NCBI GenBank assembly: GCA_016871575.1
Contig: VHCW01000016.1
Location: forward strand, 133-64,132
Length of the DNA stretch: 64,000 nucleotides
Direction of reading: 5' to 3'
Source of the DNA: Verrucomicrobiota bacterium
Lineage (GTDB): Bacteria; Verrucomicrobiota; Verrucomicrobiia; Palsa-1439
Shown: piece after piece, positions 1-64,000 of the stretch
Layout of the letters: each line of letters opens with the position of its first letter
Position numbering within the stretch: the first letter of the stretch is position 1
Notes under the pieces: model-generated
Database searches by the model: none
The model's input: the letters and a program-made list of their open reading frames with translations, nothing else
Told to the model about the DNA's origin: nothing
Position numbers and translations under genes: made by a program

Positions 1-1410
1 CAACTGGTGGAGCAAATTGCCGGATCTGCTTTCGCAGGAACAACAAATGCGTGCTCGTTGACAAGTGATGCCGCGACGACGCTGGTTTTCCAATGGTTGG
101 TTGCGGATACCAACACCACGGTTCGCTTGACCGATCCGCTGGGCGTGGTGATTGACGCGAGCACGCCGGCCGTGAACTCCAATGTGCAATACTCGGCGAC
201 CGTTGTGGCGAGCAATCTGTTGGTGGCCAGCTTCACCATCGCGAGTCCCACGGCGGGAGTCTGGACAGCGGTGTTGGACGCCAGCAGTATGACGGCGACG
301 GAAGCCGCTTACACATTGACGGTGCAGGGCGATTCGCCGGTGACGCTGGTGCCGCAGACCGGACCGCTGTTCAATGGCGGACAGGATGTGGTGGTGACGT
401 GTCAACTGGCGGACTTGAGCGCGGATCCGGTTGGCGCGGTGACGAATGCCGCGTTGACAGCGATGGTTTTGTTGCCGAACGGGACGACGAACAACCTGAC
501 GTTGTTCGACAACGGCTGGCACAACGACGGCGCGCCGAATGACGGGGTGTATGCGGCGGTGTTGGCCAACGTGCAATTGCCGGGTGAGTATGCCATCACC
601 TACCGGGCCTATGGCACGAACAGCGCCGGGCAAGCGTTCCAACGGGTGGCCACGGGCGTGTTCAGCGTGGCGACCGGGAACGGCGGCATCTTTGGCGACC
701 CGGTCTATGAGAGCGTGGACACGGATGGCGACGGCTACGCGGATGTCCTGATTGTCAAAGTGTGGGTCAACGTGGCGGCGGCGGGCGATTATGTGTTGTC
801 GGGGCAGTTGGTGGACGCGATGGGGTTGAACCGGTATGCGCAGTCGGCGCAGTTTGCCGCCGCAGCGGCGGGGCCGATGCAGGTGTCGTTGATCTTCGAT
901 CTGGCGGAAATCCGCGCCAAGAGCGGGCAGGGCGATTATCACATCGAGAGCCTGCAACTGTTCGAGACCGGGGCGACGGTAAGCGGCTGGCTGGATGCCT
1001 ACCGGGGTGTGTCGTCGCTTACGTTGCCGGCTGCCAATCCCGTGCGGGCGTGGCTGGCTGGGTTTGGGTTGCCGTCGGACGGCAGCGCGGACTTCGCCGA
1101 TTCCGATGGCGATGGCCACAACAACACGCAGGAATACTGGGCCGGCACCAATCCGACAGACCCGACAAGCCGGTTGCAGGTCACAACGACCGCACCGGCA
1201 GCGGGTGGCGGTTTCACGATCACGTGGCAGAGCGTGCCCGGCAAGACTTACAAGGTGGTTTATGCTGAGAATCCCGGTGGCCCGTGGGAGGAGGACTTGC
1301 CGGATTCGCAAATCACGGCGCAAACGGGTGAAACTTCGCTCTCTTACACTGATACGACTGTTGGCAATGCAACCAAGCGGTTCTACCGGATCAAGTTGAT
1401 TGTGCCGTAG
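1..1410 (+). CDS. 3'-part of a large exported protein (5'-truncated by window edge) with Ca-binding-like DxDxDG motifs (DTDGDGYADV, DSDGDGHNNTQEYW: thrombospondin-type-3/dockerin-like)
   Basis: Frame is open to base 1. High GC3 coding bias. Asp-rich calcium-binding-like motifs near the C-terminus. Stop codon at 1408-1410. Confidence 0.6.
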   Translation, partial: QLVEQIAGSAFAGTTNACSLTSDAATTLVFQWLVADTNTTVRLTDPLGVVIDASTPAVNSNVQYSATVVASNLLVASFTIASPTAGVWTAVLDASSMTATEAAYTLTVQGDSPVTLVPQTGPLFNGGQDVVVTCQLADLSADPVGAVTNAALTAMVLLPNGTTNNLTLFDNGWHNDGAPNDGVYAAVLANVQLPGEYAITYRAYGTNSAGQAFQRVATGVFSVATGNGGIFGDPVYESVDTDGDGYADVLIVKVWVNVAAAGDYVLSGQLVDAMGLNRYAQSAQFAAAAAGPMQVSLIFDLAEIRAKSGQGDYHIESLQLFETGATVSGWLDAYRGVSSLTLPAANPVRAWLAGFGLPSDGSADFADSDGDGHNNTQEYWAGTNPTDPTSRLQVTTTAPAAGGGFTITWQSVPGKTYKVVYAENPGGPWEEDLPDSQITAQTGETSLSYTDTTVGNATKRFYRIKLIVP

Positions 1411-1420
1411 GAAGTGGAGT

Positions 1421-1441
1421 GGACGGCTCGGTGAGCCGTCC
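1421..1441 (+). terminator. Hairpin (8-bp stem GGACGGCT/AGCCGTCC, 5-nt loop) just downstream of the upstream CDS; no clean T-tract
   Basis: Inverted repeat read directly at 1421-1441, 11 nt after the stop codon. Confidence 0.35.
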
Positions 1442-1450
1442 CTACCGCAT

Positions 1451-1475
1451 TTCCGTGTCTTCCGTGTTTTCCGTG
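1451..1475 (+). promoter_or_regulatory. Three direct TTCCGTG heptads with exact 9-bp spacing (starts 1451, 1460, 1469), 118 bp upstream of the 1594 ATG
   Basis: Seen in sequence. The same phased heptad triplet recurs upstream of the 60922-63403 gene, on the coding strand of that gene. Confidence 0.4.
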
Positions 1476-1593
1476 GTTGCTATTTGCCATGTTCCGGCTG
1501 TGTTTGACGCTTGGAAGTTGTCTCAACCTTTGCCCCTGCGCCCATTCCTTTGTTCTTCTGACGGGCAGTGATGTGTGGTATTGACTCGGTGAC

Positions 1594-4392
1594 ATGATGA
1601 AACATCTCTTTGCCCTTTTCATTGCCGTGACCGTCTTCGCTGCCGACGAAAAGGTCGGTCCGTGGAATCTTACTGCGCTCAAGAAGACGATTCCCCAAAT
1701 GCGTTGGGTGGATCAATCGGGACCGGTTCATTCGCTTCTGTATGAAGGCGAGAAGTATCGGGGGCGGGACACGGAGGTCTTCGCGTTTTATGCATCGCCG
1801 ATGACCTTGGGGAAGGCGACTTGCGGCAAGGGCAAATTCCCCGGTGTCGTGCTCATTCACGGCGGCGGCGGGACTGCTTTCGCCGAATGGGCGTGGCTTT
1901 GGGCGCAACGCGGTTACGCAGCCATCGCGATGGATTTGTCCGGTAGCCAGCCGAACGCTCCGGTTTATGACGCAAAGACCGGCGTGCCCGTGCCGGGTCA
2001 GACGGCGAAGAAGGAAACACGCAAACGACTTCCAAACGGCGGCCCCGATCAGGGACACGCCGAAAAGTTCGACAGCATCGGCGGCGACACCAGCGACGAC
2101 TGGCCGTTTCACGCCGCCGCGTCCGTGATGCGAGCACATTCGTTGTTGCGGAGCATGGAGGAAGTGGACGCCGAACACACGGCGGTGACGGGCATCAGTT
2201 GGGGAGGTTACACGACCTGTTTGGTGGCGTCGCTCGATGACCGGTTCAAAGCGGCTGTGCCGGTGTATGGTTGCGGGTTTCTGTTCGAAGGCGAATCGGT
2301 GCAGAAGCCTTCGATAGACAAACTCGGTGACCGCCGCGAGCTTTGGATCAAGACCTATGATCCTTCCAGTCGGTTGCCGCGTTGCCGCGTGCCGATTCTG
2401 TTCGTCAACGGCAGCAACGATATTCATTACCCGCTGGACAGCTACCAGAAGAGCTTCGACTGCGTACCGGGAAAGAAACAGATGAGGATCGAAGTAAACA
2501 TGCGTCACGGCCATGGCCCCGGCTGGGCACCGAAGGAGATCGGGTTGTTCATTGACTCGTATTGCCGGGGCGGGCAACCGCTGCCAGTGCCGAGCAAGCC
2601 AGTTGTTGAAGGTGACTGCGTTCGCATGAGCGTGAAATGCGTTCTGCCACTCAAGGAAGCCAAACTTCACTACACCACCGACACCGGCCTGCGCTCCAAA
2701 CGCAAATGGCAAAGCGTTCCGGCGAAAATCAGCAACGGCGTCGTCACAGCGCCCTGTCCGCCAGCCGACGCCAGCACTTGGTTCCTCACGGTCACCGATG
2801 AGCGTGACGCCATGGTCAGTTCAACAATTCAGTTCGCAACTGGCGGCAATCGCTATCTTCAAGCTGCCGTCACGTTTGCCGATCGGGTTCTCGCGGACGG
2901 CCGGGACAAATATGGGAAGGTGCAAAGCCCGTTGTTTGTGGACGGCCTGCATGTCGCGACGTTGGAACCTGCCCGTTGGAAGCACACCGGGAAAGAATGG
3001 GTGCTGTCGAATTTTGCCAGTCAACAACCGCTGATGCGATTGCTGGATGGATTGACCGCCGTCACCGGCGAGGCGAAGTATCGTCAGGCTGCCGAGGATG
3101 CAGCGCGTCATGTTTTGGAACATCTCCGGACACCGAACGGCTTGTTGTATTGGGGCGGCCATCTGGCGTGGGATTTGGAACAGGAGAAACCGGTGGGGCA
3201 GGGCAGCGACACCCACGAATTGAAAAGCCAGCAGCCGTATTACGAGTTGATGCACCGGGTGAATCCGTCGGCCACCACCAAGCTCATGGAAACGATTTGG
3301 GGCGGTCACGTGTTGGACTGGTCGTTGCTGGATTACAACCGTCACGCCAGCGCGCGAAAACCGTCGCCGCCGTTGTGGTCGCACGAGTTCCGCGAGAACT
3401 CCGAAGTGCCGTTCCCGGCCAAGGGCGGCAACCTCTCGTTTTGTAACGTCACGCCCCCGCTGACGCGCAGCGGTGTGATGCTCGCTGTCCTCGACAAGAA
3501 CGCGGATGCGCTGAAATGGACTCGACGGTTGCTTTTCCGCTGGCAACAAGGACGTGACCCGAAAACCGGTCTGTGCGGCGGACAACTGTCGTATCGCAAG
3601 GACGACCGCGCGCAGGCGGCGCTTGGTCATGTTCACCCCGAAATCAACGAAGCCAAAATGGTGGCCGCTTACCACCAAGTCAGCCGTTACCACACCTTGC
3701 CGCTGGTTCAAATGCAAGCCGCCGAAACGCTGATGCAAACCGGCATCGGTCGTGAGTTTGTGCAGTGGGCTGCCGATGACCTGAAGACTTACTTCCGCCG
3801 TGCGTACGACCCGAAATCGGGGAAACTCGTGGCGTTGTTGACCGATGGCACGCGGATCGAAGGAAGTAAGTCAAAGCCCGGTTACTACGTGGCTGCCTCG
3901 TTTGCGCCCCAAGCTCCCGACGGTTTTCTGTTGTGGGGGTGCGCAATGGCGTACCGATTGACACGCGATAAGGAACTGTTACAGATGGCAACTCAGATCA
4001 GCGATCACCTGGGGCTTGGCGACTTCAGTAAACTGGACACCGATTGTGATGACTGGTCGGTCATCTATGCGCTGCTCGAACTACACCGGGCCACGAAGCG
4101 CCCCGAAATGCTTCGCCTCGCTTGCCGGGTTGGCGACAACCTGCTGAGGAAGCAAACGCCAACCGGATTATTTCCGCGCACTCCCTACCAGTACGCCCGC
4201 ACCGGCGATGAAATCCCGCTGGTGCTGTTGCATCTGGCCGCTGCGCTGGACGGCAAACAATCCTCATTTCCACAGCCCATCTTCGACCGGCGATTCTTCC
4301 ACTGCGAATACCACGGCCCGCTCGAAAAACATCAGCAAAAACGCGACGACAAACGCACCTACGACCACTATGTCTTTTACGGCGATTCCTGA
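1594..4392 (+). CDS. Exported two-domain enzyme: N-terminal alpha/beta-hydrolase esterase (GISWGG nucleophile elbow; acetyl-xylan-esterase/dienelactone-hydrolase-like) fused to a C-terminal alpha-helical polysaccharide-lyase-like ('pectic acid lyase'-type) domain
   Basis: Signal peptide MMKHLFALFIAVTVFAA. HGGGG oxyanion region and GxSxG motif. C-terminal ~530 aa resemble Planctomycete/Verrucomicrobial pectic-acid-lyase-like proteins (assigned from memory; weakest part of the call). Confidence 0.7.
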   Translation: MMKHLFALFIAVTVFAADEKVGPWNLTALKKTIPQMRWVDQSGPVHSLLYEGEKYRGRDTEVFAFYASPMTLGKATCGKGKFPGVVLIHGGGGTAFAEWAWLWAQRGYAAIAMDLSGSQPNAPVYDAKTGVPVPGQTAKKETRKRLPNGGPDQGHAEKFDSIGGDTSDDWPFHAAASVMRAHSLLRSMEEVDAEHTAVTGISWGGYTTCLVASLDDRFKAAVPVYGCGFLFEGESVQKPSIDKLGDRRELWIKTYDPSSRLPRCRVPILFVNGSNDIHYPLDSYQKSFDCVPGKKQMRIEVNMRHGHGPGWAPKEIGLFIDSYCRGGQPLPVPSKPVVEGDCVRMSVKCVLPLKEAKLHYTTDTGLRSKRKWQSVPAKISNGVVTAPCPPADASTWFLTVTDERDAMVSSTIQFATGGNRYLQAAVTFADRVLADGRDKYGKVQSPLFVDGLHVATLEPARWKHTGKEWVLSNFASQQPLMRLLDGLTAVTGEAKYRQAAEDAARHVLEHLRTPNGLLYWGGHLAWDLEQEKPVGQGSDTHELKSQQPYYELMHRVNPSATTKLMETIWGGHVLDWSLLDYNRHASARKPSPPLWSHEFRENSEVPFPAKGGNLSFCNVTPPLTRSGVMLAVLDKNADALKWTRRLLFRWQQGRDPKTGLCGGQLSYRKDDRAQAALGHVHPEINEAKMVAAYHQVSRYHTLPLVQMQAAETLMQTGIGREFVQWAADDLKTYFRRAYDPKSGKLVALLTDGTRIEGSKSKPGYYVAASFAPQAPDGFLLWGCAMAYRLTRDKELLQMATQISDHLGLGDFSKLDTDCDDWSVIYALLELHRATKRPEMLRLACRVGDNLLRKQTPTGLFPRTPYQYARTGDEIPLVLLHLAAALDGKQSSFPQPIFDRRFFHCEYHGPLEKHQQKRDDKRTYDHYVFYGDS

Positions 4393-5294
4393 ATCTCGTT
4401 GGCAGTGAAGAGGGCTTTGGCAAAACTTTTCGGGTCGAATGGTTGAAGGTCGTCCACTTGTTCGCCGAGGCCGATGAATTTTACCGGAATCTTTAGTTCG
4501 CGCGCGATGGCAACGACGATGCCGCCCTTGGCGGTGCCGTCAAGTTTGGTGACGATGAGGCCGGTGATGCCGAGGGTGTTGTGGAACTCGCGCGCTTGAT
4601 GGAGCGCGTTGGTGCCGGTGGTGCCGTCGAGCACCAATAACACTTCATGCGGCGCATCGGGAAGACGTTTGTGGAGCACGCGCCGCATCTTCTTCATTTC
4701 CTCCATCAGGTTCGCCTTTGTGTGAAGGCGACCGGCGGTGTCAATGAGCAGGTAATCGGCATTGCGTTTGATGGCGGCTTCGAGCGCGTCGAATGCAATG
4801 GCCGCGCTGTCGGCTCCGTACTGCCCGTCAATGATGTCGCAACCGACGCGGCCGGCCCAGATTTTGAGTTGTTCGATGGCGGCGGCGCGGAACGTGTCGC
4901 ACGCGGCGAGAAGGACGGTGTGCCCCTGTGATTTCAGCCAGTGCGCGAGTTTGGCGGTGGAAGTGGTTTTGCCGGTGCCATTGACGCCGGCAAGGAGGAT
5001 GACGGTGGGAGAGGCAGGAGGTCGCGGCGCTAAGGCCGCTCCCACATTGGACAATTCGCGTTCGATTTCGGTGCGGGCGATGGCGAAGACATCGGGAGAA
5101 CCGGTTTCCTTGACGCGGGCGACGATGTCGGTGGCGGTGCCGATGCCGATGTCGCTGGCGACCAGCGCGGCTTCGAGTTCGTCAAGCGCATCGGCGTCGA
5201 GGCGCGGGGAACGGGTGATGATGCGTTTGATCTCGGTGGCGAGCTTGGTCGAGGTCTTTTTCAGGCCATCACGGAATTTCTGGAAGAGGTTCAT
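4377..5294 (-). CDS. ftsY: Signal recognition particle receptor FtsY
   Basis: SRP GTPase motifs GVNGTGKTT, DTAGR, TKLDG; NG-domain over the full length. Confidence 0.9.
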   Translation of the reverse strand: MNLFQKFRDGLKKTSTKLATEIKRIITRSPRLDADALDELEAALVASDIGIGTATDIVARVKETGSPDVFAIARTEIERELSNVGAALAPRPPASPTVILLAGVNGTGKTTSTAKLAHWLKSQGHTVLLAACDTFRAAAIEQLKIWAGRVGCDIIDGQYGADSAAIAFDALEAAIKRNADYLLIDTAGRLHTKANLMEEMKKMRRVLHKRLPDAPHEVLLVLDGTTGTNALHQAREFHNTLGITGLIVTKLDGTAKGGIVVAIARELKIPVKFIGLGEQVDDLQPFDPKSFAKALFTANEIQESP

Positions 5295-6082
5295 TTCAGT
5301 TTTTCGACGAGTTCGTACGGGATGCGGACGGCGCCGACGCCGGCATCGTGGGCGTCACTGCCGCCGGTCGGGTGGAGGCCGAGTGAGGCGGCGAGTTGTT
5401 GGCAGTGCCTCGTTTGGGCGGGATTGTGTGCGGGGTGCCATGTCTCGATGCCGCGGAGTCCTTGGTCGCGCATGTCACGGATGTCAATGTCGGTGATGGC
5501 AGAGAGGCCGGGATGCGCGAGCACGGGAACGCCGCCGGAGGAGTTGATGTGGTGGATTCCCTCGGCAGCCGTCACCCGGTGACGCTCGACATGGGCGGGT
5601 TTGCCGGGGCGGAGGAAACGGGCGAATGCTTCTTCCACGTTGCGGACGAAACCACGCGCGAGCAGGGCGCGGGCAACGTGCAGGCGGCCGAGGGAAGCGC
5701 TGCTGGCGCAGTGTTGCACGTCGGCAACCGTCAGGTCGAGTCCGAGCGCATTGAGTCGTTCCACGATTTGAACGATGCGCTTGGCGCGGACGTCGCGGGC
5801 AAACTGGAGAACACGGGCGAAGGCAGCATCGCGCCAGTTGTTGTGGAGGTAGTAGCCGAGAAGATGGACTTCGTGTTGACAGACGTGGCAGGTGAGTTCG
5901 ACGCCGGGGATGACCTCGATGCCGTTGGCGACGGCGAGCGCCGGGGCGATGCCGTCAAACGTGTCGTGGTCGGTGATGGCGATGGCGGCGAGGCCGTTTG
6001 TTTTCGCAGCGCGGACAAGATCGGCTGGTGAAAGTGTCCCATCCGAGCAGGCGCTGTGGATGTGCAGGTCGGCGAACTTCAT
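5291..6082 (-). CDS. PHP-domain metal-dependent phosphoesterase (TrpH/YciV family)
   Basis: N-terminal DLHIHSACSDG ... ITDHDT PHP motifs. Stop overlaps the ftsY start (ATGA). Confidence 0.8.
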   Translation of the reverse strand: MKFADLHIHSACSDGTLSPADLVRAAKTNGLAAIAITDHDTFDGIAPALAVANGIEVIPGVELTCHVCQHEVHLLGYYLHNNWRDAAFARVLQFARDVRAKRIVQIVERLNALGLDLTVADVQHCASSASLGRLHVARALLARGFVRNVEEAFARFLRPGKPAHVERHRVTAAEGIHHINSSGGVPVLAHPGLSAITDIDIRDMRDQGLRGIETWHPAHNPAQTRHCQQLAASLGLHPTGGSDAHDAGVGAVRIPYELVEKLK

Positions 6083-6540
6083 TTGCCGGACGCGGTGCGC
6101 GCAGGGCGCGGAAGGTCGGAACGGAGGCGGTCGAGGATGCCGTTGACGAAGGCGCCGCTTTCGCGCGTGGAGTAGCGCTTGGCGATCTCGACGGCTTCGT
6201 TGATGCTGACGACGGGAGGAATATCGTCGCGGCAGGTCATTTCATAGATGGCGAGGCGGAGGATGTTGCGGTCCACGGCGGCCATGCGCGGCAATTCCCA
6301 GTGCTCGGTGTATTTGCGGAGTTTCTCGTCAATGCTTTCCCGGTTCGTCGCGCAGCCGTGGATGAGTTCCTCGGCAAACGTCCGCACGTTGTCCTCGATG
6401 TTGGTCTGCGTCTGCCAGAACATCGGAAGCGCGTCCGCCAGGGTGTCGCCGGTGCTGAGGTCGAATTGGTACAGGAACTGGACGGCCAATTCGCGGGCGT
6501 GCCGGCGTTTGCCGGGATGTTTTACTGGCTTTTCCATAGG
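6079..6540 (-). CDS. nusB: Transcription antitermination factor NusB
   Basis: ARELAVQFLYQ ... ILRLAIYEM NusB signature. The six-frame ORF extends to 6792 but the first 84 aa are an unconserved read-through overlapping ribH; start placed at the Met of MEKPVKHPG. Confidence 0.8.
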   Translation of the reverse strand, partial: PMEKPVKHPGKRRHARELAVQFLYQFDLSTGDTLADALPMFWQTQTNIEDNVRTFAEELIHGCATNRESIDEKLRKYTEHWELPRMAAVDRNILRLAIYEMTCRDDIPPVVSINEAVEIAKRYSTRESGAFVNGILDRLRSDLPRPARTASGK

Positions 6541-6992
6541 CGTGCCATGGCGACGGCGGTTTCGGCGGCTTCGCGTCCCCGGTTGTAGCGGGTGCTGAGG
6601 CAGCGGACGCGGGCTTGTTGCAGCGTGTTGGCGGTGACAACGCCGAAAACAGTCGGCACGCCGGTGAGGTAGCTGATCTGGGTCAGGCCGTGCGCGACGG
6701 AATCGGCAATGTGATGCGCATGACTGGTTTGCCCCTTGAGAATGACGCCGAGGCCGATGATGCAATCGTAGCGGCGCGACTTGGCAAGCCACGCGGCCGC
6801 GGCGCTGATCTCAAAGCTGCCGGGCACGCGGAGGACGCGGATGTCGCGCGCGCGCGCGCCGGCGGCGCAGAGTGTCTTGACGCAGTTCTCGACGAGCGCG
6901 TCGGCGAGTTCGGGGTTGTAACAGGCGGCGGCGATGCCGAAGCGGAGACCTTGGGCGGCAAGTGTTGATTTGGTTTTGTGGGCGCGTAACAT
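6522..6992 (-). CDS. ribH: 6,7-dimethyl-8-ribityllumazine synthase
   Basis: RFGIAAA.YN ... VPGSFEI ... GVILKG lumazine synthase motifs; classic ribH-nusB adjacency. Confidence 0.9.
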   Translation of the reverse strand: MLRAHKTKSTLAAQGLRFGIAAACYNPELADALVENCVKTLCAAGARARDIRVLRVPGSFEISAAAAWLAKSRRYDCIIGLGVILKGQTSHAHHIADSVAHGLTQISYLTGVPTVFGVVTANTLQQARVRCLSTRYNRGREAAETAVAMARLWKSQ

Positions 6993-6994
6993 GG

Positions 6995-8212
6995 TCAGAG
7001 TGTGTGTCCCATTTTTTTCTTTTTCGTTTCGAGGTACTTGACGTTGTGCGCTGTGGGTGTGATGCGGATGGGGAGTTGTTCGGTGATTTTCAGGCCAAAC
7101 CCCTCGAGGCCGACAATTTTTCTCGGATTGTTTGTCAGCAGGCGGATGCTGCGGAGACCGAGGTCGGCGAGAATCTGCGCGCCGAGGCCGTATTCGCGGA
7201 GGTCGGGTTTGAAGCCGAGTTTCTCATTGGCCTCGACGGTGTCGAGTCCGGTTTCTTGCAGCGCGTAGGCGTGCATCTTGTTGGCGAAACCGATGCCGCG
7301 CCCTTCCTGCCGCATATAGACGAGAACGCCGGCGCCCTCGGCGGCAATGCGCCGAAGGGCCTCGTGAAGTTGATGGCCGCAGTCGCAACGCTGGGAGCCA
7401 AAGACGTCACCGGTGAGGCATTCGCTGTGGACGCGGACGAGCACGTTTTCCTTGCCGCGCAACTTCCCCATCACAAGCGCGCAGTGATGCTGATTGTCCA
7501 CGAGCGAGCGATACAGATGAAGGCGGAACTCGCCGTGCTCGGTGGGCATGGCCACTTCCTGCTCGCGCACGATGAGGCGTTCGCGTTGGCGGCGGTATTC
7601 GATGAGGTCGCGGATGGTGCAGAGCTTGAGGCCGTGGGTCTGCTTGTAGTTCAACAGTTCCGGCAACCGGGCCATGCTGCCGTCCTCATTCAGGATCTCG
7701 CAGATGACTCCGACAGCGTAGAGTCCCGCCATGCGGATGAGGTCCACGCATGCTTCGGTGTGTCCGGCGCGACAGAGCACGCCGCCTTCGCGGGCTTGCA
7801 GCGGAAAAATGTGGCCGGGAGAAACGAGTTCCTCGGACGCGGCGTGCGGGTCGGCCAGAATGCGAATGGTGCGGGCGCGGTCGTAGGCGCTGATGCCGGT
7901 GGTGATGCCAGTGCGGGCGTCCACGCTGACAGTGAAGGCGGTGCGGTAGGAGTCGCGGTTCTCGCGGACCATCGGCTCGATGTTGAGCGCCTGGAGACGG
8001 CGCTCGGTGGTCGGCACGCAAATCAGCCCGCGGCCATGTTTGGCCATAAAATTGACGGCATCCGGCGTGGCTTTTTCGGCGGCCATGACGAGGTCGCCTT
8101 CATTTTCGCGGTCTTCGTCATCGGTCACAATGATCATTCGACCCTGCCGGATTTCTTCCACGCAGGATTCAATCGAGTCAAAGGCGGATGGATTGTCTGG
8201 GCGTTTGCTCAT
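6995..8212 (-). CDS. ribBA: Bifunctional 3,4-dihydroxy-2-butanone-4-phosphate synthase / GTP cyclohydrolase II
   Basis: [22 protein letters not shown] (DHBP synthase) and C-terminal GTP cyclohydrolase II region (CxCGHQL). Start chosen at MSKRPD. Confidence 0.9.
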
Positions 8213-8559
8213 CAAGGGCGTGACAGTAGCAGGAACGGCAACACAGTGCAAACCCGTTTGGTGATCCCGTTGGTGAACGGATTTCGTTTCAAGGGCATCG
8301 CCTTCGTCTCTTGAACTCCGTCAAACTTGAATGGAAGGGCACGTTTCTAGTAACGCACGCAGTCCCGTGTCGTTTCGGGACGGAGTGCGAATCGTTTGGA
8401 CGGAACGATCTCGCGCAACCCCACTTCGCTTCGCTGCGTGGCTCACTACGAACTACCCTTTGGATGTGGTTTGATGGAGCACGCTCGCCGGTATTCTGGT
8501 CTTGCCTTGTCACCGCGATAGACGGTATTCTGAGCACACAAACAAACAGGAGGCATTCC

Positions 8560-9363
8560 ATGAAATGTCAGGTTTCTGCTGCTGTTCGCGGTATGTTGTT
8601 GTTGGTCGTGTTTGCCGTTGCGGTGAGTTGTGGGAAATCGCAATCTTCCGGCAGTCCCACTGCGCAAGGCAATCTCGCCGTGGACCTCGGCGGCGGGGTG
8701 ACGATGGACTTCGTGCTCATCCGTCCCGGCAACTTCACGATGGGGTCGGACAAGGGAAGCAGCGACGAAAAGCCGGCGCGCAAGGTGACAATCACCAAAC
8801 CGTTTTATCTCGGCAAGTTTGAGGTCACGCAGGAGCAGTGGCAGGCCGTGATGGGCAGCAATCCCAGCAACTTCAAGGGCGCGAAGAATCCGGTTGACAC
8901 TGTAAATTGGGAGGATTGCCTGACGTTCGTGCGGAAACTGGGCGAGAAAGTGCCGGGGTACACGTTCCGGTTGCCGACGGAAGCGGAATGGGAATACGCC
9001 TGCCGCGCCGGCAGCAGCAGCGAGTATTGCTATGGCGATGATACCGGTGGGTTGGGCGACTACGCTTGGTACAGCAATAACTCCGGCAGCAAGACGCATA
9101 CGGTCGGTGAGAAAAAACCGAATACGTGGGGACTCTATGACATGCACGGTAACGTCTATGAATGGTGTCAGGATTGGTATGGAAACTATTCCACCAACGC
9201 GGAGACCGATCCGGTCGGGCCGTCTTCCGGGTCGAACCGTGTGTTGCGCGGCGGTTCATGGAGCCGCAATGCCTCGACTTGCCGGTCGGCAATCCGTTAC
9301 AACTTCAACCCGTCGAATCGCTTCTACATCTACGGGTTGCGGGTTGTGGTGGTCGTGCGCTGA
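8560..9363 (+). CDS. DGR target (variable) protein: lipoprotein with an FGE-sulfatase / C-type-lectin-fold domain; VR at the C-terminus
   Basis: RBS AGGAGG 6 nt upstream of the 8560 ATG. Lipobox AVSC/G. FGE-sulfatase hallmarks ([47 protein letters not shown]). The last ~45 codons are the VR. Confidence 0.85.
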   Translation: MKCQVSAAVRGMLLLVVFAVAVSCGKSQSSGSPTAQGNLAVDLGGGVTMDFVLIRPGNFTMGSDKGSSDEKPARKVTITKPFYLGKFEVTQEQWQAVMGSNPSNFKGAKNPVDTVNWEDCLTFVRKLGEKVPGYTFRLPTEAEWEYACRAGSSSEYCYGDDTGGLGDYAWYSNNSGSKTHTVGEKKPNTWGLYDMHGNVYEWCQDWYGNYSTNAETDPVGPSSGSNRVLRGGSWSRNASTCRSAIRYNFNPSNRFYIYGLRVVVVVR

Positions 9364-9369
9364 GGGCTT
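9227..9369 (+). repeat. DGR variable repeat (VR), 143 bp, ending 6 nt past the target stop codon
   Basis: Gap-free alignment to 10938-11080. Within the 143-bp body, 13 of 14 substitutions lie at positions that are A in the other copy; one is G/T (9297/11008). There is one further G/C difference at the 3' boundary (9365/11076). Mismatched sites map onto AAC/AAT codons of the other copy. Confidence 0.85.
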
Positions 9370-9393
9370 AATTACAATTTAGATTTTTACCTC

Positions 9394-9412
9394 CGCCGCG
9401 CGAAGCGCGGCG
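9394..9412 (+). promoter_or_regulatory. GC-rich hairpin (CGCCGCGC-GAA-GCGCGGCG) 25 bp downstream of the VR; position matches the stem-loop required for DGR retrohoming in characterized systems
   Basis: 8-bp perfect stem read from sequence. A similar hairpin (GCCGCGCC-AACG-GGCGCGGC) occurs at 11163-11182 downstream of the TR. Confidence 0.5.
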
Positions 9413-9517
9413 CCGGCTGCAAAATTTATGAAAGCAACCACAAAGCGGGAGCAAGCTCCCGCACTCCATATTTGGAGTGCGGCGACTCGTCGCCGCTTTG
9501 CCGTTCTCTGACCGCAA

Positions 9518-9859
9518 ATGATGACCGCTCATCGTCCGCCAATCTATACGAAGTATTACGATCTACTGGGGTGGCTGCTGGATCGCACGGCGAAGTTTCC
9601 GAAGAACATGCGGTTCGGGCTGGTGCAGAAGATCGAAACCATCGCGTTGCGTCTGCTGGAGCAGTTCATCGAGGCGATTTACCGCAAAGACCGCGCCGCG
9701 CTCTACCTGCCGGTGAACCTCGACTTGGAAAAGCTGCGTGTCTTTCTGCGGCTGAGCCACGACCGCGGCGTCCTCAGCGCCGACCAACTGCGCTTTGCGA
9801 TTGGCGAGATTGATGAAATCGGTCGGATGTGGCACGGCTGGGTGAAACCAAAGCCGTGA
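9518..9859 (+). CDS. avd: DGR accessory variability determinant (Avd; four-helix-bundle / 23S rRNA IVS protein family)
   Basis: 113 aa, basic, helical. YTKYYDLLGWLLDRTAKFPKNMRFGLVQKIETIALRLLEQFIEA parallels the Bordetella phage bAvd pattern. Sits immediately upstream of the RT and overlaps it. Confidence 0.8.
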   Translation: MMTAHRPPIYTKYYDLLGWLLDRTAKFPKNMRFGLVQKIETIALRLLEQFIEAIYRKDRAALYLPVNLDLEKLRVFLRLSHDRGVLSADQLRFAIGEIDEIGRMWHGWVKPKP

Positions 9860-10908
9860 AACGCTTCGGCAACCTCTACGATGCGATTTGCTCTTGGGAT
9901 AACTTGGAACTGGCCGCCCGCCGCGCCCGGAAACGGAAACGTTACCGGTGGTACGCTGAGGACTTCGAGTTGCGCCGCGAGTCGGTGCTGCGCGAGATTT
10001 ACAACGAACTGATTGAGCAACGCTGGCAACCCGCGCCCTACGAAACCTTCCGCATCTACGATCCGAAGGAGCGCCTGATCTGCGCCGCGCCGTACCGCGA
10101 CCGTATCGTTCATCACGCTGTCTGCAACATCGTTGCACCGCTCTTGGAACGCAGTTTCATCGCCCACAGTTACGCCTGTCGCCTCGGCAAAGGCACGGGC
10201 GCGGCGCGGGCGCACTGCCGGCAGTTGGTGAAACAGTACCCATACGCGCTGAAAGCGGACGTGACGAAATACTTCGCCTCGATTGACCACGCGCTCTTGA
10301 AAACGAAGCTGCGCCGCCATCTCAAGTGCGCGCCGACGCTGGCGTTGCTCGACCGCATCATTGATTCGTGGCAAACGACCGACGAACCGCCCGCGTGGTT
10401 TGCGGGCGACGATCTATTGACGCCGCTGGCGCGTCCGCGCGGCCTGCCGATTGGCGCGTTGACGAGCCAGTTGTTCGCCAACCTGTATCTGAGCCGTATT
10501 GATCATCTCGTCGAGGAACAACTCCAACCCGGTGGCTACGCGCGGTACACGGATGACTTGGTGCTGTTCGCCGACTCGAAGCGGTTCCTATGGGATGCGC
10601 TCGACCGGCTCCGGGCGGAGTTCGCAGCGGAACGGTTGCAAGCGCATCCGGTCAAGTGTCAGGTGCTGGCCTGTCGGGACGGTGTGCCGTTCCTCGGCTT
10701 CCGGTTCGGCCCGGATTGGACGCGCGTGTTGCCGGAGAACGTGCGCCGTTTCCACCGCCGGATGGCAGCGTTGCGGCGTGCGGTTCGGGCGGAACGAAGA
10801 CGGTTGGCTGAGGCGTGGCCGACGATGTTCAGGTGGTTTCAGTTCGTCCGCGAACAACCCGGCAACGACGGACTGGTGCTGGCCGAATGCCAGCGCCAAG
10901 TGTTTTGA
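9856..10908 (+). CDS. DGR reverse transcriptase
   Basis: RT motifs including the DGR-specific LPIGALTSQ ([I/L]GxxxSQ replacing the QGxxxSP of group II/retron RTs) and YTDDLV (YxDD). N-terminus KRFGNLYDAICSWDNL resembles bRT. Start proposed at GTG 9856 overlapping the avd stop (GTGA); the six-frame ORF opens at 9829. Confidence 0.88.
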   Translation: MKRFGNLYDAICSWDNLELAARRARKRKRYRWYAEDFELRRESVLREIYNELIEQRWQPAPYETFRIYDPKERLICAAPYRDRIVHHAVCNIVAPLLERSFIAHSYACRLGKGTGAARAHCRQLVKQYPYALKADVTKYFASIDHALLKTKLRRHLKCAPTLALLDRIIDSWQTTDEPPAWFAGDDLLTPLARPRGLPIGALTSQLFANLYLSRIDHLVEEQLQPGGYARYTDDLVLFADSKRFLWDALDRLRAEFAAERLQAHPVKCQVLACRDGVPFLGFRFGPDWTRVLPENVRRFHRRMAALRRAVRAERRRLAEAWPTMFRWFQFVREQPGNDGLVLAECQRQVF

Positions 10909-10937
10909 GATCGAGACGTAAGGGGGCTGGCCCGCGA

Positions 10938-11080
10938 CCGGGTCGAACCGTGTGTTGCGCGGCGGTTCATGGAACAACAATGCCACGAATTGCCGGTCGG
11001 CAAACCGGAACAACAACAACCCGTCGAATCGCAACAACAACTACGGGTTGCGGGTTGTGGTGGTCGTGCGCTGAGCGCTT
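10938..11080 (+). repeat. DGR template repeat (TR), 143 bp, 30 bp downstream of the RT stop
   Basis: Contains 12 AAC/AAT codons in the VR reading frame (e.g. aac-aac-aat, aac-cgg-aac-aac-aac-aac, aac-aac-aac-tac) that are the mismatched sites. Confidence 0.85.
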
Positions 11081-11249
11081 TCCTTCCGGAGGAGAGATTG
11101 GCCGCGTTCATCAGGACGCGGTCACCGTTCCAATGGAAAGCCCAGGGCCGGTCTCCCGCGCCGCCGCGCCAACGGGCGCGGCGAGCCAAACACGCGGCAC
11201 CGGGGCGGGGCTGGTAGCCAGACCAACAGGCGAAAGCCCCGCTCCGTTG

Positions 11250-11304
11250 TGAGACTTAGACTGTGAGACTTAGACTTGCGATGATTGTCGAGGAAGGGTA
11301 GAAT
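11250..11304 (+). promoter_or_regulatory. Putative vapBC promoter/operator: tandem direct repeat TGAGACTTAGACT x2 abutting -35 TTGCGA, 17-nt spacer, -10 TAGAAT
   Basis: Read directly: 11250-11276 repeats, 11276-11281 TTGCGA, 11299-11304 TAGAAT, RBS GAAGGTG at 11311-11317. Confidence 0.4.
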
Positions 11305-11322
11305 GACCACGAAGGTGAAACT

Positions 11323-11538
11323 ATGACGTATCGCGGTCACGTGAAATCTGGTCAGGTGGTATTGGATGAACCGACGCGGTTGCCGGAAGGCGCCGAGGTG
11401 TCGGTCGAGGTGGCTTCGTCGGCCGGGGTGTCATCCTTGGGGCAAACACTGCTCCAGTACGCCGGTCAGGCGCGGGATTTGCCTGCCGATGCCGCTCGCA
11501 ACCACGATCACTACTTGTACGGGACACCGCGCCAATGA
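11323..11538 (+). CDS. vapB: Type II antitoxin (VapB-like, AbrB/SpoVT-type small DNA-binding protein)
   Basis: 71 aa. Stop overlaps the start of the downstream PIN-domain gene (ATGA at 11535). Confidence 0.6.
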   Translation: MTYRGHVKSGQVVLDEPTRLPEGAEVSVEVASSAGVSSLGQTLLQYAGQARDLPADAARNHDHYLYGTPRQ

Positions 11539-11936
11539 GCCGGGTGTTTGCCGACACGTCGTACTATTTGGCGCTGCTCAATTCCCGCGATGAGTTCCAT
11601 TCCATTGCTTGCCAACAAACCGGTGCCTTGAACGGTCGGATTGTGACCACCGCTTGGGTAATCACGGAACTGGGCAACTTCATGGCGAAGGGAGCCAATC
11701 GCCGTTTGTTTCTGGCATTGTTGGCCGCGCTGCGCGACGATGATCGCGTGACCATTGTGCCGCCCACGACTGAACTGTTGGAGGATGCGCTGGCGCTGTA
11801 CGCTCGCCGCGCGGATAAGGATTGGTCGGTCACGGATTGTGTTTCGTTTGTGGTGATGGAGGAACACGGGTTGAAGGAAGCTCTCACTGCCGATCATCAC
11901 TTTGCACAAGCGGGTTTTCACACGTTGCTTCTCTGA
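11535..11936 (+). CDS. vapC: PIN-domain toxin, VapC family
   Basis: N-terminal FADTSYYLALLNSRDEFH (PIN acidic residue), later acidic residues; ~133 aa, typical VapC size. Confidence 0.8.
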   Translation: MSRVFADTSYYLALLNSRDEFHSIACQQTGALNGRIVTTAWVITELGNFMAKGANRRLFLALLAALRDDDRVTIVPPTTELLEDALALYARRADKDWSVTDCVSFVVMEEHGLKEALTADHHFAQAGFHTLLL

Positions 11937-12043
11937 GAACGTTTCCGGACACGCTCTGAGATCACCCTGTCGGCATCGCCCGTTCCCTTCCTGTCGGTTG
12001 CAGCGTCTGTTCTCTTGCGCTCGCCGCGGCGCGCTGGTAATGT

Positions 12044-12454
12044 TTGGACATGCCACGACGCGCCAGTTCGAAACTTCATCCTTCATGGTTTATCGCCGTC
12101 GCCTTGCTGGCGGCGGCAGCCATTGCCGGTGGGTACTTTCTGATGTCGAAGGTCAACGACCCGTACCGCACGATCAACGCGCTCGACGTGCTGACCTACC
12201 TCGAAAACGCCAACAGCCTTCGCGGGAACATCTACCGCGTCAACGGCACCGTCTGGAACTCGCTCGGCTGGTCCCCGTCCGTGGGACGCCTCTTCGCCGT
12301 CGAGGCCGGCGCCGGCAAACCGGGCGACCTGGTGCCGTTGCTCGTGCCGTCGGCGCTCAACCACGTCAATCTGCAGAAGGGCCAGCGGTTCGTCTTCGAG
12401 GTCGAAGTCGTCGAAGGCGGCGTCCTGCAGGTCAAGAGCCTGCGCAAGGAGTGA
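12044..12454 (+). CDS. Hypothetical membrane-anchored protein
   Basis: N-terminal TM helix WFIAVALLAAAAIAGGYFL; high GC3; 2-nt gap to the next gene. Confidence 0.5.
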   Translation: MDMPRRASSKLHPSWFIAVALLAAAAIAGGYFLMSKVNDPYRTINALDVLTYLENANSLRGNIYRVNGTVWNSLGWSPSVGRLFAVEAGAGKPGDLVPLLVPSALNHVNLQKGQRFVFEVEVVEGGVLQVKSLRKE

Positions 12455-12455
12455 C

Positions 12456-14303
12456 ATGATGAAACGTTTCCTGTGTTGTCTGCTGGCGATAAGCGCGATG
12501 CCGGTGTTCGCGCAGAAACCCGACGAGCCGGCGAGGGGCGGGGCGACGAGCACCACCATCATCACGCCGCCGAAGTCGCCCAGCACCGCGCCGAGCGTGC
12601 CGCTGGGCGAGGAAGTGCCGATGTACGATCCCGGCTCGGAAGTGATTTCGTGGGGCGGCAAACACTGGAACATTGCGAATCAGCGCGTCTTTCAGGCGCG
12701 CTTCGAGAAGTACCTCAACGCCCCGGAGCAAACGGACGCTGACAACGTCGAGTACCAAAAGACCATTCGCGAGATTCTCGATCTGCTTTCGCCGCGCACC
12801 GCGACCAACGTCAAGCTGTATCAGGCTTACGTGCTGTTGTTCCGGGCCGTCGTGCACGATGCTGATGGCGGCGTGTGCAATGCCATTGCCAATGCCGTCG
12901 CCACCGCGTGGCAGGCGCAGATGAACCAGAACCAATTGGCATTGACAGTGGGGGAGTTGAAGAAGGCCATGCAGGCCGAACAATCCAAGGCCATCATGTT
13001 CGCCGGACATCAGGAACAGCAGTCCTCCAAGCAGTCCGCCGGCAAGAAAGGTAGCAGCACCGTGCCGGCGCCCGTCGTTTCCCCGAACGAAATGCGACAG
13101 GGTTTCTACCTGAAAGAAGCGGCTGCGTTTGAGGCCCAGATGGCCGCGCTCACGGCCAAGCGGGAGGTTTCCGCGTTGCAGGCGCGCGTCCAGTTTCAGG
13201 CGTTGATGCTCCAGCTTTTCCTCCAGCGCCGGTTTCAGCATGTCGTGATGTCCTGCCACATGTACCGCCAACTTTTCAACGAGGGCGATTCCTCCATCAA
13301 AGTCGAGGGACAGACCAAGGAATTCTTTACCAAGGACCTTGGGATGCCGCCGACGGTCAGCACGTTGTTGTCATTGGCCAGTGAAGCGATGCGGGATGTC
13401 CGTGAAGGCGTTCAGGCTTATCTTTTCCTGTCCGACCGCAACGAAATGGACAGCGCCACGAAGCGCCTCAGCGAGTCGTTCCTTGTGGGCGAATACATGC
13501 CGGAAATACGGACGCTGTCGCGCGACAAGAAGCGGCTCGCGTTGACCTACAGCCAGAAAGCCAACCGGCTCGTGAGCGCGCTCAGCGTCAAGGATTACAC
13601 CCAGGCCGAACAACTGATCAAGGAAATGGAAGCCATGGCCAAGGACTTTGACTCGACCAAGCCGCGCGCCGCCGTCGAGACGGCCAAGACCGTCAGCGCC
13701 ATGCACCTTGCGAAGGCCCGCAACGCGGCCATTGCCGGCAAATCGCAGGCCGTCGAGGACGAACTCAAGCAGGCCGCCGCCGTCTGGCCGCGCAATCCGT
13801 CACTCCTGGAAATGTCCGGCGCCATCTTCGGCCAGAGCGACCTCCAGCAAAAAGCCGTTGCCGATTTCGAACAGCTTCTCAGCCAGGGCAATCTCCGTCA
13901 GATATTCAACGACAAGCTCCGGTTCATTGCCGCGATGGCCAGCAATCCTGACGGACAGGAGAAATTGAAGAAGGTCCTCGAAGACATGCAGACCATCGAG
14001 GCCGCGGTTGCCCGCGCCCAGGAATTTGCCCGCCGCGGCGATCCCGCCGGCGCGTGGGAATCCGTCGAGCGCGCCGCAAAGCAGTTTCCCGACGATGTGA
14101 AGTTGAACCAGCTTCGCGGCAACTACAGCAGCGAGGCCGCCAGTTTCGTCGAAAGCCTGCGCACCGCGCAACGATTGGAGACGCAAGGCCAAACCGGCTC
14201 CGGCCTGGCATGGTATCTCAAGGCGCAGCGCCACTATCCGCTCAGCGATTTTGCCAAGGAAGGCATCGAGCGGCTTGCCAGAAAAATCCTGCCCTCGTCC
14301 TGA
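12456..14303 (+). CDS. Hypothetical exported protein (615 aa; signal peptide, Pro/Ser-rich linker, Ala/Gln/Lys-rich helical repeats)
   Basis: Signal MMKRFLCCLLAISAMPVFA. No recognizable catalytic motif. Confidence 0.6.
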   Translation: MMKRFLCCLLAISAMPVFAQKPDEPARGGATSTTIITPPKSPSTAPSVPLGEEVPMYDPGSEVISWGGKHWNIANQRVFQARFEKYLNAPEQTDADNVEYQKTIREILDLLSPRTATNVKLYQAYVLLFRAVVHDADGGVCNAIANAVATAWQAQMNQNQLALTVGELKKAMQAEQSKAIMFAGHQEQQSSKQSAGKKGSSTVPAPVVSPNEMRQGFYLKEAAAFEAQMAALTAKREVSALQARVQFQALMLQLFLQRRFQHVVMSCHMYRQLFNEGDSSIKVEGQTKEFFTKDLGMPPTVSTLLSLASEAMRDVREGVQAYLFLSDRNEMDSATKRLSESFLVGEYMPEIRTLSRDKKRLALTYSQKANRLVSALSVKDYTQAEQLIKEMEAMAKDFDSTKPRAAVETAKTVSAMHLAKARNAAIAGKSQAVEDELKQAAAVWPRNPSLLEMSGAIFGQSDLQQKAVADFEQLLSQGNLRQIFNDKLRFIAAMASNPDGQEKLKKVLEDMQTIEAAVARAQEFARRGDPAGAWESVERAAKQFPDDVKLNQLRGNYSSEAASFVESLRTAQRLETQGQTGSGLAWYLKAQRHYPLSDFAKEGIERLARKILPSS

Positions 14304-14327
14304 AGAAACGGGAATTGATTGCAGGAG

Positions 14328-14404
14328 TGGTGGGCGCGACAGGACTTGAACCTGTGACCTCGCGGGTGTGATCCGCGCGTTCTAGCCAACTGAACTACGC
14401 GCCC
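14328..14404 (-). tRNA. tRNA-Val (anticodon CAC), with encoded CCA
   Basis: Reverse complement folds as GGGCGCG-TA-GTTC-AGTTGGCTA-GAAC-G-CGCGG-ATCACAC-CCGCG-AGGTC-ACAGG-TTCAAGT-CCTGT-CGCGCCC-A-CCA. All four stems pair perfectly; T-loop TTCAAGT. Confidence 0.9.
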
Positions 14405-14446
14405 AATGAAAAAGGCGGCGCACCATACCAACACCCCTGAAAGAAT

Positions 14447-16042
14447 TCAAGCTTTCCGCAACACTGTGTCGTAAGCCGCCGGCAGGGCGTGCGGATAGTC
14501 CAACGTGCAGTGCAGGCCGCGCGACTCGCGCCGCAAGAGAGCGCTTTCAATGATCAGTTCCGCCACGAGCGCCAGGTTGCGCAGTTCGATCAGGTCGGGT
14601 GTGACTTTGTAATTCCAGTAGAACTGATTGATCTCACGCTGAAGGTTTTGAATGCGGGCGCGCGCGCGCAAGAGACGCTTGTCGGTCCGCACAATGCCGA
14701 CGTAATCCCACATCAGGCGGCGAATTTCATCCCAGTTGTGCGTGACAACGACCAGTTCGTCGGGGTCGCCGGTGTTGCCGCTTTGCCAAGAGGGTAGGTG
14801 GTAGGAGGCAGGTGGCAGGTCGGGTGGGGAGGATGTCAGTTTCTTTGCGGCGCGTTCGGCGACGACGACGGCCTCCAATAATGAATTACTGGCAAGCCGG
14901 TTGGCGCCGTGCAGGCCGGTGCAGGCGACTTCGCCGGCGGCGAGCAGGCCGGTAATGTCGGTTTCGCCGTCCACGTTCGTCACAACGCCGCCGCATTGGT
15001 AGTGCGCAGCGGGCACAATCGGCAGCGGCGTCTTCGTCATGTCGAAGCCGAACTCCAGGCATTTCGCGTGGATGTTGGGGAAACGTTTTTGGACGAAGCC
15101 GGCATCCTTGTGGGTGATGTCCAAAAAGGCCGAGTCGGCGCCGGTGCGTTTCATCTCGGCGTCAATGGCGCGCGCCACGATGTCGCGCGGCGCGAGGTCG
15201 GCCATCGGGTGATGCTTCTTCATGAACGGCTGGCCGTCCTTGCCGAGCAGGACGGCGCCTTCGCCGCGGACCGCCTCGCTGATGAGAAATGATTTCGCCT
15301 TCGGATGATAGAGGCAGGTCGGATGAAACTGGATGAACTCCATGTTCGCCACGCTGGCCCCGGCGCGGTAGGCCATGGCCACGCCGTCGCCGCTGGCGAT
15401 GTCGGGGTTGCTCGTGTAGAGATAGACCTTGCCGGAACCGCCGGTGGCCAGCAACGTCACGCGCGCCGCGAACACGCTGACTTCGCCGCTGAATTCGTCG
15501 AGGACGTAGGCGCCGAGGCAGCGGTTTGGGCCGGGCTGGCGGAGTTTGCGCGTGGTGATGAGGTCAATGGCCAGCAGGTTCTCGAAGATGGCGATGTTCT
15601 TTTCGGCGGCGGCGGCGGCCAGCAGGGCGCGCTCGATCTCACGGCCGGTGATGTCGCCGGCGTGCAGGACGCGGCGCTTGGTGTGGCCGCCCTCCTTGCC
15701 GAGGTCGTATTCGCCGCGCGCGTTCTCGCGCTCGCTGAAGCGCACGCCAATCTCCGCGAGGTCGCGCACGATCGCCGGGCCTTCGCTGACGATGGCGCGG
15801 ACGACATCCTCCTTGCACAAACCAGCTCCCGCGTTGAGCGTGTCCTGGATGTGGGACTCGAAACTGTCTTCCGCCGAGGTGACGGCCGCGATGCCGCCCT
15901 GCGCGTAATTGGTGTTGGACTCGGCGCTTTTCTTCTTCGTGATGATGGCGACGTTTCCCGCGCGGGCTGCCTTCAAGGCGAAAGACAACCCGGCGATTCC
16001 GCTGCCGATCACGAGGAAATCGTAGTTATGTTGTTGGCTCAT
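14447..16042 (-). CDS. nadB: L-aspartate oxidase
   Basis: FAD-binding [12 protein letters not shown]; succinate-dehydrogenase/fumarate-reductase flavoprotein family with NadB-like length (~530 aa). Confidence 0.88.
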
Positions 16043-16073
16043 ACCTGGGCCGGCATGGTACAATAAAGCCGCC

Positions 16074-16994
16074 ATGAAAGCCATTCGTGTTTCTCAATTC
16101 GGCGGGCCGGACGTTTTGAGGCTCGAAACGATGCCCGATCCCGTCCCATCCGCGGGCCAACTGCTCGTGCGCGTTCACGCCGCCGGTGTCAATCCGGTGG
16201 ACACCTACATTCGCAGCGGCGCGTATGCGAACTTGCCGGAGTTGCCCTACACGCCGGGGATGGAGGCGGCAGGAGTCATCGAGTCCACCGGCCAGCGCGT
16301 GTTCCTCAGCGGCACGCTGACCGGTGCTTATGCAGAAGTCGCGTTGTGCGCGGCGCATCAGGTTCATCCGCTGCCCGACCACCTTGGTTTCACACAAGGC
16401 GCTGCGATTTACGCGGCGTATGCGACGGCGTATCGCGCCTTGTTTCAGCGGGCGCGCGCAAGGGCAGGGGAGATGGTTTTGATTCACGGCGCGAGCGGGG
16501 GCGTCGGCATCGCGGCGGTGCAACTGGCGATTGCCGCCGGGATGCGCGTCATTGGCACGGCAGGCAGCGAACGCGGAATGCAACTGGTTCGCGATCAAGG
16601 CGCGCACGAAGTCCGTGACCACCGGGCATCCGACCATCTCGACGGCGTGAGCGCGGATGTGATTGTGGAAATGCTGGCGAACGTGAACCTTGGCCGCGAT
16701 CTCCGGGCGCTGGCGCGCGGCGGTCGTGTGGTGGTGGTCGGCAGCCGTGGCAACGTCGAGATCACTCCGCGCGACCTGATGCAACGCGATGGCGTTGTGT
16801 TGGGGGTGATGTTGGGCAACGCGACACGGGAGGAGATCGGGGCGATTCACAGTGCGCTGGCCGCCGGGCTGGCCGGCGGCTCGCTGCGGCCGGTGGTGGG
16901 ACGCGAGTTTCCTTTGGCGGACGCGGCGAAGGCACATGAAGCGGTGATGAGTCCGGGCGCGCACGGAAAGATTGTCTTGGTTCTCAGAGAATGA
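16074..16994 (+). CDS. qor: NADPH:quinone oxidoreductase (zeta-crystallin / MDR family)
   Basis: [15 protein letters not shown]..., GASGGVG nucleotide-binding motif. Confidence 0.8.
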
Positions 16995-17823
16995 CGTTGT
17001 CAATCAGCCGTGTCGCGCCGAGAGACGCGGCGATCAACGCGACATCGCCGGGGCGCACACGTGAAATCCGCTCCAACGTTTGGCCGTCCACCACTTCGGC
17101 GTAATCGAGTCGCACTTCGGGGACGCCTGCCACCACGTCCTTGATCAGCGCTTCCAATTGCAATGGATCGGTCTCGCCTGATTCGCTCGCGGCACGCAAC
17201 GCCCGCGACAATACGGTGGCCTTCGCGCGTTCCACCGGTGCAAGATAGCGGTTGCGGCTGCTCATCGCGAGGCCGTCAGCCTCGCACACTGTCGGCACAG
17301 GCACGATCTCGATGGGGTAGCGCAGGTCGCGGACCATTCGTTCGATGACCTTGAGTTGCTGGTAATCTTTTTGCCCGAAGAACGCGGTATCGGGCTGAAC
17401 GATGTTGAACAGCTTGGCAACGACCGTGCAGACGCCGCGAAAATGTCCGGGGCGGCGTTCGCCTTCGAGCCGTTTGGCGACCTGCAACTCGTCCACCCAC
17501 GTCGAGACGGCTGCGAATCCGCTTGGGTACATTTCTTCGTCAGCGGGCGCGAACACCAGCGACACGCCGGCCTGCTCGCAGAGCGCGCAATCCGCGTCAA
17601 ACGTGCGCGGGTACTGGTTGAAATCCTCGCGCGGCCCGAACTGCGTCGGGTTGACGTAAACGCTCGTTATCACAGCCGCCCCGGATTCGTGGGCGCGCCG
17701 CATCAACGTGGCGTGTCCCTCGTGCAGCGCCCCCATTGTCGGCACAAACGCGACGCCCGCGCCTTTCTGCTTGAGTGCAGCAGAAGCGGTTGCCATTTCT
17801 CGAACTGATCGAATCACCTTCAC
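16984..17823 (-). CDS. panC: Pantoate--beta-alanine ligase
   Basis: PTMGALHEGH ... VNPTQFGP ... FGQKDYQQ motifs. Confidence 0.9.
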   Translation of the reverse strand: MKVIRSVREMATASAALKQKGAGVAFVPTMGALHEGHATLMRRAHESGAAVITSVYVNPTQFGPREDFNQYPRTFDADCALCEQAGVSLVFAPADEEMYPSGFAAVSTWVDELQVAKRLEGERRPGHFRGVCTVVAKLFNIVQPDTAFFGQKDYQQLKVIERMVRDLRYPIEIVPVPTVCEADGLAMSSRNRYLAPVERAKATVLSRALRAASESGETDPLQLEALIKDVVAGVPEVRLDYAEVVDGQTLERISRVRPGDVALIAASLGATRLIDNVIL

Positions 17824-17847
17824 AGGGGCAGTGTAGTGGCGAAGGTG

Positions 17848-18693
17848 TCAGTCGTCACTGGCAATCTTCGGCGTTCTGTCCAGTCCAATGGCGACTCGAA
17901 ACCCGACGTTGAGCAGGCGCACGGATGGGGTGTACACGTCGCGGACGAACGAGCGGCATTCCTTGGCGCTGTAGAGCCACGAGCCGCCGCGCAACATGCG
18001 TCGCGAGCCGGAGCGCGGCCCGACGGGGTCGGTGACGTCGTTCGCATTCGGATTGCCATACCAATCCTGACACCACTCCCAGACGTTGCCGTGCATGTCG
18101 TGCAAACCCCATGCATTTGCTTTCTTCTCGCCAACAGGATGAGACGTGCCATGCGAGTTGGCGTTGAACCAGGCGTATTCGGCCAGCTTGCGGGCGTTGT
18201 TGCCATAACAATACTCAGTTGCGCTCCCCGCCCGGCAGTCATATTCCCATTCCGCTTCCGTTGGCAGACGGAACCGAAAACCCGGCATTTGCCCGCGCAG
18301 TTTCTGCAGAAATAGCTGGCAATCTTCCCATGCTGTCATTTCGACCGGATTCTTATCTCCCTTGAAGTGGCTCGGATTGTTGCCCATCACGGTGCGCCAC
18401 TGTTCCTGGGTCACCTCATGCTTGCCGATGTAAAATGGCTTGGTAAGCGTGACCGTGTGCAGCGGGGTTTCGGGATGGGCTTTCACCGACCCCATCTGAA
18501 ACCGTCCCGGCCGGATGAGAACAAAGTGCATCTCAATACCATTGCCAAGATTCAGGGTCAGGTTTGTCTTCAATCCAGCAGCGGAATCACCGGCATTGGA
18601 TACCGGCTGTGGCTTCGATTGGGCATGGAGAACGCCGACAGCCCCGACGACCATCGTCAAACCGATTACAACCACGAACTCGTGACGTTTCAT
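17848..18693 (-). CDS. FGE-sulfatase-domain exported protein (paralog of the DGR target, not diversified)
   Basis: Same domain architecture and motifs (FYIGKHEVTQEQW, RLPTEAEWEYDCRAG, GNVWEWCQDWY, RMLRGGSW). The C-terminal DNA differs from the TR at many non-adenine positions. Confidence 0.8.
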   Translation of the reverse strand: MKRHEFVVVIGLTMVVGAVGVLHAQSKPQPVSNAGDSAAGLKTNLTLNLGNGIEMHFVLIRPGRFQMGSVKAHPETPLHTVTLTKPFYIGKHEVTQEQWRTVMGNNPSHFKGDKNPVEMTAWEDCQLFLQKLRGQMPGFRFRLPTEAEWEYDCRAGSATEYCYGNNARKLAEYAWFNANSHGTSHPVGEKKANAWGLHDMHGNVWEWCQDWYGNPNANDVTDPVGPRSGSRRMLRGGSWLYSAKECRSFVRDVYTPSVRLLNVGFRVAIGLDRTPKIASDD

Positions 18694-18792
18694 AGAGTCC
18701 TCCCTTCCTGTGGCTGAAGAATAACACCAATGGATTGCGGAAAGCAAACACAGAATGAGACTTGGAACCGCGCAACTAACGACTGCGATGCA

Positions 18793-19806
18793 TCACCGCG
18801 CGTACGGCAGCGGCTCGCAGATCGCCCGCAGATTCTCCGGGGGCGTGCCCGGCGGAATCTCACACCCGGCGTTGACCAGATAGGGGTTGCCGACAAGAGC
18901 ATAATCGCGGCGGATGCGCTCGCGGATGGCCGCCGGAGTGCTGCGCAGGACGCCCGACACCGGGTCCACATTGCCGGCAAGCGCCACGCGCGGTCCAACC
19001 TTGCGGCGCGCCAAGGCCATGTCCACCATGTGGTCCACGTCGAGGACATCCACCGACAGCGTTGCGATGCCGTCAAGCAGATGGGTGATGTTGCCGCAAA
19101 TGTGCAGCCGCACGAATGCGCCCATTGCCTGAATCGCCCGAACGAGCCGCTGTTCGCGAGGGAGAATGTGTTCCTCGTAAATTTGTCGTGAGACCTGCGA
19201 GGCAATGGCATCGCCGATCCCGATGGTGTCCGCGCCGGCGGTGACCTGGGCGCGCGCGTATTCAATCGCCACGTCCACGCACCGCTCCATCAACTCGCCA
19301 CACCACGAGGGGTCATCCATCAGGTCAATGAGAAACTGGTTCACGCCGCGCAAATCCGCGGCCTCCGCTGCCGGTCCTTCGACCCAGCCGAGAATGGTGT
19401 AGGCCTCGCCGGTTCGTTCGCGGTAGGCACGGACGGCATTCACGGTGTTCAGCATTCGCGTGGACTTCAACGGGTCAGGCGTCGGCAACTTGTTGAGGTC
19501 GGTGGAGTTTTCCAAGGGCGGATGCGGGCATTGCGGGACGCCCTTGTCGAGAAAGATGATTTCAGCGCCGTAGCCTTGTGTCTCGCTGAACGGATCCGAC
19601 ATGACACCGACAAGGTCCAGACCGAAATCCTCCGCGCACCGGATGTTTCCCTCGACCTTCACCCGGTAGTCGCTGCAAAACGCGCCGTAGTTCGCGCCGA
19701 TGTGGTCGGCGGCAAACTGCATCAGAATCGGGATGCGCGGGACGAAATCCACCGGCGCGCCGCGCAACATCGCGCCATATCGTTGTTTGCTGGTCATGGC
19801 TTGCAT
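18793..19806 (-). CDS. Uroporphyrinogen decarboxylase (URO-D) family protein (MtaA/CmuA-like methyltransferase branch possible)
   Basis: Overall URO-D fold similarity across 337 aa. Confidence 0.7.
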   Translation of the reverse strand: MQAMTSKQRYGAMLRGAPVDFVPRIPILMQFAADHIGANYGAFCSDYRVKVEGNIRCAEDFGLDLVGVMSDPFSETQGYGAEIIFLDKGVPQCPHPPLENSTDLNKLPTPDPLKSTRMLNTVNAVRAYRERTGEAYTILGWVEGPAAEAADLRGVNQFLIDLMDDPSWCGELMERCVDVAIEYARAQVTAGADTIGIGDAIASQVSRQIYEEHILPREQRLVRAIQAMGAFVRLHICGNITHLLDGIATLSVDVLDVDHMVDMALARRKVGPRVALAGNVDPVSGVLRSTPAAIRERIRRDYALVGNPYLVNAGCEIPPGTPPENLRAICEPLPYAR

Positions 19807-19850
19807 GCCTCCATTGACTTTGTGTCGTTTTTTGTGTCTATATCCGCCGC

Positions 19851-21083
19851 ATGAGCGATTCCTACATTCAGCAACTGTTCGCCGAACGCATCGGCGGCAA
19901 GGATTACGGCAAAAGCACTGCCATTTACAAGTTCGAAAAAATCAAGCGCGCCAAACGCGCCGCGATGGCCGCCCATCCCGGCGTCGAACTCATTGACCTC
20001 GGCGTCGGCGAACCGGATGAGATGGCGTTTCCGCTGAGCGTGCAGGCGTTGCAAGCCGAAGCCGCCAAACACGACAATCGCGGCTACGCTGACAACGGCG
20101 GCCCCGAATTTCGCGAGGCAGCAGCCCGCTGGATGAAAAACGTTTGCGGCGTCGCGGGCATCAATCCAGAGACCGAGATCCTTCACAGCCTCGGCAGCAA
20201 AGCGGCGCTTTCGATTTTGCCCGCCGCCCTTATCAATCCCGGCGATGTCGCCATCATGACCGTGCCCGGCTACCCGGTATTCGGCACGCACAGCAAATGG
20301 TACGGCGGCGAAGTCTTCAACCTCAAGTTGACGGAGGAGAATCATTTCCTACCCGACCTCGCCGAGATTCCGGCCGACGTGCTCGCGCGCGCCAAAGTCA
20401 TGGTGCTCAATTATCCAAACAATCCCACGGGCGCCAGCGCCACGCGCGGATTCTTTGCGGAGGCAGTTGCGTTTGCCCGGAAGCACAAGCTCGTCATCAT
20501 CTCCGATGCCGCCTACGCGGCGCTTGTGTTCGAGGGTCAACCGCTTTCGATTCTCAGCGTCCCCGGCGCGAAGGATGTTGCGGTCGAACTCCATTCGATG
20601 AGCAAAGGCTTCAACATGACCGGCTGGCGACTCGGGTTTGTCTGCGGGAACGAGTTGCTCGTAAAAGCCTATGGCGATTGCAAGGACAACACGGACAGCG
20701 GTCAATTTCTCGCCATCCAGAAGGCGTGCGCCGTTTCGCTGGATCACCCGGAGATCACGCAACAGATTGCCGCCAAATACTCGCGTCGGATGGACTTGCT
20801 GGTTGCGGCGCTGCGCAAACTCGGTTTCAATGCGACCAAGCCCAAAGGCTCATTCTTCCTTTACGTGCGCGCTCCGCAAGCAGTGGGCGACCGCCGATTC
20901 ACCACCGCCGAGGAGGTTTCGCAATGGCTGATCACCGAGAAACTCATCTCGACCGTGCCATGGGATGACGCCGGGCCGTACCTGCGGTTCTCCGTCACAT
21001 TCATTGCCAAGGACGAAGCCGACGAACGCCGTGTCGTCGGTGAAATCGAGAAGCGCCTCAGCGGCGCCGCGTTTGCCTTTTAG
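19851..21083 (+). CDS. dapL: LL-diaminopimelate aminotransferase
   Basis: N-terminal FAERIGG.DYGK...KFEKIKRAKR..IDLGVGEPD pattern and PLP-aminotransferase lysine region SMSKGFNMTGWR are characteristic of DapL. Confidence 0.8.
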   Translation: MSDSYIQQLFAERIGGKDYGKSTAIYKFEKIKRAKRAAMAAHPGVELIDLGVGEPDEMAFPLSVQALQAEAAKHDNRGYADNGGPEFREAAARWMKNVCGVAGINPETEILHSLGSKAALSILPAALINPGDVAIMTVPGYPVFGTHSKWYGGEVFNLKLTEENHFLPDLAEIPADVLARAKVMVLNYPNNPTGASATRGFFAEAVAFARKHKLVIISDAAYAALVFEGQPLSILSVPGAKDVAVELHSMSKGFNMTGWRLGFVCGNELLVKAYGDCKDNTDSGQFLAIQKACAVSLDHPEITQQIAAKYSRRMDLLVAALRKLGFNATKPKGSFFLYVRAPQAVGDRRFTTAEEVSQWLITEKLISTVPWDDAGPYLRFSVTFIAKDEADERRVVGEIEKRLSGAAFAF

Positions 21084-23314
21084 AGTTTGTTCGCCATCAC
21101 CGTCTTCACTTCGCCATTGACGTGGACTTGGACTTTGCGGGGTTGCGGTGACGCGATGCGATACTGGGTGACCTTGCCCTTCTTCCATTCGATGTCCACG
21201 GTGAAGTTGTCACGTGCGCGAAGACCGGTGACTTTGCCGGCGTGCCAGTCTTTCGGCAGCGCGGGCAAGAGGTGTACCTCGTCGAGTTGGCTTTGGAGCA
21301 GCATTTCGGCGATGCCGGCGGTGGCGCCGAAGTTGCCGTCAATCTGAAACGGGGGACAGGCATCGAACAGGTTGGGATACAAGCCGCCGCTCCATCGTCC
21401 TTTCACTTTGCCGACGGGCTGGAGAAGATTGCGCAAAATCACCAAGGCATGGTCGCCGTCGAGGAAACGCGCCCACAAGTTCACCTTCCATCCCATGCTC
21501 CAGCCGGTGGCGGCGTCGCCACGGTGGATGAGCGATTGCTTGGCTGCCTCGAAAAACTTCTGGTCGCGCGACGTGATGTCGTCGCCGGGATAGACGCCCC
21601 ACAGGTGCGAGAGGTGACGATGTTGATTCTTCGGGTCGTCTTTGTCTTCGAGCCATTCTTGAAGCTGACCGTGTTGGCCTACTTTGTTCGGGGCGATGCG
21701 CGGGAGGATCGCAGCGAGTCTGTCGGCAAATTCTTTGTCGGTGTTCAGGATGCGGGCGGCTTCGATGCATTGGCGGAACAAGGCGCGAATGATTTGGTGG
21801 TCCATCGTCGGTCCCATGACGAGGCCGCCTTGCTCCGGCGAGTTCGAGGGGCCGCTGATGAGCCAACCGGTCAGCGGGTCTTCGCAAAGAAAGTCAGCGT
21901 AGAATTGCGCGGCGCCTTTCATGAGCGGATAGCCGTGTTTGGCAAGGAAGTCCTTGTCTTGGGTGAAGAGATAACGTTCCCACAAGTGCAAAGCCAACCA
22001 GCCGCTGCCGGCGACCCAGATGCCGTGGTTGGCGGCGTTGATCGGCGCGGCGCCACGCCAGAGGTCGAAGTTGTGGTGCACGACCCAGCCGCGCGCGCCG
22101 TAGTGCTCCTTTGCCACGACCCGACCGGTATCGGCCAGCTCGGCGAGCGCAGCAAACAGCGGCTCGTGACACTCGCTGAGGTTGGTCACTTCCGCTGGCC
22201 AATAGTTCATCTCGGTGTTGATGTTGCACGTGTATTTGCTGTCCCACGGCGGTTTGAGCTTGTCGTTCCAGATCCCCTGCAAGTTCGCCGGTTGGCCGCC
22301 GGGCCGGCTGGAAGCGATGAGGAGGTAACGACCGTATTGGAAGACAAGCGCGACAAGTGACGGGTCGTTGCCGGTGGCGAACTCCTTGATGCGCTGGTCG
22401 GTTGGCTTGTCGGCGGCGGGTGTTCGGCCAAGATCGAGGCTGACACGGCGGAACAACGATTGATGATCGGCCACATGAGCCTGCAAGGTCTTCTCCCACG
22501 ATTTGTTTTTCTTCAACAATGCCGCGCAACGCGCAGCGGGATCGCCAGAGATGTCTTTGTAACTCTTGAAGTTCGTCGCAGCCACCAGCCGGATTATGAG
22601 TGTGCCTGCGCCTCTGACTCGCAATGTCCCTTGTTCCACTGTTACCGCGCCGTCAGTTGTCAACAACGCGCGGCTCTCGAAGCGGATACCGTCAGGCTCG
22701 ACTTCGCCGCGAAGGGTGAGCGTGTTGGCCGTGGCGGCGACGGTGGAATTCGTGTGCGGGCTGTTGAGGCGCACGACGCAATCGAGTTTGCCGGGCTTGT
22801 CGGCGGTGAGGCGCACCACGACAGCGCGGTCGGGATACGACGCCACTACTTCGCGCCGGTAGGCAACGCCGCCGAATTGGTATTCAGTGACAGCCAGCGC
22901 GGTGTCGAGGTTGAGCCAACGCCGATAGTCAGAAGTCTTGTCATGAGGAAACTCGATCCAGAGATCGCCGCACGGCTGGTAGGCTTTCTGGCGAAGCGGC
23001 TCGCTCATGAATTCGCGAAGCGCGAGTTGCTCCGCCTCTTTTTGTTTGCCGTCGAAAAGCAACCGTCGGATTTCCGGCAGGAACTTGACCGCGCCTTTAT
23101 GCGCGTAGCAGTGCGGCTGGCCGGTCCAGACGGTGTGTTCGTTGAACTGGACGCGCTCCGTAGGTACGCCGCCGTAAATCATCGCCCCCATGTGGCCGTT
23201 GCCGACCGGCAACGCTTCTTCCCACGCTGTCGCTGGCTGGCGATACCAGAGCTTCAAGTCGCTCGCCAAGCATACGGCAAGCGAAGAAGCGAACAAGACA
23301 ACCTGAAGTTTCAT
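21080..23314 (-). CDS. Glycoside hydrolase family 95 (alpha-L-fucosidase-like), exported
   Basis: Signal peptide; N-terminal WYRQPA..WEEALPVGNGHMGAM ... VQFNEHTVWTG, typical of GH95. Confidence 0.8.
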   Translation of the reverse strand: MKLQVVLFASSLAVCLASDLKLWYRQPATAWEEALPVGNGHMGAMIYGGVPTERVQFNEHTVWTGQPHCYAHKGAVKFLPEIRRLLFDGKQKEAEQLALREFMSEPLRQKAYQPCGDLWIEFPHDKTSDYRRWLNLDTALAVTEYQFGGVAYRREVVASYPDRAVVVRLTADKPGKLDCVVRLNSPHTNSTVAATANTLTLRGEVEPDGIRFESRALLTTDGAVTVEQGTLRVRGAGTLIIRLVAATNFKSYKDISGDPAARCAALLKKNKSWEKTLQAHVADHQSLFRRVSLDLGRTPAADKPTDQRIKEFATGNDPSLVALVFQYGRYLLIASSRPGGQPANLQGIWNDKLKPPWDSKYTCNINTEMNYWPAEVTNLSECHEPLFAALAELADTGRVVAKEHYGARGWVVHHNFDLWRGAAPINAANHGIWVAGSGWLALHLWERYLFTQDKDFLAKHGYPLMKGAAQFYADFLCEDPLTGWLISGPSNSPEQGGLVMGPTMDHQIIRALFRQCIEAARILNTDKEFADRLAAILPRIAPNKVGQHGQLQEWLEDKDDPKNQHRHLSHLWGVYPGDDITSRDQKFFEAAKQSLIHRGDAATGWSMGWKVNLWARFLDGDHALVILRNLLQPVGKVKGRWSGGLYPNLFDACPPFQIDGNFGATAGIAEMLLQSQLDEVHLLPALPKDWHAGKVTGLRARDNFTVDIEWKKGKVTQYRIASPQPRKVQVHVNGEVKTVMANKL

Positions 23315-23322
23315 GAATCCTC

Positions 23323-24828
23323 TCACTGTGTTGTTGCGCAGTTATTGTTACGGATGTCAACGTTGGTGCAATTGGTCTCCACAAGGATGGTGGTGGTGCG
23401 TCCTTGGAAAATATTGCCGGTCATCTGGATGTCGTGGCCGCCGGCAGCGAATGTCACTGCGTTGCTGGCGCAGGACTCGGCGAGGACGAAGATGTTGTCA
23501 CGGACAATGACAGGACCATAGCAACCGTTGGTCTGGTACGTCGTAAAGTAAAGCTCCGGCCACGGCTCGTAGTCGCCGGTCAAGTACCCCCGACGCCCGC
23601 GTCGGGGGTCGCGCTCGCCCTTGGTGGTGTTGTTAACGAAGACGTTGCCTTGCAGGATGAAGTTCTTCGGCTGGTTGATCCAACTGCCGCGTCCGCCGTT
23701 GCGAAAGGTGTTGCCGATGATCGTCACGTCTTCGCACGACCGCTCGACGCTCATCACGCGCGAACCGTTGGTGCCATCCACGGTGTTGCCAGTGACAGTG
23801 GCGTTCTTGCAATGCTCGGCAAGGAAGAACGCACCCATGCGGGAACCGAGAATCTGGTTGTTGGCGAAGACGACGTTGTGGCAACGCTGGATGTGCATCG
23901 TGTCGCCGAGCGCGCTGAGTTGGCAGCCGGTGATACGCACGTCGCGACAACACTGGATGTCCACGCCGCCTTTGCCGGGACCGTTGCCGGTCGGCGCGTA
24001 CAGGCCGTTGAAGGCGAAACGCAGCTTCGTGATGAGCTTCACGCCGGTGCCGAACTTGACGGGAGGAACATCGAGATACTGACGACCGCGGACGATGCCA
24101 TCAGGCAACGGCCCGCCGAAGAAACAGATTCCGTCTTTGACGAACTTCCCCCACTCGCTGGCGTCGTGGATGAAATCGTTGCGGAAATAACGTTGAGCGC
24201 GCTCGACTTCCCATGGTTCGTAGTCTTCCGGCCAGACAATCTGTTGCCAGAGATAGCCGTAGTCCCACATGAACTTGCCACTGCGCAGCAACGCGCAGTT
24301 CTCTACCGCGACGCGCTCGGCAAACGTCTCCACTTCGCTGTGGCTGCCTTCCTTCGGCGCGCCGTTGACGTGAATGACAGCACCGCAAATGCCGTCGGAG
24401 CGCACATCGCGAAACAGGATGTCGGCAGTCTTTCCGCCGGGCGTGGTGCCGATGGCGAAGATGCGTGTGTTGGCGTTTGGTTCCCAATTGTTTTCGCGCT
24501 TCGCCGGGTCGAAGACGTGGCCGAGGAACTCACCGCCGTGCCATGCGAACTTGGTGACGTTTGTGCCAGTGAACACAACGACTCGTGCTTTGTCGCCCAG
24601 TTGTTTCGGCAGATGAAAGCGTGCGCCGTATGCGAAGACGGTGGTGCCGGACGGAATCGGAATCGGTTCGCCGCCGCCAACGTGGTAATCGCCCGGCGGA
24701 ATCGTCACGACGCCACCGGTGAAAAGCTGGCGCAGGCGCGCTGTGTCATCGGCAGCGTGAACGACACCGAGGAACGCAAACAAGCCACAGAGCAGCTTGA
24801 CGGCTGTTCTCACAACTTGATGACCCAC
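23323..24828 (-). CDS. Exported right-handed parallel beta-helix (pectin-lyase-fold) protein, probable carbohydrate-active enzyme
   Basis: Signal peptide; repeated NxxxxGN / IxGNxF PbH1-like units. Confidence 0.6.
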   Translation of the reverse strand: MGHQVVRTAVKLLCGLFAFLGVVHAADDTARLRQLFTGGVVTIPPGDYHVGGGEPIPIPSGTTVFAYGARFHLPKQLGDKARVVVFTGTNVTKFAWHGGEFLGHVFDPAKRENNWEPNANTRIFAIGTTPGGKTADILFRDVRSDGICGAVIHVNGAPKEGSHSEVETFAERVAVENCALLRSGKFMWDYGYLWQQIVWPEDYEPWEVERAQRYFRNDFIHDASEWGKFVKDGICFFGGPLPDGIVRGRQYLDVPPVKFGTGVKLITKLRFAFNGLYAPTGNGPGKGGVDIQCCRDVRITGCQLSALGDTMHIQRCHNVVFANNQILGSRMGAFFLAEHCKNATVTGNTVDGTNGSRVMSVERSCEDVTIIGNTFRNGGRGSWINQPKNFILQGNVFVNNTTKGERDPRRGRRGYLTGDYEPWPELYFTTYQTNGCYGPVIVRDNIFVLAESCASNAVTFAAGGHDIQMTGNIFQGRTTTILVETNCTNVDIRNNNCATTQ

Positions 24829-26132
24829 TTGTTCGCGTCGCCTTTCTTGAGTTGGAACGCGCGCTTGACTGAATTGACCGTGACTTCGTATTGACCGTGG
24901 AAACCGCGGATTGTGACGCGGCCTTGGGCGTCGGTCTGCGCCGAGGTGGAAGTCTTCCAGTCCTTGTTGATGAGTTGGTCGAGCGCTTTGTAGGCGGGCT
25001 TTGGACGAAGCTGGTCATCGAGCAGACCGCCTTGGGCCACGTTCTCGTGTTTGACGGCGGTGCCGTCGCCGAGGTTCCACCACGTGATGCCGGCCATGTT
25101 CGGCGCGGCGAACCAAAGCCGGTAATGATCGCGCACAACCTCTGTTTGCAACGCGTCGCCGCCCTCGCCTGCTGACGGGATGGTGATCTCGGTGACGTAG
25201 AGTGGCAGGTTGAACGCACTGAACTGCTCATAGACATCGAGCAACTTGCCAGGATTGCATTTCGGGTCTTTCAAGAATGCATCGAGTCGCTCGCGGCGGA
25301 AATAGTGATACTGGAATCCGATGCCGCGGATTTTCGCGCCTTGCGCCATCAGCGTCTTGATTTGCTCGAAGTAGTTATCCGACAACGGCGAGAAATTGTA
25401 GCTGGTGACCTCGTTGATCATCAGCGTGGTGTTTTCCGGGAACAGCGGCGCGACTTCCTTGAACGCCCAGCCGACGTAGGCGCGGTCTTCGCTGTAGAGC
25501 GGATACGTCTTCTTGCAGACCAGCGACTCATTGACGACATCCCAGATGTCAATCTTGCCGGCGTAACGGCTGGCGATTTCCTTGAACCGCTTCTGGTAGA
25601 GGGCGCGCAATTCATCGGCGTCGCTTGGCAGCCACGGCGGATTGTAGGCGTGCCACAGGAGCGGATGGCCTTTCAACGTGATTCCGTGCTTGGCCGCCCA
25701 CGGCAGGAACCGGTCGGGCGGCGGACGCCGCCAGAAATCGCTGGCCGGTTCGGAATACCGGAGTTGGCCTTGTGTCGGCTCGGTGCCCTCCCAGTAGAAC
25801 GGCACGGTGGCGAAATTGAAAATCTTCAAGAACGCTTCCTCGTAGCGCCGCTCCATTTCTTCGGGCGTAAGCTGGCCGAGCACAAATGCGTTGCAGCCGA
25901 AGAGAAACTCGTGTCCGGTTTGTCGCGCTTGCACTTTCGCGCCCTTGACCGGTTTGCCTTTCGCGTCCACGACCTCGATGGTCGCGTCGCCTTTGCGGTA
26001 CTTTTCGATGTTGCGCTCAATCCGCGCGTTGACGGCCGGGTCGCGCCAGAGTTTGCGGTAGGATTCCGGTGTTTCCGCGTGAGCCGTTGCCAAGACTAAC
26101 AAACTGGTGATGATGGTTAGGTTTGTTTTCAT
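24810..26132 (-). CDS. Endo-1,4-beta-xylanase, glycoside hydrolase family 10
   Basis: Signal peptide; GH10 acid/base region WDVVNES and nucleophile region YVTEITIP. Confidence 0.8.
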   Translation of the reverse strand: MKTNLTIITSLLVLATAHAETPESYRKLWRDPAVNARIERNIEKYRKGDATIEVVDAKGKPVKGAKVQARQTGHEFLFGCNAFVLGQLTPEEMERRYEEAFLKIFNFATVPFYWEGTEPTQGQLRYSEPASDFWRRPPPDRFLPWAAKHGITLKGHPLLWHAYNPPWLPSDADELRALYQKRFKEIASRYAGKIDIWDVVNESLVCKKTYPLYSEDRAYVGWAFKEVAPLFPENTTLMINEVTSYNFSPLSDNYFEQIKTLMAQGAKIRGIGFQYHYFRRERLDAFLKDPKCNPGKLLDVYEQFSAFNLPLYVTEITIPSAGEGGDALQTEVVRDHYRLWFAAPNMAGITWWNLGDGTAVKHENVAQGGLLDDQLRPKPAYKALDQLINKDWKTSTSAQTDAQGRVTIRGFHGQYEVTVNSVKRAFQLKKGDANKWVIKL

Positions 26133-26218
26133 TCTGTTCCATTTCTGTCCCACCGTTTGAGTGGGACGTTGGCAGAATAGGCTGATCAACCTGGGTTTCA
26201 AGAGCAAAGCAGGATTTG

Positions 26219-27292
26219 TCAATTGCCTGACTTCAGGTACGGCTTCAGCATGTCGAACCGGCTCTCAATCTCGGCGATGTCCTCCTGGGAAAGCGCCTGC
26301 TCCGACAGGATCGGTTTCGGCGGAACACTGTTCTTCGGCCCGTAATTTCGTGACAACATGTTCTTGAACACGCCGCGCTTCTTCCAGACATGTAGGTGGA
26401 AACCTCGCAACTGGTTGCCGGGAATCGTCTCTCGCAGATTCAGCATCAACAGAAGCTTGCTGAACGCGTCCTGCAACGCAACGGGGTCGGAACCGCTCTG
26501 CATTTGGTTCCAGATAAAAGCCAGAAGATCCGCATAGACCGCGCGCTCAGTGATCAGTCCCTCCGCGCCTACGCGCGCCTGATACAACCAGCCGAACCCG
26601 CCTATCGCGCTGAACACCCTTTTGATTGTCGGCTTGGCCGCGACGAGTTCTTTCATGCGGGGCACGACGGGCGACGTTTCTTCTTTGACATAGCCGAAAT
26701 ACGGCGACTCCTTGGCCAGTTCGATCAGCAACTTGACCGAGGGAGCCGGTCCCCTGTACTTGGTGCCGCCGGAGGTTTGAATGATCACCGGCCGCTTGGC
26801 GACCGCCGCAAGCGCGCGCCAATACTGCCGCAGATCGTCCTCCGTTTTGCCGGAGTCCGGTGGGCGCGAAATGATTGCCGCAGGCGCCAGTGTTTCGGCG
26901 TGCTTCGCGAAGACGAGCATCTCCTCCGTGTCGTTGCCCTGCACGCCGAGACACAACGCAGACCGGCGACCGCGCGTCGCCTTGGCCAACACCTCCATGC
27001 CGCGCAGCTTCTCCTCAGTCGTCAGCAGGTCAACGCTATCCCCCGACTGCGGCCAAATCATGCCCGGACTGCCGCACCAATCAACGAACTGCGCCTGCTT
27101 GGCCAGCACCTCGTAGTCAACGGCTCCCGAATCCGTAAACGGCGTTGACAAAATCGGGAAAGGCCCCCGAACTTTCGGATCGCCGATGACAGGACCCCCG
27201 CAAAGTGGTGCCGCGCTTTGAGCACGCGCGCCGAACACCGTCAGGCCGCCGACAGTGGCCGCCATTGTCTTGATGAACTCACGTCTCTTCAT
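26219..27292 (-). CDS. Tat-signal protein of the dihydrodipicolinate synthase / N-acetylneuraminate lyase (class I aldolase) family
   Basis: Twin-arginine signal MKRREFIKTMAATVGG; DapA-family similarity in the core. Confidence 0.55.
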   Translation of the reverse strand: MKRREFIKTMAATVGGLTVFGARAQSAAPLCGGPVIGDPKVRGPFPILSTPFTDSGAVDYEVLAKQAQFVDWCGSPGMIWPQSGDSVDLLTTEEKLRGMEVLAKATRGRRSALCLGVQGNDTEEMLVFAKHAETLAPAAIISRPPDSGKTEDDLRQYWRALAAVAKRPVIIQTSGGTKYRGPAPSVKLLIELAKESPYFGYVKEETSPVVPRMKELVAAKPTIKRVFSAIGGFGWLYQARVGAEGLITERAVYADLLAFIWNQMQSGSDPVALQDAFSKLLLMLNLRETIPGNQLRGFHLHVWKKRGVFKNMLSRNYGPKNSVPPKPILSEQALSQEDIAEIESRFDMLKPYLKSGN

Positions 27293-27304
27293 TTTCTTTC
27301 TCCT

Positions 27305-28354
27305 TCAGGCTGGCTTTGCCCGGGCGTATTGTTTGGGCCACTCGATATCCTCGCCCAGCACACGCGCAGCTTCGAGCGGCCAGTGTGGATTTCGCAACAA
27401 TTCGCGCCCCAAGGTCACCATATCGGCGCGACCGTCTCGCACAATCTCTTCTGCCATCTCCGGTGTGGTGATCAGCCCGACAGCCATCGTCGGGATGCCC
27501 GTCTCGCGTCGGATGCGTTCGGCAAATGGAACTTGATACATGGGGCCAGTCGGTGGAGCGACCGTCGTGTTTCCACCGGAGGAACAGTCCAGCAGATCAA
27601 CTCCGCGCCCTTTCAGCCACTGCGCAACATGAACCAGATCGTCAATCACTAATCCTCCCGCCATCCAGTCCGTGCAGGAGAGACGAACCAAGAGCGGTTT
27701 TCGTTCGGGCCAAACCTGGCGAACCGCGTCAACCACCCGCAACAACATCCGCGCGCGATTTTCCAGCGAACCGCCATACTCATCGGTTCGGTGATTCGAG
27801 AGCGGCGACAGGAATTGATGCAGCAAATATCCGTGCGCCGCGTGGATCTCGACCGCGTCCATCCCCGCGGCGAGAGCGCGTTGCGCTGCCGCGCGAAACG
27901 CCGATTCCACCGCGTCGAGTTCCGCATGACCCAACTCATGCGGCACGACCCAATCGTGATCAAAGGCAATCGCGCTGGGGCCGACTAGTGGGGTTGGCCC
28001 CTGCCCCTTGGTTGCGCTCCATGCTTTGCGTCCCGCGTGCGCGAGTTGGCAACAGATCGCGGCACCTTGCGATTGGCAGAGTCGCACGATGCGCGCCAGC
28101 GGCGCGACGTGCGCATCGCACCATAGGCCAAGGTCATTGGAACTGATGCGTCCGCATGGGGCAACGGCGGTCGCCTCGGTGATGATCAGCCCAACCTCGC
28201 CGGTGGCGCGCGCCGCGAGGTGCGCCAGATGCCAGTCCGTTGCCAAACCATCTTCGCCTGCGGAGTACATACACATCGGCGACATCGCAATGCGATTCCG
28301 GATCGTGACGTCGCGCAGTCTGAATGATGTGAAGAGTTCTGCCTTCAAATGTTC
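27305..28354 (-). CDS. NADH:flavin oxidoreductase, Old Yellow Enzyme family
   Basis: FRLRDVTIRNRIAMSPMCMY ... LAHAGRKA ... HAAHGYLLHQFLSP OYE motifs. Confidence 0.85.
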   Translation of the reverse strand, partial: EHLKAELFTSFRLRDVTIRNRIAMSPMCMYSAGEDGLATDWHLAHLAARATGEVGLIITEATAVAPCGRISSNDLGLWCDAHVAPLARIVRLCQSQGAAICCQLAHAGRKAWSATKGQGPTPLVGPSAIAFDHDWVVPHELGHAELDAVESAFRAAAQRALAAGMDAVEIHAAHGYLLHQFLSPLSNHRTDEYGGSLENRARMLLRVVDAVRQVWPERKPLLVRLSCTDWMAGGLVIDDLVHVAQWLKGRGVDLLDCSSGGNTTVAPPTGPMYQVPFAERIRRETGIPTMAVGLITTPEMAEEIVRDGRADMVTLGRELLRNPHWPLEAARVLGEDIEWPKQYARAKPA

Positions 28355-29745
28355 CATCCGTCTCGGACTGCCGGTTTCAAGTAACGGTTGAGTTCCGGCA
28401 GGTTGGTGCAGCGCATTGCGGCGCCGTCCCACTCGACGCGGCGTTTGAGGCCCGCCAGTATCGCGATGTTCCCCAGCAGCGCAATTTCAGCCAGCGGCGC
28501 TGAATACTCAAAGTTCGCGCAGGCCGGCACGTCGCCGCAGCACGCACGGAAGAAATCCTCCTGATGTGTGCCTTTGACGCGCGGCAACACTTTGTCGGGA
28601 ACCGGGAAGGCGCGTTGCGCCTCCTCCGGCACCATGCGGCACCCGTCCCCGAATTCGCCGATGGTCATGATGCCCTTGTCGCCCACAAGCAGCGAGCCGG
28701 CGCGCCCGAAGTTCCGGTTGTACTGTTTTTCCAGTTCAAGCACCAGCGGCGGAAGGTTCTGCCATTCGCGCTTCGCGACGTTTCTCCATCGTTTCAACAC
28801 CGTCTCTTCGTTGTACTGCTGATCTGCCGCAAGCCCATCGTAAAAATAAACTTTCACGGGATCCATGCCTTCGCGGGCGGGGAAATCCCAGCGGATGCGT
28901 GTACGGATGGGCCAAACCCTCTTGCCGCCACCGCACATGTCCTCCACCTCCACCGCCTCCGGTGCTTTGAGCTTGAGCGCCCAGTAGGCGGGATCAATAA
29001 GGTGGCAGCCCCAGTTGCCAACCGACCCATTGCCGAAGTCGTGCCAGAGATGCCAGCCGTGCGGATGCAGGTCCGCGTGGAAGTTACGGAACGGCGCAGG
29101 ACCAATCCACGTGTCCCAGTCGAAACCCTCCGGCAAAGGCAAAGCCGGCGAGTGCTCCGCGTCAGGCAGGCCATCGCACACCGCCGCCCAGCAATGCACT
29201 TCGCGGACCTGCCCGATGGCACCGGCCCAGATGTACTCGCACAACCGGCGGCAACCTTCGTTCGAGTGACCGTGTTGCCCCATCTGCGTGACAACGCCGT
29301 GACGCTTCGCCTCGTCCCGAAGCAGTCGCGCCCCATGGATCGTATGCGTCAAGGGTTTCTCAACATACACATGGATACCCCGTCGGATGGCCAGCAACGC
29401 CGGGGATGCGTGATGGTGGTTGGGCGTGGCGATGACTACCGCATCCAACTCCTTGCCCATTTTGTCGAACAGTTTGCGGTAGTCGTTGAACGTCTTGATG
29501 GCAGCGGTGTCCGCCGACGGGGCCACCTTGCGGATTTGCGCGAAAGCTGCCTCGATGCAACGACGATCCGGATCCACAAGCGCCACCACCCGTTCTTTAC
29601 AGCAGGCGGGCAACAGCGTTTTGACGCCTTGACCACCGCAGCCGATCAACGCGACGCGCAGCGGTTTCTTCGCTGGTGCCGCGCCGAACACCGTCAGGCC
29701 GCCGGCAGCGACCGCCATTGTCTTGATAAATTCACGTCTCTTCAT
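28345..29745 (-). CDS. Tat-exported Gfo/Idh/MocA-family oxidoreductase
   Basis: Twin-arginine signal followed immediately by the Rossmann LRVALIGCGGQG. Confidence 0.8.
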   Translation of the reverse strand: MKRREFIKTMAVAAGGLTVFGAAPAKKPLRVALIGCGGQGVKTLLPACCKERVVALVDPDRRCIEAAFAQIRKVAPSADTAAIKTFNDYRKLFDKMGKELDAVVIATPNHHHASPALLAIRRGIHVYVEKPLTHTIHGARLLRDEAKRHGVVTQMGQHGHSNEGCRRLCEYIWAGAIGQVREVHCWAAVCDGLPDAEHSPALPLPEGFDWDTWIGPAPFRNFHADLHPHGWHLWHDFGNGSVGNWGCHLIDPAYWALKLKAPEAVEVEDMCGGGKRVWPIRTRIRWDFPAREGMDPVKVYFYDGLAADQQYNEETVLKRWRNVAKREWQNLPPLVLELEKQYNRNFGRAGSLLVGDKGIMTIGEFGDGCRMVPEEAQRAFPVPDKVLPRVKGTHQEDFFRACCGDVPACANFEYSAPLAEIALLGNIAILAGLKRRVEWDGAAMRCTNLPELNRYLKPAVRDGWNI

Positions 29746-29763
29746 TGTCTTTCTTCCCCGGTG

Positions 29764-31227
29764 TTAGAGCCGCCACCCTTCGCGGTACGACGTCTCCAGA
29801 TGGCGGTTGAGTTCCGGCATATTGGCACAGCGCATCCCGGTCGAATCCCATTCGACGCGTTTCCCAACACCCGCGTGAACGGCGATGTTCCCGAGCAGGA
29901 CAAGTTCCGTCAGCGGCCACGCGTGATCGAAGTTCGAGCAGGCTGGTGCCCCGCCGCGACACGCCCGGAAGAAGTCCTCCTGGTGCGTGCCTCTGATACG
30001 CGGCAGCGTACGGGGTGGTTTTGGAAAGGCGCGCTGCGCTTCCTCGGGGACCATTCGGAACCCATCGCCGTGCCGGCCGATGGTGAAGACTCCTTTGTCG
30101 CCGATGAACAGAGAGCCCTCCGCGGTGAATTGCCGATTGTATTTCTTCTCCAATTCGGTGCGGATCGGAGGTGCATAGGCAAGATCGCGTCTCATACGTC
30201 TGTGACCACCTGCACTTACGGTATCCTTGTTGTATGGTGCTTCAGGCGCGATGCCGTCATACCAGTAGAGCTTGAGTGGGGGCAACTCCCCTCGGGCGGG
30301 GAAGTCCCAGCGGATACGGTTACGGATCGGCCAGCTTTCGTGGCTGCCGCCGTACACCTCTTCCAATTCAACCGATGCAGGGCTTGCGAGCTTCAATGCC
30401 AGGGAGGCGTGGTTGATGATGTGGCAACCCATGTTGCCTATGGTGGCGTTGCCGAAATCGCGCCATGCATTCCAGAAGAAATGAAGCAGTCCGTCATGGA
30501 AATCGCGATGAGGTGCACCACCAAGCCACAGATCCCAGTCAAGCTCTTCCGGAACGGGAATCGCGGGAGGGCGTGGGGTGTTGGGGGGTAGTCCGTCAAC
30601 GCGGTCGCTCCAGCAGTGAACTTCACGTACCGCGCCGATGGCACCTGCCTGAAAGTACTCGCACAGCAGGCGGGGACCCTCCGTTGATTGCCCCCAATTG
30701 CCCATCTGCGTGGCAACACCGTAGCGGCGGGCCTCCTCCGTGAGCATTCGCACTTCGGCGATCGTGTGAGCAAGCGGTTTCTCCAGATACACATGAATCC
30801 GGCGACGTATGGCCATCAATGCGGGCAGTGCGTGGTGGTGTATTGGTGTGGCGATGATTACAGCGTCCAGTTCCTTCTTCATCTCGTCGAACATCTTGCG
30901 GTAATCGGAGTATACTGCGATTCTGGATGTGTCGGTGCCTGGTGAAACCTCATTGATCCGCTTCATCGCCGCGGCAATCTGACGACTATCTGGGTCCACG
31001 ACAGCGACGAGTTGCTCGCCGCCGGTCTCCGGGTGGTGTGTGTGCGTACCATCCTGTGACTTAACACTCGTTCCCTGTCCGAGGATTGCCGGGATATGTG
31101 CATAGTTGCCGTACCCACCGCAGCCGATCAACGCGACGCGTAGCGGTTTCTTCGCTGGTGCCGCGCCGAACACCGTCAAGCCGCCGGCAGCGACTGCCAC
31201 TGTCTTGATGAACTCACGTCTCTTCAT
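29764..31227 (-). CDS. Tat-exported Gfo/Idh/MocA-family oxidoreductase (paralog)
   Basis: First ~45 codons nearly identical at DNA level to the 28345-29745 gene; start taken at MKRREFIKT. Confidence 0.8.
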   Translation of the reverse strand: MKRREFIKTVAVAAGGLTVFGAAPAKKPLRVALIGCGGYGNYAHIPAILGQGTSVKSQDGTHTHHPETGGEQLVAVVDPDSRQIAAAMKRINEVSPGTDTSRIAVYSDYRKMFDEMKKELDAVIIATPIHHHALPALMAIRRRIHVYLEKPLAHTIAEVRMLTEEARRYGVATQMGNWGQSTEGPRLLCEYFQAGAIGAVREVHCWSDRVDGLPPNTPRPPAIPVPEELDWDLWLGGAPHRDFHDGLLHFFWNAWRDFGNATIGNMGCHIINHASLALKLASPASVELEEVYGGSHESWPIRNRIRWDFPARGELPPLKLYWYDGIAPEAPYNKDTVSAGGHRRMRRDLAYAPPIRTELEKKYNRQFTAEGSLFIGDKGVFTIGRHGDGFRMVPEEAQRAFPKPPRTLPRIRGTHQEDFFRACRGGAPACSNFDHAWPLTELVLLGNIAVHAGVGKRVEWDSTGMRCANMPELNRHLETSYREGWRL

Positions 31228-31232
31228 TGTCT

Positions 31233-32330
31233 TTACGCATCGAGCGGCATGCCGCAGGCCTCCAAGTGGCACTTGTGCACGATGTAATCGTGCTCGCAGG
31301 TGTATGGGTTGATCATCTCTCCGTTTAGGATGGCGGCAAACTCACGCCACTGGTCTTCGTAGCGGTCTTTCAAGGGCGGCATCTCGACATTCTGAACGCC
31401 TTTCTTGAAGCCGCCGCGGTCTTCCTCCAACGCCAGCTTAAGAATGCCGCCCGACATGTTGCCTTTGGATTCCAGCGGCTGGATGATGATCGTCCCTTTG
31501 TCGCCCATCACCGTGAGATGCCGGCGCTGAAAGCCCTGCGCCTCGGTGATAGAGGTTCGTATCGTGGCGAGCCGGTCGCGGGAAAACTCGAAAACGGCCA
31601 GACCGTTGTCGAGCACGCCGTCAGAGCGGGTGCGGCGAAGGAAGGGCCTGATGTTTTCAGGTTTACCCATGAGCGTCACAACGAGATCAATCAGATGACA
31701 AGCGAGAATGTAGTGGATTCCGCCTTTGTAGGTTTTGATGAGCTTACGGTAGGCGTCGCCGTCATACCGTCCCATGGAAGCGTCGAGATCGAACACGCTC
31801 CCGATCAGTCCGTCTTTCACAGCCTTGATGCAAAACTGCACGGCCGGGTTATTCCGGTACATGTAGCCTACCTGGACGGTCAGGCGCTTGGCCTTCGCTT
31901 CGTCCAGCAACTGTCTGAACTGAGGCAACGATTCGCCGCATGGCTTGTCGAGGTGAATGTGCTTTCCCGCACGGATGCAGCGCAGAGCGGTCGGAATGGG
32001 TGCGTGCTCCTCGGTCTCCACCCCCACGGCCTGAAGACCGGGAACAGCCAGCAACTCGTCCGAGCTCATCCAAGTCAATCCCTTGTAGCAGGTACTCTTC
32101 AGCGCTTTCGCGCGCAGCGCGGGATCATCCTCTGCGATACCGACGACCTCAAACAGATCCGTCAGTTTGCGCAGCGTCCCTATTTTGTTGGCGTGCTGAT
32201 TCCCGGTGCCGATCTGCCCGATTTTGATGCGTGGTCGTTTGGCCGAAATTCCGTCCGCAGCGACGGGAAGCGCCGCGGCTAAGACAGAAGCGGCGAGAAA
32301 TGCACGCCGTGAAAAAGGTGTTTGTTTCAT
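31233..32330 (-). CDS. Tat/Sec-exported Gfo/Idh/MocA-family oxidoreductase
   Basis: SRRAFLAASVLAAA signal; IKIGQIGTGNQHA Rossmann. Confidence 0.75.
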   Translation of the reverse strand: MKQTPFSRRAFLAASVLAAALPVAADGISAKRPRIKIGQIGTGNQHANKIGTLRKLTDLFEVVGIAEDDPALRAKALKSTCYKGLTWMSSDELLAVPGLQAVGVETEEHAPIPTALRCIRAGKHIHLDKPCGESLPQFRQLLDEAKAKRLTVQVGYMYRNNPAVQFCIKAVKDGLIGSVFDLDASMGRYDGDAYRKLIKTYKGGIHYILACHLIDLVVTLMGKPENIRPFLRRTRSDGVLDNGLAVFEFSRDRLATIRTSITEAQGFQRRHLTVMGDKGTIIIQPLESKGNMSGGILKLALEEDRGGFKKGVQNVEMPPLKDRYEDQWREFAAILNGEMINPYTCEHDYIVHKCHLEACGMPLDA

Positions 32331-34390
32331 GGATCAGTGCAAAATGTCATCAAGCCGATGGGTGGCGACTCCTTCGGCGTCAATAAATGACCCAGCGTGC
32401 TCGTGATTTCAACAACAACTTCGTTGCGCCCGATGCGCGCCGCGTCCTTCAGCGCAAACCGATACGGCGACCACGCCCGCCGACCGAGTCGCTTCCCGTT
32501 CCAGATGACGCTCACGGGATAATCGCCGGTGTCAACGCCGAGATATTGCGGCAGCTTGTCGAGCGTGATCTCCGCGCGATACCGGCCCGTGCCGCAGAAC
32601 GCGGGATAACCTTGCGGGCGCCAGTCACCGAGTTTGATCGCCTGCGGCGGCGCAACGATGTGGCCCTGCGCGTCCACCGCAAAATCGCCCCACAAGATCA
32701 GCGCCGGCAGAAACCGCAGCGGCTTCGGCTCGGTCAAGTCCGCTTCAATCCGGTTTTCACCGGCGCGCAACAGCGCGGCGACCGACACGCGCCGGTAACT
32801 GAGATCGAACTGGCGATCCACCGGCGCGGCATCGAGGTTGACTGCCATGCCGTTGATGCGCACGCTGCGCACAAGCTGGGATTGCACGGAAAGCTCTGCA
32901 ACGCGCGGCACGTCCACCACGGCCAGCACCGGCGCATCGAGCCGAAGGCTGTTCAGGCCGACTGGCTGGAACGTCCATTCTGCTTCGAGCGTCTTGCGCG
33001 CAACTACCGACTCATGGCCGGGTTCCAAGCGCGCGCGAATCCGTTCCCGCGCTGCCTCCAAGAAGCGTTCGGTCATCTCCTTCAACGGCTTGGACTGGCG
33101 CGGGTCCGGCCCGGCCACAGCCCAGAGTTCCTCGTCAGCCGGCCACGGCACGCCCAACGGTTTCGCGGCGCGCGCCACCACGGCAGCCTCGGCGACGTAT
33201 TCGGTATAAACCTTGGCAAATTCGCGGAACCACGGTTGTTGTTGGCTATAGACGCCAAAATATTCGCGCTTGAACATGCCGCCCCGGAAATCGTGCGGAC
33301 AAATCGCCAACACGTACCGGTCCACGCCGCACGCGGCGCACAGGTCAACCATCTTCTTCATCGTCGCGAGGCTCATCGTCGGCGGACCGAGCGCATAGAC
33401 TTCCACCATCCGTTCGCGGCCGGTGAACTCGGCGATGAAGGCGAGCGTCAGAGCCTCGCACTTGGCTGGGTCGGTGCGCGTGCTGATTTCGTCAATGCCG
33501 GGAATGCCGAGCGCGCCGAGTTGCCGGCGCAGGCTGCCGTTGTAGGCGACTTGCGAACCGAAACTTCCTTCACCGAGAAAATGGCCGCTCATCGCAACCC
33601 TATGCGCGGCGCACCACTTCGCAATCGGCGCGACCCACGAATCGTGAAACACGCGCGTGTACGCCGCCCAATACTCGCGCCACAGCGGTGAATGAGCGAC
33701 ATCGCCAGTCTGTGCCAGGCGTTTTGGAAAATCGCCACCGAGCGCCTTGTCGAGCGCCGACGACCAAACCAGTTCCCACGCGACATCGCCGGGCTTGCGT
33801 GGCTTGTGCTGGTGCGGCAACGACGGTTCATCGGTGAAAATGGCGCGCACCGTTGTCCCGAAGAACTCGCCGATGGCGCGGGCGTAGCGTTCGTGCGTCA
33901 CGGCGAGAAATCGCGCGGTGGCTTCCGTCAACAGCAGGTTTGCAGTTTCGGGAACAGGAACGACGCGGCTCGTGCCGTCCCGTCCAACCGCCAACAGTTG
34001 AGCTTCCAGTTCGGGATGACCTTGCGTAACCAAACCTTTGGCTTGGCCGCTCGGCCACGTGAACTCGTCGTAGAGCCAGACTTCCATTTTGCGCGACGCC
34101 GCTTGTTCGACGATGAAACGGATGCGCTCGAAGAATTGTCCTCCGAGATACTCCAGTTCGAGTCCCCAGCGCGGATAAAGCACCACACCCCAGTCAGCGC
34201 CGTGAAACGCATCAAGCTGCCGGCACACGTCGTCCGACTTCAGCGTGCCGGTCAACGCCCACATCGCCAGCGGCGCGGTGTGCGTGTGGCTCGCTGCGCG
34301 GCGCTCGCAGGACAACGGTCCGAGGCTGGCCGCCGCGATACCGCCGAGGCTTGTCGCCAGAAATTCGCGGCGCGAAAATGGTACGGTCAT
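32327..34390 (-). CDS. Tat-signal hypothetical protein (687 aa), possibly glycoside-hydrolase-like
   Basis: SRREFLATSLGGIAAA twin-arginine signal; no confident family assignment. Confidence 0.55.
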   Translation of the reverse strand: MTVPFSRREFLATSLGGIAAASLGPLSCERRAASHTHTAPLAMWALTGTLKSDDVCRQLDAFHGADWGVVLYPRWGLELEYLGGQFFERIRFIVEQAASRKMEVWLYDEFTWPSGQAKGLVTQGHPELEAQLLAVGRDGTSRVVPVPETANLLLTEATARFLAVTHERYARAIGEFFGTTVRAIFTDEPSLPHQHKPRKPGDVAWELVWSSALDKALGGDFPKRLAQTGDVAHSPLWREYWAAYTRVFHDSWVAPIAKWCAAHRVAMSGHFLGEGSFGSQVAYNGSLRRQLGALGIPGIDEISTRTDPAKCEALTLAFIAEFTGRERMVEVYALGPPTMSLATMKKMVDLCAACGVDRYVLAICPHDFRGGMFKREYFGVYSQQQPWFREFAKVYTEYVAEAAVVARAAKPLGVPWPADEELWAVAGPDPRQSKPLKEMTERFLEAARERIRARLEPGHESVVARKTLEAEWTFQPVGLNSLRLDAPVLAVVDVPRVAELSVQSQLVRSVRINGMAVNLDAAPVDRQFDLSYRRVSVAALLRAGENRIEADLTEPKPLRFLPALILWGDFAVDAQGHIVAPPQAIKLGDWRPQGYPAFCGTGRYRAEITLDKLPQYLGVDTGDYPVSVIWNGKRLGRRAWSPYRFALKDAARIGRNEVVVEITSTLGHLLTPKESPPIGLMTFCTDP

Positions 34391-34399
34391 TCGGCAGGC

Positions 34400-35620
34400 T
34401 CACTTCGTGGAGAGACTTTTGATTTGTTTGACGATGGCATCGGCAATGCGACGACCGGCCTCTTGATATTGTTCGCGGTTCATGACGGTTTTGTGGACGA
34501 TGGCATACGGAACCTCAAATGTGACGCTGGGAACCTTCATTTCTTCGTGAAAAAACGTACTGAATCGCGGTGTCTCCCAGCGCGACGGATATTTGGCAAC
34601 GCGAACGAAATTGGCAGCGGCAAATTCCGCGCCCAACTGTTCCCCCATGAGCACCGCCCATTGCTTCGCTTCCTGAGAGACTTCGGGGCGCGCCTCGGAC
34701 ACGAAGCTATAGATGCCCTGCGTCTCGCTTGCGCCCGGCGCGTGGAAATCGAATCCCGCGACGGGACGACACCGCGCGGCCCAGCGTCGTATGTCCTGCT
34801 GAAACACCAAGACCTCGTGCCGCATCGGCGGTTTGCCCCACGCGCGATTGAGGTCGTAAGGGAAATTGTCCTTGCCGTAATCGCCTTGTTCGATGCCGTC
34901 ACTATTTGCCAGCGGCACCGCCCAGGCCAACGGCGCCGCGTCGCCAAGTTCCGCAAACCGCCGCAGCACGCCATCGAGCACCCACGACCCGCTGACCTCG
35001 GCCGAGTGCTGGCGCGCCATCAGATAAACGCCCGCTCGGTTGCCCTTGGGCCGGCTGTAATCATTGCTCAACCGCCACAACGGACGTCCGCCCTGGCTGA
35101 CGCCGATGGTGTCCACCCGCCAATAGCCTCCACTTTGCTTGACCAACCGCTCCACATCCTCGCGCCCGTAGGGAAACGAAAACGCGAAGTCCAACGACGG
35201 TTTCTCCATGTCGAATGTCCACGCGGCCTGACGCCGGCCATCGGGAAGCTCAATCAACTCCGGCGCGCCGGTCCGTTCCCAGTTGCCCTTTGTGGGACGA
35301 AACACAGGACGGAAATGACCGGGCTGGCCGCCCCCGAGCATGGTCTCGGGACATTCCAAGATGAGCCGCTGCTTGCCGAGCGCCGCCCGTCTCGCCCCTG
35401 AACGGCAGACCTGAAAGCAAAACCACAGACACTCCGGCCCGCCGTGCGGGTTTGGTGTGAACCGCACCTCCGTGACCGGTCCGTTTTCTTGCACGCGCAC
35501 ATTGGCGGCGTTGCCGTAGGGCACGTTCGTCCTGACGATGATGTCGGGTTCTGCCATCAGCATGACCGAGCCGCTGGCGATTGCGACGAAAGCATACACG
35601 GCTGTTTGTATTTGTTTCAT
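34400..35620 (-). CDS. Exported M14-like metallocarboxypeptidase / succinylglutamate-desuccinylase-like protein
   Basis: Signal peptide; HGGPE (HGNE-like) motif; weak. Confidence 0.4.
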   Translation of the reverse strand: MKQIQTAVYAFVAIASGSVMLMAEPDIIVRTNVPYGNAANVRVQENGPVTEVRFTPNPHGGPECLWFCFQVCRSGARRAALGKQRLILECPETMLGGGQPGHFRPVFRPTKGNWERTGAPELIELPDGRRQAAWTFDMEKPSLDFAFSFPYGREDVERLVKQSGGYWRVDTIGVSQGGRPLWRLSNDYSRPKGNRAGVYLMARQHSAEVSGSWVLDGVLRRFAELGDAAPLAWAVPLANSDGIEQGDYGKDNFPYDLNRAWGKPPMRHEVLVFQQDIRRWAARCRPVAGFDFHAPGASETQGIYSFVSEARPEVSQEAKQWAVLMGEQLGAEFAAANFVRVAKYPSRWETPRFSTFFHEEMKVPSVTFEVPYAIVHKTVMNREQYQEAGRRIADAIVKQIKSLSTK

Positions 35621-35630
35621 GGCTTATCCG

Positions 35631-36092
35631 TTAACGATTCGGCAGCAGTTCCACAAAATCGCACTCGACGCCGCTCGTGCGGGACACTTCGCGCCATCGA
35701 GAGCGGTCGAAGTCGGGGAACTTGGTGTCGCCGGTGATGTTTTGATGAACGTGTGTGAGCAGCAACTGGTCAGCGAGGGGGAGAGCCTGGCGATAGACTT
35801 CCGCGCCGCCGATGACGAACACGGTGGCGTTGTCGGGACAAGCCTTCAACGCGGCATCGAGACTGGAAAAACATTCCACGCCGGGAATGGCGTGGCCGCG
35901 GGTCAGGACGATGTTGCGGCGGCCGGGGAGAGGTTTGCCGATGGAGTCGTAGGTTTTGCGTCCCATGACGAGCGTGTGCCCCATCGTGACGGCCTTGAAC
36001 CGGCGGAGGTCCTCGGAAAGATGCCACGGGAGCCGGCCTTGATGGCCGATGGTGCCGTCAGGGGTGACGGCGGCGATGATGACGAGCTTCAT
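35631..36092 (-). CDS. folA: Dihydrofolate reductase
   Basis: MKLVIIAAV..G.IG..G.LPW ... GRKTYDSIG ... VIGG DHFR motifs. Start ATG (36092-36090) overlaps the thyA stop (ATGA). Confidence 0.85.
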   Translation of the reverse strand: MKLVIIAAVTPDGTIGHQGRLPWHLSEDLRRFKAVTMGHTLVMGRKTYDSIGKPLPGRRNIVLTRGHAIPGVECFSSLDAALKACPDNATVFVIGGAEVYRQALPLADQLLLTHVHQNITGDTKFPDFDRSRWREVSRTSGVECDFVELLPNR

Positions 36093-36928
36093 ACGGCGAC
36101 TTTGAACTTGATCTTCGGGTGCGGGTTGTAGCCTTCGACGCGGAAATCCTCGAACCGGAGTTCGTTGAACGGTTTCCTGGCGATGACGAGCCGGGGCAGG
36201 GGACGCGGTTCGCGCGTGAGTTGTTCCTTGAGGCCGGGGACGTGGTCGTACGGTTCCATGCCGCTGCCGGGACGGGCGGTGTAGATGTGGGCGTCCACGA
36301 TGGTGTGCGCGAACCAACCGACTTCGAGGCCGGTCTCCTGCGCGAGCATCTGCGTGAGCGCGGCGTAGCACGCGAGGTTGAACGGGATGCCGAGCGCGAT
36401 GTCGCCGCTGCGCTGTGTCAGATGACAATTCAACCGGTTCTCTTGGACATTGAACACGAAACTGTAGTGGCAGGGTGGGAGCTTGCTGCTCTTGGCGTTG
36501 CCGGGTTCCCAAGCGGTCACGACCAGTCGTCGGCTGGTGGGTTCCTGCCTGAGCGAATCAATCACGTACTGGATCTGGTCCACCTCCCGAACGTGCCACT
36601 TGCCGTTGGCGTCCTGATACGGGTGTGGGAACCGCCGCCAGTACCGGCCATAAGCGGTTTCGAGGTTGCCGTGTTCGTCGGCCCAAGCGTCCCAGATTTT
36701 GGTGTGCTGGCGGAGATTGCGGATATGGTCCTCGCCGGAGAGATACCAGAGCAACTCATGGAGCATGGAATCGAAATTGACCTCCTTGGTGGTGAGCAGC
36801 GGATACCCCTTGGAGAGGTCCACGCGATAGAACGCGCCGAAGTAGGAAATGGTATCCACGCCGGTGCGGCTGGCTTTCCACGTGCCGTTTTCCAACACAA
36901 GACGAACAAGATCGAGATATTCTTTCAC
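36089..36928 (-). CDS. thyA: Thymidylate synthase
   Basis: YLDL...GTGV.S.FG ... LPPCH..FQF ThyA signature. Confidence 0.9.
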   Translation of the reverse strand: MKEYLDLVRLVLENGTWKASRTGVDTISYFGAFYRVDLSKGYPLLTTKEVNFDSMLHELLWYLSGEDHIRNLRQHTKIWDAWADEHGNLETAYGRYWRRFPHPYQDANGKWHVREVDQIQYVIDSLRQEPTSRRLVVTAWEPGNAKSSKLPPCHYSFVFNVQENRLNCHLTQRSGDIALGIPFNLACYAALTQMLAQETGLEVGWFAHTIVDAHIYTARPGSGMEPYDHVPGLKEQLTREPRPLPRLVIARKPFNELRFEDFRVEGYNPHPKIKFKVAV

Positions 36929-36997
36929 AGGCTCAAACCGATGCGCTCCTTTGACGACAGTGATGGTAGCGAAGCGCGAGGAAAAAGCCAGATGAGA

Positions 36998-38512
36998 TTA
37001 TGCCAGCCGGCGTTTTTCTTCGGCGGGGGCGTCGCCGGGTCTGGCGGTGTTGAGGAAAAGGGTCTCGGTCTTGAGTTCTGTCGGTTCAGGGGAGGTCGCT
37101 GCCGTGGGAGAAGTCTTTTTGCGTTCGCGCCCAAAGAGGATCGTCTTGGCCGTCTTCGCGAAGATAAACGCGTCGAGGAAGAACGACATGTGTTTGATGT
37201 AGTAAAGGTCGTATTGGAGTTTGCGGCGGGTGTCCTCAACGCTGGCTGCGTAGGGGGCCATGACCTGCGCCCAGCCGGTGATGCCCGGCGGCACGAGGAG
37301 GCGTTCGGCGTAGAACGGGATTTTCTCAGAGAGCTTTTGAATGAAGATGGCGCGCTCAGGACGCGGACCGACGAGGCTCATGTCGCCACGAAGGACGTTG
37401 ACGAGCTGGGGGATTTCGTCAACGCGGGTTTTGCGGAGCCATTTACCGACGGTTGTGATGCGCGGGTCATTGTCGGCGGCCCACACGGGGCCGGTTTCGC
37501 TCTCGGCGCCGGCCACCATGGTGCGGAACTTGAGCAACTCAAAAGGGACACTGTCGCGTCCAAGGCGTTCCTGCCGGTAGAGGATTGGGCCGGGCGAGGT
37601 GAGTTTGATGAGCGAGGCCGCCAACCCCGCCAGCGGAGCGGTGATGACGATGCCGAGCATCGACAACAAGACATCAATCAGCCGTTTGAAGCGGCGAATA
37701 TGGATGCGGGAGTTGTTGAGGGACGCGTGGAAGAGCCATTCGTCGTTGATGTAGTCGAGCGGGATTTCCTGGCCAAGCTCTTCGTAGAGCGTGACGAAGT
37801 CCACGATGGCCACACCGCGATAACGAAAAGCGCGCAGCCGTTTCAGCAGCAGGGATTCCTCGTCTGCGGTGGTGGCGAGGATCAGGCGTTCGATATCGTA
37901 GAGATCAACAAACTTTTCGAGGGAATCGAGAGTGCCCAGCACGGGATAATCCTCGATGAACTGTCCGACCCTCTCTCTTGATGGGCCGCAGTGGATCATG
38001 CCGAGAACGCGGATGCCGTAGTGCGGGTGGCGGCGGATGAGTTGGATGGTCTTGCGGGCTTCACCGTTGGTCCCGATGATCAGGCAGCGTTGCGCGAGCA
38101 GGCCGCGACGGTTGGCTGCAATGTAGAACAGGCGATTCGCCACGATGACGGCAAAGACGAATGCGGCAAACCCGAAGAAGATGCCGCGCCCCATGTCCAA
38201 GGAGAACGTGGCGTAAAAGACCGAGGTGGTGAGGACTGATCCCAGCACCACCGCCATGACCGCTGCCGTAAGCATCCGGGAGACGCGCTGCAAGGACTCA
38301 TTTTCGTACAGGCCGGAAATGTAGAAGGATACGATGTAAAGCGTCCAAGCGATCAGCACCGGCGACCAATGCTTTTCGAGGTAGCCCATTCCCTCCAGCC
38401 AGCCGAGGCGCAGCGTGACTGCCAGCACCATGGCGAATGCAGCGCAAAAACCGTCAGCCACCGCCAGCAACAGTTGCTTGCGGGGCCAACTACTGGAGCG
38501 GGAGAGAATCAT
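36998..38512 (-). CDS. Exopolysaccharide polyprenyl-phosphate glycosyl-1-phosphate transferase (bacterial sugar transferase, WbaP/EpsB-like)
   Basis: Multiple N-terminal TM helices; C-terminal ILYRQERLG..G..F...KFRTM ... DEIPQL..VL.GDMSLVGPRP motifs. Confidence 0.85.
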   Translation of the reverse strand: MILSRSSSWPRKQLLLAVADGFCAAFAMVLAVTLRLGWLEGMGYLEKHWSPVLIAWTLYIVSFYISGLYENESLQRVSRMLTAAVMAVVLGSVLTTSVFYATFSLDMGRGIFFGFAAFVFAVIVANRLFYIAANRRGLLAQRCLIIGTNGEARKTIQLIRRHPHYGIRVLGMIHCGPSRERVGQFIEDYPVLGTLDSLEKFVDLYDIERLILATTADEESLLLKRLRAFRYRGVAIVDFVTLYEELGQEIPLDYINDEWLFHASLNNSRIHIRRFKRLIDVLLSMLGIVITAPLAGLAASLIKLTSPGPILYRQERLGRDSVPFELLKFRTMVAGAESETGPVWAADNDPRITTVGKWLRKTRVDEIPQLVNVLRGDMSLVGPRPERAIFIQKLSEKIPFYAERLLVPPGITGWAQVMAPYAASVEDTRRKLQYDLYYIKHMSFFLDAFIFAKTAKTILFGRERKKTSPTAATSPEPTELKTETLFLNTARPGDAPAEEKRRLA

Positions 38513-38637
38513 GGACTCTTTGTGTTTGTAACATGCAGCACGAAACGCACTTCTGGACGTCTTGGCCCCGAACGTTCCATCGCACTATACGGAACAGCCA
38601 ATCGATTGCAAGGGTTATTGTGTCTTTCCCGGAGATG

Positions 38638-39180
38638 CTACATTACCTTGCCGAGCCGGGCGCGGGCGTCCACTGTCGCAGTTGTGGCGAGGACCTCGCC
38701 GAAATAGAGGCGATGAAAACCGCCGCCGGCGTAGGCGTTGTGCATGATTTCCTGCGGCAGCGTTGTGGGATCCATGTTGTTGCGATGGACAATGGAACAT
38801 TCGTAGCTGATCAGCGCTTCCTCGATGACCGGCACGCGAACACGCTGGGCGGGCGACGGTGTGAGCCTGGCGCGGGCGAACTTGTCCGCCTTTCGTCCCG
38901 ACTCCGTGCCGCAGATTTGGAGTGCCGCGCGAAGCTCGGTCGGGAGGACGTTGACGGTGAATTCGGGAACCTGTTCCAGCCGGCTGAAGGTGTGGCGGCT
39001 AGGGCGCACGAGGACGATGAGGATCGGTTTGCCCCAGATGATGCCGCCGGTCATCCAGCCGATGGTCATCGTGTTCGGCTGGCCGTCGTCGCCGAGGCTG
39101 TTCAGCAACACGCCGTCGCTCATCAGCGCGGAGATCGTTTCGGTCCAGAGGTTAAAGTGTTGGATGGATTGTTTCGGCAT
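38638..39180 (-). CDS. Flavin reductase-like FMN-binding split-barrel protein
   Basis: Family-level similarity. The six-frame start overlaps the upstream gene by 29 nt; the true start may be the second Met (39123). Confidence 0.65.
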   Translation of the reverse strand: MPKQSIQHFNLWTETISALMSDGVLLNSLGDDGQPNTMTIGWMTGGIIWGKPILIVLVRPSRHTFSRLEQVPEFTVNVLPTELRAALQICGTESGRKADKFARARLTPSPAQRVRVPVIEEALISYECSIVHRNNMDPTTLPQEIMHNAYAGGGFHRLYFGEVLATTATVDARARLGKVM

Positions 39181-39685
39181 GGATCAGTTCCTTCAGGGGA
39201 CGCCGCGGCCGGCGGCGCGGAGGTTCGGCGGCGTATCCAATCGGCAAGACCGCCACGGGACGTCGGCCGGCCGGCGCGTTCACGATGCGCGCCACGGCTT
39301 CATCGTCGTATGCGCCCACCCAACAGGTGGCGAGGCCAAGCGCCGTCGCGGCAAGCTGCGCGTACGCGCAGGCAATCGTGGCATCCTGCACGGCGTAGAG
39401 GTTCGCCCCGCGCGCGCCGTAGCGTTCGGCGTTGCGGGCCGGGTTGGTCAGGAACACCAGCGCCACGGGCGCCTCGGCGATGAACTGCTGGTCCCACGCG
39501 GCCTTGACCAGCGCTTGTTTTCGGGGGGCATCGCCGACAACCACAATCTCGTACGCCTGCATGTTGCCGGCGGACGGTGCGTCATTGGCGGCTTGGAGAA
39601 TGCGCTGGAGGTCGGATTCGGAGAGCAGTTTCTTCTGGTACACGCGCGCCGAGTAACGTTGTTGGAATGTCTCGAAGAGTTCCAT
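39152..39685 (-). CDS. Nitroreductase family protein
   Basis: RYSARVYQ ... APSAGNMQAYEIVVV motifs. Confidence 0.75.
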   Translation of the reverse strand: MELFETFQQRYSARVYQKKLLSESDLQRILQAANDAPSAGNMQAYEIVVVGDAPRKQALVKAAWDQQFIAEAPVALVFLTNPARNAERYGARGANLYAVQDATIACAYAQLAATALGLATCWVGAYDDEAVARIVNAPAGRRPVAVLPIGYAAEPPRRRPRRPLKELIHAETIHPTL

Positions 39686-39692
39686 CTCGTTC

Positions 39693-42155
39693 TCAGGTTG
39701 CGTTGGCGGCCATCTGGTGGAAGGCGAGTTTGCCGTCCTCTACGGTCACCTCGACGGTCTCGCTGGGCTTGATGTTGCCGCGCAGAATCTCCTCGGCCAC
39801 CGGGTCCTGCAAATACCTCTCGACCGCCCGTCGCAACGGGCGCGCGCCAAACTGCGGGTCGTAGCCTTTCTCGATGAGGAACTCCGTCGCCGCCGGCGTG
39901 AGCACGATCTCGACGTCCTTGTACTTGAGGCGGCTTTTGATCTTGTTGACTTCGAGGAGGACGATCTTCGACATGTCGGCCCTGTTCAGGTTGCGGAAGA
40001 CGATGAGGTCGTCGAGCCGGTTCATGAACTCGGGCTTGAAGGCGCGCTTGGCTTCTTCGAGCAATTTGCCTTTCATCTCCTCGTAGGTGTGCTCCTCCTT
40101 CGAGGGGGCGAACCCCAGGCCGGCGCCTTTGCGGACAACTTCCGCGCCGATGTTCGAGGTCATGATGATGACGCAGTTGCGGAAGTTCACTTTGCGCCCG
40201 AACGAATCGGTGAGATGCCCGTCTTCGAGAATCTGCAGCAGCATGTTCATCACGTCGGGATGCGCCTTCTCGATTTCGTCGAAGAGCACGACGGAGTAGG
40301 GGCGGCGTCGGACCTTCTCGGTCAGTTGGCCGCCTTCATCGTAGCCGACGTAACCCGGCGGCGAGCCGACGAGGCGGGAGACGTTGAACTTTTCCATGTA
40401 CTCGCTCATGTCGAGTTGGATCAGCGAATCCGCGTCGCCAAACATGAACTCCGCGAGTGCGCGGGCCATGAGCGTCTTGCCGACGCCGGTGGGGCCGAGG
40501 AAGACGAACGAGCCGATGGGGCGGGTCGGGTCCTTGAGGTCGGCGCGGCTGCGGCGGAGCGCCTTGCTGATGGCCGCGACCGCTTCGTCCTGGCCGATGA
40601 TGGTCTTGCGAAGGTCGTCTTCCATGTGGAGCAGTTTCTCGGCGTCCTTCTGTTCCATCCGGTTCAACGGGATGCCGGTCCACTTGGCGATGATCTGGAG
40701 AATGTCGTCCTCGGTGATGATGATGGACTTCGCGTCGCGCGCCTGCCGCCACTCGGCCATGACCGCTTCGAGCCGGTCGCGCGCCTGTTTCTCCTTGTCG
40801 CGCAGCCCGGCGGCCAGCTCGAAGTCCTGCGCCTTGATGGCGGCTTCCTTTTGTTCCTTCAGTTGCGCAATCTCGCGCTCCATGTTCTGCATGTCGGGCG
40901 GGCGCGTGAGCGACTGGATGCGCGCGCGCGCGCCGGCTTCGTCCACCACGTCAATCGCCTTGTCGGGCAGGAACCGCCCGGTGATGTAGCGGTCGGAGAG
41001 CCGCGCGGCGGTCGCGAGCGCCTCGTCGCTGAACTTGGCCTTGTGATGGTCCTCGTACTTGACGCGAAGGCCCTTGAGGATCTCGACGGTCTGCTCGACC
41101 GTGGGCGGCTCAACGATGACGGTCTGGAAACGGCGTTCGAGCGCGGCGTCTTTCTCGATGTACTTGCGGTACTCCGTCATCGTGGTCGCGCCGACGACCT
41201 GCAATTCGCCGCGCGAGAGCGCGGGCTTGATGATGTTGCTGGCGTCCATGGCGCCCTCGGCGCCGCCGGCGCCGACGATGGTGTGGAGTTCGTCCACGAA
41301 GAGGATGACGTTCTTGGCGCGTTTGATTTCCTCCATGACGGCCTTGATGCGTTCCTCGAACTGGCCGCGGTACTTCGTGCCGGCGACCATGAGCGCGAGG
41401 TCGAGGGTGATGACGTGGCGGTCGTGGAGGATCTCCGGCACGTTGCCGAGGGCGATTTCCTGCGCCAGCCCCTCGACGATGGCGGTCTTGCCGACACCGG
41501 CTTCGCCGAGCAGGACGGGATTGTTTTTCGTGCGGCGGCAAAGAATTTGGATGACGCGCTCGATTTCGTTTTTGCGTCCGACGACCGGGTCAAGCCCGCC
41601 CTTGCGGGCGAGGTCGGTCAGGTTGCGCCCGAACATCCGGAGGGCAGGGGTTTTGCCCTGGCCTTTTTGCTGGGGCTGGTCTTCGCCTTCCTCGCCGCCC
41701 TCGGTGGGGACGAAGTTCGGGTCGAGTTCCTTGAGGACTTCGTTGCGGCAACGCTCGATGTCAATGTCGAGCGACTTCAGGATGCGGGCCGCGGCGCCTT
41801 CGCCTTCGCGCAACAGGCCGAGCAGGATGTGCTCGGTGCCGACGTAGTTGTGGTTGAGTTGTTTCGCCTCCTTCTGGGAGAGCGCGAGGACTTTCTTGAC
41901 GCGCGGCGTGTAGGGGATGCTGCCGAGCATCTTGGTCTCGGGGCCGCTGCCGATTTGTTTTTCGACTTCCATGCGGACCGTTTCGAGGTCGAGTCCCAGT
42001 TTTTGCAGGACGTTGACGGCGACGCCCTGGCCGAGTTTGATCAGGCCGAGCAGGAGATGCTCGGTGCCGACGTAGTTGTGATTAAAACGGTCCGCTTCCT
42101 TGCGGGCCAGCGCAAGCACCTGCTGCGCTCGCGGCGTGAAATTGCTCATTTCCAT
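39693..42155 (-). CDS. clpC: ATP-dependent Clp protease ATP-binding subunit ClpC
   Basis: Two Clp-N repeats, two AAA+ modules ([17 protein letters not shown]), and a UVR-like segment between them. Confidence 0.9.
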
Positions 42156-42164
42156 TGTTCCACC

Positions 42165-43274
42165 TCAAACATGCTCCGGTTGACTGTCCGCAGGCGGCTC
42201 CGCGATGTCTTCGCGGGGCTGCGGCAGCTCTTTCAATCGCGCGCGAATGACATCGGCGCGGGACAGATCGCGTTCTTCCGCCGTCAGCTTGCGGGCCACG
42301 GCTTTCTGGACGTGGGCGGGTTGCGTGAGGATGAACAATTCATCCATGGCAATCTGCGTTCCCGTGGGGAACAAACCCAAGTCCGCCCCCATCCGCACCA
42401 TGCTCAACAAGTTCAACGCTTCCTTCGAACTCATCGCGCGCGCGTTCGTCAAGATGCCGTACGCGCGCCCGATCTGGTCGTACACCAGGCGCGGTTTCTT
42501 TTCCAGCAGGCTGAGGCGCGCGTTCTCCTCGTGCTCGATGATCTGGAGCACGACCTTGTTGAGGCGCTCGATGACTTCCGCTTCCCGCTCGCCGAGCGTG
42601 GTCTGGTTGGAAATCTGGAACACATTGCCGAGCGCCTCGGTGCCTTCGCCGTAGAGGCCGCGCACCGCCAGGCCCAGTTTGCCCACCGCCTGGATGACCT
42701 GGTTGATCTGTTCGCTGAGCACCATTGCCGGCAAGTGCAACATCGCCGAGGCGCGCATGCCCGTGCCGACATTGGTCGGGCAGGCCGTCAGGTAACCGAG
42801 CCGTGGCGAGAACGCGTAATCCAAGTGCAGTTCCAGTGCGCTATCCACCTTGTCGAGCACCTTGTAGGCGCTCTTCAATTGCAGGCCCGACTTCAACGCC
42901 TGCATCCGCAGATGGTCTTCCTCGTTGATCATCACTGAGAGGGTCTCGTGCTCGTTGATGACGACGCCGCTGCCGACGTTGCGGGCGGCGTGTTCGCGGC
43001 TGATCAGGTGCCGTTCCACCAGCAATTGTTTGTCCAGCGCGGAAAGGCTGTCCATCGAGGCGCTGAACCCCGGCGACATTTCCGGCAGCCGTTCCACCGC
43101 CGGCAGCATCGCGGCCAGGGCGCGCTGGCGCTCCGGTTTCTTGGCCCAGCCGGGAAAGGCGAATGCACACAGGTTGCGCGCGAAACGGATCCGGCTCGAC
43201 AGCACGATCTTGCGCTGCGGGCCTTCCGTCTCGACCCATTCCATCGGGTTCTTGAGAAACTCGTTGAGGTTCAT
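42165..43274 (-). CDS. mcsB: Protein-arginine kinase McsB
   Basis: Phosphagen-kinase-like motifs NEEDHLRMQ and CPTNVGTGMRA. Start ATG (43274-43272) overlaps the mcsA stop. The six-frame ORF has a 165-aa unconserved 5' extension that is discarded. Confidence 0.85.
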   Translation of the reverse strand: MNLNEFLKNPMEWVETEGPQRKIVLSSRIRFARNLCAFAFPGWAKKPERQRALAAMLPAVERLPEMSPGFSASMDSLSALDKQLLVERHLISREHAARNVGSGVVINEHETLSVMINEEDHLRMQALKSGLQLKSAYKVLDKVDSALELHLDYAFSPRLGYLTACPTNVGTGMRASAMLHLPAMVLSEQINQVIQAVGKLGLAVRGLYGEGTEALGNVFQISNQTTLGEREAEVIERLNKVVLQIIEHEENARLSLLEKKPRLVYDQIGRAYGILTNARAMSSKEALNLLSMVRMGADLGLFPTGTQIAMDELFILTQPAHVQKAVARKLTAEERDLSRADVIRARLKELPQPREDIAEPPADSQPEHV

Positions 43275-43774
43275 GCGGCCTTCAGTTTTGTCTCCAGCGT
43301 GCGGATCTCGTCGCGGATCGCGGCGGCCTCTTCGTATTGCTCGTCGCGGATGAATTTCTGGAGTTGTTCGGCGAGCTGTTTGATCTTCTCGTTGATGACC
43401 AGCGTGTGCGCCGCTTTGCCCGGCACCTTGCCGACGTGGCGGTCGCCCTTGTGCATCGCCTTCAACAACGGCCCCAAGCCGTCCTCGAACACCGTCCAGC
43501 ACTGCGCGCAACCGAATCGCCCCATCTTCTTGAAGTCCGCCTGGGACATTCCGCAGGCCGGGCACTGGATGCCCGGTCCTTCCACCGGCTTTTCCTCCTC
43601 CGTCGCCGGCGGCGTGAAACCGGCCAGCAACTCCGCGAGCGAAAACGCAGCCGAATCCTGTACGCCCTTCGTCTTCGAGCAGCCCTCGCACATGTCCACC
43701 TTCAATATCTTGCCCTCCACGATCTGGGTGAGGTGGACGGTGGCGTCGGCTTTTTTGCAAATGTCGCACAGCAT
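43271..43774 (-). CDS. mcsA: McsA (CxxC zinc-finger plus UVR-domain activator of McsB)
   Basis: CDICKK..C.GC zinc fingers; C-terminal UVR motif EEAAAIRDEIRTLE. Confidence 0.8.
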   Translation of the reverse strand: MLCDICKKADATVHLTQIVEGKILKVDMCEGCSKTKGVQDSAAFSLAELLAGFTPPATEEEKPVEGPGIQCPACGMSQADFKKMGRFGCAQCWTVFEDGLGPLLKAMHKGDRHVGKVPGKAAHTLVINEKIKQLAEQLQKFIRDEQYEEAAAIRDEIRTLETKLKAA

Positions 43775-43778
43775 GAGG

Positions 43779-44654
43779 TTACTTTGTCGCGATGGACGTT
43801 CCTTCCGAACGCGTCAGTTTGTGGAACTCGGCCATCAATTGTTTCGTGACCGGTCCCGGTTTGCCGGCGCCGATGGGGCGGCAGTCCACGGTGGAGACCG
43901 GGACGATTTCCGCCGCCGAGCCGGTGATGAAACATTCCTCGGACGTCATCAGGTCGTACCGGGTCAAGTGCGCCTCGCTCACCGGGAGGTTCAGTTTCGC
44001 GCCCAGTTCGAAGACCACGCCGCGCGTGATGCCGATCAACGCCCCGTCGCTCACCGGCGGCGTCTCGATCCGTCCGCCGCGCACGACGAAGATGTTGTCG
44101 CCCGTGCACTCGGCGACGTTGCCCTGCGCGTTCAACATGATCGCCTCGATGGTTCCTGCGTGGATCGCCTCGATCTTGGCCATGATGTTGTTCAGGTAGT
44201 TCAACGACTTGATGGCCGGGCTGAGCGCCGCGGGATTGACCCGCTGCGTGCTCGCCGTGATCAACTCGATTCCTTTCCGGTACACCTTCTCCGGGTACAA
44301 CGCGATTTTGTCGGCGATGATGAACACCGTCGCCTTCGGGCAATGGAACGGGTTCAGCCCCAGGTTGCCGACGCCGCGGGTGACCACGAGGCGGATATAA
44401 CCGTCGTGGATGCTGTTCATCCGGCACGCCGCGCAACAGGCCTTGAGCAATTCCTCCTGCGTCATCGGAACCTTGAGCATGATCGCCTTGGCCGACGCAA
44501 ACAGCCGCTGCAAATGCTCGACGAGCCGGAAAATCCGGCCGTCATACACGCGAATGCCCTCGAACACGCCATCGCCATACAGCAAGCCGTGATCGAACAC
44601 GGAGATCTTCGCGTCCGCTTCATCCACAAACCGGCCATCGAGAAAAATTTTCAT
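43779..44654 (-). CDS. ilvE: Branched-chain amino acid aminotransferase (class IV)
   Basis: Class IV aminotransferase pattern throughout. Confidence 0.88.
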   Translation of the reverse strand: MKIFLDGRFVDEADAKISVFDHGLLYGDGVFEGIRVYDGRIFRLVEHLQRLFASAKAIMLKVPMTQEELLKACCAACRMNSIHDGYIRLVVTRGVGNLGLNPFHCPKATVFIIADKIALYPEKVYRKGIELITASTQRVNPAALSPAIKSLNYLNNIMAKIEAIHAGTIEAIMLNAQGNVAECTGDNIFVVRGGRIETPPVSDGALIGITRGVVFELGAKLNLPVSEAHLTRYDLMTSEECFITGSAAEIVPVSTVDCRPIGAGKPGPVTKQLMAEFHKLTRSEGTSIATK

Positions 44655-44804
44655 GTGAGAGTAGTCCTTGGGTGACGCAGGTATTTACCCCAGAGCCATC
44701 CCTCCTGCAAGTGTGCAATTGGGGTTTGAGAGTAGATGGCAGGTGGTCGGTGGGAAGACGAGGTGCCTTGTCTGCGCAGCCTGGCTTGTGTAGGTTGAGG
44801 CGCG

Positions 44805-45272
44805 ATGAGCAAAGGCATACGAGACCGGCTGCTGGTGTTCCTGAAAGCGCACCGGGTATTGACCGTGGCAGTGACCGACGGCGAAGGCAGACCGCACGCC
44901 GCCGCGCTGTTCTACGCGGTGGACAAGGAACTTCGTTTCTACGTCGTAACCGAGCCATCCTCCCAGCACGGCATGGCGATGCTGGCCCGGGGCGAAGTGG
45001 CTGGCACCGTCCAGCGCGACGAACAGCAATGGCGCGAGATTCAAGGCGTCCAATTCCACGGAGCCTGCCGGCAACTCGACGGCGCGGAGCGCGTGAAAGG
45101 TTGGACGCTGTACACCGCGCGTTTCCCGTTTATTGCATCGGGCAATCTGTTGCTGACAAGCGCCCTGACCAAGACGGCCATCTGGCGGATCGAACCGGAG
45201 TGGATCCGTCTGATAGACAACCGGATTGCGTTTGGCCACAAAGAAGAATGGCGGCGCCATCGGCGGCAATAA
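44805..45272 (+). CDS. Pyridoxamine 5'-phosphate oxidase-family FMN-binding protein
   Basis: Split-barrel family similarity. Confidence 0.65.
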   Translation: MSKGIRDRLLVFLKAHRVLTVAVTDGEGRPHAAALFYAVDKELRFYVVTEPSSQHGMAMLARGEVAGTVQRDEQQWREIQGVQFHGACRQLDGAERVKGWTLYTARFPFIASGNLLLTSALTKTAIWRIEPEWIRLIDNRIAFGHKEEWRRHRRQ

Positions 45273-45316
45273 ATTTCAGTTGGCTACATTTTGTGACCAA
45301 CTGACCTTCGGCGTAG

Positions 45317-45350
45317 CCACTAAAAACACAACAATCCACAAAAAGAAGAG
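45317..45350 (+). repeat. Copy 1 of a ~34-bp A-rich repeat GCCACTAAAAACACAACAATCCACAAAAAGAAG followed by a degenerate TTCCGTG-like tract
   Basis: Near-identical copy in inverted orientation at 63618-63651 (7 mismatched positions over the 33-nt copy-1 span). Produces the spurious shared peptide ATKNTTIHKK in ORFs 45226-45429 and 63405-63650. Confidence 0.5.
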
Positions 45351-45490
45351 CTTCCTTTTCGTGCCGCTGTTCTCCGCCGTGGCAAGCGGGACGCTTGCCC
45401 GCCGACAACCGTTTCGGCAGATGTTCTAACGGGCGGTCGGAACACAAGAAGAAGCTGGCAGCGGGGTGCAGTTCGCCGTTCGCGTGTTGG

Positions 45491-46534
45491 TCAGATGGCG
45501 AAGACGGCCTTGATGGTGACGGAGCCGTATGCGTCGCGGCCGCCGGGCTGGTTTTCGAATCGCATGCTGCGAATGACACCGGTGAAGCTGGCTTCGACAT
45601 GCTGGAAGAGCAGGATGCCAAATCCAAACATAAAGTCGCCAACAACGCTTTTCTTTTCCACGCTGAGGCTGTCGGTAAATGAGTTGCCATCGAGGAAAAT
45701 ATCGCGGGCGACGACGCGGCCTTCGCCGCCGACGAAAGCGTAGCAGGAAAACCACTCGGGCCTGTCAACCTTGATGGGCGCGATGGATGGCGCGGGTCCG
45801 TCAATGAGGCTGATGCCGAAGTCCTGCGGCAGGTTGTAGCCGAGGCGCAGGAAGGCGCCCGCGTTGGCGTCAATGCGGATGTTCCCCAGGTCAGCGCCGA
45901 CATGCGGGATGAAGTCGAAATAGCGGCCCAGTTGCTCATTGGGCGTCAACCGCCAGTAGCGGGCATACTTGGCGATGATGGCGGGTTCGTTCTTGAGTTG
46001 GTGTTCCCAGCCGTTGGGGCGTGCCCGGTTAATCCATTTGTGCCACTGGCGTTGGATGACATCGCCCAAGGCGGCAGGGCCAACGACTCCGAGGGCGAGT
46101 TCGTAGCTGTCGAGCGTGGGAATGCCGTTGAGGGTGACGCCGCGCCGTTGGAAGATGAAGCTGCCGTAGAGCCACCCGGCGTACGGTTCATCGCCGGGCA
46201 CGGGGTCAAAGGTGTCTGTATCGAACGGCGTGTACATGTTTTGGCCGATGGCGAACCCGACATTGCAGGCTTCGTCGCGCAAGCCGAGCTTGGGCATCCA
46301 CCGGTTCAGGGGGGGGGCGATTACGGTGAAATCCTTGTCGCCGCCGATATACATGATCTTTAGCCCCTGCGAGTAATGGCGGTCTTGGTTGCGGAAGTTG
46401 AACGGATTGGCGTAAAGGTCGTTCTCGGTGGTCACGACCAGTCCCGGCGCGCGCGCTTCACCGGCGGCACGGGCTGTCGCGGCGGCAACCATGACGGTTG
46501 CCAGTGTGAGTAGAAACAATCGCTGAGCTTTCAT
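45491..46534 (-). CDS. lpxR: Outer-membrane lipid A 3-O-deacylase-like protein (LpxR family)
   Basis: Signal peptide MKAQRLFLLTLATVMVAAATARA; beta-barrel-like alternating pattern; family-level resemblance only. Confidence 0.55.
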   Translation of the reverse strand: MKAQRLFLLTLATVMVAAATARAAGEARAPGLVVTTENDLYANPFNFRNQDRHYSQGLKIMYIGGDKDFTVIAPPLNRWMPKLGLRDEACNVGFAIGQNMYTPFDTDTFDPVPGDEPYAGWLYGSFIFQRRGVTLNGIPTLDSYELALGVVGPAALGDVIQRQWHKWINRARPNGWEHQLKNEPAIIAKYARYWRLTPNEQLGRYFDFIPHVGADLGNIRIDANAGAFLRLGYNLPQDFGISLIDGPAPSIAPIKVDRPEWFSCYAFVGGEGRVVARDIFLDGNSFTDSLSVEKKSVVGDFMFGFGILLFQHVEASFTGVIRSMRFENQPGGRDAYGSVTIKAVFAI

Positions 46535-46630
46535 GCAGGGTTCCTTGAACAGAATTAAACAGGCGGGAATGTATCGAAGACATCGTTGATTGCAAGCAAT
46601 TCCTCGATGCACAAATCGGGGGGTGATGCC

Positions 46631-46658
46631 TTGCAAACCGGGTGAGACGTGCTAAAGT
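46631..46658 (+). promoter_or_regulatory. Candidate sigma70-type promoter TTGCAA-16-TAAAGT for the small exported protein gene
   Basis: Seen in sequence ~50 bp upstream of the RBS AGAAGGAG. Confidence 0.3.
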
Positions 46659-46709
46659 CTGCCAACGTTCGGTGGAGCTAAAACCCAATAACCAGAAGGA
46701 GATTGTAGT

Positions 46710-47039
46710 ATGAAGAAAGTAATCGGAATGATAGTGGCGGCGGTCGTGTTGATCTCGGCCAGCGCGGTGTTCGCGCAATGCGGTGGCTGCCCGAGCCAAG
46801 CCAAGGCCAAGAGCGACAAGCCTTGTTGCGTCGCTTTGGAGAAAGTGAAACTGACGGACGCCCAACAGGCGAAAGTCGCGGCACTTCAGAGCGAGTGCAA
46901 AGGCATTTCCTGCCCGGTCGCGACCCAGAAGAAGATGGCCAAAGAGCTCAAGACCATCCTCGACAAGAAGCAGTACAAGCAGTGGGAACAAGCCTGCGCC
47001 GATGCCAAGAAGTCCGGCGGCACCTGCCCGTCCAAGTAA
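46710..47039 (+). CDS. Small exported cysteine-rich protein (109 aa; 9 Cys) with an LTxxQ (CpxP/Spy/ZraP-like) motif
   Basis: Strong RBS AGAAGGAG; signal peptide; LTDAQQAKV motif; rho-independent terminator downstream. Confidence 0.6.
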   Translation: MKKVIGMIVAAVVLISASAVFAQCGGCPSQAKAKSDKPCCVALEKVKLTDAQQAKVAALQSECKGISCPVATQKKMAKELKTILDKKQYKQWEQACADAKKSGGTCPSK

Positions 47040-47071
47040 CGATACGCGCCTTTTTGCGCTGAACCTGTGGA

Positions 47072-47102
47072 CCCCGACGTTTTTCGTCGGGGTTCGCTTT
47101 TT
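47072..47102 (+). terminator. Rho-independent terminator (CCCCGACG-TTTTT-CGTCGGGG followed by TTCGCTTTTT)
   Basis: 8-bp GC stem plus T-tract, 33 nt after the stop codon. Confidence 0.6.
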
Positions 47103-47144
47103 GCAGTTGAGCCGATGAGTCGCTTCGCATAGAACGAGACTGCC

Positions 47145-49037
<1,893 letters not shown>

Positions 49038-49058
49038 ACGAAGCAGGAAATACCAGTC

Positions 49059-51581
49059 ATGAACAAACAGTCAGGTTGGAAGTTTGGCATTATCGCCTTG
49101 ATCACCGTGGCCGCGTGCTATTTCATGTGGCCGCCGTTCAACCGCGACCTCGTCGCGGAATTCGAGCAGCGCGCCATGACCAAGGACGCGGCGTTCAATA
49201 AAATGATGGAGACCGTGCGCGCCAAGGAGACGGCAGCGCCATTGCGGAGTTTTCAGAACTTGCGCGAGGCCGCTGAGGAACTGAAGATTGACCTGCGCAA
49301 CTATTTCCCCGGCGTTGCCAAGTCCGATTCCAAGACGCCGAACGTGGACATCCTGAATCAAGTGGACCGTGCGTGCGGCGGCAAGATCAAGCTCGGCCTC
49401 GACCTCAAGGGCGGCACTTCCTTCTTGCTGCGGATGGACATGACCCAGATTGACAGCGCCGGGCGCGGCGCGGCCATCAACCAGGCCATCGAGATCATCG
49501 GCAAACGCGTCAACAAATTCGGCGTCAGCGAACCGATCATTCAACGCGTTGGCGAAGACCGCATCCTCGTGCAATTGCCCGGCTTGGCCGAGCGCGACCG
49601 CGTTGAGGCGCGGCGCACCATCGAGCAGACCGCCTACTTGGAGTTTCGCATCGTGCACGCCGACAACGACCAGTTGCAGGCCCAGGCGGCGACCGATGCG
49701 CGTTTCCTGCCGCCGATTGGCTACACGAACATGACGCACGTCACGACGCGCGACGGACAGTCGTTCACCGAGCATCTTTACGTCAAGCTGCGTCCCGAAC
49801 GCGGCCTGACCGGCAAATACGTCGAGCGCGCCTACGTGGCCAGCGACGATATTGGTCGCCCCAACATCTCCCTCAATTTCAACAAGGAAGGCGCAGTCAT
49901 TTTCGCGCAGGTCGCCGCCGCCTATCCGGACCGGCGGCTGGCCATCATTCTCGACGGAGAAATCCAGTCCGCGCCCGTCATCCAGCCCCGGCTCTCCGAG
50001 GATGCCCGGTCGCTCGGTTCGATTCGCAACGCCCAGATTACCGGCCAGTTCAGTCTCGTTGAAGCGCGGCGACTCGCCAGTATCCTCGAAAACCCGCTCC
50101 AAGCACCCGTCAAGGTCCTCGAAGAACGCAGCGTGGACCCGTCGCTCGGACGCGACGCGGTTCGCAGCGGCATCTACGCCTCGCTGCTGGCTGCTGCTGG
50201 GGTGCTTGTGTTCATGGTGCTGTACTACCGGATCGCCGGGTTTATTGCGACGTTTGCGATGGGGCTGAACTTTGTGATTTTGATGGGCGTGCTCGCGCTG
50301 TTCAAGTTCACGCTTACGCTTCCCGGCATTGCCGGCATTGCGCTGACCATCGGCATGTCGGTGGACGCCAACGTCCTGATTTTCGAGCGTATCCGCGAGG
50401 AACTGGCCGCCGGCAAACCGTTGCGCGCCGCCATCGCCGCTGGTTACCAGCGCGCCTGGCTGGTGATTTTCGACTCCAACCTGACCACGATTCTCAGCGG
50501 TGCCATCCTGATCTGGCTGGGCACGGGTGCATTGCGCGGGTTCGGTGTCACGCTGGTCATCGGTTTGCTCGCGAACCTTTTTGCCGCGGTATTCGTGACG
50601 CGTACGCTGTTCGACTGGATGATTGCCAAGGGTTTGTTCAGCAAGTTTTATTCGATGCAACTGTTCCCGAAGACAAAGATAGATTTTCTCGGCGCGCGGC
50701 GCTGGGTGGGCGCGGCGATGGCGTTGCTCATCCTCGTCGGCGGCTGGATGTTTGTCCGCCAAGGCGGCCTCCATTTCGGGCGCGGACAAGTGTATGGAAT
50801 TGATTTCACCGGCGGCGATGGCGTGATGTTGAAGTTTGCCGAGCGCGTTTCCCCGGCAGAGCTGCGCAGGACGTTGGAGGCAACTGGTGCGAAGGATTCC
50901 TTCATCCAATACCAACGCGAAGGCACCGGTCTGGAAGTGTTGTCGTTGCGTCTGGCAGTCGGCGAGGCCGATAAAGTCGTCCCGGCGATCCAGAAACAGT
51001 ATCCCGCGGCACAATTCACCGTGCTCAGCAAGGATGAAGTCGGCGCCGTCGTCGGGCAGGAACTTGGACGGCAAGGCTTGGAAGCGATCGGCGTTTCGAT
51101 GTTGATGATCATGATCTATATCGCCTTCCGCTTCGGCGAATTCGCGTACGGCGTCGGCGCGCTCGTCGCCGTGCTGGTGTCCGTCGCCGCCTCGCTGGCG
51201 CTCTTCGTGTTGAGCGGACGCACCTTCTCGATGACGGTTGTCGCGGCGATCCTGACCATCATCGGTTACGGCATCAACGATACCATTGTCGTTTTCGACC
51301 GCATCCGGGAGAACCGGAAACTGGCGGGCGGGCGGATTGACTACTTCGCGTTGCTGAACCGCAGCATCAACGACACGCTCGCGCGCACGATGTTGACCGG
51401 CGGCAGCACCATCTTCGCAACGGGAGTGCTCTTGATGCTTGGCGGGCGCGTGTTGAACGATTTCGCGTTCACGTTCCTCGTGGGCGTCATCGTCAGCACC
51501 ATCGCCTCCATCTGCGTTGCCAGCCCGATTGTGCTCTGGTTCCACCGCAAAGAAGCCAAAGCTGCCGCTGCGAAAGCGTAA
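49059..51581 (+). CDS. secDF: Fused protein-export membrane protein SecDF
   Basis: 840 aa with two consecutive 6-TM SecD and SecF modules. Confidence 0.9.
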   Translation: MNKQSGWKFGIIALITVAACYFMWPPFNRDLVAEFEQRAMTKDAAFNKMMETVRAKETAAPLRSFQNLREAAEELKIDLRNYFPGVAKSDSKTPNVDILNQVDRACGGKIKLGLDLKGGTSFLLRMDMTQIDSAGRGAAINQAIEIIGKRVNKFGVSEPIIQRVGEDRILVQLPGLAERDRVEARRTIEQTAYLEFRIVHADNDQLQAQAATDARFLPPIGYTNMTHVTTRDGQSFTEHLYVKLRPERGLTGKYVERAYVASDDIGRPNISLNFNKEGAVIFAQVAAAYPDRRLAIILDGEIQSAPVIQPRLSEDARSLGSIRNAQITGQFSLVEARRLASILENPLQAPVKVLEERSVDPSLGRDAVRSGIYASLLAAAGVLVFMVLYYRIAGFIATFAMGLNFVILMGVLALFKFTLTLPGIAGIALTIGMSVDANVLIFERIREELAAGKPLRAAIAAGYQRAWLVIFDSNLTTILSGAILIWLGTGALRGFGVTLVIGLLANLFAAVFVTRTLFDWMIAKGLFSKFYSMQLFPKTKIDFLGARRWVGAAMALLILVGGWMFVRQGGLHFGRGQVYGIDFTGGDGVMLKFAERVSPAELRRTLEATGAKDSFIQYQREGTGLEVLSLRLAVGEADKVVPAIQKQYPAAQFTVLSKDEVGAVVGQELGRQGLEAIGVSMLMIMIYIAFRFGEFAYGVGALVAVLVSVAASLALFVLSGRTFSMTVVAAILTIIGYGINDTIVVFDRIRENRKLAGGRIDYFALLNRSINDTLARTMLTGGSTIFATGVLLMLGGRVLNDFAFTFLVGVIVSTIASICVASPIVLWFHRKEAKAAAAKA

Positions 51582-51583
51582 TC

Positions 51584-53308
51584 GTGTCCAAACGCTGGCT
51601 TATCGCGCAAGCGGAACCAGCCGTGGCCGGGGCGCTTGCCCGGAGCCTTGACTTGCCGTTGGCGTTGGCGCAAACGCTGTTGAACCGCGGTTGCCGTGAC
51701 GCCGAGGCCGCGAAGCATTTCCTGCAACCGCAACTCCGTCAGCTTGCCGACCCGTTCGCGTTGCCCGACATGGCCGCCGCCGTCGAGCGGATCCAGACGG
51801 CGCTCGCGCACCGTGAACGCATCGTCATCTACGGCGATTACGACGTGGATGGAGTCACCGCCAGCGCGCTCCTCACGCGTGTCCTCCGCGCCGCCGGTGG
51901 CGATGTCGCCAATTTCCTCCCGCACCGGATGGACGAGGGCTACGGCCTCAGCGTGGACGGCGTTGCCCGGTGTGTCCGTGAGCGCGCTCCGCAACTGCTC
52001 ATCGCCGTTGACTGCGGCACCAGTTCCCCACAAGAGATTGCCAACCTCAAATCGGAAGGCATTGACACCATCGTCATCGACCACCATGAGCCGCCAGTGG
52101 AATTGCCGCAATGCGTCGCGCTGGTGAATCCGAAAGTGGGACAACCGTCCCGGTTGTCCTCGGCAACGGAACGGGTGGACAACCGGGACGGTTGTCCCAC
52201 GTATTTGGCGAGCGTCGGCGTCGCCTTCAAACTGGCGCACGCGCTCCTCAAATCGAACCGTCACTGGGACATTGACCTTCGCGAGCATCTTGACCTTGTT
52301 GCGCTCGGCACGGTCGCCGATGTTGTTCCTCTCACCGGCGAAAACCGCATCCTCGTCAAAGCCGGGTTGGAACGGATCTCGTGCACAAAAAAAACCGGTC
52401 TGCGCGCGTTGATGGAAATCGCCAAGGTGCCGGATCAGGTTACGCCCTACCACATCGGCTTCCGTCTTGGGCCGCGCTTGAACGCGGCGGGGCGGCTCGC
52501 CGACGCGATGGCATCGCTCGAACTCTTGCTGACGAACGACGACGGTCGCGCCGCCGAACTGGCGGGGTTGCTTCACGAGCACAACGCCCATCGCCAGCAA
52601 ATCGAGGAACAGATTGTCACGCAGGCGCTCGCGCAAGCCCGCGAACAATCCGGGGCGCTTGTGTTGGTGCTCTCAAACCCCGACTGGCACACCGGCGTCA
52701 TCGGCATCGTTGCCTCGCGTGTGCTTCAGGAGTTTTACCGTCCGACCGTCATCATCGGCGCCGACGGCAAAGGCTCCTGCCGCAGCATTGCCGGTTTTTC
52801 GATGGTGGCGGCGTTGTCGGAATGCGCGCCGTTGCTGGTCCGTTTTGGTGGCCACGAGATGGCAGCGGGACTGACGGTGTCTCCGGAGAATGTTCCGGCG
52901 TTGTTCCGCCAACTGAACGAGGTTGCCGCGCAGAAGTTATCGGGGCAACTCCTGACGCCTCCGGTTGCGATTGACGCGGTGGTGCGGTTGTCTGACCTGG
53001 ACGCGGAGTTTTTCGGGGCGCTGGAGCAATTCGAGCCATGCGGCGCTGAGAACCCGACGCCGGTCTTTGCCGTTCGCAATGTCGTGGTGCGCGGCGCGCC
53101 GCGCGTGTTGAAGAAGAAGCACCTGAAGTTCTCGGTGACCGATGGCGAGATGACGGCATCGGCGATCTGGTTCAGCGCAGGGGAGGCGGTCTTGCCGTCG
53201 GGTGTGATGGATGTGGCGTTCACGGCGGAGTTGGACGACTTCCGCGGGGAACCGACAGTGCAGTTGCGTGTGCGGGATATACGGGTGTCCGAGTCAGGGA
53301 ATGCCTGA
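51584..53308 (+). CDS. recJ: Single-stranded-DNA-specific exonuclease RecJ
   Basis: DHH motifs (IYGDYDVDGVTA, DHH at VIDHHEP) and DHHA1 region. Confidence 0.9.
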   Translation: MSKRWLIAQAEPAVAGALARSLDLPLALAQTLLNRGCRDAEAAKHFLQPQLRQLADPFALPDMAAAVERIQTALAHRERIVIYGDYDVDGVTASALLTRVLRAAGGDVANFLPHRMDEGYGLSVDGVARCVRERAPQLLIAVDCGTSSPQEIANLKSEGIDTIVIDHHEPPVELPQCVALVNPKVGQPSRLSSATERVDNRDGCPTYLASVGVAFKLAHALLKSNRHWDIDLREHLDLVALGTVADVVPLTGENRILVKAGLERISCTKKTGLRALMEIAKVPDQVTPYHIGFRLGPRLNAAGRLADAMASLELLLTNDDGRAAELAGLLHEHNAHRQQIEEQIVTQALAQAREQSGALVLVLSNPDWHTGVIGIVASRVLQEFYRPTVIIGADGKGSCRSIAGFSMVAALSECAPLLVRFGGHEMAAGLTVSPENVPALFRQLNEVAAQKLSGQLLTPPVAIDAVVRLSDLDAEFFGALEQFEPCGAENPTPVFAVRNVVVRGAPRVLKKKHLKFSVTDGEMTASAIWFSAGEAVLPSGVMDVAFTAELDDFRGEPTVQLRVRDIRVSESGNA

Positions 53309-53634
53309 TGCGAGAATCAGTCGCACCCCGATTGTCGGAACGATGGGCGGATGCGATTCTTTGGCGGCTTACAGAAGGGTGGTGTGACTTGGAAAAGACA
53401 ACACGATCAACGGTGGAAGTTCCGTTAACGGATTGCTGCCATTGCCGCACAAAGGACGTTGGCATGTTTGGTTTTTCTGCATGTCTGGCGCCCAAACCCG
53501 ACCACTGCTGGTATGCGCTGTCACTCGGCAACCAGGTGTACTGTTCGCACCCGGAACATGCCCGGTACCGGAAACCGCAAGCAGAGTTGAGTTGAGGGCA
53601 TCATTGCGGTACTCTGGCAGCCGACAGGGCTGCC

Positions 53635-56010
53635 ATGAAGAGATTGCTCGAAACATCATTGCGCTGGAACCTGACCGTGTTCGTTGGCATGGTCGTGGTG
53701 GCGACAGTTGCCTTGTTGAGTGTGGTTGGGTACGCCGTCACAGCCGACATTCTTCGCCGTCAGATTTACGAGCGTCTCTCCGTGGTGCAGGCCGACCGCC
53801 AGAGGATGCTCCTTAATCATGTGCGGCACCAACTCGAACTGGTCACACTGCAGGCGCGCCGCGTGTCGCTGCTCGAACAATTGGAAAAGTACAACGACGG
53901 TCGCCTCCCGGAAGCGCTTTTCCGCAAAACCTCGCAAAGCAGCCTTGAGGACTTGCTGAAATCGTCCCGAAGTTTCGAGGCGCTCTGGGTTGCCAATCCG
54001 ACGGGCCTCGTCATCACCGCGACAGCCGAGAATTTCCTCTGGAAAGACCTCTCCGTGCAGCCCGAATTTCAAATCGGGCGAACCAACGCGCACATGGGTG
54101 TCATCAGCCTGACGGAAGGCAGGCACCAAGTGGTTGCCGTTGCGCCGGCGCGCGGCAGCGATGGAACGCTGCAAGGGGTTGTCATGGCGCTGTTGGGCGC
54201 CGACGATATTGTTTCGGATTTGGCCGACGTTACCGGCCTTGGCGAGACCGGTGAAGTGCTCGTCGGGCGACGCGTCGGCGGTCGGATACGTTATCTGGTG
54301 CCGTCGCGGTTTCAGCCGGACGTGACTGAGGTGTCAGCCGAGACGATGCCGGCGATGAACGCGGCGATTGACGGGCAAAAAGGCTTCATGCGCACCCGCG
54401 ATGCCCAAGGGGCCGACGTGCTTGTGGCCTATGGCCCAGTCGGCTATTTGGACTGGGGGCTGGTGGCGAAGATGAACTGGTCGGAAGCCTATCGTCCCAT
54501 CATCTGGTTGCGCTGGGCTGTCGTGCTGTCGTTGCTCGTGATGTTGACTGGTGGGATTTGGAGTTCCTACGAACTGGCGCGCCGTTTCACACAGCCCATC
54601 CTCGAAATGGCCGGAATGGCGGAGTCCATCGCCACCGGGGCCATGGACGCGAGGCTGGAGGTCAAGACCAAGGACGAGGTGGGCAAACTGGGGATCGCCT
54701 TCAACCGGATGGCGGAACAACTCGCGCAATCCTACAGCGCGTTGGAGGAACGCGTCCGCCAACGCACCGCCGCCCTCGCCGCCGAGAGGCATTTGTTGCA
54801 GAGCTTGATGGACCACATTCCCGACCATATTTACTTCAAGGACCGGGAGAGCCGGTTCCTGCGGGTCAACCGCGCGATGGCGCGATGGATCGGCGCGCGT
54901 TCGCCGGAGCATGCCGTGGGCAAGAGCGATGCCGACATTTTTCGCGAGGAGCACGCCACTGACGCGCGGGCGGACGAGCAGCAGGTGATGGAAACCGGCC
55001 AGCCAATTGTCGGCAAGGAAGAAAAAGAGACCTGGCCCGATGGACGCGAGACGTGGGTTTCCACCACCAAGGCGCCGTTCCGCGACGAGCAGGGGCAACT
55101 AGCCGGCACGTTCGGCATTTCACGGGACATCACCAATCGCAAAGCCGCCGAGGAACAACTCGCGCTCTATGCGCAAGCTCTCGCGGAGAAAAACCGCCAG
55201 ATTCAAGAAGACCTTGCCATGGCCCGCGAAGTCCAACTGGCCATGTTGCCGCAACGCTACCCGACATTCCCTCGCGGAACGACGCCGGAACAGAGCGCGC
55301 TTCGTTTTTGCCACCATTACCAGCCGACCTCCATGCTCGGCGGCGATTTCTTCGAGGTGTTGGTGCTCTCCGATACAAAGGCCGGTGTGTTCATCGGCGA
55401 CGTCATGGGGCACGGTGTCCGTGCCGCGCTGGTCATGGCCGTCATTCGCGGGCTGGTGGATGAACTCCAGCCGTTTGCCGCCGAGCCGAGCCGGTTTCTC
55501 AAGGAAATCAATCGCGTTCTCGTCGCGCGCCAAGTGTCCACGTCACCCGTTTTTGTCACGGCCTTGTACATGGTGGTGGACGCTGCCAATGGCCTTGTCC
55601 ATTGCGCTTCCGCCGGGCATCCCAGCCCGTTCTGGCTGCGGCGCGATCTGGGCCGAGTCGAACCGCTCGTCACCGGCGCTCCCCGCAACGGCCCTGTCCT
55701 CGGCCTGCTTGACGAAACTGAATATCCCGCCACACGGCACGCCTTGGCCATCCACGATGCCGTTCTCCTGTACACCGATGGCCTTTACGAAATTCAAAAC
55801 GCGGCTGCCGATTTCTATGGCCCCGACAGTGTCCAGGCGTTCCTTCAGGAACATCTCAAGCTGCCTTGTGACGAACTCCTGCGCGCCTTGATTGCCGATG
55901 CCCAACGCCACGCCGCGGGCGGCGAGTTTGAGGATGACGTCTGCCTCGTTGCCGTCCAACTTGCCCGTCATCTTGCCGGCGCGACAGGCGCGGCTTGGGA
56001 GACGCCATAA
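53635..56010 (+). CDS. Membrane sensor protein: periplasmic sensing domain, HAMP, PAS, and PP2C/SpoIIE-type Ser/Thr phosphatase output
   Basis: Two TM segments flanking a ~250-aa extracytoplasmic region; HAMP; PAS ([14 protein letters not shown]); C-terminal SpoIIE motifs GDFFEV ... GDVMGHGV. Confidence 0.8.
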
Positions 56011-56015
56011 AAACG

Positions 56016-56041
56016 GAAGCACGGAGACATCTCCGTGCTTC
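56016..56041 (-). terminator. Perfect 11-bp-stem hairpin (GAAGCACGGAG-ACAT-CTCCGTGCTTC) between convergent genes; T-tract on the minus strand makes it the rpmB terminator
   Basis: Seen in sequence; AAAAAC precedes it on the plus strand (TTTTT follows on the minus strand). Confidence 0.6.
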
Positions 56042-56066
56042 AACCGCTGATGGAACGGAATTGGGG

Positions 56067-56297
56067 TTACCCGGCTTTCTGAATCCGACCTGACCGCAGG
56101 CAACTGGTGCAAAGACGGACGCGTTTCGTCTGGCCGTTGACCGATGCGCGGACTGATTGAAGGTTGGGATGGAAGATACGGGGCGTGACGGCTGTCACGT
56201 GCTGGCCGATGCCGCCTTTTTTCTTCGCCTGGCCGCGCCGCAGGATGGTGCTGCCGCGGACAGCGCCTTTACCGCAAATATCACAAATTCGGGACAT
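56067..56297 (-). CDS. rpmB: 50S ribosomal protein L28
   Basis: MSRICDICGKGAVRG..I...GQAKKKGG L28 signature; start at the internal Met of the six-frame ORF. Confidence 0.85.
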   Translation of the reverse strand: MSRICDICGKGAVRGSTILRRGQAKKKGGIGQHVTAVTPRIFHPNLQSVRASVNGQTKRVRLCTSCLRSGRIQKAG

Positions 56298-56386
56298 AGT
56301 ATTGCTCCATTTCCATTTGAGGGCGCGCACCATACCCAAACCCGCAGTGCCGCGCAAGGGCAAACTTTCAACTGCAACAATCGCCG

Positions 56387-58237
56387 TTATGCGGCCAGCC
56401 CGTTTGACACCTTCCGACTGACAGTGAGCAGTTGCTTCCGCAATTCATCAGGATCGCTTACTGGCGCATGGCATGCCCGGTTCGCGCAGATTTGCGCGAA
56501 CGGGGTAGAGCCGTGTTGGTGTCGAATGACCCGGTTCGGCAAGTACTGTTCATGAACAACGGCCAGCAATCTCCCGACGTCGTCGCCGGTGAAGGTGATT
56601 TCGACCGGTTCACGCAATGCCAGGTCAAGCGCGCAAAGCAGTTGCGGCGCCGCTTGCGGCGCGTCGTTCAGCATTCCGCCGAATAACGCAAGCGTCTTTT
56701 GTGCGGCGGCGCGATATCTTTCCCGGTCGCCGTGCGGGGCCAGGCGCAACAGCAGCAATGCCGCCTGCGCGTTGCCGCTCGGCTCGGCGCCGTCGTGGCT
56801 GTCTTTGGCGCGAACAATCACGACCGGGTCGGTCGTCTGAAAGAAACCTCCATTCTGGGAGTCATAAAACAAACCCAGCATTTGGTCGGCGCAGGAAATG
56901 GATTTGCGGAGCCAGCGCGGCTCCAGGGTTGCCTCATAGAGGTCGAGCAGCGCAATTCCAAGGTTCGCATAATCGTCCAACAAGCCGGGAACAGTTTCCG
57001 TGCGGCAGGGGCCGCGGTCGATGAGATAGTCGGCGGAGCGGATTGCGGCGCCGAGGGCGCTCCCGCTTGGATCAACCAGCCGGGCCAAGGCCGAGATCAT
57101 CAGGCCGTTCCAACTGGTGATGATCTTTTCGTCGCGGTGCGGACGGCTGCGACGGTTGCGCGCGGCAAAAAGCAAAGAACGTTCCGGTTCTGCCATCTTT
57201 CCGAAGAGAACCTCCCCGCCGTGGGCGCGTGTGAAGGCGTGCGTGTTGACGCCAAGCAGGCTTTTCAGTTCATCGCAGGTCCACGTGTAGAATTTGCCCT
57301 CGATGCCCTCGCTGTCGGCATCCTCGGCGGCGTAGAACGCGCCGACGGACGACGTGAGGTCGCGGAGCACGTAGTCAGCCGTGCGACGGGCGATGTCCTG
57401 GTAGTACAGGTCGCCGGTGATTTGCCAGGCTTCGGTGTAGCTGATGATCAGTTGGGCCTGGTCATAAAGCATCTTCTCGAAGTGCGGGACGAGCCAGCGT
57501 TCGTCCGTGCTGTAACGGTGGAAACCGCCGCCGAGTTGGTCGTGAATGCCGCCTTCCGCCATGGCGCGAAGTTGATGCAATGCCATCTCCCGTCCTCCAC
57601 ATCGAAACAAAAAGTTGAGGGCGCTCGGCTGCGGAAATTTCGGGGCGGAACCGAAACCGCCGTGGACGCTGTCATGCGCGGCGCGGTAGTGTTCGATGGC
57701 GTTGTGAATGAGGTTGTCATCCAACGGGCGGGCCGTCGGCCCGGCTCTGCCAGTGGAAAGGTAAGAGCGTAATGCCTCCGTGATTGCACCGGCTTGTTGT
57801 CGGACCTCGGCAGGGCGGGCATCCCAGAGTTCGTGAATGCGCCGGCAGATCTGACGGAACATGTCGCGCGGGATGTACGTTGCGCAGTAAAACGGTTCAA
57901 GATCCGGCGTCAGCCAGAGGCTCATGGGCCAGCCGCCGGAGCCAGTCATGGCTTGGAGGGCGGTCATGTACAGATGATCAATGTCCGGTCGTTCTTCGCG
58001 GTCCAGTTTGATGCAGATGAAGAAATCGTTCAGCAGCGCGGCGGTGCCGGTGTCCTCGAAGGACTCGTGCGCCATGACGTGGCACCAGTGACAAGTGGAA
58101 TAGCCAACGGAAAGGAAAATGGGCTTGTTCTCAGCCCGCGCCTTGGCGATGGCTTCGTTGTTCCACGGCCACCAATCCACGGGGTTGTCGGCGTGTTGCC
58201 GAAGATAGGGGCTGGTTGTGTGGTGGAGACGGTTCAT
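56387..58237 (-). CDS. Thioredoxin-domain protein, YyaL/DUF255 family (thioredoxin plus six-hairpin glycosidase-like domain)
   Basis: [19 protein letters not shown]...[22 protein letters not shown]-terminal signature. Confidence 0.8.
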
Positions 58238-58436
58238 TGTCCGGCGCCGACGCGAGAGAATGAAAAGTGACAATCATGGGGGACAGAGACAACTGCGGAT
58301 GTTGTCGAACAACAACCTGTTTTGAGGAGGTGTGAAGCTTTCCCCTCGAAAAGCGAGCGCACGTCTGGCGCGTACATGCGGGTGCATGAAACGGCGAGGA
58401 TGCGAAAGGCAGCGGTTGGCAAGGCTGTCCCGGTGG

Positions 58437-60740
58437 CTAGTTGAACGGCAGAAACTTGACGCAGACGGCGGCGCCGACTTCGATGCTTTGGCCGGTAGGT
58501 GTCAGTTTGCCGGTTGCGGTGTCCAGACGGAAGACGACGACGTTGTCGGAGTTCTGGTGGGCGGCGAGCAGCCACTTGCCAGTCGGGTCGAGGTTGAAGT
58601 TGCGGGGCATGTTGCCGAGCGTCGGCGCGTGTTGCACGGGCGTCAACTTGCCGGTTGAGGCGTCAATCTTGAACACAGCGATGGTGTCGTGACCGCGGTT
58701 GGAGCCGTACAGGAATTTGCCGTTCGGATGCACCAGTACCTCGGCGGTGCTGAAGCCTTGTTGCACCGTTTCGCCGGCGGGCAGCGTCGTGATTGTCTGC
58801 GTCTCGCTGAGCGCGCCGCGTTTGGCGTCGTATCGGAACGCGGTCACGGTGCAGAGCATCTCGTTGATGACGTAAGCGAATTTGCCGTTCGGATGAAACG
58901 CGAGATGACGCGGCCCCGATCCGGGCGCGAGAGTGGCAAACGCCGGGTTGTTGGGGGTCAACGTGCCTTTCGTGGCGTTGAACTGGTAGATCATCACCTT
59001 GTCGAGGCCGAGGTCGGACACGAAGGCAAACCGGTTGGCGGCATCGAGAAAGATCGAGTGCGCGTGCGGTCCCTGCTGCCGTTTCAGGTTCACGCTGGAA
59101 CCGACGTGTTGCACGAACGCCGAGGCTTCGCGGAGACGTCCGTCGGTCTCGATGGGCAACACGGCCACGCTGCCGCCGGCATAGTTGGCGACGAGCGCGT
59201 GCTTGCCGGTCTTGTCCACGTTGACGTGGCACGGCCCGGCGCCCACTGTTGATTGTTGGTTCAGGAGGGTGAGTTTGCCGGACGATTCGATGGCGAATGC
59301 GCTGACAGCGCCGCCTTTTTGTCCTGATAATTCGCCGACAGCGTACAGGAACTTTCGGCTCGGATGAATGGCGACGAACGACGGGTTGGTCGTTTCCGCC
59401 GCCAGTTCCGGCGCGCCGAGTTGGCCGGTCTCGGTGTTGAAAATCGAGCGGTAAATTCCCTTGCTCTTGCCGGTCCGCGTGTACGTGCCGAAGTACACGG
59501 CATAACTTCTCTTGAAATGACGGTCTGCAAACATGATGTACTGTCTCCAATCATACTCCGTGATGTTGTGTTTGCCTTCGCGGCAATGGTAGCCAATCGT
59601 CCGCCCGACCGGAGTGTTCACGGGCGGCATTTCCGTTGCACCGAATCCATCCGTTCCCAACAGCCGATACACCGGGTCGGCGTGCCGGCAGGCCAGAAAC
59701 TCACCTTTCGGGTCAGCCCACGAATCCTCCGACGCGCTCGCCACATAAACGGGGCGGGGCGCGCTCAACGCCACCAGCATGTGGGCGTCCACCGGCAGAT
59801 CGTTCTCCCGGTCGTTGTAGTTCTTGAAGTTGGCGCAGAACCAGTGGGGAAAATTCTTGTTGATCAACGCGATGGTCTCCCCGAAACAACGGCGCGTGAT
59901 GGCCGCGCCGCCTTCGCCGGAGTTGTTGGAGATGACCACGGCAAACCGCTCGTCCTGCGCACCGGCCCAGAGCGCGGTCTTGCCGAGGCGAGAGTGGCCG
60001 ACGACCGCCACGTGACGCGCGTCCACCGCAGTGTCTTTCTCCAGGCAATCGAGGGCGCGGCTCAAACTCCACGCCCATGCGCCAATGCAACCCCAGTCAC
60101 CGGGATAGACCGCGCGAATGCCGTGTTTCCAGCCTTCCGCGTAATCCGGCTCGACATCGGCGCGGGAGATCGTTGCGACGCCGTAGCCGCTTGCCAGAAG
60201 CATCTCGATGGGCCAGCGGTCTGCGCTGGAGCCGCGCGTCTCTTCGCCGGGACGGACGAGTTCTTCCTTGTTTGTCTTTTTGTCCCAAGTCCACTGCTCG
60301 CGAATCGGGATGCCGGGGTCGGCCGAGACAGTGTGATTGCCCGGAAAGTTCATGCTCAGAAACATCGGCACTGGCCGAGTGATGTGGTTGGGCAGATACA
60401 CGAGCAAATCCATTCCCCACGCGCCGTTGGCAGTCGAGAGCCGGTACAATTTGCGTGTCGCCTTGCCGCCAAGCGCTTGTTTATCGCTGGAAACCAGAAT
60501 GGATTTCAGGGGCGGAATCTTCGGGGCGCGGCCAAAAACGTGGGTGCGGTACAATTCGAGGATTTCCGCGCGGCGTTGTCGCTGCCATTGTCCGGCGGTG
60601 GTCACTTTTGTGCCGTCGCACATCACGAGCGGGTCCGGCAACGTGTAGGCCGGCACTTTCGATTCGTCGGTCATGGAGCGCGGCGGTGATTGCGCAGCGA
60701 TACTCAGGGCGGCGAGGGCAAGCAAACATCGTTTCATCAT
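58437..60740 (-). CDS. Exported fusion: CE15-like glucuronoyl esterase domain (GHSRLGK nucleophile motif) plus C-terminal 7-bladed beta-propeller lactonase (6-phosphogluconolactonase/3-carboxymuconate-cyclase-like) domain
   Basis: Signal peptide; VAVVGHSRLGKTALWAGAQDERFAVV matches the CE15 G-C/H-S-R-x-G motif; the C-terminal ~350 aa have lactonase-propeller repeats. Confidence 0.6.
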   Translation of the reverse strand: MMKRCLLALAALSIAAQSPPRSMTDESKVPAYTLPDPLVMCDGTKVTTAGQWQRQRRAEILELYRTHVFGRAPKIPPLKSILVSSDKQALGGKATRKLYRLSTANGAWGMDLLVYLPNHITRPVPMFLSMNFPGNHTVSADPGIPIREQWTWDKKTNKEELVRPGEETRGSSADRWPIEMLLASGYGVATISRADVEPDYAEGWKHGIRAVYPGDWGCIGAWAWSLSRALDCLEKDTAVDARHVAVVGHSRLGKTALWAGAQDERFAVVISNNSGEGGAAITRRCFGETIALINKNFPHWFCANFKNYNDRENDLPVDAHMLVALSAPRPVYVASASEDSWADPKGEFLACRHADPVYRLLGTDGFGATEMPPVNTPVGRTIGYHCREGKHNITEYDWRQYIMFADRHFKRSYAVYFGTYTRTGKSKGIYRSIFNTETGQLGAPELAAETTNPSFVAIHPSRKFLYAVGELSGQKGGAVSAFAIESSGKLTLLNQQSTVGAGPCHVNVDKTGKHALVANYAGGSVAVLPIETDGRLREASAFVQHVGSSVNLKRQQGPHAHSIFLDAANRFAFVSDLGLDKVMIYQFNATKGTLTPNNPAFATLAPGSGPRHLAFHPNGKFAYVINEMLCTVTAFRYDAKRGALSETQTITTLPAGETVQQGFSTAEVLVHPNGKFLYGSNRGHDTIAVFKIDASTGKLTPVQHAPTLGNMPRNFNLDPTGKWLLAAHQNSDNVVVFRLDTATGKLTPTGQSIEVGAAVCVKFLPFN

Positions 60741-60800
60741 CGGTTCTCCGTCACGTTCATACTATTGCGACGCTTGGGATGCAAGCGCGCTCAACGCGCG

Positions 60801-60920
60801 GGTGCAGTTCGAAGTTTTGGGCAACCGCTCAATGTGGAGCAGGTTTGCAACCTGCTCTTCAATGACAACCTGGCAGGTTACAAACCTGCCCCACATTCCT
60901 GCCCAAAAGATTGAACTGCA
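60801..60920. repeat. Large imperfect palindrome (two ~55-bp arms around an 11-bp centre) in the spacer between two co-oriented genes
   Basis: Left arm GTGCAGTTCGAAGTTTTGGGCAA...GCAGGTTTGCAACCTGC; right arm is its near reverse complement. Each arm also contains its own sub-hairpin. Confidence 0.5.
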
Positions 60921-60921
60921 C

Positions 60922-63403
60922 CTCAACGGGCCAGCGTGTTGAAATCGCTCCATGCCGGGACACCCCATTTCGGGCGGACAATTTCTCCGCGCGCCTGTTT
61001 CTCGATGTCGCTATAGGCGCCGTAGAAGTTGCTGTTGCAATCGAGCCAGAGTGTGACGCGCCGCATTTGTTCCGGTGTCAGCTTCACGTTGTGGTGGCCC
61101 TTCGTGAGCATCACATAGAGACTGGACGCTTTGGCGCCGACTTTGCCGGGAACCGAGTACTGCGGTTCTTTCAATGCGATTCCGTTCCCGCCGCTCATGC
61201 CCCATGCCCGGCTGCGCAGCGTATGGAACGCATCCGACCATCCGTGCTTGTCAAAGCGGTCGCCGCGAAGGCTTGGCGCAGTGGTGGCGTTCTTGTCGTG
61301 GCAGGGGACGCATTTGGCAGTCAGCACCGGTTGGACCAGGCGCGGGAAGGTGAGCGGGTAGGAGCCGGTCGGTCCGGGCTGGAGTTTCGAGGGGGGACGG
61401 TTCATGGCCAGCGGGCGTTCGCTTTCGGGGCGGTTGAAGGAAGTGTGCTTGGGTTCGTGGCATCCGACGCAGGTGAGTGTTTCGCCCGGATGCAGGTAGG
61501 TGGACGAGCGCATGGTCTGGACGGCGAGGCCGTTTTCGTCGAGCGCCTGGAAATAGATCGGGGCGCCAGTGGGGACTTCGAAATAGGCGCTGCCGTCAGC
61601 TTCCACCGGCGCCGTGCCGAGAACGCCGCGGGCCAGCGATTGGGAGGCGACGCCAATGTTGGGTTGGTTGGCGACGGAGTTCTCCTTGGCGAAAAGGTTG
61701 ATCACGCGGAGCGCCTTGATTTTTGTTCCGGCCGGCCAAGGGTGGTAGCTTTCATAGACGTTCATCACCATGACGGTGCCGGTGGACAGGTCGGCATCGG
61801 CGGGCCGGTCGGCTTTTGCCTGGATGGTTTTGATGGGCAGCACCGGCGGGCGCACGCGCGGCTTCAGCGGAATCGGATCGAGACAGGCGATCTTGTCGTC
61901 GCGATAGAGCAGTTCGCGGTTGCCAAAGCTATCGAGCAGATAAATCCCGTAGTTCTTCTTGTCCGGGTCATAGACGACCAGATGGAAGTCTTCGTTGATC
62001 GGCCAGGGGGTGCCGTACACTTCGGCGTTGGGAGAGTGCTTGCCTTTTGCGTGTGGCACACCGGGGGCGGACTCTGATTCGGCGAAGGGAACTTCGGGCG
62101 TGAGGCGCTTGATTTGGCTGGTCGCGCGGTCGTCCTTCTCGCGCAGGTCAATCAACACCAGCGTGCCATACGCCTCGCCGTGGTGCGCGCCGGTCACGGC
62201 GATGTATTTTGGAGAGTGTGGCACGGCGCGAATGGACATTTCCATCCACGGACGCATCTCGCGGCGGTCCGGATAGTTGCCGTGATAACTGCGCGGGTCG
62301 CGTCCGTCTGGATAACAATGCCAGATGTGATGCGCCACGTCCGAATCGCGATCCACGTAGTCCCATCGCGTATAGACGATCATTCCGTTGTGGTCCACGC
62401 TGGGGTGCCATTCGTTCGTGTCGTGGTAGCTGAGCGTAATGATGTCGCTGCCGTCCGGCTGCATCGCGTGGAGCGTGTACGTGGGGTCGGGGCGGAACCC
62501 GCAACGGAGTTGTCCGCCGATCCGCGTCGAGATGAAAACGATGCGCCCATTGGGCAGGAAACAAGGATCGAAATCATTGTACGGCCCGTCGGTCAATTGC
62601 GTCAGCCCGGAGCCGTTCACGTCCATCTTGAACAAGTGATAACAGGTCTCCGGGCGGAAATGATAGAAGGCATGTTTCGGATCCCGTTTCGCATCGGCTT
62701 CCGACCAGACATTCGGATCGTACGTCATTCCCGGTGGCAACTCATGCTCTGCCTCGGTGAATGCGAACAACAGCGTGCGCGCATCGTAGTCGAGTTCCAG
62801 CGCGATGAACCCGCCTTGATCTTCGAGCGAGCGTCCCCTGAGCCGTCCGTTGGCGACGGGTGTGTTGGCTGTCAGGCTGCGCACGGTCGGACGGTCGCTG
62901 AACGGCTTCTCCAGCACAAAAACGCCACCGGCTTTCTCGGCGGTGAATCCGAAATACTGGTCCACCATGTGACGGTCACCGCGGACCTGTTTGTTGTGCT
63001 TGAGGAACACAATCTTGTCGAAGTCGAGCAACGGATTCTTGAATGCGATCCGGCGGCGCAACGCCAGAATCTTGTCGAACCCCTCGCGTGACGCTGTTGC
63101 TGATTTCAGCGCATCGAGTTCCTGTTGCTCCGCCGACAAATCCGGGGCGCGTTCCATTGTCTTGAGGTGACGCAACAATGCCGCCGTGCGCCGCCATGCG
63201 ATATCGCCCGGTGTGCGGTCGGTTGGCAGGATCAGCGCGTCTGGTCGCAACGCTTCCTTGGCGAGACGTTGTTGGTTCCACTTCGCGCTTTGCTTGATCT
63301 CGTTTTCCAGCAAGGCAAACTCATCCGCCCAGCCGCTGGCTGTCAGCAAGAACAACAGGAATACAATGGAACAGACTCTTGTCATTGAAACGCGTGAAAC
63401 CAT
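60922..63403 (-). CDS. Exported beta-propeller protein with C-terminal di-heme c-type cytochrome module (two CxxCH sites; Planctomycete-cytochrome-like)
   Basis: Signal peptide MTRVCSIVFLLFLLTASGWA; TolB-like propeller repeats; CVGCH and CVPCH near the C-terminus. Start at MVSRVS with GAAGG 9 nt upstream. Confidence 0.65.
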
Positions 63404-63511
63404 ATCAGAAGCCTTCGACGCCGGCGAGGTGAAACCCTTCAAGCAGACTGCCCCGAAATCCGTACAATGTTCTGTAGCCGCAACAACGCGCAAGAGGGCG
63501 CGAAGACGCGA

Positions 63512-63536
63512 AGGATGGAACCACGGAATAGACGGA
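63512..63536 (-). promoter_or_regulatory. 9-bp-phased heptad triplet (TTCCGTG-like x3 on the coding strand) 108 bp upstream of the 63403 start; second copy at 63739-63763, degenerate copy at 63589-63613
   Basis: CACGGAA / GACGGAA / CACGGAT at 63512, 63521, 63530. A direct ~45-bp repeat (about 80% identical) at 63496-63545 and 63723-63770 carries the two clean triplets. Confidence 0.4.
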
Positions 63537-63617
63537 AGACACGGATGGGACGAACACCGAAGGCGCGAAGGCAATTAGCCACAAAGAACACGAAAGCACA
63601 CAAAAAACGGAAACATC

Positions 63618-63651
63618 CTTCTTGTGAATTGTTGTGTTTTTAGTGGCCAAG
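63618..63651 (-). repeat. Copy 2 (inverted) of the A-rich GCCACTAAAAACACAACAAT(Y)CACAA(R)AAG repeat
   Basis: Reverse complement of 63618-63651 matches 45317-45350. Confidence 0.5.
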
Positions 63652-64000
63652 AAGAATCCCCATCACAACGGCAGAGTGAATAGCCACGGAGAACGCGAAG
63701 ACGGGCTTGTCCGCCATAGCTTTAGCGAAGGTGGGAACCACGGAAGACACAGAATACACGGATTGGATGGCCGCAATAACGGGCAAAGCCGAGTCCGACG
63801 GAGCCGAATCAGATGAGACGCCACACGCAGTATTCCCGTGGCAAACGCCGAGGGGGCAGGGCGGCAAAAGCGCAAAGGTTCCGGTGCTGACCGCTGACCG
63901 CTTCTCGCTTCCTGCTGCCGGCTGATTGCTGATAACTGACCGCTTCCCGGATTTACCGGGTGATGGGAGAGCGGAAAGCCATTCCAGCGGCGGGGCGGAA

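Follow-up and report, generated by a model that had tools for sequence, protein, structure and literature searches.

The locus examined here raises the question of whether two near-identical repeats that flank an accessory gene and a reverse transcriptase (RT) gene form a diversity-generating retroelement (DGR), and whether such an element is in use or merely preserved. Based on our analysis of the window, by which we mean the whole 64,000-nucleotide stretch of DNA under study, we conclude that the locus is a genuine, complete DGR in an uncultivated Verrucomicrobiota bacterium. We are highly confident that it is a chromosomal element of the target-avd-RT-TR type that mutagenises the variable copy of the repeat (VR) in a lipoprotein gene, using the second copy (TR) as template. 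Our evidence comprises the identities of the components, an adenine pattern that recurs in related cassettes, and a polymorphism among contigs that is limited to adenine-templated sites of the VR. The features of the cassette are collected in Table 1.

Table 1. Coordinates of the cassette features within the window
Feature	Position	Strand	Basis or remarks
Target gene (variable protein), 267 aa	8560-9363	+	ORF; FGE-sulfatase / C-type-lectin domain after signal peptide
VR	9227-9369	+	Final 45 codons of the target, stop codon 9361-9363 and 6 nt beyond
IMH-like VR 3' end	9330-9369	+	Ungapped VR/TR alignment; putative function by analogy with the BPP-1 model
GC-rich inverted repeat	9394-9412	+	8-bp stem CGCCGCGC/GCGCGGCG, loop GAA
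Three more consecutive hairpins	9445-9496	+	Between VR and avd
avd accessory gene, 113 aa	9518-9859	+	Pfam bAvd, 2.1e-19; called by JGI as 112 aa from 9521
DGR RT, 350 aa	9856-10908	+	From GTG 9856; GTGA overlap with the avd stop
Template-RNA 5' flank	10874-10937	+	RNAalifold, four cassette variants
TR	10938-11080	+	33 adenines; 14 in-frame AAY codons; in the gap 3' of the RT gene
Conserved structured non-coding RNA 3' of TR, ~170 nt	11081-11250	+	Conservation and fold

The relationship between the two repeats carries most of the argument. An earlier, sequence-only reading of this DNA had placed both copies correctly: they align without gaps over 143 nt at a constant offset of 1711. They differ at 15 of the 143 nt, and 13 of these mismatches lie at TR adenines, with one each at a TR G and a TR C. 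Given the adenine content of the TR, the hypergeometric probability of finding at least 13 of 15 mismatches at A is 4.6e-8, and this per-base tally bears out the adenine-specific divergence that had been proposed, as opposed to differences spread over all four TR bases. The same reading had put 13 of 14 substitutions on adenines, which holds for the coding body but not for the full 143 nt, and had counted 12 AAY codons in the TR where there are 14. The ten VR residues that it listed were exact (S235, R236, S239, T240, I245, Y247, F249, F255, Y256 and I257). Nine of the AAY codons are altered in the VR, together with one ACG codon that has become TCG, and all ten amino acid changes between VR and TR fall in A-containing codons. 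By contrast, just two of the 110 non-A positions differ. G11008 lies directly 5' of the substituted A11009, and its change (CGG to CGT) is synonymous and the sole non-A change inside the coding region, while C11076 is matched in the VR by G9365, two bases past the target stop codon. No substitution of a TR adenine can generate a stop codon, and the theoretical repertoire of the TR amounts to 1.8e19 DNA variants and 4.7e17 protein variants.

The substituted VR sites range from 9263 to 9329 and give way to a block of 35 identical nucleotides (VR 9330-9364, TR 11041-11075), after which come the G9365/C11076 difference, the bases CTT and the end of homology. Related cassettes keep the G on the VR side and the C on the TR side of this discriminating position. 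Homology is weaker upstream of 9227, where a 168-nt extension is 85% identical with mismatches at every base type, and this drop makes 9227/10938 a fair 5' boundary of the repeat. There is no third copy within the window. The adenine bias is also found in related cassettes: an independent one (L008/L009) has 14 of its 15 VR/TR mismatches at A (P = 2e-10), and in another (L010) the figure is 18 of 25, in an alignment that takes in about 17 nt of flank.

The protein that would be diversified had been described as a small lipoprotein with an FGE-sulfatase / C-type-lectin fold, and three lines of evidence agree with this fold. It matches the Pfam FGE-sulfatase family at 6.5e-50, its best solved relative by sequence is TvpA (2y3c, 1.7e-44), and TvpA is again the top Foldseek match (TM 0.80) of an AF2 model with a pLDDT of 90.5. 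The N-terminus carries a signal peptide with a lipobox-like AVSC motif around Cys24, assigned by pattern inspection, and a ribosome-binding site (AGGAGG, 8548-8553) can be read 6 nt 5' of the ATG; NCBI calls a 256-aa form that starts at 8593. A large protein search with the target recovered at least 7,988 proteins at E <= 1e-20, which we used just for fold alignment and for an entropy profile. Among 50 homologs, entropy at the Asn-templated positions is 3.2-3.7 bits and the interleaved residues G231, W234, R246, G259 and R261 vary little or not at all; the TR carries AAY at exactly the hypervariable positions of the target's family. This search contributed no further VR alleles, because only the window's own cluster was more than 90% identical.

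To ask whether the element is in use, we turned to VR alleles in natural contigs. Over 6,537 bases, a 6.5-kb contig (L005) from JGI sample 3300020074, which is not the sample of the window, has only 4 differences from the window, every one of them at a VR position templated by adenine, and its TR matches that of the window exactly. A second contig from that sample (L037), which ends at the VR, has the window's allele, and thus two VR alleles are present in one sample. An ENA contig (L007) equals the window over 9159-9996 outside the VR and has 23 of its 25 VR differences at TR-A sites, but it has a mosaic structure, with about 12% divergence from the window in the 5' part of the target gene; it is therefore not a clean same-strain comparison and we give it less weight. 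VR heterogeneity, at the level of contigs, thus amounts to two to three assembled alleles. The window's own allele recurs without change in L006 and L037, so that at least three assemblies from at least two samples share it, which indicates that diversification is too slow to give each assembly an allele of its own. The sequence-only reading had argued from the small number of VR/TR differences to recent homing. This argument is unsound since each homing event overwrites the whole VR, and the number of differences at A sites therefore reflects misincorporation per event and selection rather than elapsed time. What does support recent activity, at the level of sequence comparison, is the near-absence of non-A differences together with VR polymorphism among otherwise identical contigs.

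These data need to be weighed against the possibility that the DGR is intact but now silent, with the present VR alleles being old, stably inherited strain markers. Such a reading would accommodate the recurrence of one allele in the window, L006 and L037 across at least two samples and the recovery of just two to three alleles, and it would fit with a promoter and terminator scan of the cassette that yielded nothing above shuffle expectation and no promoter. It is difficult to reconcile with the 6.5-kb contig, which equals the window at 6,533 of 6,537 bases and departs from it at adenine-templated VR sites, whereas old polymorphism should bring background differences with it. Furthermore, two differences at 110 non-A positions imply little drift since the last homing event, and conservation extends to the RT, Avd, TR and flanking RNA, each of which is intact. 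We therefore regard a silenced element as quite improbable and favor the interpretation that the DGR is probably active.

The proteins encoded between the repeats are those expected of a DGR. The assignment of the accessory protein to the Avd family, made earlier from the translation, is upheld by its Pfam match and by the NCBIfam DivGenRetAVD equivalog NF033474, where it scores 87 bits against a cut-off of 80; NCBI already names the product as a DGR Avd, with the 112-aa form on record and the exact 113-aa form not. For the RT, JGI and NCBI both call an alternative start at GTG 9829, giving 359 aa. We consider GTG 9856, the start first read, the more probable one; related cassettes have the 350-aa form, and the alignment to bRT of the Bordetella phage begins at residue 11. 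The LPIGALTSQ and YTDD motifs reported for this protein are both there (IGALTSQ at 208-214 and YTDD at 240-243 in the 359-aa numbering), and [I/V/L]GxxxSQ in place of QGxxxSP is a signature of DGR-clade RTs (PMC7826257). Against solved structures, the RT scores 171 bits (E = 3e-49) with bRT (PDB 8ub7) and at most 44 bits with every other solved RT, group II and retron types (about 1e-10) included, which places it nearer to DGR than to retron or group II enzymes, as had been anticipated, by motif and score comparison. The bRT residues K29, F66, R74, I76, D138, I181, G182, Q187 and D215/D216 are all kept. Two of these, R74 and I181, have been shown to promote adenine mutagenesis by bRT, and the nucleotide that bRT most often misincorporates is dATP, a preference matched by the nine A>T changes among the 13 adenine substitutions in the VR.

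PADLOC and the NCBIfam generic, group II and DRT models also match the protein, as they would any RT, and the non-DGR NCBIfam models stay below their cut-offs (group II 119 of 300 bits, retron St85 44 of 235 and Drt2 49 of 390). Those generic matches are what could be cited for an ordinary segmental duplication of the lipoprotein 3' end that was altered by normal mutation or gene conversion and lies by chance beside an unrelated RT, a reading to which we attach practically no weight and which both the tally of mismatches and the comparison of RTs refute, given that the adenine bias recurs in independent cassettes, that every NCBIfam RT match is far under its cut-off while bRT is best by 127 bits, that an Rfam search of the window brings up neither group II intron nor retron RNA, and that the second copy has AAY precisely where the target's family is hypervariable.

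Beyond the protein-coding parts, the cassette contains candidate counterparts of the nucleic acid structures that published DGRs require. The GC-rich inverted repeat begins 24 nt past the end of VR/TR homology and is, by analogy, a candidate target-recognition hairpin or cruciform. DGR elements of this type are GC-rich, lie 4-34 bp past the VR and have a stem of 7-10 bp with a 4-nt GRNA loop (Guo et al. 2011, PMC3240598); the stem, 8 bp and entirely GC, and the distance fit here, whereas the 3-nt GAA loop departs from GRNA. The DNA fold of 9364-9517 has a z-score of -3.99. The three hairpins further downstream may serve to terminate or attenuate transcription before it passes from the target gene into avd; a scan of the + strand for terminators at these hairpins gave nothing convincing.

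The TR itself is embedded in structured RNA. Its 5' flank is made up of a stem-loop (10874-10898), GUGUUU (10900-10905) and GGGGGCUGGCCC (10922-10933), the last being invariant in four of four cassette variants while the adjoining bases vary. On the 3' side follow a stem-loop (11099-11124), a downstream duplex arm (11145-11156), a second stem-loop (11157-11186), the A-rich CCAAACAC (11186-11193) and a long terminal hairpin (11197-11250). This RNA is conserved in the window and in three related cassettes (L008, L010 and L036), homology stops thereafter, and its fold has a z-score of -4.35; the consensus fold contains 10 compensatory pairs, mostly in hairpins, among four close sequences. RNAalifold predicts a 12-bp duplex between 10922-10933 and 11145-11156 that brackets the TR, and since the duplex is invariant in all four variants its support is conservation rather than covariation. 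By analogy with BPP-1, the RNA 3' of the TR is a candidate counterpart of the 'Sp' spacer. Rfam, at permissive and gathering thresholds alike, has no family for this RNA and finds nothing else around the cassette beyond a sub-threshold CRISPR-repeat match inside the GC-rich stem-loop (20.8 bits, threshold 39), which we dismissed.

Elsewhere in the window, a weak minus-strand match at 17869-18011 was considered as a second VR and rejected. It belongs to a paralog of the target (17848-18747, 57% identical) that equals the TR at 76% of non-A and 29% of A positions and has no IMH end, and so is not a current target; it could be a former DGR target whose IMH was lost. We put forward this history and, separately, a fixed template-RNA architecture peculiar to the avd-RT-TR lineage as a tentative pair of ideas that, taken jointly, we think somewhat unlikely. 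The architecture may include a 12-bp clamp in which GGGGGCUGGCCC directly before the TR pairs with GGGCCGGUCUCC 65 nt after it, a GUGUUU/AAACAC pairing that may draw on the RT gene's final codons, and a target hairpin whose GAA triloop may replace the GRNA tetraloop. If true, it would show how the RNA requirements of BPP-1 are rebuilt when the TR comes after the RT gene.

Compared with the BPP-1 prototype (mtd-avd-TR-brt), the Verrucomicrobiota element shares an Avd and a DGR-clade RT with IGxxxSQ and YxDD motifs, a VR at the 3' end of the target gene, adenine-specific and A>T-rich substitutions, an identical 3' block common to VR and TR, a GC-rich 8-bp hairpin past the VR and a structured RNA 3' of the TR (170 nt here, 140 nt for Sp). 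It differs in being chromosomal and bacterial rather than phage-borne, in having an FGE-type lipoprotein rather than a tail fibre as its target, in a hairpin loop of GAA rather than GAAA, and in an IMH that departs from its TR counterpart at one base inside the shared stretch. BPP-1 also has its TR between avd and the RT gene, and because the TR follows the RT gene here, the RNA segment upstream of it corresponds to the RT gene's 3' end, where BPP-1 has that of avd. The Treponema denticola DGR likewise diversifies a bacterial cell-envelope protein, TvpA, but is of Architecture C, where the accessory gene is of the HRDC type and there are several targets (Wu et al., PMC5758913), whereas Avd and one target are found in the window. 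The Legionella pneumophila DGR resembles the element in being cellular, of the Avd-type Architecture B, and directed at the C-terminus of LdtA, a lipoprotein with a C-type-lectin fold that is surface-displayed (PMC5758913); LdtA is not of the FGE type, and the Legionella DGR resides in an integrative conjugative element, while no mobile-element genes flank the cassette described here. Gene order is identical to that of Architecture B2 (avd-RT-TR; Wu et al. 2018), FGE-sulfatase-type proteins are a common class of DGR target, and the catalogue of about 31,000 DGRs by Roux et al. 2021 covers the PVC group, that is, the supergroup of Planctomycetes, Verrucomicrobia and Chlamydiae; we see no categorical difference from either Architecture B2 or the PVC-group DGRs. 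The element is thus a standard, well-formed DGR of a published architecture and not a new kind; DGRs as a class number tens of thousands of known copies.

In the explanation that we favor, transcription would cover the TR together with the RNA on either side of it (about 10874-11250), and the RT, acting with Avd, would copy the TR into cDNA, possibly, on the BPP-1 model, by cis-primed reverse transcription from the RNA 3' of the TR, with misincorporation solely opposite template adenines. The cDNA would then overwrite the VR, the 3'-terminal part of the lipoprotein gene, in a direction probably set by the shared 35-nt block, the G9365/C11076 difference and the GC hairpin; the roles suggested for this hairpin and for the duplex bracketing the TR are again modelled on BPP-1. 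As a result, the population would vary at 14 Asn-templated positions and at T239 and Y258 while scaffold residues stay fixed, and the variable positions are predicted to sit on the ligand-binding part of the FGE-type C-type-lectin fold. What this variation does ecologically hinges on the ligand of the lipoprotein. The element leaves existing knowledge of DGRs unchanged; what it adds is a clean, complete and apparently active example in a Verrucomicrobiota lineage that has not been cultivated, for which natural VR alleles are available. Its small size (about 2.7 kb), single target, lack of further accessory genes and clearly delimited RNA flanks would make the cassette convenient for testing the RNA rules of the Bordetella phage in avd-RT-TR cassettes.

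Lastly, we searched more widely for relatives. At the level of exact motifs, the cassette subfamily was not found among GTDB species representatives: TTTCCTTCCGGNGGAGAGATTG, an invariant motif at the junction of TR and spacer, had one match, in a 'Prevotellaceae' MAG of 31% GC, which we attribute to chance because it lies inside an unrelated ORF and has no repeat pair. Viral contigs (IMG/VR) contained no RT above 37% and no match to the motif of the post-TR RNA, and a phage origin of the cassette finds no support in these comparisons. A metagenome RT scan, which missed JGI contigs that an exact-protein look-up recovered, returned a single close relative (L010, 91%); the other 22 hits were distant DGR-type RTs of 26-42% identity, mostly from gut metagenomes. 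In the window, the cassette is bordered by ribBA, ribH and nusB on one side and by a VapC-type toxin-antitoxin pair on the other.

The best-supported reading of the locus is a standard diversity-generating retroelement (DGR). RT-Avd would copy RNA containing the template region (TR) into cDNA, misincorporating opposite adenines, and this cDNA would then take the place of the variable region (VR). Up to 16 residues would vary in this way, in the ligand-binding part of a lipoprotein that has an FGE-type C-type-lectin fold. We again found VR and TR as ungapped 143-nt direct repeats at a constant offset of 1711. A base-by-base tally of the pair returned 15 mismatches over 143 nt, 13 of them at TR adenines, which establishes the adenine-specific pattern (hypergeometric P = 4.6e-8 for at least 13 of 15 mismatches at the 33 adenines among 143 TR bases). 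The sequence-only reading was right about the bias and the 13 adenine sites, but had counted 14 differences in all. One of the other two, at TR G11008, adjoins the substituted A11009 on its 5' side and is synonymous (CGG>CGT); the second, at TR C11076 (VR G9365), is two bases past the target stop codon. The TR holds 14 in-frame AAY codons rather than the 12 originally proposed, and nine of these plus one ACG>TCG are altered in the VR to give S235, R236, S239, T240, I245, Y247, F249, F255, Y256 and I257, exactly the ten residues first listed. No adenine substitution in the TR can create a stop codon, and its theoretical repertoire is 1.8e19 DNA and 4.7e17 protein variants. A search with the TR along both window strands, in which only non-A positions were scored, recovered no further copy.

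Features of the DGR cassette and predicted structures around VR and TR
Feature	Position	Remark
Target lipoprotein gene	8560-9363	
VR	9227-9369	target 3' end
35-nt 3' block identical in VR and TR	9330-9364 = 11041-11075	
Inverted repeat	9394-9412	8-bp all-GC stem, GAA loop; 24 nt beyond VR/TR homology
Three further hairpins	9445-9496	3' of the GC inverted repeat
avd	9518-9859	
RT	9829/9856-10908	
TR	10938-11080	
Predicted GUGUUU/AAACAC pairing	10900-10905 with 11188-11193	RNAalifold
Predicted 12-bp duplex	10922-10933 with 11145-11156	GGGGGCUGGCCC, just upstream of TR, with GGGCCGGUCUCC; RNAalifold
Structured RNA	11081-11250	
Predicted stem-loop	11099-11124	RNAalifold
Predicted stem-loop	11157-11186	followed by CCAAACAC; RNAalifold
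Predicted terminal hairpin		compensatory changes; RNAalifold

The identity of each protein component is likewise established. The gene at 9518-9859 encodes an Avd-family protein, as first supposed: it matches Pfam bAvd (2.1e-19), passes the NCBIfam DGR-Avd equivalog model (87 bits against a cut-off of 80) and is already named 'diversity-generating retroelement protein Avd' in its NCBI record. The RT matches RVT_1, and among solved structures it is closest to 8ub7 chain A (E = 3e-49, 171 bits), whereas the next, group II intron, 'retron-type' and Cas-associated RTs, reach only about 1e-10 and at most 44 bits. We identify 8ub7 as bRT, the Bordetella phage DGR reverse transcriptase, because its residue numbering matches that of the bRT residues singled out in the cryo-EM study (K29, F66, R74, I76, D138, I181, G182, Q187 and D215/216; bioRxiv 10.1101/2023.10.23.563531), every one of which the window RT keeps. 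Among them are R74 and I181, the pair for which a role in promoting mutagenesis at adenines has been demonstrated (PMC7826257). The window RT also contains IGALTSQ, an instance of the DGR signature [I/V/L]GxxxSQ that stands where other RTs have QGxxxSP (PMC7826257). The group II, retron and Drt models of NCBIfam all score far below their own cut-offs, and the proposed DGR-type RT is upheld. Its 350-aa form begins at a GTG at 9856 that overlaps the avd stop as GTGA; related cassettes carry this form, and the bRT alignment also begins there. The A>T-rich substitution spectrum (9 A>T, 2 A>G and 2 A>C) fits dATP as the nucleotide most commonly misincorporated opposite A (PMC7826257).

The target gene has an AGGAGG 6 nt upstream of its ATG and encodes a signal peptide ending in AVSC, which by pattern inspection suggests a lipoprotein. 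In agreement with the fold first assigned to it, the product matches Pfam FGE-sulfatase (6.5e-50), and its best solved relative is TvpA (2y3c), a Treponema denticola DGR variable protein (1.7e-44), in an alignment that spans the VR. A confident AlphaFold2 model built with 50 homologs (pLDDT 90.5, pTM 0.83) also has TvpA as its top PDB match in Foldseek (TM 0.80, rmsd 2.4 Å), with true formylglycine-generating enzymes ranking behind. In an alignment of 50 sequences, entropy reaches 3.2-3.7 bits at the columns that correspond to TR Asn codons, against a domain mean of 1.1 bits, and the interleaved scaffold residues G231, W234, R246, G259 and R261 vary little or not at all. Together, the component matches and the adenine bias confirm that the element is real and was correctly interpreted as a DGR.

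The small number of VR/TR differences had been taken to mean recent homing. This does not follow, because every homing event overwrites the entire VR; the 13 of 33 adenines changed (39%) would be close to the yield of a single event if misincorporation resembled the roughly 50% measured for bRT (PMC7826257). The relevant signs of recent activity are the near-absence of non-A differences (2/110) and allelic variation. The window belongs to a Verrucomicrobiota MAG contig of 64,154 nt, with NCBI protein records MBM3859038-40. Exact-protein look-ups identified contigs from other assemblies, among them four Logan contigs with an identical RT, all 1.2-1.6 kb and ending near the repeats. The window's VR allele occurs in L006 (JGI 3300020083) and in L037 (JGI 3300020074), a contig that stops 7 nt past the stop codon. 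L005, 37 kb long and recovered from the sample that also yielded L037, starts inside the VR; it has a TR identical to the window's and differs from the window at four of 6,537 nt (9323, 9325, 9326 and 9329), all templated by TR adenines (11034, 11036, 11037 and 11040). Two VR alleles thus occur together in that one sample on an otherwise identical background, and this natural polymorphism is confined to adenine-templated sites.

A further contig, L007 (ENA ERZ27245471, k141_63302), was compared over 8757-10073. Its target gene is about 12% diverged over 8757-9158 (49 differences, mostly at third codon positions), with none in 9159-9996 outside the VR and seven clustered in the RT at 9997-10014. 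Its VR carries an additional codon within the AAC run, and 23 of its 25 differences from the window VR are at TR-A positions. The mosaic suggests that strains recombined, or else that the assembly is chimeric, the breakpoint lying shortly 5' of the VR. At the end of L037 (Ga0194113_10024631), ...CTGAGGAATTA replaces the window's CTGAGGGCTTAATTA (9361-9373), so that 4 nt (GCTT) are missing precisely at the end of VR/TR homology. A contig-end artefact is the probable cause, though the gap falls at the IMH boundary. Every short-read contig with the window RT or target (L001-L004 from Logan, L005 and L037) ends at the VR or TR or inside one of them, as expected from repeat collapse and VR heterogeneity, a practical warning that metagenomes under-assemble DGR loci.

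The adenine pattern recurs in independent cassettes. Those with an Avd or RT more than 90% identical occupy other genomic contexts and serve other targets; the L008/L009 cassette, with a 458-aa LRR+FGE protein as its target, has 14 of 15 VR/TR mismatches at A (P = 2e-10), and L010 has 18 of 25. The avd-RT-TR-RNA module is shared with L008/L009, L010 and L036, while target N-terminal parts differ (the window target has 267 aa) and neighbourhoods are unrelated (LacI/SSF transporter/PQQ/metK around L008, MacB/FtsX around L036). The sharp end of homology after the terminal hairpin (window ~11250), with these differing targets and neighbourhoods, indicates that the cassette moves, or is shuffled, as a unit. 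In another relative with an Avd more than 90% identical, L033 (JGI 3300045017, Ga0438303_0009524, ~1864-7351), the target is a 690-aa FGE protein and two short ORFs (164 and 136 aa) without an RVT_1 hit on record occupy the RT position; several repeat offsets (3122, 2163 and 5285) suggest more than one VR-like copy, and L033 may be a decaying or rearranged DGR.

Beyond the 35-nt block and the G9365/C11076 difference, VR and TR share CTT and then diverge completely. The following DNA (9364-9517) has a fold z-score of -3.99. BPP-1, the prototype DGR, requires a GC-rich hairpin/cruciform 3' of its VR for homing, and in phage DGRs a distance of 4-34 bp separates the VR from such hairpins, which have 7-10 bp stems and 4-nt GRNA loops (Guo et al. 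2011, PMC3240598); the window's inverted repeat fits this rule in stem and distance but not in its GAA loop. The ~170 nt 3' of the TR are conserved in four cassette variants (window, L008, L010 and L036), with homology ending immediately after, and fold better than shuffled sequence (z = -4.35). RNAalifold was run on the whole candidate RNA with four close sequences only, in which the long-range 12-bp duplex is invariant and so supported by conservation, not covariation; no Rfam family matched the candidate. By analogy with BPP-1, cDNA synthesis may be cis-primed from the RNA 3' of the TR, and the GC hairpin and TR-bracketing duplex would have roles as in that system.

The gene order target-avd-RT-TR is that of Architecture B2 of Wu et al. 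2018 (PMC5758913), and the PVC group, which includes Verrucomicrobia, is one taxon group used for DGR classification by Roux et al. 2021 (PMC8144416), whose catalogue is quoted at ~31,000 DGRs (bioRxiv 10.1101/2023.10.23.563531); the locus adds one more DGR to a well-known kind. On its upstream side are the minus-strand genes ribBA, ribH and nusB, on its downstream side is a toxin-antitoxin pair of two genes, and GC content shows only a mild dip. No integrase or phage gene was found near the cassette, and neither a close RT relative nor the post-TR RNA motif was present in IMG/VR viral contigs.

A second FGE-sulfatase-domain protein (17848-18747, minus strand; 299 aa) is 57% identical to the DGR target and has a signal peptide without a lipobox Cys. 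Its VR-equivalent (17869-18011) agrees with the TR at 76% of non-A but only 29% of TR-A positions, the former close to the gene-wide DNA identity with the target (72%); the gene lacks the IMH end and the protein runs on past this stretch. Either it once served as a DGR target, or it is just a paralog differing at fast-evolving binding residues. The window's only tandem repeat, TGTGAGACTTAGAC x2 (11248-11276), adjoins a promoter-like site, TTGCGA-17-TAGAAT (11276-11304), followed by a 71-aa ORF without a family match (11323-11538, plus strand) that shares 4 nt with a PIN-domain gene (11535-11936). The whole (11248-11936, plus strand) resembles a toxin-antitoxin pair of the VapBC type together with its operator, and we place it outside the cassette because related cassettes have other neighbours. 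A tRNA-Val (CAC) at 14328-14404 (minus strand) is the sole tRNA and sole Rfam gathering-level match in the 64-kb window.

Follow-up and report, generated by a model that had tools for sequence, protein, structure and literature searches.

Introduction

In the diversity-generating retroelement (DGR) of Bordetella phage BPP-1, pairing between a primer RNA and the IMH has been proposed as the basis of directionality (Naorem 2017, PMC5703328). A template:primer duplex is formed between a spacer RNA strand and the 3′ end of the template repeat, TR (Handa 2018, 2024); in BPP-1, cis-priming involves Sp A56/TR G117. DGRs can also carry a GC-rich inverted repeat past the variable repeat (VR), with a stem of 7–10 bp and a 4-nt GRNA loop, 4–34 bp away (Guo 2011). 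In chromosomal DGRs, putative IMH/IMH* pairs have been described as imperfect repeats past the mutagenised region (Wu et al. 2018).

The element described here lies in a window of 64,000 nucleotides of contig VHCW01000016.1 and shares with BPP-1 (mtd-avd-TR-brt) differences specific to adenines, a VR at the C-terminus of a C-type-lectin-fold protein, an Avd and a DGR-type reverse transcriptase (RT). In both, a short imperfect repeat comes after an adenine-poor identical block, the TR 3′ end is paired over ~7 bp with a spacer strand that favours the VR where VR and TR differ, and a GC-rich inverted repeat lies past the VR. With the chromosomal targets TvpA of Treponema denticola and LdtA of Legionella (Wu et al. 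2018) it shares the FGE-sulfatase/CLec fold, the C-terminal VR, the AAC-rich TR and a lipoprotein target. The cassettes differ in layout: here the parts run target-avd-RT-TR and the spacer RNA follows the TR, whereas in BPP-1 the spacer lies between TR and RT.

A complete chromosomal DGR in a freshwater Verrucomicrobia genome

The locus, in a freshwater Verrucomicrobia MAG, is a complete chromosomal DGR comprising target, avd, RT, TR and structured spacer RNA (Table 1), and as such is a routine element of a known kind. The target protein (NCBI MBM3859038.1, identical to JGI P0121) has a predicted signal peptide ending in AVSC and a domain matching Pfam PF03781 (E = 6.5e-50) that reaches its C-terminus. 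Its gene has an AGGAGG motif 7 nt ahead of the ATG at 8560; the longest mechanical open reading frame begins at 8311. An exact look-up of the Avd protein returned no match, because gene callers begin avd one codon later (9521 in the JGI gene call). The RT carries the I/LGxxxSQ motif and YxDD catalytic box typical of the DGR clade. The nearest homologues of the RT are themselves located in DGR cassettes, and no second VR was found within the window.

Table 1. Features of the DGR locus, with positions counted from the first nucleotide of the window.
Feature	Position	Strand	Description
DGR target gene	8560..9363	+	267-aa predicted lipoprotein with FGE-sulfatase/C-type-lectin-fold domain
Variable repeat (VR)	9227..9369	+	Last 45 codons of the target, its stop codon and 6 nt past it
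Mutagenised VR core	9263..9329	+	Contains all 13 A-to-N substitutions
T9297	9297	+	Lone internal non-adenine substitution (TR G11008), 5′-adjacent to substituted adenine 9298
Identical block	9330..9364 (= TR 11041-11075)	+	35 bp; G 17, T 10, C 6, A 2
Proposed recipient-side discriminator, G9365	9365	+	G versus TR C11076; can pair with C11142 in the RNA past the TR
GCTT common to VR and TR	9366..9369 (= 11077-11080)	+	Complementary to AAGC 11138-11141
AT/pyrimidine-rich spacer	9370..9393	+	ATTAC and TTTTACC motifs conserved in the clade (VR flanks of relatives)
GC-rich inverted repeat	9394..9412	+	CGCCGCGC GAA GCGCGGCG; 8-bp stem, 3-nt loop, ~24-25 nt past the VR
bAvd-like accessory variability determinant	9518..9859	+	Pfam PF22296, E = 2.1e-19; between target and RT
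DGR reverse transcriptase	9829..10908	+	359 aa; Pfam RVT_1, E = 9e-19; IGALTSQ and YTDD motifs in the translation
Template repeat (TR)	10938..11080	+	Begins 30 nt past the RT stop codon
Proposed donor-side discriminator, C11076	11076	+	In family-wide TR motif A-G-C; unpaired with opposing RNA C or A
TR/spacer side of putative template:primer duplex	11077..11083	+	GCUUUCC; perfect complement of 11135-11141; covaries across clades
First stem-loop of TR-downstream RNA	11099..11124	+	RNAalifold columns 49-59/65-74; several compensatory pairs
Putative primer strand	11135..11147	+	GGAAAGC-C-CAGGG; ~60 nt past the TR; C11142 opposite the discriminator
Remaining structured RNA	11156..11248	+	Helix 11156-11160/11193-11197 around a hairpin; long stem 11199-11248 with conserved CUGGUAG

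Close relatives of the element occur in Verrucomicrobia/Lentisphaerae MAGs from this and further freshwater metagenomes (L007, L008, L016/L017, L020, L022, L023, L093 and L096). They share its cassette order, a VR ending in CTGAG-G-GC(T/C) against a TR ending in CTGAG-C-GC (hyphens set off the boundary base), a primer strand GGARAGC-C-CAGGG, the VR hairpin and an RNA of ~170 nt past the TR, but differ in target gene and genomic site. Several of their VRs are damaged; that of L007 is frameshifted, and in L008 a TGG codon has become the nonsense codon TGA. The pair L016 and L017 represents one element in two samples, whose VRs show 16 differences, all at TR adenines, marking this close relative as an evidently active element. 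No such variation accompanies the element in the window, whose VR is without differences among three assemblies (the window itself, the independent JGI contig L005 and the part of L006 that reaches the VR). Exact look-ups of the RT returned only short Logan contigs; these break off at the repeats and are uninformative on VR variants.

Differences between the variable and template repeats

The VR aligns with TR positions 10938-11080 without gaps at an offset of 1711, giving 15 mismatches over 143 bp, 13 of them at TR adenines (A to T in nine cases, A to G in two and A to C in two). Among the 14 internal mismatches the same 13 fall on adenines, a strong bias given 33 A in the 143 nt of the TR (P = 5.8e-8); the TR core holds 27 adenines, mainly in AAC codons. 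The two remaining mismatches are G11008 against T9297 and C11076 against G9365. A preliminary description of this DNA had singled out the former as the sole non-adenine substitution inside the repeat body, and the ungapped alignment bears this out, no indel being needed and the mismatches staying on adenines.

The same description had reported identical, G-rich 3′ blocks of 35 bp, which we recover at 9330-9364 (the string it quoted is itself 34 nt, 9331-9364, and occurs as two exact copies in the window against 0 expected). This block encodes ten residues and the TGA stop codon at 9361-9363, and the G/C difference at 9365/11076 thus lies 2 nt beyond the stop. Only GCTT separates it from full divergence at 9370 and 11081, again as first described.

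The boundary base in related elements

The preliminary description had likened the 35-bp block to an IMH/IMH* pair and placed the IMH versus IMH* distinction at the single G/C difference. The second part is supported: the difference is conserved in relatives, obeys a rule of complementarity and follows the logic of a characterised system, BPP-1. The block, in contrast, is not itself a discriminating IMH but the adenine-poor coding end of the VR, the counterpart of the (GC)14 part in BPP-1, and the IMH-like part amounts to only ~5-6 bp, from G9364/G9365 to T9369.

The pattern of TR 'AG-C' against VR 'AG-G' or 'AG-T' recurs in ~40 related DGRs. The 3′ boundary could be read in 76 distinct VR/TR pairs; past the mutagenised core, 22 of them first differ at TR C/VR G and 18 at TR C/VR T. 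The G/C form found here is kept in relatives whose RTs are 91, 87, 72, 62, 61 and 49% identical to that of the window. The 3′ blocks themselves differ between elements and match within each element. The VRs of L065, L139 and L145 are mutated at the adenine 2 nt ahead of the discriminator, and the cDNA therefore extends at least that far. One relative departs from the pattern: in L099 (RT 51% identical) the VR base equals the TR base, and a complementary primer base is absent. The survey of Wu et al. (2018) treats IMH/IMH* generically, without the invariant TR 'AG-C' or a complementarity rule. On these comparative data G9365/C11076 behaves as an IMH/IMH* discriminator, with a putative role in directionality.

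Pairing of the putative primer strand

Downstream of the TR, a strand complementary to the TR 3′ end (a 7-mer complement within 130 nt has a chance of ~0.008) continues into C11142, which can pair with VR G9365 but not with TR C11076. Across related elements we located this strand by a rule that took no account of either the opposing base or the VR base, that maximised pairing with the TR and that required a following C; pairing at +1 to +7 and −1 relative to the discriminator is thus partly built in, while position 0, position +4 and all VR pairings are independent of it. The primer base opposite the discriminator pairs with the VR base in 31/31 VRs (C:G in 17, A:T in 13 and G·U in one), an association that, as the elements share a phylogeny, reflects at least two coordinated switches and not 31 independent events, and it pairs with the TR base in 0/28. 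The C:G state is found in two separate clades of the RT tree, and both partners have therefore switched together at least twice. A second such site lies at position +4, where the primer pairs with the VR in 26/31 and with the TR in 14/28. The Treponema relatives L065, L071 and L139 carry the A:T version, with a primer strand only 5 nt past its duplex partner.

The register of the duplex is itself supported by full compensatory change: the TR:primer pairing appears across clades as GCUUUCC/GGAAAGC, ACCCUU/AAGGGU, UCACAC/GUGUGA and UUAAUAU/AUGUUAA. In this register 86% of positions are paired versus 32-47% when it is slid by 1-2 nt, a comparison in which the choice of site was partly pairing-based. 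The trailing C(A/C)(G/C)G motif of the primer strand is also conserved. A naive search for complements recovered 12 clear sites, each with C next; taking the best 7-8-nt complement irrespective of a trailing C gave chance sites in weaker elements and was abandoned. An alternative register suggested by RNAalifold on the ten closest elements, TR GCGCUGAGC : GCCCAGGGC, was likewise rejected, its pairs being invariant in the clade and failing in L045, L085 and other clades.

In the window the primer strand makes 5 contiguous pairs with the VR versus 7 with the TR, whereas in BPP-1 the VR wins both counts. More extensive pairing with the VR is seen in relatives, with 12 contiguous VR pairs in L124 and in L171, 10 in L154 and 9 in L085. 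In the window, discrimination would depend on one base close to the junction.

As a control we examined BPP-1, where Sp47-56 pairs with VR118-127 at 10/10 positions and with the TR at 7. Sp U54 faces the first IMH/IMH* difference. This reproduces the published pattern. The comparison with a characterised DGR that the preliminary description had proposed thus comes out in its favour, with differences of scale. BPP-1 has an IMH of 21 bp with several differences, against 5-6 bp and one discriminating base here. Its first difference lies 3 nt from the cDNA start and its co-conversion boundary 5-10 nt upstream, whereas here the discriminator would lie 1-2 nt from the predicted cDNA start and transfer reaches to within 2 nt of it. 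At the equivalent position, BPP-1-like phage DGRs have G or A in the TR, C in the VR and G in Sp; a scan of viral contigs returned only such distant elements, which add a third base combination and not an independent test within the clade.

Structured RNA past the TR and a hairpin past the VR

The RNA downstream of the TR shows compensatory changes in 22/44 predicted pairs (alignment and RNAalifold), and its first stem-loop may correspond to the Avd-binding stem-loop of BPP-1. Neither the VR flank nor the TR-downstream RNA has an Rfam family, at gathering thresholds or at E <= 1, and three sub-threshold hits were dismissed as chance. At ~170 nt and conserved, the TR-downstream RNA could be curated as an Rfam family.

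The stem of the VR-downstream hairpin is preserved by compensatory changes in L016, L020, L023, L093, L096 and L099. Its loop is GAA and not GRNA, and relatives have GAA, GTA, GTCA, GACA or GAAT; in BPP-1 a GAAA loop lies 5 nt from the VR, as against a 3-nt loop at 25 nt here. A GC hairpin (11099-11124) also follows the TR at a similar distance. With a hairpin after both repeats, the hairpin therefore provides no discrimination between VR and TR at this locus.

The non-adenine mismatch at 9297

T9297 falls at the third position of an Arg codon, turning CGG into CGT in the context TR GA to VR TT, and is identical in assemblies L005 and L006. Being synonymous and inside the known background error of DGR RTs, it is ordinary and requires no special explanation. 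The non-adenine error of the BPP-1 DGR RT has been put at 0-0.5% (Handa 2018), and non-A TR/VR differences are present in 23% of DGRs (Wu 2018). T9297 may be such a background RT error, possibly coupled to misincorporation at the neighbouring adenine, or a neutral point mutation, in either case tolerated because it is synonymous.

That it arose as an ordinary point mutation in VR or TR after the last homing, and is not a product of the retroelement, is a possibility we take seriously if tentatively. The synonymous change, its fixation across all three assemblies and the variable third position of the same Arg codon in related TRs (G, C, C) would all fit. The flanking DNA of the assemblies is, however, 100% identical, leaving little apparent time for drift, the identical GA-to-TT change is found in L007 and L124, and the overall rate agrees with the reported RT error. 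In related DGRs, moreover, 9/27 internal non-adenine mismatches lie directly 5′ of a substituted adenine versus 4.5 expected (one-sided P = 0.025). This twofold excess, confined to the 5′ side, has P = 0.10 before and 0.025 after 'AG-C' boundary sites are dropped, and the clustering of non-adenine mismatches 5′ of substituted adenines is suggestive.

A model for the boundary base, and its alternatives

The region 9227-9369 is probably best explained as the 3′ VR end of a complete DGR in which G9365/C11076 constitutes the IMH/IMH* distinction, read through pairing with the primer. We envisage that the TR and the downstream RNA are transcribed together, and that the strand GGAAAGC (11135-11141) folds back on the TR 3′ end GCUUUCC (11077-11083) to give a template:primer duplex from which reverse transcription would be primed in cis, with 11142, 11143 or 11144 as candidate priming bases. 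The cDNA would start within A11074-C11076, limits set by the sequence data, and extend 5′-ward with misincorporation at adenines; the 35-bp identical block, being adenine-poor, would be copied faithfully. Still attached to the primer RNA, the cDNA would then replace the VR. At the junction, the RNA-cDNA hybrid would have continuous complementarity to the VR (G9365 and GCTT 9366-9369) and would be mismatched with TR DNA, so that the VR would act as recipient and the TR as donor.

The same data would also arise if the complementarity were a consequence of homing, the primer RNA templating or entering the VR bases G9365 and GCTT each time without any targeting role. Complementarity between the VR flank and the primer strand runs for 5-12 nt and goes no further, and a TR that is never rewritten would keep its own base. 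We nevertheless consider this reading unlikely: the two VRs of L023 differ at +4 despite one shared primer strand, marker co-conversion in BPP-1 has its boundary upstream of the nucleotide copied first, which leaves primer-proximal sequence untransferred (Naorem 2017, PMC5703328), and the BPP-1 recipient needs its IMH before homing (Guo 2011).

More doubtful again, and in our view quite improbable, is that the G/C difference is a functionless relic lying just outside the cDNA-copied stretch and never homogenised. The site is indeed past the last position to which transfer can be traced (the adenine at −2, mutated in some relatives), and the sequences diverge 5 bp further on. Drift at such a site is hard to reconcile, however, with a C kept in the TR of ~40 elements over RT identities of 35-91% and absent from every VR, with the 2-7 conserved identical bases that flank it, or with its covariation with a third site, located 18-86 nt past the TR. 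An error of sequencing or assembly caused by the two repeats, at the boundary or at the non-adenine mismatch, can be dismissed as negligible: short-read contigs do break at the repeats (L001-L004 end at the TR's first variable position and the contig end of L006 lacks GCTT), but L006 is identical to the window up to G9365, the independent assembly L005 has the same VR, T9297 and G9365 included, and many independent relatives have the same G/C difference.

Conclusion

The value of this locus lies in its boundary base and not in the non-adenine mismatch. How cDNA enters the VR while the TR is spared is incompletely understood according to a 2026 paper (PMC12875486), and the only mechanistic proposal, pairing of primer RNA with the IMH, is founded on one phage. 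The comparisons made here suggest the same logic in a distant clade, reduced to one base and covarying over dozens of elements. We regard it as an even call whether donor and recipient are told apart by essentially one nucleotide in a large set of DGRs from Verrucomicrobiota, Lentisphaerota, Bacteroidota, Spirochaetota and Planctomycetota, the TR having an invariant A-G-C at the cDNA start, the VR G or T, and the primer a base that partners the VR only. If so, these elements would offer a rule, applicable from sequence alone, for telling where priming occurs in an uncharacterised DGR and which copy is its true recipient; and if pairing between primer and target sets the direction of retrohoming, the choice of target would be reprogrammable by one compensatory base pair.

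The boundary between the variable and template repeats

At an offset of 1711 bases, the variable repeat (VR) and template repeat (TR) form an ungapped alignment with 15 mismatches in 143 bp, 13 of which replace a TR adenine in VR (nine by T, two by G and two by C). With 33 adenines among the 143 TR bases, the probability that adenines account for at least 13 of the 14 internal mismatches is 5.8e-8. No indel is required by the alignment, and T9297 against G11008 is, as the preliminary description had it, the sole internal non-adenine mismatch. The 35 bp before the boundary (9330-9364), previously reported as identical and G-rich, are both (17 G, 10 T, 6 C and 2 A), but the string quoted for them is 34 nt long and has exactly two occurrences in the window. 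The repeats then differ at a single base (G9365 in VR, C11076 in TR; hereafter the discriminator), share GCTT and are unrelated from 9370 and 11081 onwards; no further copies of either repeat end were found in the 64-kb window. On translation, both the TR and VR reading frames close with a stop codon.

The locus is a complete diversity-generating retroelement (DGR). Its target protein (NCBI MBM3859038.1, from a Verrucomicrobia MAG) contains an FGE-sulfatase/C-type-lectin-fold domain (E = 6.5e-50); the target gene is found in JGI samples 3300020074 and 3300020083 as well, and several SRA runs contain the reverse transcriptase (RT). Flanking housekeeping genes, with ribBA, ribH and nusB on the upstream side and nadB on the downstream side, place the DGR on the chromosome and not on an obvious prophage. 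A tRNA gene, the sole Rfam gathering-level match in the 64-kb window, lies ~3 kb away. A VapBC-like toxin-antitoxin pair lies directly downstream.

Features of the DGR locus and neighbouring sequence, in window coordinates
Feature	Position	Details
Target gene	8560-9363	267-aa predicted lipoprotein; AGGAGG 7 nt upstream; VR forms its 3' end
VR	9227-9369	
GC-rich inverted repeat	9394-9412	8-bp stem, GAA loop; 24 nt past VR; compensatory changes keep the stem in relatives
bAvd-like gene	9518-9859	E = 2e-19
Reverse transcriptase	9829-10908	DGR-type IGALTSQ and YTDD motifs
TR	10938-11080	Begins 30 nt past the RT stop
Conserved RNA	11081-11250	~170 nt; parts: stem-loop (11099-11124); GGARAGCCCAGGG; GCCAAAnACGCGG; long stem with CUGGUAG
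Putative primer strand	11135-11141	GGAAAGC
Intervening base	C11142	Counterparts VR G9365 and TR C11076
Tandem 14-mer	11248-11275	TGTGAGACTTAGAC, perfectly duplicated
VapBC-like pair	11323-11936	71-aa ORF and a PIN-domain gene (Pfam E = 1.3e-12) whose start it overlaps
tRNA gene	14331-14404	- strand; 66.5 bits

The discriminator in related DGRs

Related loci were collected by exact look-ups and by searching metagenome, GTDB-genome and viral contigs with an RT alignment, and 83 distinct adenine-biased VR/TR pairs were extracted with a purpose-written script. Throughout the close clade (contigs L007, L008, L016, L017, L020, L022, L023 with two VRs, L093 and L096; RT identity 91% to 49%), VR ends in CTGAG-G-GC(T/C) and TR in CTGAG-C-GC(T/C). 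The block preceding the boundary varies between these elements, yet VR matches TR inside each; homing therefore homogenises the block and never the G/C position. Across the 76 pairs with a readable 3' boundary, the first mismatch past the mutagenised core is TR C/VR G in 22 and TR C/VR T in 18, always with AG-C in TR and followed by 2-7 common bases; one related contig, L099, is without a discriminator. Such recurrence in related DGRs shows that the G/C difference, for which a sequencing error had been considered, is not an error. We found no description of this AG-C rule in the DGR papers and full-text literature searched, and it may be known elsewhere.

Complementarity between the discriminator and a putative primer strand

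The seven bases after the TR discriminator (GCUUUCC, 11077-11083) have a perfect complement in the putative primer strand downstream of TR, for which the chance within 130 nt is ~0.008. Both strands change together in other clades: ACCCUU/AAGGGU (L045), UCACAC/GUGUGA (Treponema elements) and UUAAUAU/AUGUUAA (L085). Immediately after the primer strand come, without exception, one base, a C and then (A/C)(G/C)G. The TR pairing and the trailing C are partly by construction, because the strand was located via pairing to TR +1 to +7 (counted from the discriminator) plus that C; the rule is blind to the intervening base and to VR. Facing a VR G the intervening base is C (17 VRs), and facing a VR T it is A (14); one automatic call put T opposite G. 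Removal of identical VR/primer-strand pairs left 31 distinct VRs. The intervening base is complementary to its VR counterpart in 31/31 (30 Watson-Crick, one G·U) and to its TR counterpart in 0/28; the elements are phylogenetically related, so sequence counts are not event counts. Position +4 behaves similarly, pairing with VR in 26/31 and with TR in 14/28. In a neighbour-joining tree of RTs, elements with the C:G state group into two distinct clades, so both partners switched together at least twice.

The window primer strand itself pairs with seven TR bases versus five VR bases, and the primer may write its own complementarity into VR whenever homing occurs, as opposed to reading it there. 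The JGI contig L006, which carries the same element, ends in ...GCGCTGAGGAATTA (L006:3795-3811; window 9353-9373) without GCTT after the discriminator. This reflects an artefact of the contig end or else a genuine 4-bp deletion, removing the tetranucleotide predicted to pair with the primer strand.

The characterised system for comparison is the DGR of Bordetella phage BPP-1. Its first copied base is TR G117, primed from A56 of the spacer RNA (Sp) paired to TR U118 inside the TR118-129:Sp47-56 duplex (Handa 2018; 2024 preprint). Naorem 2017 (PMC5703328) proposed that its primer RNA pairs with IMH, and placed its co-conversion boundary at TR107-112. Sp47-56 (UAGGUGGUCA) pairs with VR118-127 at 10/10 positions (one wobble) and with TR at only 7, Sp U54 lying opposite the first difference (TR C120, VR A120) between IMH and IMH*, the recipient- and donor-side motifs. 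At the equivalent place, BPP-1-like phage DGRs from IMG/VR have TR G or A, VR C and Sp G in 21 VRs. The BPP-1 pattern is thus confirmed, and the window G/C difference is a site of this type, cut down to a single base. The earlier reading of the 3' end as an IMH/IMH* pair is supported, with refinements. A stronger form of the pattern is found in five distant DGRs (L171, L124, L154, L085 and L082), whose putative primer strands are complementary to the VR flank over 9-12 contiguous bases and to TR over far fewer; L171 has 12 contiguous pairs with VR and 0 with TR from +1.

The VRs of L065, L139 and L145 carry a substitution at the adenine in position -2 from the discriminator, so cDNA covers position -2, and the discriminator itself is never transferred. 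This sequence pattern confines the first copied base to A11074-C11076, with C11142, C11143 and A11144 as candidate priming bases.

The non-adenine mismatch

T9297 falls at the third position of an Arg codon and is silent (CGG in TR, CGT in VR); both other assemblies covering VR have it too. It lies directly 5' of a substituted adenine (TR GA, VR TT; 9297-9298), and a single internal non-adenine mismatch of this type is also found in each of the closest relatives: GA to TT in L007 (2312-2313) and GA to AC in L008. Tandem GA to TT is thus present in three elements, the third being L124 (TR GTCGAAT, VR GTCTTAT). Boundary sites excluded, 81 VR/TR pairs of related DGRs gave 27 internal non-adenine mismatches, nine of them 5' neighbours of substituted adenines versus 4.5 expected (one-sided P = 0.025), and these 27 show no excess on the 3' side. 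The 5' excess, although weak, hints at an error linked to extension from a mispair. For the BPP-1 enzyme the error rate at non-adenines is 0-0.5% (Handa 2018), and non-adenine VR/TR differences are present in 23% of surveyed DGRs (Wu 2018), so one such change per ~110 non-adenine positions is expected; we regard T9297 as ordinary.

Flanking structures and activity

The inverted repeat past VR fits the DGR hairpin/cruciform, with stems of 7-10 bp at 4-34 bp from VR (Guo 2011), except that its loop has 3 nt and not 4. A hairpin (11099-11124), probably an RNA element, follows TR at a similar distance, so a hairpin alone does not separate VR from TR here. The AT/pyrimidine-rich spacer between VR and its hairpin (9370-9393) has conserved ATTAC and (C)TTTTACC motifs and is otherwise variable, judged from the window and the VR flanks of L016, L020, L022, L045, L093 and L096. 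The RNA after TR is conserved in DGRs of Verrucomicrobia and Lentisphaerae, with compensatory changes in 22/44 pairs predicted by RNAalifold; no Rfam family matches it, and a new family could be curated from it. The tandem 14-mer immediately past it is absent from the aligned relatives.

The VR of the window element is identical across three assemblies. Diversification of the clade in nature is shown directly by L016 and L017 (both 2388-2536), a single element from two samples of the same study, whose VRs have 16 differences, all at TR adenines, beside 864 identical bases of flank, the downstream flank being identical. Both closest relatives have damaged VRs that look like by-products of error-prone copying: L007 (2403-2426) has 2 extra nt relative to its own TR beside AAC repeats, giving a frameshift and early TAG, and L008 (3470-3476) has TGG to TGA at a conserved Trp adjoining a substituted adenine.

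Interest in this locus centres on the boundary base, the element otherwise being of a known kind. With its covariation, the boundary base would extend a proposal for DGR directionality made for a single phage to a distant clade, in which that proposal is testable by one compensatory base pair.

Follow-up and report, generated by a model that had tools for sequence, protein, structure and literature searches.

A conserved candidate target-site hairpin and a covarying RNA helix with look-alike stems in a chromosomal diversity-generating retroelement

Introduction

How the cDNA of a diversity-generating retroelement (DGR) locates its target and takes its place has yet to be explained (PMC12875486), and a target hairpin is among the few cis elements known to matter for this replacement. 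The stretch of DNA analysed here, 64 kb long and referred to below as the window, was reported in a first-pass annotation to contain a GC-rich hairpin downstream of the VR of a DGR (hairpin A) and a second hairpin, with almost the same stem, downstream of the TR (hairpin C); the shared stem was taken to be unexpected by chance and to reflect, possibly, a structural requirement common to both repeats. The locus raises the question of what each of these hairpins is and of whether their likeness has a meaning. The reading that we consider probable is that hairpin A is the target-site hairpin of the element, that hairpin C is a helix of the DGR RNA, and that the resemblance between the two is coincidental.

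The DGR locus and its relatives

The window contains a complete chromosomal DGR at 8560-11250 on the + strand, in the order target (VR)-avd-RT-TR; the RT gene adjoins an adenine-specific TR/VR pair, the target is of the FGE-sulfatase type and the accessory gene codes for a bAvd. The genes, the two repeats and the first hairpin are the following.

8560-9363, + strand: DGR target gene, 267 aa; Pfam PF03781 FGE-sulfatase (C-type-lectin fold), E = 2.4e-50
9227-9369, + strand: VR, found by alignment with the TR; includes the IMH-like invariant 3′ end
9370-9393, + strand: G-poor spacer from the VR to hairpin A, AATTACAATTTAGATTTTTACCTC, last bases TTTTTACC
9394-9412, + strand: hairpin A, CGCCGCGC-GAA-GCGCGGCG; candidate DGR target-site hairpin/cruciform element, acting at the DNA level, with conserved position, compensatory stems and a triloop
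9518-9859, + strand: avd (accessory variability determinant); Pfam bAvd PF22296, E = 2.1e-19
9829-10908, + strand: DGR reverse transcriptase (RT); Pfam RVT_1, E = 9e-19; 1535 homologues
10938-11080, + strand: TR, found by alignment with the VR; 11071-11083 is the predicted template strand of a template:primer duplex

The target protein bears a hydrophobic, signal-like segment at its N-terminus, and the VR forms the 3′ end of the gene, whose stop codon (9361-9363) lies inside the repeat. The homology between VR and TR spans 9227-9369 and 10938-11080, with an offset of 1711; the two copies differ at 15 positions, 13 of them at TR adenines and two elsewhere, one of the latter being G9365 in the VR against C11076 in the TR. 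The 24-mer at 9341-9364, which belongs to the invariant 3′ end of the repeat, is present in the 64-kb window only in its VR and TR copies.

The closest named homologues of the RT come from MAGs of Verrucomicrobia, Lentisphaerae, Kiritimatiellia and Planctomycetes. A metagenome scan with the RT alignment yielded 80 loci, with RT identities of 41-91%, and closer relatives were added through exact-protein look-ups; 50 clean TR/VR pairs were recovered with a diagonal scan, which searches for repeats whose mismatches are confined to adenines in one of the two copies. Identity to the RT of the window is 91% in locus L005, 87% in L085, 71-73% in L006 and L088, and about 62% in L092-L098. A single-RT-protein scan of genome contigs returned four distant loci (24-42% identity), in none of which a TR/VR pair was detectable.

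The hairpin downstream of the VR

Hairpin A consists of a perfect 8-bp all-GC stem and of a 3-nt GAA loop; as the VR/TR homology ends at 9369, it begins at the 25th base after the VR, leaving a gap of 24 nt. The hairpins described at DGR targets have GC-rich stems of 7-10 bp, with 4-34 bp between hairpin and VR (Guo et al. 2011, PMC3240598), and GC-rich inverted repeats at these targets have been catalogued also by Wu et al. 2018 (PMC5758913). Hairpin A, a GC-rich 8-bp repeat on the sense strand 24 nt past the homology, resembles the BPP-1 target hairpin and falls within the reported range, so that the placement proposed in the first-pass annotation is borne out. The BPP-1 mtd hairpin, as read in this analysis, is GCGGGGCC-GAAA-GGCCCCGC and directly follows the stop codon.

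Structure prediction agrees with the first reading as well, hairpin A being the dominant predicted structure at its site, and both A and C being found in MFE folds. The shuffle support of hairpin A is weak (z = -0.97 over a length of 77 nt, -1.96 over 31 nt), and this, together with the composition of the window (60.8% GC, and rich in words of the CGCCGCGC type), would be in keeping with both hairpins being chance GC-rich palindromes devoid of function. However, when stems of 8 bp or more and loops of 3-7 nt are required, only 18 perfect hairpins are counted in the whole 64 kb; three of them are in the DGR, and A and C are two of the three that have all-GC stems. Moreover, dozens of loci have kept the position, the loop type and the pairing despite changes in sequence, and the RT identities of 41-91% exclude that these loci are mis-assembled copies of one sequence; an origin by chance of both hairpins is thus extremely unlikely.

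A hairpin is kept at the position of hairpin A in about 40 related DGR loci, and the conservation expected of a target-site element was in this way recovered, with compensatory stems and a conserved loop type. In L005 and L085 the hairpin is identical to that of the window and lies at the same offset; L006 and L088 have CCAGCACCGC-GTCA-GCGGTGCTGG at this position, while L092-L098 carry other GC stems with GAA, GCA or GTA loops (CCGCCGCGC-GCA, CCGCCGC-GAA, GGCCGCGC-GCA, GCCGCCGC-GAA and CCGCGC-GTA). The stem sequence varies among related DGRs while pairing is kept by compensatory changes, and in the two-target DGRs L052 and L055 two different A stems, with the same loop type, are served by one TR. 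A sense-strand G-N-A triloop on a perfect stem of 5 bp or more is present in 24 of the 50 VR-downstream regions, compared to 1/50 on the antisense strand, 1/45 within the 110 nt next to the TR on its downstream side and 16/2000 (0.8%) in random windows of the same loci; in the clade, GAA was counted 13 times, GCA 6, and GTA and GGA 3 each. The A stems (24 distinct ones) comprise 180 Watson-Crick pairs, 1 G-T pair and 9 G.A mismatches, the low count of G-T being partly biased because the hairpin finder penalised this pair.

In BPP-1, the structure of the stem matters and not its sequence, the stem being freely swappable, while the loop is sequence-specific; the 4-nt GRNA loop is critical in this phage, and it is typical of phage-type DGRs (Guo et al. 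2011, PMC3240598). The hairpins of the present clade are similar to that of BPP-1 in having a free stem sequence with conserved pairing, and a conserved loop type with G as the first base and A as the last, and they have the specificity for the sense strand in common with it. Unlike BPP-1, the loop of hairpin A has three nucleotides, G-N-A (GAA), and is closed by a C-G pair; since GRNA defines the phage subgroup within the broader class described by Wu et al., the lack of a GRNA loop sets hairpin A apart from that subgroup only. A further difference from BPP-1 concerns the spacer, which in this RT clade is G-poor and pyrimidine-rich and contains a TTTAC-like motif before the hairpin: in the relatives it is 17-63 nt long, with 74% pyrimidine and 9% G, and TTT[AGT]C occurs within its final 25 nt in 21 of 27 cases, versus 10% of controls. 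A search of the accessible literature on pyrimidine tracts or triloops at DGR targets found nothing relevant.

The loop of hairpin A also recalls a motif of DNA chemistry. Hirao and colleagues reportedly described the d(GCGAAGC)-type DNA mini-hairpin, a C-GNA-G triloop with a sheared G.A pair, which is a physico-chemical motif and not a biological family. Hairpin A has GCGAAGC at its centre, and the loops of the relatives are of the C-GAA-G, C-GCA-G, C-GTA-G and C-GGA-G types; from this likeness we infer that, as DNA, the top-strand hairpin may be unusually stable. The comparison with related loci supports the identification of hairpin A as a DGR target-site hairpin or cruciform, conserved, strand-specific and of a DNA type, whose function would be that suggested by the analogy with the BPP-1 and Legionella systems.

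The sense-strand specificity of the loop would also fit a role at the level of the mRNA, as expected of an RNA element, and hairpin A might be mainly an intrinsic terminator, or a stabiliser of the 3′ end of the target mRNA, and not a retrohoming signal; the terminator idea was weighed also by Wu et al. 2018 (PMC5758913), who found terminators after a minority of DGR targets only. With a Rho-independent terminator hairpin A shares the GC-rich stem-loop and the location where a gene ends, and some relatives have a T-run behind the stem, at a distance of 0-2 nt in 9 of the 27 related loci and of up to 12 nt in 12 of them. However, in the window neither hairpin A (CCGGCTGCAAAA) nor hairpin C (AGCCAAACAC) is followed by a U-tract, the bases after the A stem being CCGGCTGCAAAATTT, and a terminator scan of the window called neither of them; in the clade of the window (L005, L085, L092-L097) a T-run at 0-2 nt is present in none of the loci, whereas the hairpin is kept in all. 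In addition, the A stems are nearly without G-T pairs, compared to 9-15% of G-U pairs in the RNA helices C and D described below, and a terminator at this site would cut off avd and RT if the genes are co-transcribed. A primary role in termination or mRNA stabilisation is hence unlikely, and hairpin A is treated in the following as the probable target-site hairpin.

The structured RNA downstream of the TR

Hairpin C, in its 8-bp form at 11163-11182, is GCCGCGCC-AACG-GGCGCGGC and starts at the 83rd base after the TR. The sequences of both hairpins are exactly those first annotated, and their offsets of 25 bp past the VR and 83 bp past the TR were confirmed from the homology ends, 9369 and 11080. 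The stem of hairpin C can also be read as a perfect 9-bp helix at 11162-11183 (CGCCGCGCC-AACG-GGCGCGGCG) and is extendable to 11 bp at 11160-11186, with A11184 bulged. A target-site hairpin that follows the VR and not the TR would tell the recipient from the donor. Hairpin C belongs to a series of hairpins, B, C and D, which follow the TR; none of them has a G-N-A triloop and all are RNA-helix-like, and the one lying past the TR at the same offset as hairpin A past the VR is hairpin B. This third hairpin of the DGR, at 11099-11124, was absent from the first-pass annotation. The elements of the predicted RNA are listed here.

10922-10933, + strand: 5′ strand of the predicted Stop duplex, GGGGGCUGGCCC, directly upstream of the TR; partner 11145-11156
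11099-11124, + strand: hairpin B, 11-bp stem with an AUCA tetraloop; possible analogue of the Avd-binding stem-loop
11135-11145, + strand: predicted primer strand, GGAAAGCCCAG; partner is the TR 3′ end, 11071-11083 (RNAalifold, MFE)
11135-11252, + strand: match of covariance model R1, 3′ half of the DGR RNA, 79.3 bits
11145-11156, + strand: 3′ strand of the predicted Stop duplex, GGGCCGGUCUCC
11160-11186, + strand: hairpin C, RNA stem-loop adjoining the Stop duplex; perfect core 11162-11183, A11184 bulged
11187-11193, + strand: A-rich unpaired strand after hairpin C, CAAACAC; in the alignments, relatives have CCAAAUAC or CCGAAUAC
11199-11248, + strand: hairpin D, long stem-loop with an interior loop (GGGGCUGGUA...GAA); possible analogue of the RT-binding stem-loop

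The clade conserves about 180-190 nt past the TR, in which the single-stranded motifs are invariant and the stems vary. The RNAalifold consensus of 13 sequences contains 51 pairs, 30 of which show compensatory changes; hairpin B contributes 10 pairs, most of them changed on both sides among the 13 sequences, and is present also in the MFE structure. The template:primer duplex (11071-11083/11135-11145) comprises 11 pairs, kept in 13/13 sequences and found in the MFE structure as well; this duplex is mostly invariant, and its support from covariation is therefore weak. The Stop duplex (10922-10933/11145-11156) has a dG of -26 kcal/mol in the window; a duplex of 12-13 bp, at -16 to -3 from the TR start, occurs in 9/9 clade loci, with many compensatory changes.

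A covariance model, R1, was built from the 3′ half of the DGR RNA. It has one match per locus in 30 loci, always on the RT strand and downstream of both RT and TR, and the match at 11135-11252 is the sole one in the 64-kb window. In the alignment of the 30 sequences 90.9% of the cells are paired, versus 63.6% after shuffling and at most 48.6% with slid partners, and the covariation score is 0.683 versus 0.221 for shuffled sequences, all these figures coming from an alignment fitted to the model's own structure. The modelled pairs of hairpin C are changed on both sides in 7/7 cases (one pair, for example, is CG in 10 sequences, AU in 8 and UA in 8), as are 17 of the 18 pairs of hairpin D, whose motif GGGCTGGTA is found also in distant loci. 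G-U pairs account for 9-15% in helices C and D (8.7% in C), a proportion that is RNA-like and unlike that of hairpin A.

Folding of the single sequence 11066-11252 gives an MFE structure with the same architecture, hairpin C included (z = -3.98). Hairpin C, together with the A-rich strand, may be enclosed by a 4-bp helix, J, which is formed via 11156-11159 and favoured by the comparative model; in the first MFE alternative, AACACGCGG (11189-11197) is paired with CCGUGUGUU in the TR 5′ region. An Rfam search of 8000-12500 at a permissive E-value matched no DGR-related family; two sub-threshold hits, V_AS9 at 8007-8090 (32 bits, gathering threshold 50) and CRISPR-DR29 on hairpin C (21 bits, gathering threshold 39), were judged to be due to chance. 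By its covariation, hairpin C is a helix of the predicted 3′ domain of the DGR RNA, and it is an element different from hairpin A.

The order of these elements is the same as in the BPP-1 RNA. There, the spacer has been described as pairing both with the TR 3′ end, in the template:primer duplex, and with the TR-upstream sequence, in a Stop duplex of about 13 bp, and an 11-bp tetraloop stem-loop that binds Avd is located between the strands of the former duplex; in the cryo-EM structure, a short stem-loop is followed by adenosines making A-minor contacts, then by a single-stranded “thumb ring” and by a long RT-binding stem-loop, and 207 of the 278 DGRs that contain Avd were predicted to have such elements (Handa et al., bioRxiv 10.1101/2023.10.23.563531). 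The shared order suggests that hairpin C is the counterpart of the stem-loop adjacent to the Stop duplex, the A-rich strand after it being comparable to the adenosines of BPP-1. Two differences are evident: the TR is downstream of the RT here, whereas it lies between avd and RT in BPP-1, and the Stop-adjacent stem-loop has 7-11 bp here, compared to 2 bp with a UNCG loop in BPP-1. Model R1, when run on the BPP-1 DGR region, left the spacer (Sp) undetected, its best match (E 1.1) being away from Sp; the correspondence is therefore one of architecture and not of sequence.

The C11076/G9365 difference between TR and VR is conserved in 11/11 clade members. The predicted start of cDNA synthesis, near 11070, lies upstream of this position, which fits with the difference never being copied into the VR.

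The likeness of the two stems

The stems of A and C are alike at 8/8 positions in the window and over 7 nt in L005 and L085. The earlier view that such a match is beyond chance did not withstand comparison with controls: the 64-kb window has 20 copies of CGCCGCGC and 30 of GCGCGGCG, and a word of at least 8 bases in common with the window's hairpin A was found in 8% of unrelated TR-downstream regions and in 15.5% of the sequences obtained when the region past the window's own TR is dinucleotide-shuffled, that is, from about 1 in 12 to 1 in 6. The companion idea, that the stem reflects a requirement common to both repeats, is not supported either, given that hairpin C is an RNA helix with strong covariation and G-U pairs, and given the lack of relation between the two stems in the relatives, where A and C are CCGCCGCGC vs UCCCCGC in L092, CCGCCGC vs UUUGCC in L093, CCGCCGC vs UCCGAU in L095, GGCCGCGC vs UUCCGC in L096 and CCGCGC vs UUCCGGC in L098. 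In L005 and L085, hairpin C switched a C-G pair to U-A, a compensatory change, with more changes in L085, while hairpin A is unchanged. The two hairpins are conserved structures, the pairing of each being kept through covariation, and they vary independently of one another.

A functional role of the shared stem would imply that the RNA stem-loop C is matched to the DNA hairpin A and that the DGR ribonucleoprotein docks in this way on its target, either by pairing of the RNA arms with the opened DNA arms or through one protein surface, for example on Avd, that reads both; if this were true, the matched stems would tie the ribonucleoprotein to the recipient site. In its favour are the match in the window, L005 and L085, and a small excess among 39 loci, in which the words shared within the same locus measure 6.38, versus 5.94 in permuted pairings (P = 0.003); L044 is a lone outlier, with an 11-mer common to the VR hairpin and the TR-downstream RNA. 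The excess, however, is largely gone when dinucleotide shuffles are used as controls (6.38 vs 6.13, P = 0.07, not significant), and the window's own match is reached by the fraction of shuffles given above. The unrelated stems of the five loci just listed, the change of C beside a fixed A in L005 and L085, the two different A stems that go with one TR in L052 and L055, and the freely swappable stem of BPP-1 (PMC3240598) likewise argue against docking, which is very unlikely as a general property of the element. Equally little credence is given to a narrower version, in which the near-identity of A and C would be a docking device, coupling the ribonucleoprotein to the recipient site, only in the sub-lineage of the window, L005, L085 and, weakly, L006, with L044 as another instance. 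The resemblance of the two stems is best explained by chance, both stems being all-GC and the genome rich in CpG.

Two other proposals on the relation between A and C were rejected. Their derivation from a duplicated VR/TR flank is contradicted by the offsets (24 and 82 nt), by the flanks, which are unalignable beyond 9369 and 11080, and by the position equivalent to that of A after the TR, which is held by hairpin B and not by C. A co-variation of the two hairpins, proposed because L006 has GCGGTG in both, was dropped after the wider clade, the permutations and the shuffles were considered.

Proposed mechanism and significance

With hairpin A as the probable target-site hairpin and C as a helix of the RNA, protein binding, priming and the effect on homing may be outlined by analogy with BPP-1. 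The TR 3′ end and GGAAAGCCCAG would form the template:primer duplex, with hairpin B between the two strands; the next 12 nt would form the Stop duplex with the bases immediately before the TR, and would be followed by hairpin C, by the A-rich strand and by the long hairpin D, the putative RT-binding element. This structured RNA would recruit the RT-Avd complex, prime the cDNA near 11070 and halt its synthesis upstream of the TR. On the target side, the GC-rich inverted repeat past the VR/TR homology would fold as a sense-strand hairpin or as a cruciform, and would raise the efficiency of VR replacement by the adenine-mutagenised cDNA; it may do so by marking the recipient copy, or by keeping the 3′ end of the VR accessible.

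Both elements belong to known kinds and their presence is not surprising; the details that are proper to the lineage are the G-N-A triloop, the pyrimidine-rich spacer and, in distant loci, stems with G.A mismatches. Since the claim of a meaningful shared stem fails, the result is mainly a clean annotation and not a discovery. Nevertheless, a large clade of chromosomal DGRs, comprising this locus and about 40 relatives (MAGs of Verrucomicrobia, Lentisphaerae, Kiritimatiellia and Planctomycetes among those with a named source), keeps the target hairpin in a distinct form, with a sense-strand G-N-A triloop closed by C-G, near-pure Watson-Crick stems and a G-poor, pyrimidine-rich spacer; the architecture of the BPP-1 RNA appears to hold also with the TR downstream of the RT, and the collected loci provide a comparative data set for the design of mutants. 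As to the G.A mismatches, in the A stems of some distant relatives they occur in tandem.

Sequences flanking the variable and template repeats

The 3′ flanks of the two repeats, together with the region that follows the DGR RNA, contain the following features, all numbered on the forward strand of the window:

9370-9393, spacer between the VR and its hairpin (hairpin A), with a sense strand poor in G and rich in pyrimidines
9436-9505, imperfect inverted repeat whose two 33-nt arms are 73% complementary
11099-11124, hairpin B, downstream of the TR, with an 11-bp stem and an AUCA loop
11323-11936, small ORF (71 aa) overlapping a PIN-domain gene (PIN match, E = 1.3e-12)

The composition of the VR-to-hairpin spacer is shared with related DGR loci, in which the sense strand 3′ of the VR is on average 74% pyrimidine and 9% G over a length of 17-63 nt; the loci showing a G-poor spacer comprise that of the window, L006, L018, L020, L023, L028, L038, L074, L092-L098 and others. 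The spacer is usually closed by a TTTAC-like motif, found in 21 of 27 spacers as compared with 10% of controls. No account of a pyrimidine-rich, G-poor spacer at DGR targets was found in a literature search.

In the distant relatives L013, L044, L052, L072 and L079, the stem of the target hairpin downstream of the VR is broken by tandem G.A/A.G mismatches and flanks a GAA or GCA loop, as in GCGAGCGAGC-GAA-GCGAGCGAGC and TCCGAGC-GCA-GCGAGGA; with such mismatches, pairing would be possible on the sense strand only. One of these loci, L044, also has an 11-mer, TTGTCCTGAGC, that occurs both in the Stop-strand segment of the RNA downstream of the TR and in the VR hairpin, on its 5′ arm, a sharing reached by none of 200 dinucleotide shuffles.

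Hairpin B, which was not listed in the first-pass annotation, lies at the same offset from the TR as hairpin A from the VR and exhibits strong covariation; it is likely the analogue of the Avd-binding stem-loop. Near the repeat end, the VR and TR have one non-adenine difference, G at 9365 versus C at 11076 (GAGGGCT versus GAGCGCT), which is kept in all 11 clade members. The predicted start of the cDNA lies 5′ of this difference, which also falls within the predicted template:primer duplex, the C of the TR being bulged there.

The 9436-9505 repeat, located after hairpin A and before the avd start, includes three perfect sub-hairpins (9445-9462, 9459-9482 and 9479-9496) and is unique within the window. 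It is missing from the sister loci L005 and L085, where the avd ATG lies about 17 nt past hairpin A. The repeat resembles a small palindromic insertion.

Neighbouring genes and target proteins

The small ORF, for which Pfam gave no match, and the PIN gene lie directly 3′ of the DGR RNA, and a like pair (81-aa ORF and PIN gene) follows the DGR of the related locus L093 (4963-5612); the arrangement resembles a VapBC-type toxin-antitoxin pair. Upstream of the DGR, a match to the Rfam Vibrio RNA AS9 within a coding region (8007-8090; E = 0.0066) is probably due to chance; its score is 32.3 bits, below the gathering score of 50.

In the relatives L088, L092, L093, L094 and L096, the DGR targets are large fusions of Ser/Thr-kinase and FGE-sulfatase. 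The target in the window is short (267 aa), with a signal-like N-terminus.

Follow-up and report, generated by a model that had tools for sequence, protein, structure and literature searches.

A palindrome between two verrucomicrobial genes as a probable MITE with Mutator-like ends and a REP dimer inside

Introduction

Insertion sequences (ISs) of the prokaryotic Mutator-like kind (p-MULT) have inverted repeats of 18–39 bp with a terminal C and are bordered by direct repeats of 8 or 9 bp (Guerillot et al., 2014; PMC3942029). The ISMich2 group is characterized by two ORFs with a -1 frameshift, and the ISKra4 group inserts 13–17 bp from sigma-A promoters (PMC3942029). In the literature searched, no text joins a MITE phrase with two or more of the names ISKra4, ISMich2 and ISAzba1.

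REP dimers with GTAG or GTGG tags are known in the PVC superphylum, and in Opitutus terrae GTAG-20 most tags are of the GTGG variant (Di Nocera et al., 2013; PMC3733652). Such dimers have also been described within DNA-repair genes and, in A. variabilis and H. neapolitanus, nested inside longer palindromes (PMC3733652). Parts of the same article deal with REPINs, for which Bertels and Rainey (2011) are cited, and mention proposals that REPs act in termination and mRNA stabilisation (PMC3733652).

The locus described here lies in a stretch of 64,000 nucleotides (the window) of a Verrucomicrobiota contig, VHCW01000016.1, in which a palindrome between two exported-enzyme genes had been pointed out from the sequence. 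We hold with considerable confidence that this palindrome is a MITE whose parent IS belongs to the ISKra4 family (prokaryotic Mutator-like, p-MULT 4), and that it encloses a REP dimer and lies just upstream of a putative promoter. On this reading both of its layers, the MITE and the enclosed REP dimer, are of kinds already described, and the element counts as ordinary selfish DNA rather than a device made for regulation.

The palindrome and its neighbours

The palindrome is present at positions 60801–60922 of the window and measures 122 bp (a unit of 122–123 bp). Its outer arms (60801–60823 and 60900–60922) are 23 nt long and 87% complementary, and its inner arms (60831–60855 and 60873–60897) are 25 nt long and 92% complementary. 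The original prediction had described near-perfect arms around an 11-bp centre; the arms are in fact imperfect, with a 5-nt indel between them (ACCGCTC against a CC/GG linker), and the centre measures 17 nt. Each inner arm has a perfect hairpin of its own, GCAGGTT-TGC-AACCTGC in one and GCAGGTT-ACA-AACCTGC in the other, and this motif occurs twice in the window, where 0.02 occurrences are expected by chance. As RNA, the element folds at -77.8 kcal/mol on the minus strand (z = -7.3) and at -74.5 kcal/mol on the plus strand (z = -8.4), and none of 200 shuffles folds as well. The complementarity of the arms and z-scores of about -7 to -8 bear out the palindrome at the place where it had been reported; the sub-hairpins of each arm are equally real, and they constitute a separate widespread repeat, namely GTGG-tagged REP units.

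The two flanking genes are co-oriented, as had been stated, both lying on the minus strand. The upstream gene (60923–63574) encodes a PD40/HZS_alpha-domain protein whose reading frame is unaltered by the insertion, and the downstream gene (58437–60740) encodes a glucuronyl esterase with a 7-bladed lactonase. Read on the minus strand, the element starts right after the stop codon TGA (60925–60923), where the original prediction had placed it 2 bp beyond that codon, and its other end lies 60 bp ahead of the ATG at 60740.

The outer arms as ends of an insertion sequence

A search of metagenomes with the outer arm yielded 21 loci, four of which, in other metagenome contigs, are elements of 1,445–1,446 bp bounded by these inverted repeats. 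The promoter-side terminal inverted repeat (TIR) of the window element, (G)GGTGCAGTTCGAAGTTTTGGGCA (60800–60823), matches the left TIR carried by the full-length ISs of L142 and L145 at 23 of 23 positions. The stop-codon-side repeat (60900–60922, reverse complement GGTGCAGTTCAATCTTTTGGGCA) is an AATC variant, which also forms the TIR in the MITEs of L131, L141 and L127. The TIR consensus of the end family is nGGGTGCAGTTCnAAnTTTTGGGCAG; in the family consensus, nGGGTGCAGTTC..GGGCAG, the ends read ...GCACC(C), with a terminal C.

The full-length ISs have the ISMich2-group trait of two ORFs restored by a -1 frameshift: an A7 slippery run is conserved in all four, and a -1 shift at this run yields a fused protein of 448 aa. 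ORF2 is at least 80% identical across the four ISs (tblastn), and in the two copies scanned, L136 and L145, it matches NCBIfam NF033572 (ISKra4 family transposase) with 215.4 and 212.9 bits at a cutoff of 205 bits, a match that holds for the full-length relatives rather than for the window element. Compared with the ISKra4-family transposases that are annotated on plasmids, the enzyme reaches only about 26% identity, and its closest plasmid match (41%) is an unannotated two-ORF pair on a plasmid of Opitutaceae TAV5, around which no clear terminal repeats were found. In environmental genomes, the IS copies mostly assemble as orphan contigs of 1.4–2 kb, and a tblastn comparison of the IS ORFs with the 64-kb window revealed neither a transposase nor a full-length IS.

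Related copies and target duplications

About a dozen short elements (112–224 bp) share these ends and have no transposase, and the same ends adjoin unrelated genes in unrelated metagenomes. Direct repeats of 9 bp abut the ends in eight of 12 short elements, the window element included (the denominator is 11 if the duplicate contigs L143 and L146 count once); they are perfect in five (L131, L137, L138, L141 and L143/146) and match at 8 of 9 positions in three. In the window, the duplication consists of TCAACGCGC (60791–60799) and TCAACGGGC (60923–60931), which abut both ends of the element and differ by one mismatch (8/9); positions 60923–60925 of the second copy supply the TGA stop codon for the upstream gene, read on the minus strand. 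A clear duplication is absent at three of the four full-length ISs (with readable flanks). Without the 122 bp, the junction of the empty site is predicted to read ...GCCCGTTGA-GCGCGC-TTGCAT... No such site was found among homologues of the downstream gene (P0002, P0004, P0005, P0008 and P0009), because these, at 74–83% identity, have different neighbours and are not syntenic.

In other related loci (L126, L128–L131, L137–L139, L141 and L143), the same ends surround other interiors, which are entirely different sequences. The interior of the window element is found again in L127, a second copy at an unrelated locus of a metagenome that also holds the window contig. The two copies differ at 10 of 122 nt, with four of the 10 differences in the central stretch between the core hairpins (60856–60872); both REP units are unchanged, and the 10 substitutions lie elsewhere. 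One outer arm of L127 has decayed through five uncompensated substitutions, which implies that the long stem is not conserved as a structure.

The window element is short and has no transposase, its TIRs match those of an IS, it is bordered by a 9-bp duplication and it has copies at unrelated loci, all of which are the marks of a MITE. The idea of a MITE-like insertion, one of several offered in the original prediction together with a search for recurrence of the arm, is therefore supported: the arm recurs in metagenome loci, both as the TIRs of a transposase-bearing IS and in about a dozen short elements with 9-bp duplications.

The interior as a REP dimer

The central 70 bp or so are not derived from the IS but are a repeat of the GTAG REP superfamily between the ends. 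Members of this superfamily are tagged stem-loops of 20–40 bp, often arranged as head-to-head dimers, and in the interior two GTGG-tagged hairpins, with stem-loops of 24 and 23 nt, stand head to head as a dimer. Unit 1 (60834–60857, plus strand) is composed of the GTGG tag (60834–60837) and the hairpin GAGCAGGTT-TGC-AACCTGCTC. Unit 2 (60872–60894, minus strand) reads GTGG-GGCAGGTT-TGT-AACCTGCC on the minus strand, and GGCAGGTT-ACA-AACCTGCC followed by CCAC on the other, so that the tags lie outside; the spacer between the two units (60858–60871) is the centre of the palindrome.

The REP core, GTGGRGCAGGTTNNNAACCTGC, is present at more than 120 genome loci, against about 10 expected by chance, and these are spread over Acidobacteriota, Planctomycetota and Verrucomicrobiota. 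REP families are usually lineage-specific. There is one dimer of the family in the 64-kb window, and several MAGs have at least 5–7 matches each among the matches listed. Bare dimers without outer arms are common, and the closest among the loci listed (L068, from another Verrucomicrobiota MAG) is 82% identical over 73 nt; the outer arm was found in none of the 120 REP-bearing genome loci listed, with up to five mismatches allowed. A crude motif screen (HUH plus Y..NP) detected no RAYT-like ORF in the window or in the 120 loci, of at most 8 kb each, and the ORFs that inverted REPs enclose in L029 and L017 encode no RAYT or other Y1 transposase. A literature search with the core sequence returned only unrelated primer and aptamer matches.

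Within the sub-hairpins of the 68 REP dimers counted among the genome loci listed, 32 substitutions are compensated, 20 are broken and 4 are wobble. The long hairpin was also considered as a conserved structure and is thermodynamically favoured (-73 vs. -59 kcal/mol), but it was rejected as a conserved feature because the substitutions across these dimers are compensated within each sub-hairpin.

Placement next to a putative promoter

The end of the element is 16 bp upstream of a promoter-like TTGCAT-17-TATGAA. The putative -35 hexamer of the downstream gene, TTGCAT (60779–60784, minus strand), is separated by a 17-nt spacer from the putative -10 hexamer, TATGAA (60756–60761, minus strand), which lies 15 nt before the ATG at 60740. 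These hexamers are weak (7 of 12 positions agree with the E. coli consensus), and a strict consensus scan of 60650–61000 called no promoter, so the argument for one rests on positional enrichment and on conservation in L151, where an identical TTGCAT-17-TATGAA precedes an 81%-identical homologue and no element is present. As for the enrichment, TTG is most frequent at a distance of 17 nt from the end of the element (9 of 33 flanks, where the background is about 0.7 per offset), and in the flanks of related copies promoter-like TTGnnn-16..18-TAnnnN sites, called as consensus matches only, occur solely at offsets 13–18 (16 in the window). The inverted repeats of 18–39 bp with a terminal C and the direct repeats of 8–9 bp that mark the ISKra4 family are found at this locus, as is insertion 13–17 bp from a -35-like hexamer, the targeting published for the ISKra4 group.

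This insertion preference is a free promoter marker, which points to TTGCAT-17-TATGAA as the putative promoter of the esterase/lactonase gene; in the phylum Verrucomicrobiota promoters are poorly charted.

Proposed origin of the element and its significance

A transposase from a full-length copy, supplied in trans, would bind both ends of the element and integrate the unit with a 9-bp staggered cut, and its target would be chosen about 13–17 bp upstream of the -35 box of sigma-70-type promoters, as reported for this transposase group. Here the target would be the promoter of the esterase/lactonase gene, which would begin about 7 bp beyond the preceding gene's stop codon; because it began there, the palindrome occupies the space from stop codon to promoter and leaves both intact.

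The manner in which the REP dimer came to lie between these ends is a matter for a more tentative proposal. At least four REP families are found between the same ends in different metagenomes (one in the window and L127, one in L139, one in L130, L128 and L143, and one in L126, L129 and L137), and bare copies of the enclosed REPs are located nearby in L130 and L126. It is possible, although we regard it as rather doubtful, that this is one case of a chimera that arises again and again, when palindromes formed by Mutator-like DDE IS ends come to enclose host-resident GT(A/G)G-tagged REP dimers. Such a chimera might arise if the extruded centre of an end-to-end palindrome were a preferred landing site for REPs, or if the MITE captured host hairpins in the manner of plant Pack-MULEs. 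Were the proposal true, REP dimers would be able to spread by a second route as well, driven by a DDE transposase and directed to promoter-proximal sites, and the REP dimers inside the long palindromes of A. variabilis and H. neapolitanus (PMC3733652) could be explained in the same way.

With regard to annotation, what looked like an odd "giant terminator" becomes a recognisable mobile element. The combination of GGGTGCAGTTCnAAnTTTTGGGCA ends, a 9-bp duplication and a position 16–17 bp upstream of a -35 box is a signature with which MITEs and ISs of this kind can be searched for in environmental genomes, those of Verrucomicrobia included. That REP dimers are nested in DDE-type ends and that three phyla share one REP core offers modest clues to the spread of REPs.

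Alternative explanations

The whole palindrome could be a REPIN mobilised by a RAYT (HUH/Y1) transposase, in which case the outer arms would belong to the REP family as an extension of it. The inner arms indeed form a head-to-head GTGG-tagged dimer, as in REPINs and BIMEs (PMC3733652), and bare dimers such as that of L068, the closest among the loci listed, are common. However, not one of the 120 REP-bearing genome loci listed has the outer arm, the same arm bounds a DDE transposase gene in four loci, no RAYT-like ORF turned up in the window or the loci with the crude motif screen, and a 9-bp target duplication is present. IS200/IS605-type Y1 enzymes are not known to make target duplications, and for this reason the duplication counts against a REPIN, an origin that we consider very improbable. 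An RNA element selected by the host, either an oversized terminator or a stabiliser of the 3' end of the upstream mRNA that insulates the downstream promoter, with the transposon traits secondary, is likewise unlikely. The position exactly between stop codon and promoter, a transcript that would fold at about -73 kcal/mol, the two REP units that remained unchanged while 10 substitutions accumulated elsewhere, and the REP functions in termination and mRNA stabilisation proposed in parts of the survey cited above (PMC3733652) would fit such a role. Against it, the sequence after the stem, CGCGCGTTGAGC, has no T/U run, no terminator-like site was called in 60650–61000, no Rfam family was recognized, the decayed outer arm of L127 indicates that the long stem is not maintained, and the position is fully explained by the target preference of the transposase, which is seen at many unrelated loci.

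The original prediction had also entertained a cruciform regulatory site and a structured RNA, such as an sRNA or a processing site. Only the strong fold on both strands favours a regulator of the downstream enzyme gene in the form of a separate small-RNA gene or of a cruciform operator bound by a protein, and we give this explanation almost no credence: there is no promoter-like site inside or facing the element and no terminator after it, the same ends lie by unrelated genes and enclose entirely different interiors in the sister elements, and a permissive Rfam scan of 60000–61700 returned only miRNA-hairpin models, all below threshold (15–23 bits against gathering scores of 45–100). Neither suggestion is sustained: there is no Rfam family and no U-tract terminator, and one outer arm has decayed in L127. 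As a MITE, the element would still form a very stable 3' hairpin if transcribed with the upstream gene; there is no sign of selection for this hairpin, and an exapted side effect on the host is possible.

Comparison with known systems

One of the closest described systems is the ISKra4 family (p-MULT 4), with which the element shares TIRs of 23–24 bp ending in C, 9-bp direct repeats and insertion 16–17 bp upstream of -35-like hexamers, and whose NF033572-matching transposase, made of two ORFs joined by a -1 frameshift, is located between the same ends in the full-length copies. It differs in that the window copy lacks a transposase and has an interior that does not come from the IS. The present IS, assigned to the family by its NF033572 match, mixes the frameshift layout of the ISMich2 group with a promoter targeting described only for the ISKra4 group. 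Insertion 15–17 bp upstream of the -35 box of sigma-A promoters, with both neighbours left intact, is also known for TnGBS/ISLre2 (p-MULT 3; PMC3942029), which in contrast have a transposase of another family, are autonomous and are much larger. In its interior, the element resembles GTAG-tagged REPs, since it has two stem-loops of 23–24 nt with GTGG tags outside, a short spacer and slightly differing stems (a heterodimer). It departs from them in that no RAYT was found by the motif screen and the same 22-nt core occurs in three phyla, and in that the palindrome around the dimer can here be recognised as a pair of DDE-type IS ends bordered by target duplications.

The palindrome and its neighbouring genes

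The palindrome at 60801-60922 of the window is very probably a MITE enclosing a GTGG-tagged REP dimer, inserted close to a promoter and derived, as a non-autonomous element, from an ISKra4-family IS. It is an imperfect palindrome of 122 bp, made of outer arms (60801-60823 and 60900-60922) with 87% complementarity and inner arms (60831-60855 and 60873-60897) with 92% complementarity and 17 nt between them. It lies between two genes of the minus strand: upstream is 60923..63574, which has PD40/HZS_alpha domains, and downstream is 58437..60740, which encodes a glucuronyl esterase plus lactonase. The near-perfect palindrome of the original prediction is thus present between co-oriented genes, but its centre measures 17 nt and not 11, and its arms are less perfect than was claimed. 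The perfect sub-hairpin predicted in each arm is there: both inner arms contain the 7-bp hairpin GCAGGTT-NNN-AACCTGC, a motif with two occurrences in the window where chance predicts 0.02. Each strand folds far more stably than its shuffles (minus, -77.8 kcal/mol, z = -7.3; plus, -74.5 kcal/mol, z = -8.4).

The window sequence, which comes from a Verrucomicrobia MAG, is identical across three JGI samples. Assemblies break at the palindrome: two short-read contigs of this locus (Logan contigs L124 and L125) both stop within the element, 100 bp before the downstream gene, at ...AATGTGGAGC.

The inner arms form a REP repeat

A scan of GTDB (one genome per species) with the core GTGGRGCAGGTTNNNAACCTGC found at least 120 loci, against approximately 10 expected by chance according to our estimate from database size. 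Among the matches listed, most belong to Bryobacterales, other Acidobacteriota and Planctomycetota, and few to Verrucomicrobiota; the commonest arrangement is GTGGGGCAGGTTnnnAACCTGCC, a spacer and GGCAGGTTnnnAACCTGCCCCAC, accompanied by lone hairpins and, in Bryobacterales, four-hairpin forms, and the window core is most closely matched by a bare dimer from a different Verrucomicrobiota MAG (locus L068, 82% over 73 nt). Stem changes were analyzed in 68 dimers from these matches, in which the first half is fixed by the search pattern and the second is unconstrained. Compensated changes number 32 in the second halves and fall at several stem positions (GCAGGAT/ATCCTGC, GCACGTT/AACGTGC and GCAGATT/AATCTGC, among others), against which 20 pairs are broken and 4 are wobbles. 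What is kept is therefore each sub-hairpin and not the long hairpin, although the latter is the thermodynamic optimum of the window sequence (-73 vs -59 kcal/mol). We infer that templated correction of quasi-palindromes could be an alternative source of this pattern, without selection.

Among the matches listed, a 22-nt core, GTGGGGCAGGTTnnnAACCTGC, is common to Acidobacteriota (Bryobacterales), Planctomycetota and Verrucomicrobiota; the loops are specific to the phylum (GGT/GCC vs TTC/TCC/TGC). Four-hairpin modules in Bryobacterales begin with this core, and their closing end is GCAGGAT-nnn-ATCCTGC-CCCAC. It is unusual for one REP core to occur across several phyla.

The GTAG-tagged REP superfamily consists of short stem-loops with a GTAG tag (most units of Opitutus terrae GTAG-20 are tagged GTGG), is found in the PVC superphylum, frequently forms head-to-head dimers and heterodimers, and inserts within genes (Di Nocera et al.; PMC3733652). 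The inner arms match it in their tagged stem-loops, GTGG tag and head-to-head dimer.

Other hairpins of this kind occur in the window. A palindrome with perfect 24-nt arms at 52136-52200 (GTGGGACAACCGTCCCGGTTGTCC-17 nt-GGACAACCGGGACGGTTGTCCCAC) forms a GTGG-tagged REP dimer, head to head, that sits in frame within the recJ ORF (51584..53308, plus strand; DHH domain), where it encodes approximately VGQPSRLSSATERVDNRDGCPT. When solved RecJ structures are aligned, a gap of at least 10 residues falls at this site. Repair genes with REP dimers inside them are described in Opitutus terrae (PMC3733652). A double-hairpin palindrome at 9436-9505, CAAAGCGGGAGC-AA-GCTCCCGCACTCCA TATT TGGAGTGCGGCGAC-TC-GTCGCCGCTTTG, follows the plus-strand ORF 8311..9363; its stems differ (GCGGGAGC vs GCGGCGAC), each is self-complementary, and it resembles a REP heterodimer with no obvious GTAG tag. 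A lone tagged hairpin at 1419-1445, GTGG-ACGGCTC-GGTG-AGCCGTC-CCTAC, is a singleton REP-like unit 9 nt past the stop of the plus-strand ORF 7..1410.

The outer arms are the ends of an insertion sequence

None of the 120 REP loci listed carries the outer arm. A metagenome scan with GGTGCAGTTCNANNTTTTGGGCA found it in 21 loci, some of which hold IS units and others short gene-less elements bounded by it, and the MITE-like reading of the original prediction, which called for the arm to recur, is supported. In four loci, inverted ends of this type bound a unit of 1,445-1,446 bp (L136, 1743-3187; L142, 1870-3315; L144, 268-1713; L145, 861-2306). In the two units scanned (L136 and L145), ORF2 scores 215 and 213 bits against NCBIfam NF033572, the ISKra4 family transposase (cutoff 205), and matches Pfam UPF0236 weakly; its identity across all four units is at least 80% (tblastn). 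In every unit a 107-aa ORF1 overlaps ORF2 in the -1 frame, with a conserved A7 run at the overlap, and a shift there yields a 448-aa protein. Metagenomes very commonly contain relatives of this transposase, chiefly on orphan contigs of 1.4-2 kb; one, from a Verrucomicrobiae MAG, is annotated by NCBI as ISKra4-family transposase, and the closest plasmid match is from Opitutaceae TAV5 (41% identity). The left and right IS ends differ at one position (GGGCA vs GGTCA), an asymmetry retained in the MITEs L131, L139 and L141; in the window copy both ends read GGGCA.

Gene-less elements of 112-224 bp with the same ends occur at about a dozen other loci. Direct repeats of 9 bp abut 8 of 12 short elements (8 of 11 if the duplicate contigs L143 and L146 count as one), being perfect in five (L131, L137, L138, L141, L143/L146) and 8/9 identical in three (L127, L130 and the window, with TCAACGCGC at 60791-60799 and TCAACGGGC at 60923-60931). 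The latter copy includes the TGA of the upstream gene, whose reading frame is therefore intact. A second copy with the window's interior, L127, lies at a different locus of a metagenome that also contains the window contig; 10 of 122 positions differ, of which five lie in one end, four in the spacer and a single one in a linker, and both REP units are identical.

The sister elements have their ends in common and not their interiors, which are mostly hairpin pairs again, many with GTAG/GTGG tags: GTAG-GCCGACTC...GTCTCGGC-CTAC in L139, GTAG-GACAACC... and ...AGCTTGTCC-TAC in L130, L128 and L143, and a tail-to-tail pair in L126, L129 and L137. In L128 (1398-1621) and L143 (132-310) a palindrome of approximately 60 nt is nested in the loop of a GGACAACC/GGTTGTCC REP hairpin, which is hairpin-in-hairpin growth, and L128 also has a tandem duplication of its other REP unit. 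Bare copies of their own REPs lie a few kb from the L130 and L126 elements, and the GGACAACC hairpin is also found bare in the window, inside recJ; resident REP dimers therefore repeatedly came between these IS ends. REP dimers nested in longer palindromes have been noted, without explanation, in two other species (PMC3733652).

Position of the insertion

Counted outward from the element ends, 33 flanks of 20 elements have TTG at an offset of 17 nt in nine cases, 16 in two and 18 in one, against approximately 0.7 per offset elsewhere, and TTGnnn-16..18-TAnnnN arrangements are confined to offsets 13-18. In the window, a putative -35 (TTGCAT, 60784..60779, minus strand) lies 16 nt from the element end at 60801 and is followed, after a 17-nt spacer, by a putative -10 (TATGAA, 60761..60756), 15 nt before the ATG at 60740. 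These hexamers, weak relative to the E. coli consensus, were not called by a strict promoter scan. They are taken to be the putative native promoter of the downstream gene because the identical TTGCAT-17-TATGAA, with another spacer sequence, precedes an 81%-identical homologue (L151) that has no element and a different upstream neighbour. In the pre-insertion sequence approximately 7 nt would have separated the stop codon and the -35 box; the downstream-gene homologue loci compared include no orthologous empty site. The seemingly purposeful placement of the palindrome between stop and start is the outcome of the transposase's target choice.

Directly before the -35 hexamer stands a small perfect hairpin, GCGCG-TTGAG-CGCGC (60785-60799, minus strand), made of the promoter-side duplication copy and native sequence; its stem is perfect because of the single mismatch between the duplication copies.

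Alternative origins

The whole palindrome could also be a REPIN, a REP doublet moved by a RAYT transposase. This is very improbable, as it leaves the DDE-type ends and the 9-bp duplications unaccounted for, and a crude screen of the window and the 120 REP loci listed found no RAYT-like ORF. A dedicated terminator, sRNA or operator, or the regulatory cruciform and structured RNA first proposed, is not supported either: there is neither a U tract nor an Rfam match, one L127 arm has decayed with uncompensated changes, the same ends adjoin unrelated genes, and the interiors of sister elements are unrelated. For the inserted MITE, a 3' stabilizing hairpin or a barrier to read-through is a possible side effect.

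Comparison with known elements

The p-MULT elements have inverted repeats of 18-39 bp ending in C and direct repeats of 8 or 9 bp, and their ISMich2 group uses a two-ORF -1 frameshift (PMC3942029). The window and sister elements, together with the IS units, fit this description in inverted repeats, direct repeats and frameshift. Insertion at 13-17 bp from sigma-A promoters is reported for the ISKra4 group, as it is for TnGBS (PMC3942029). The full-length IS joins the A7 -1 frameshift layout of the ISMich2 group to the promoter-proximal insertion that PMC3942029 describes only for the ISKra4 group.
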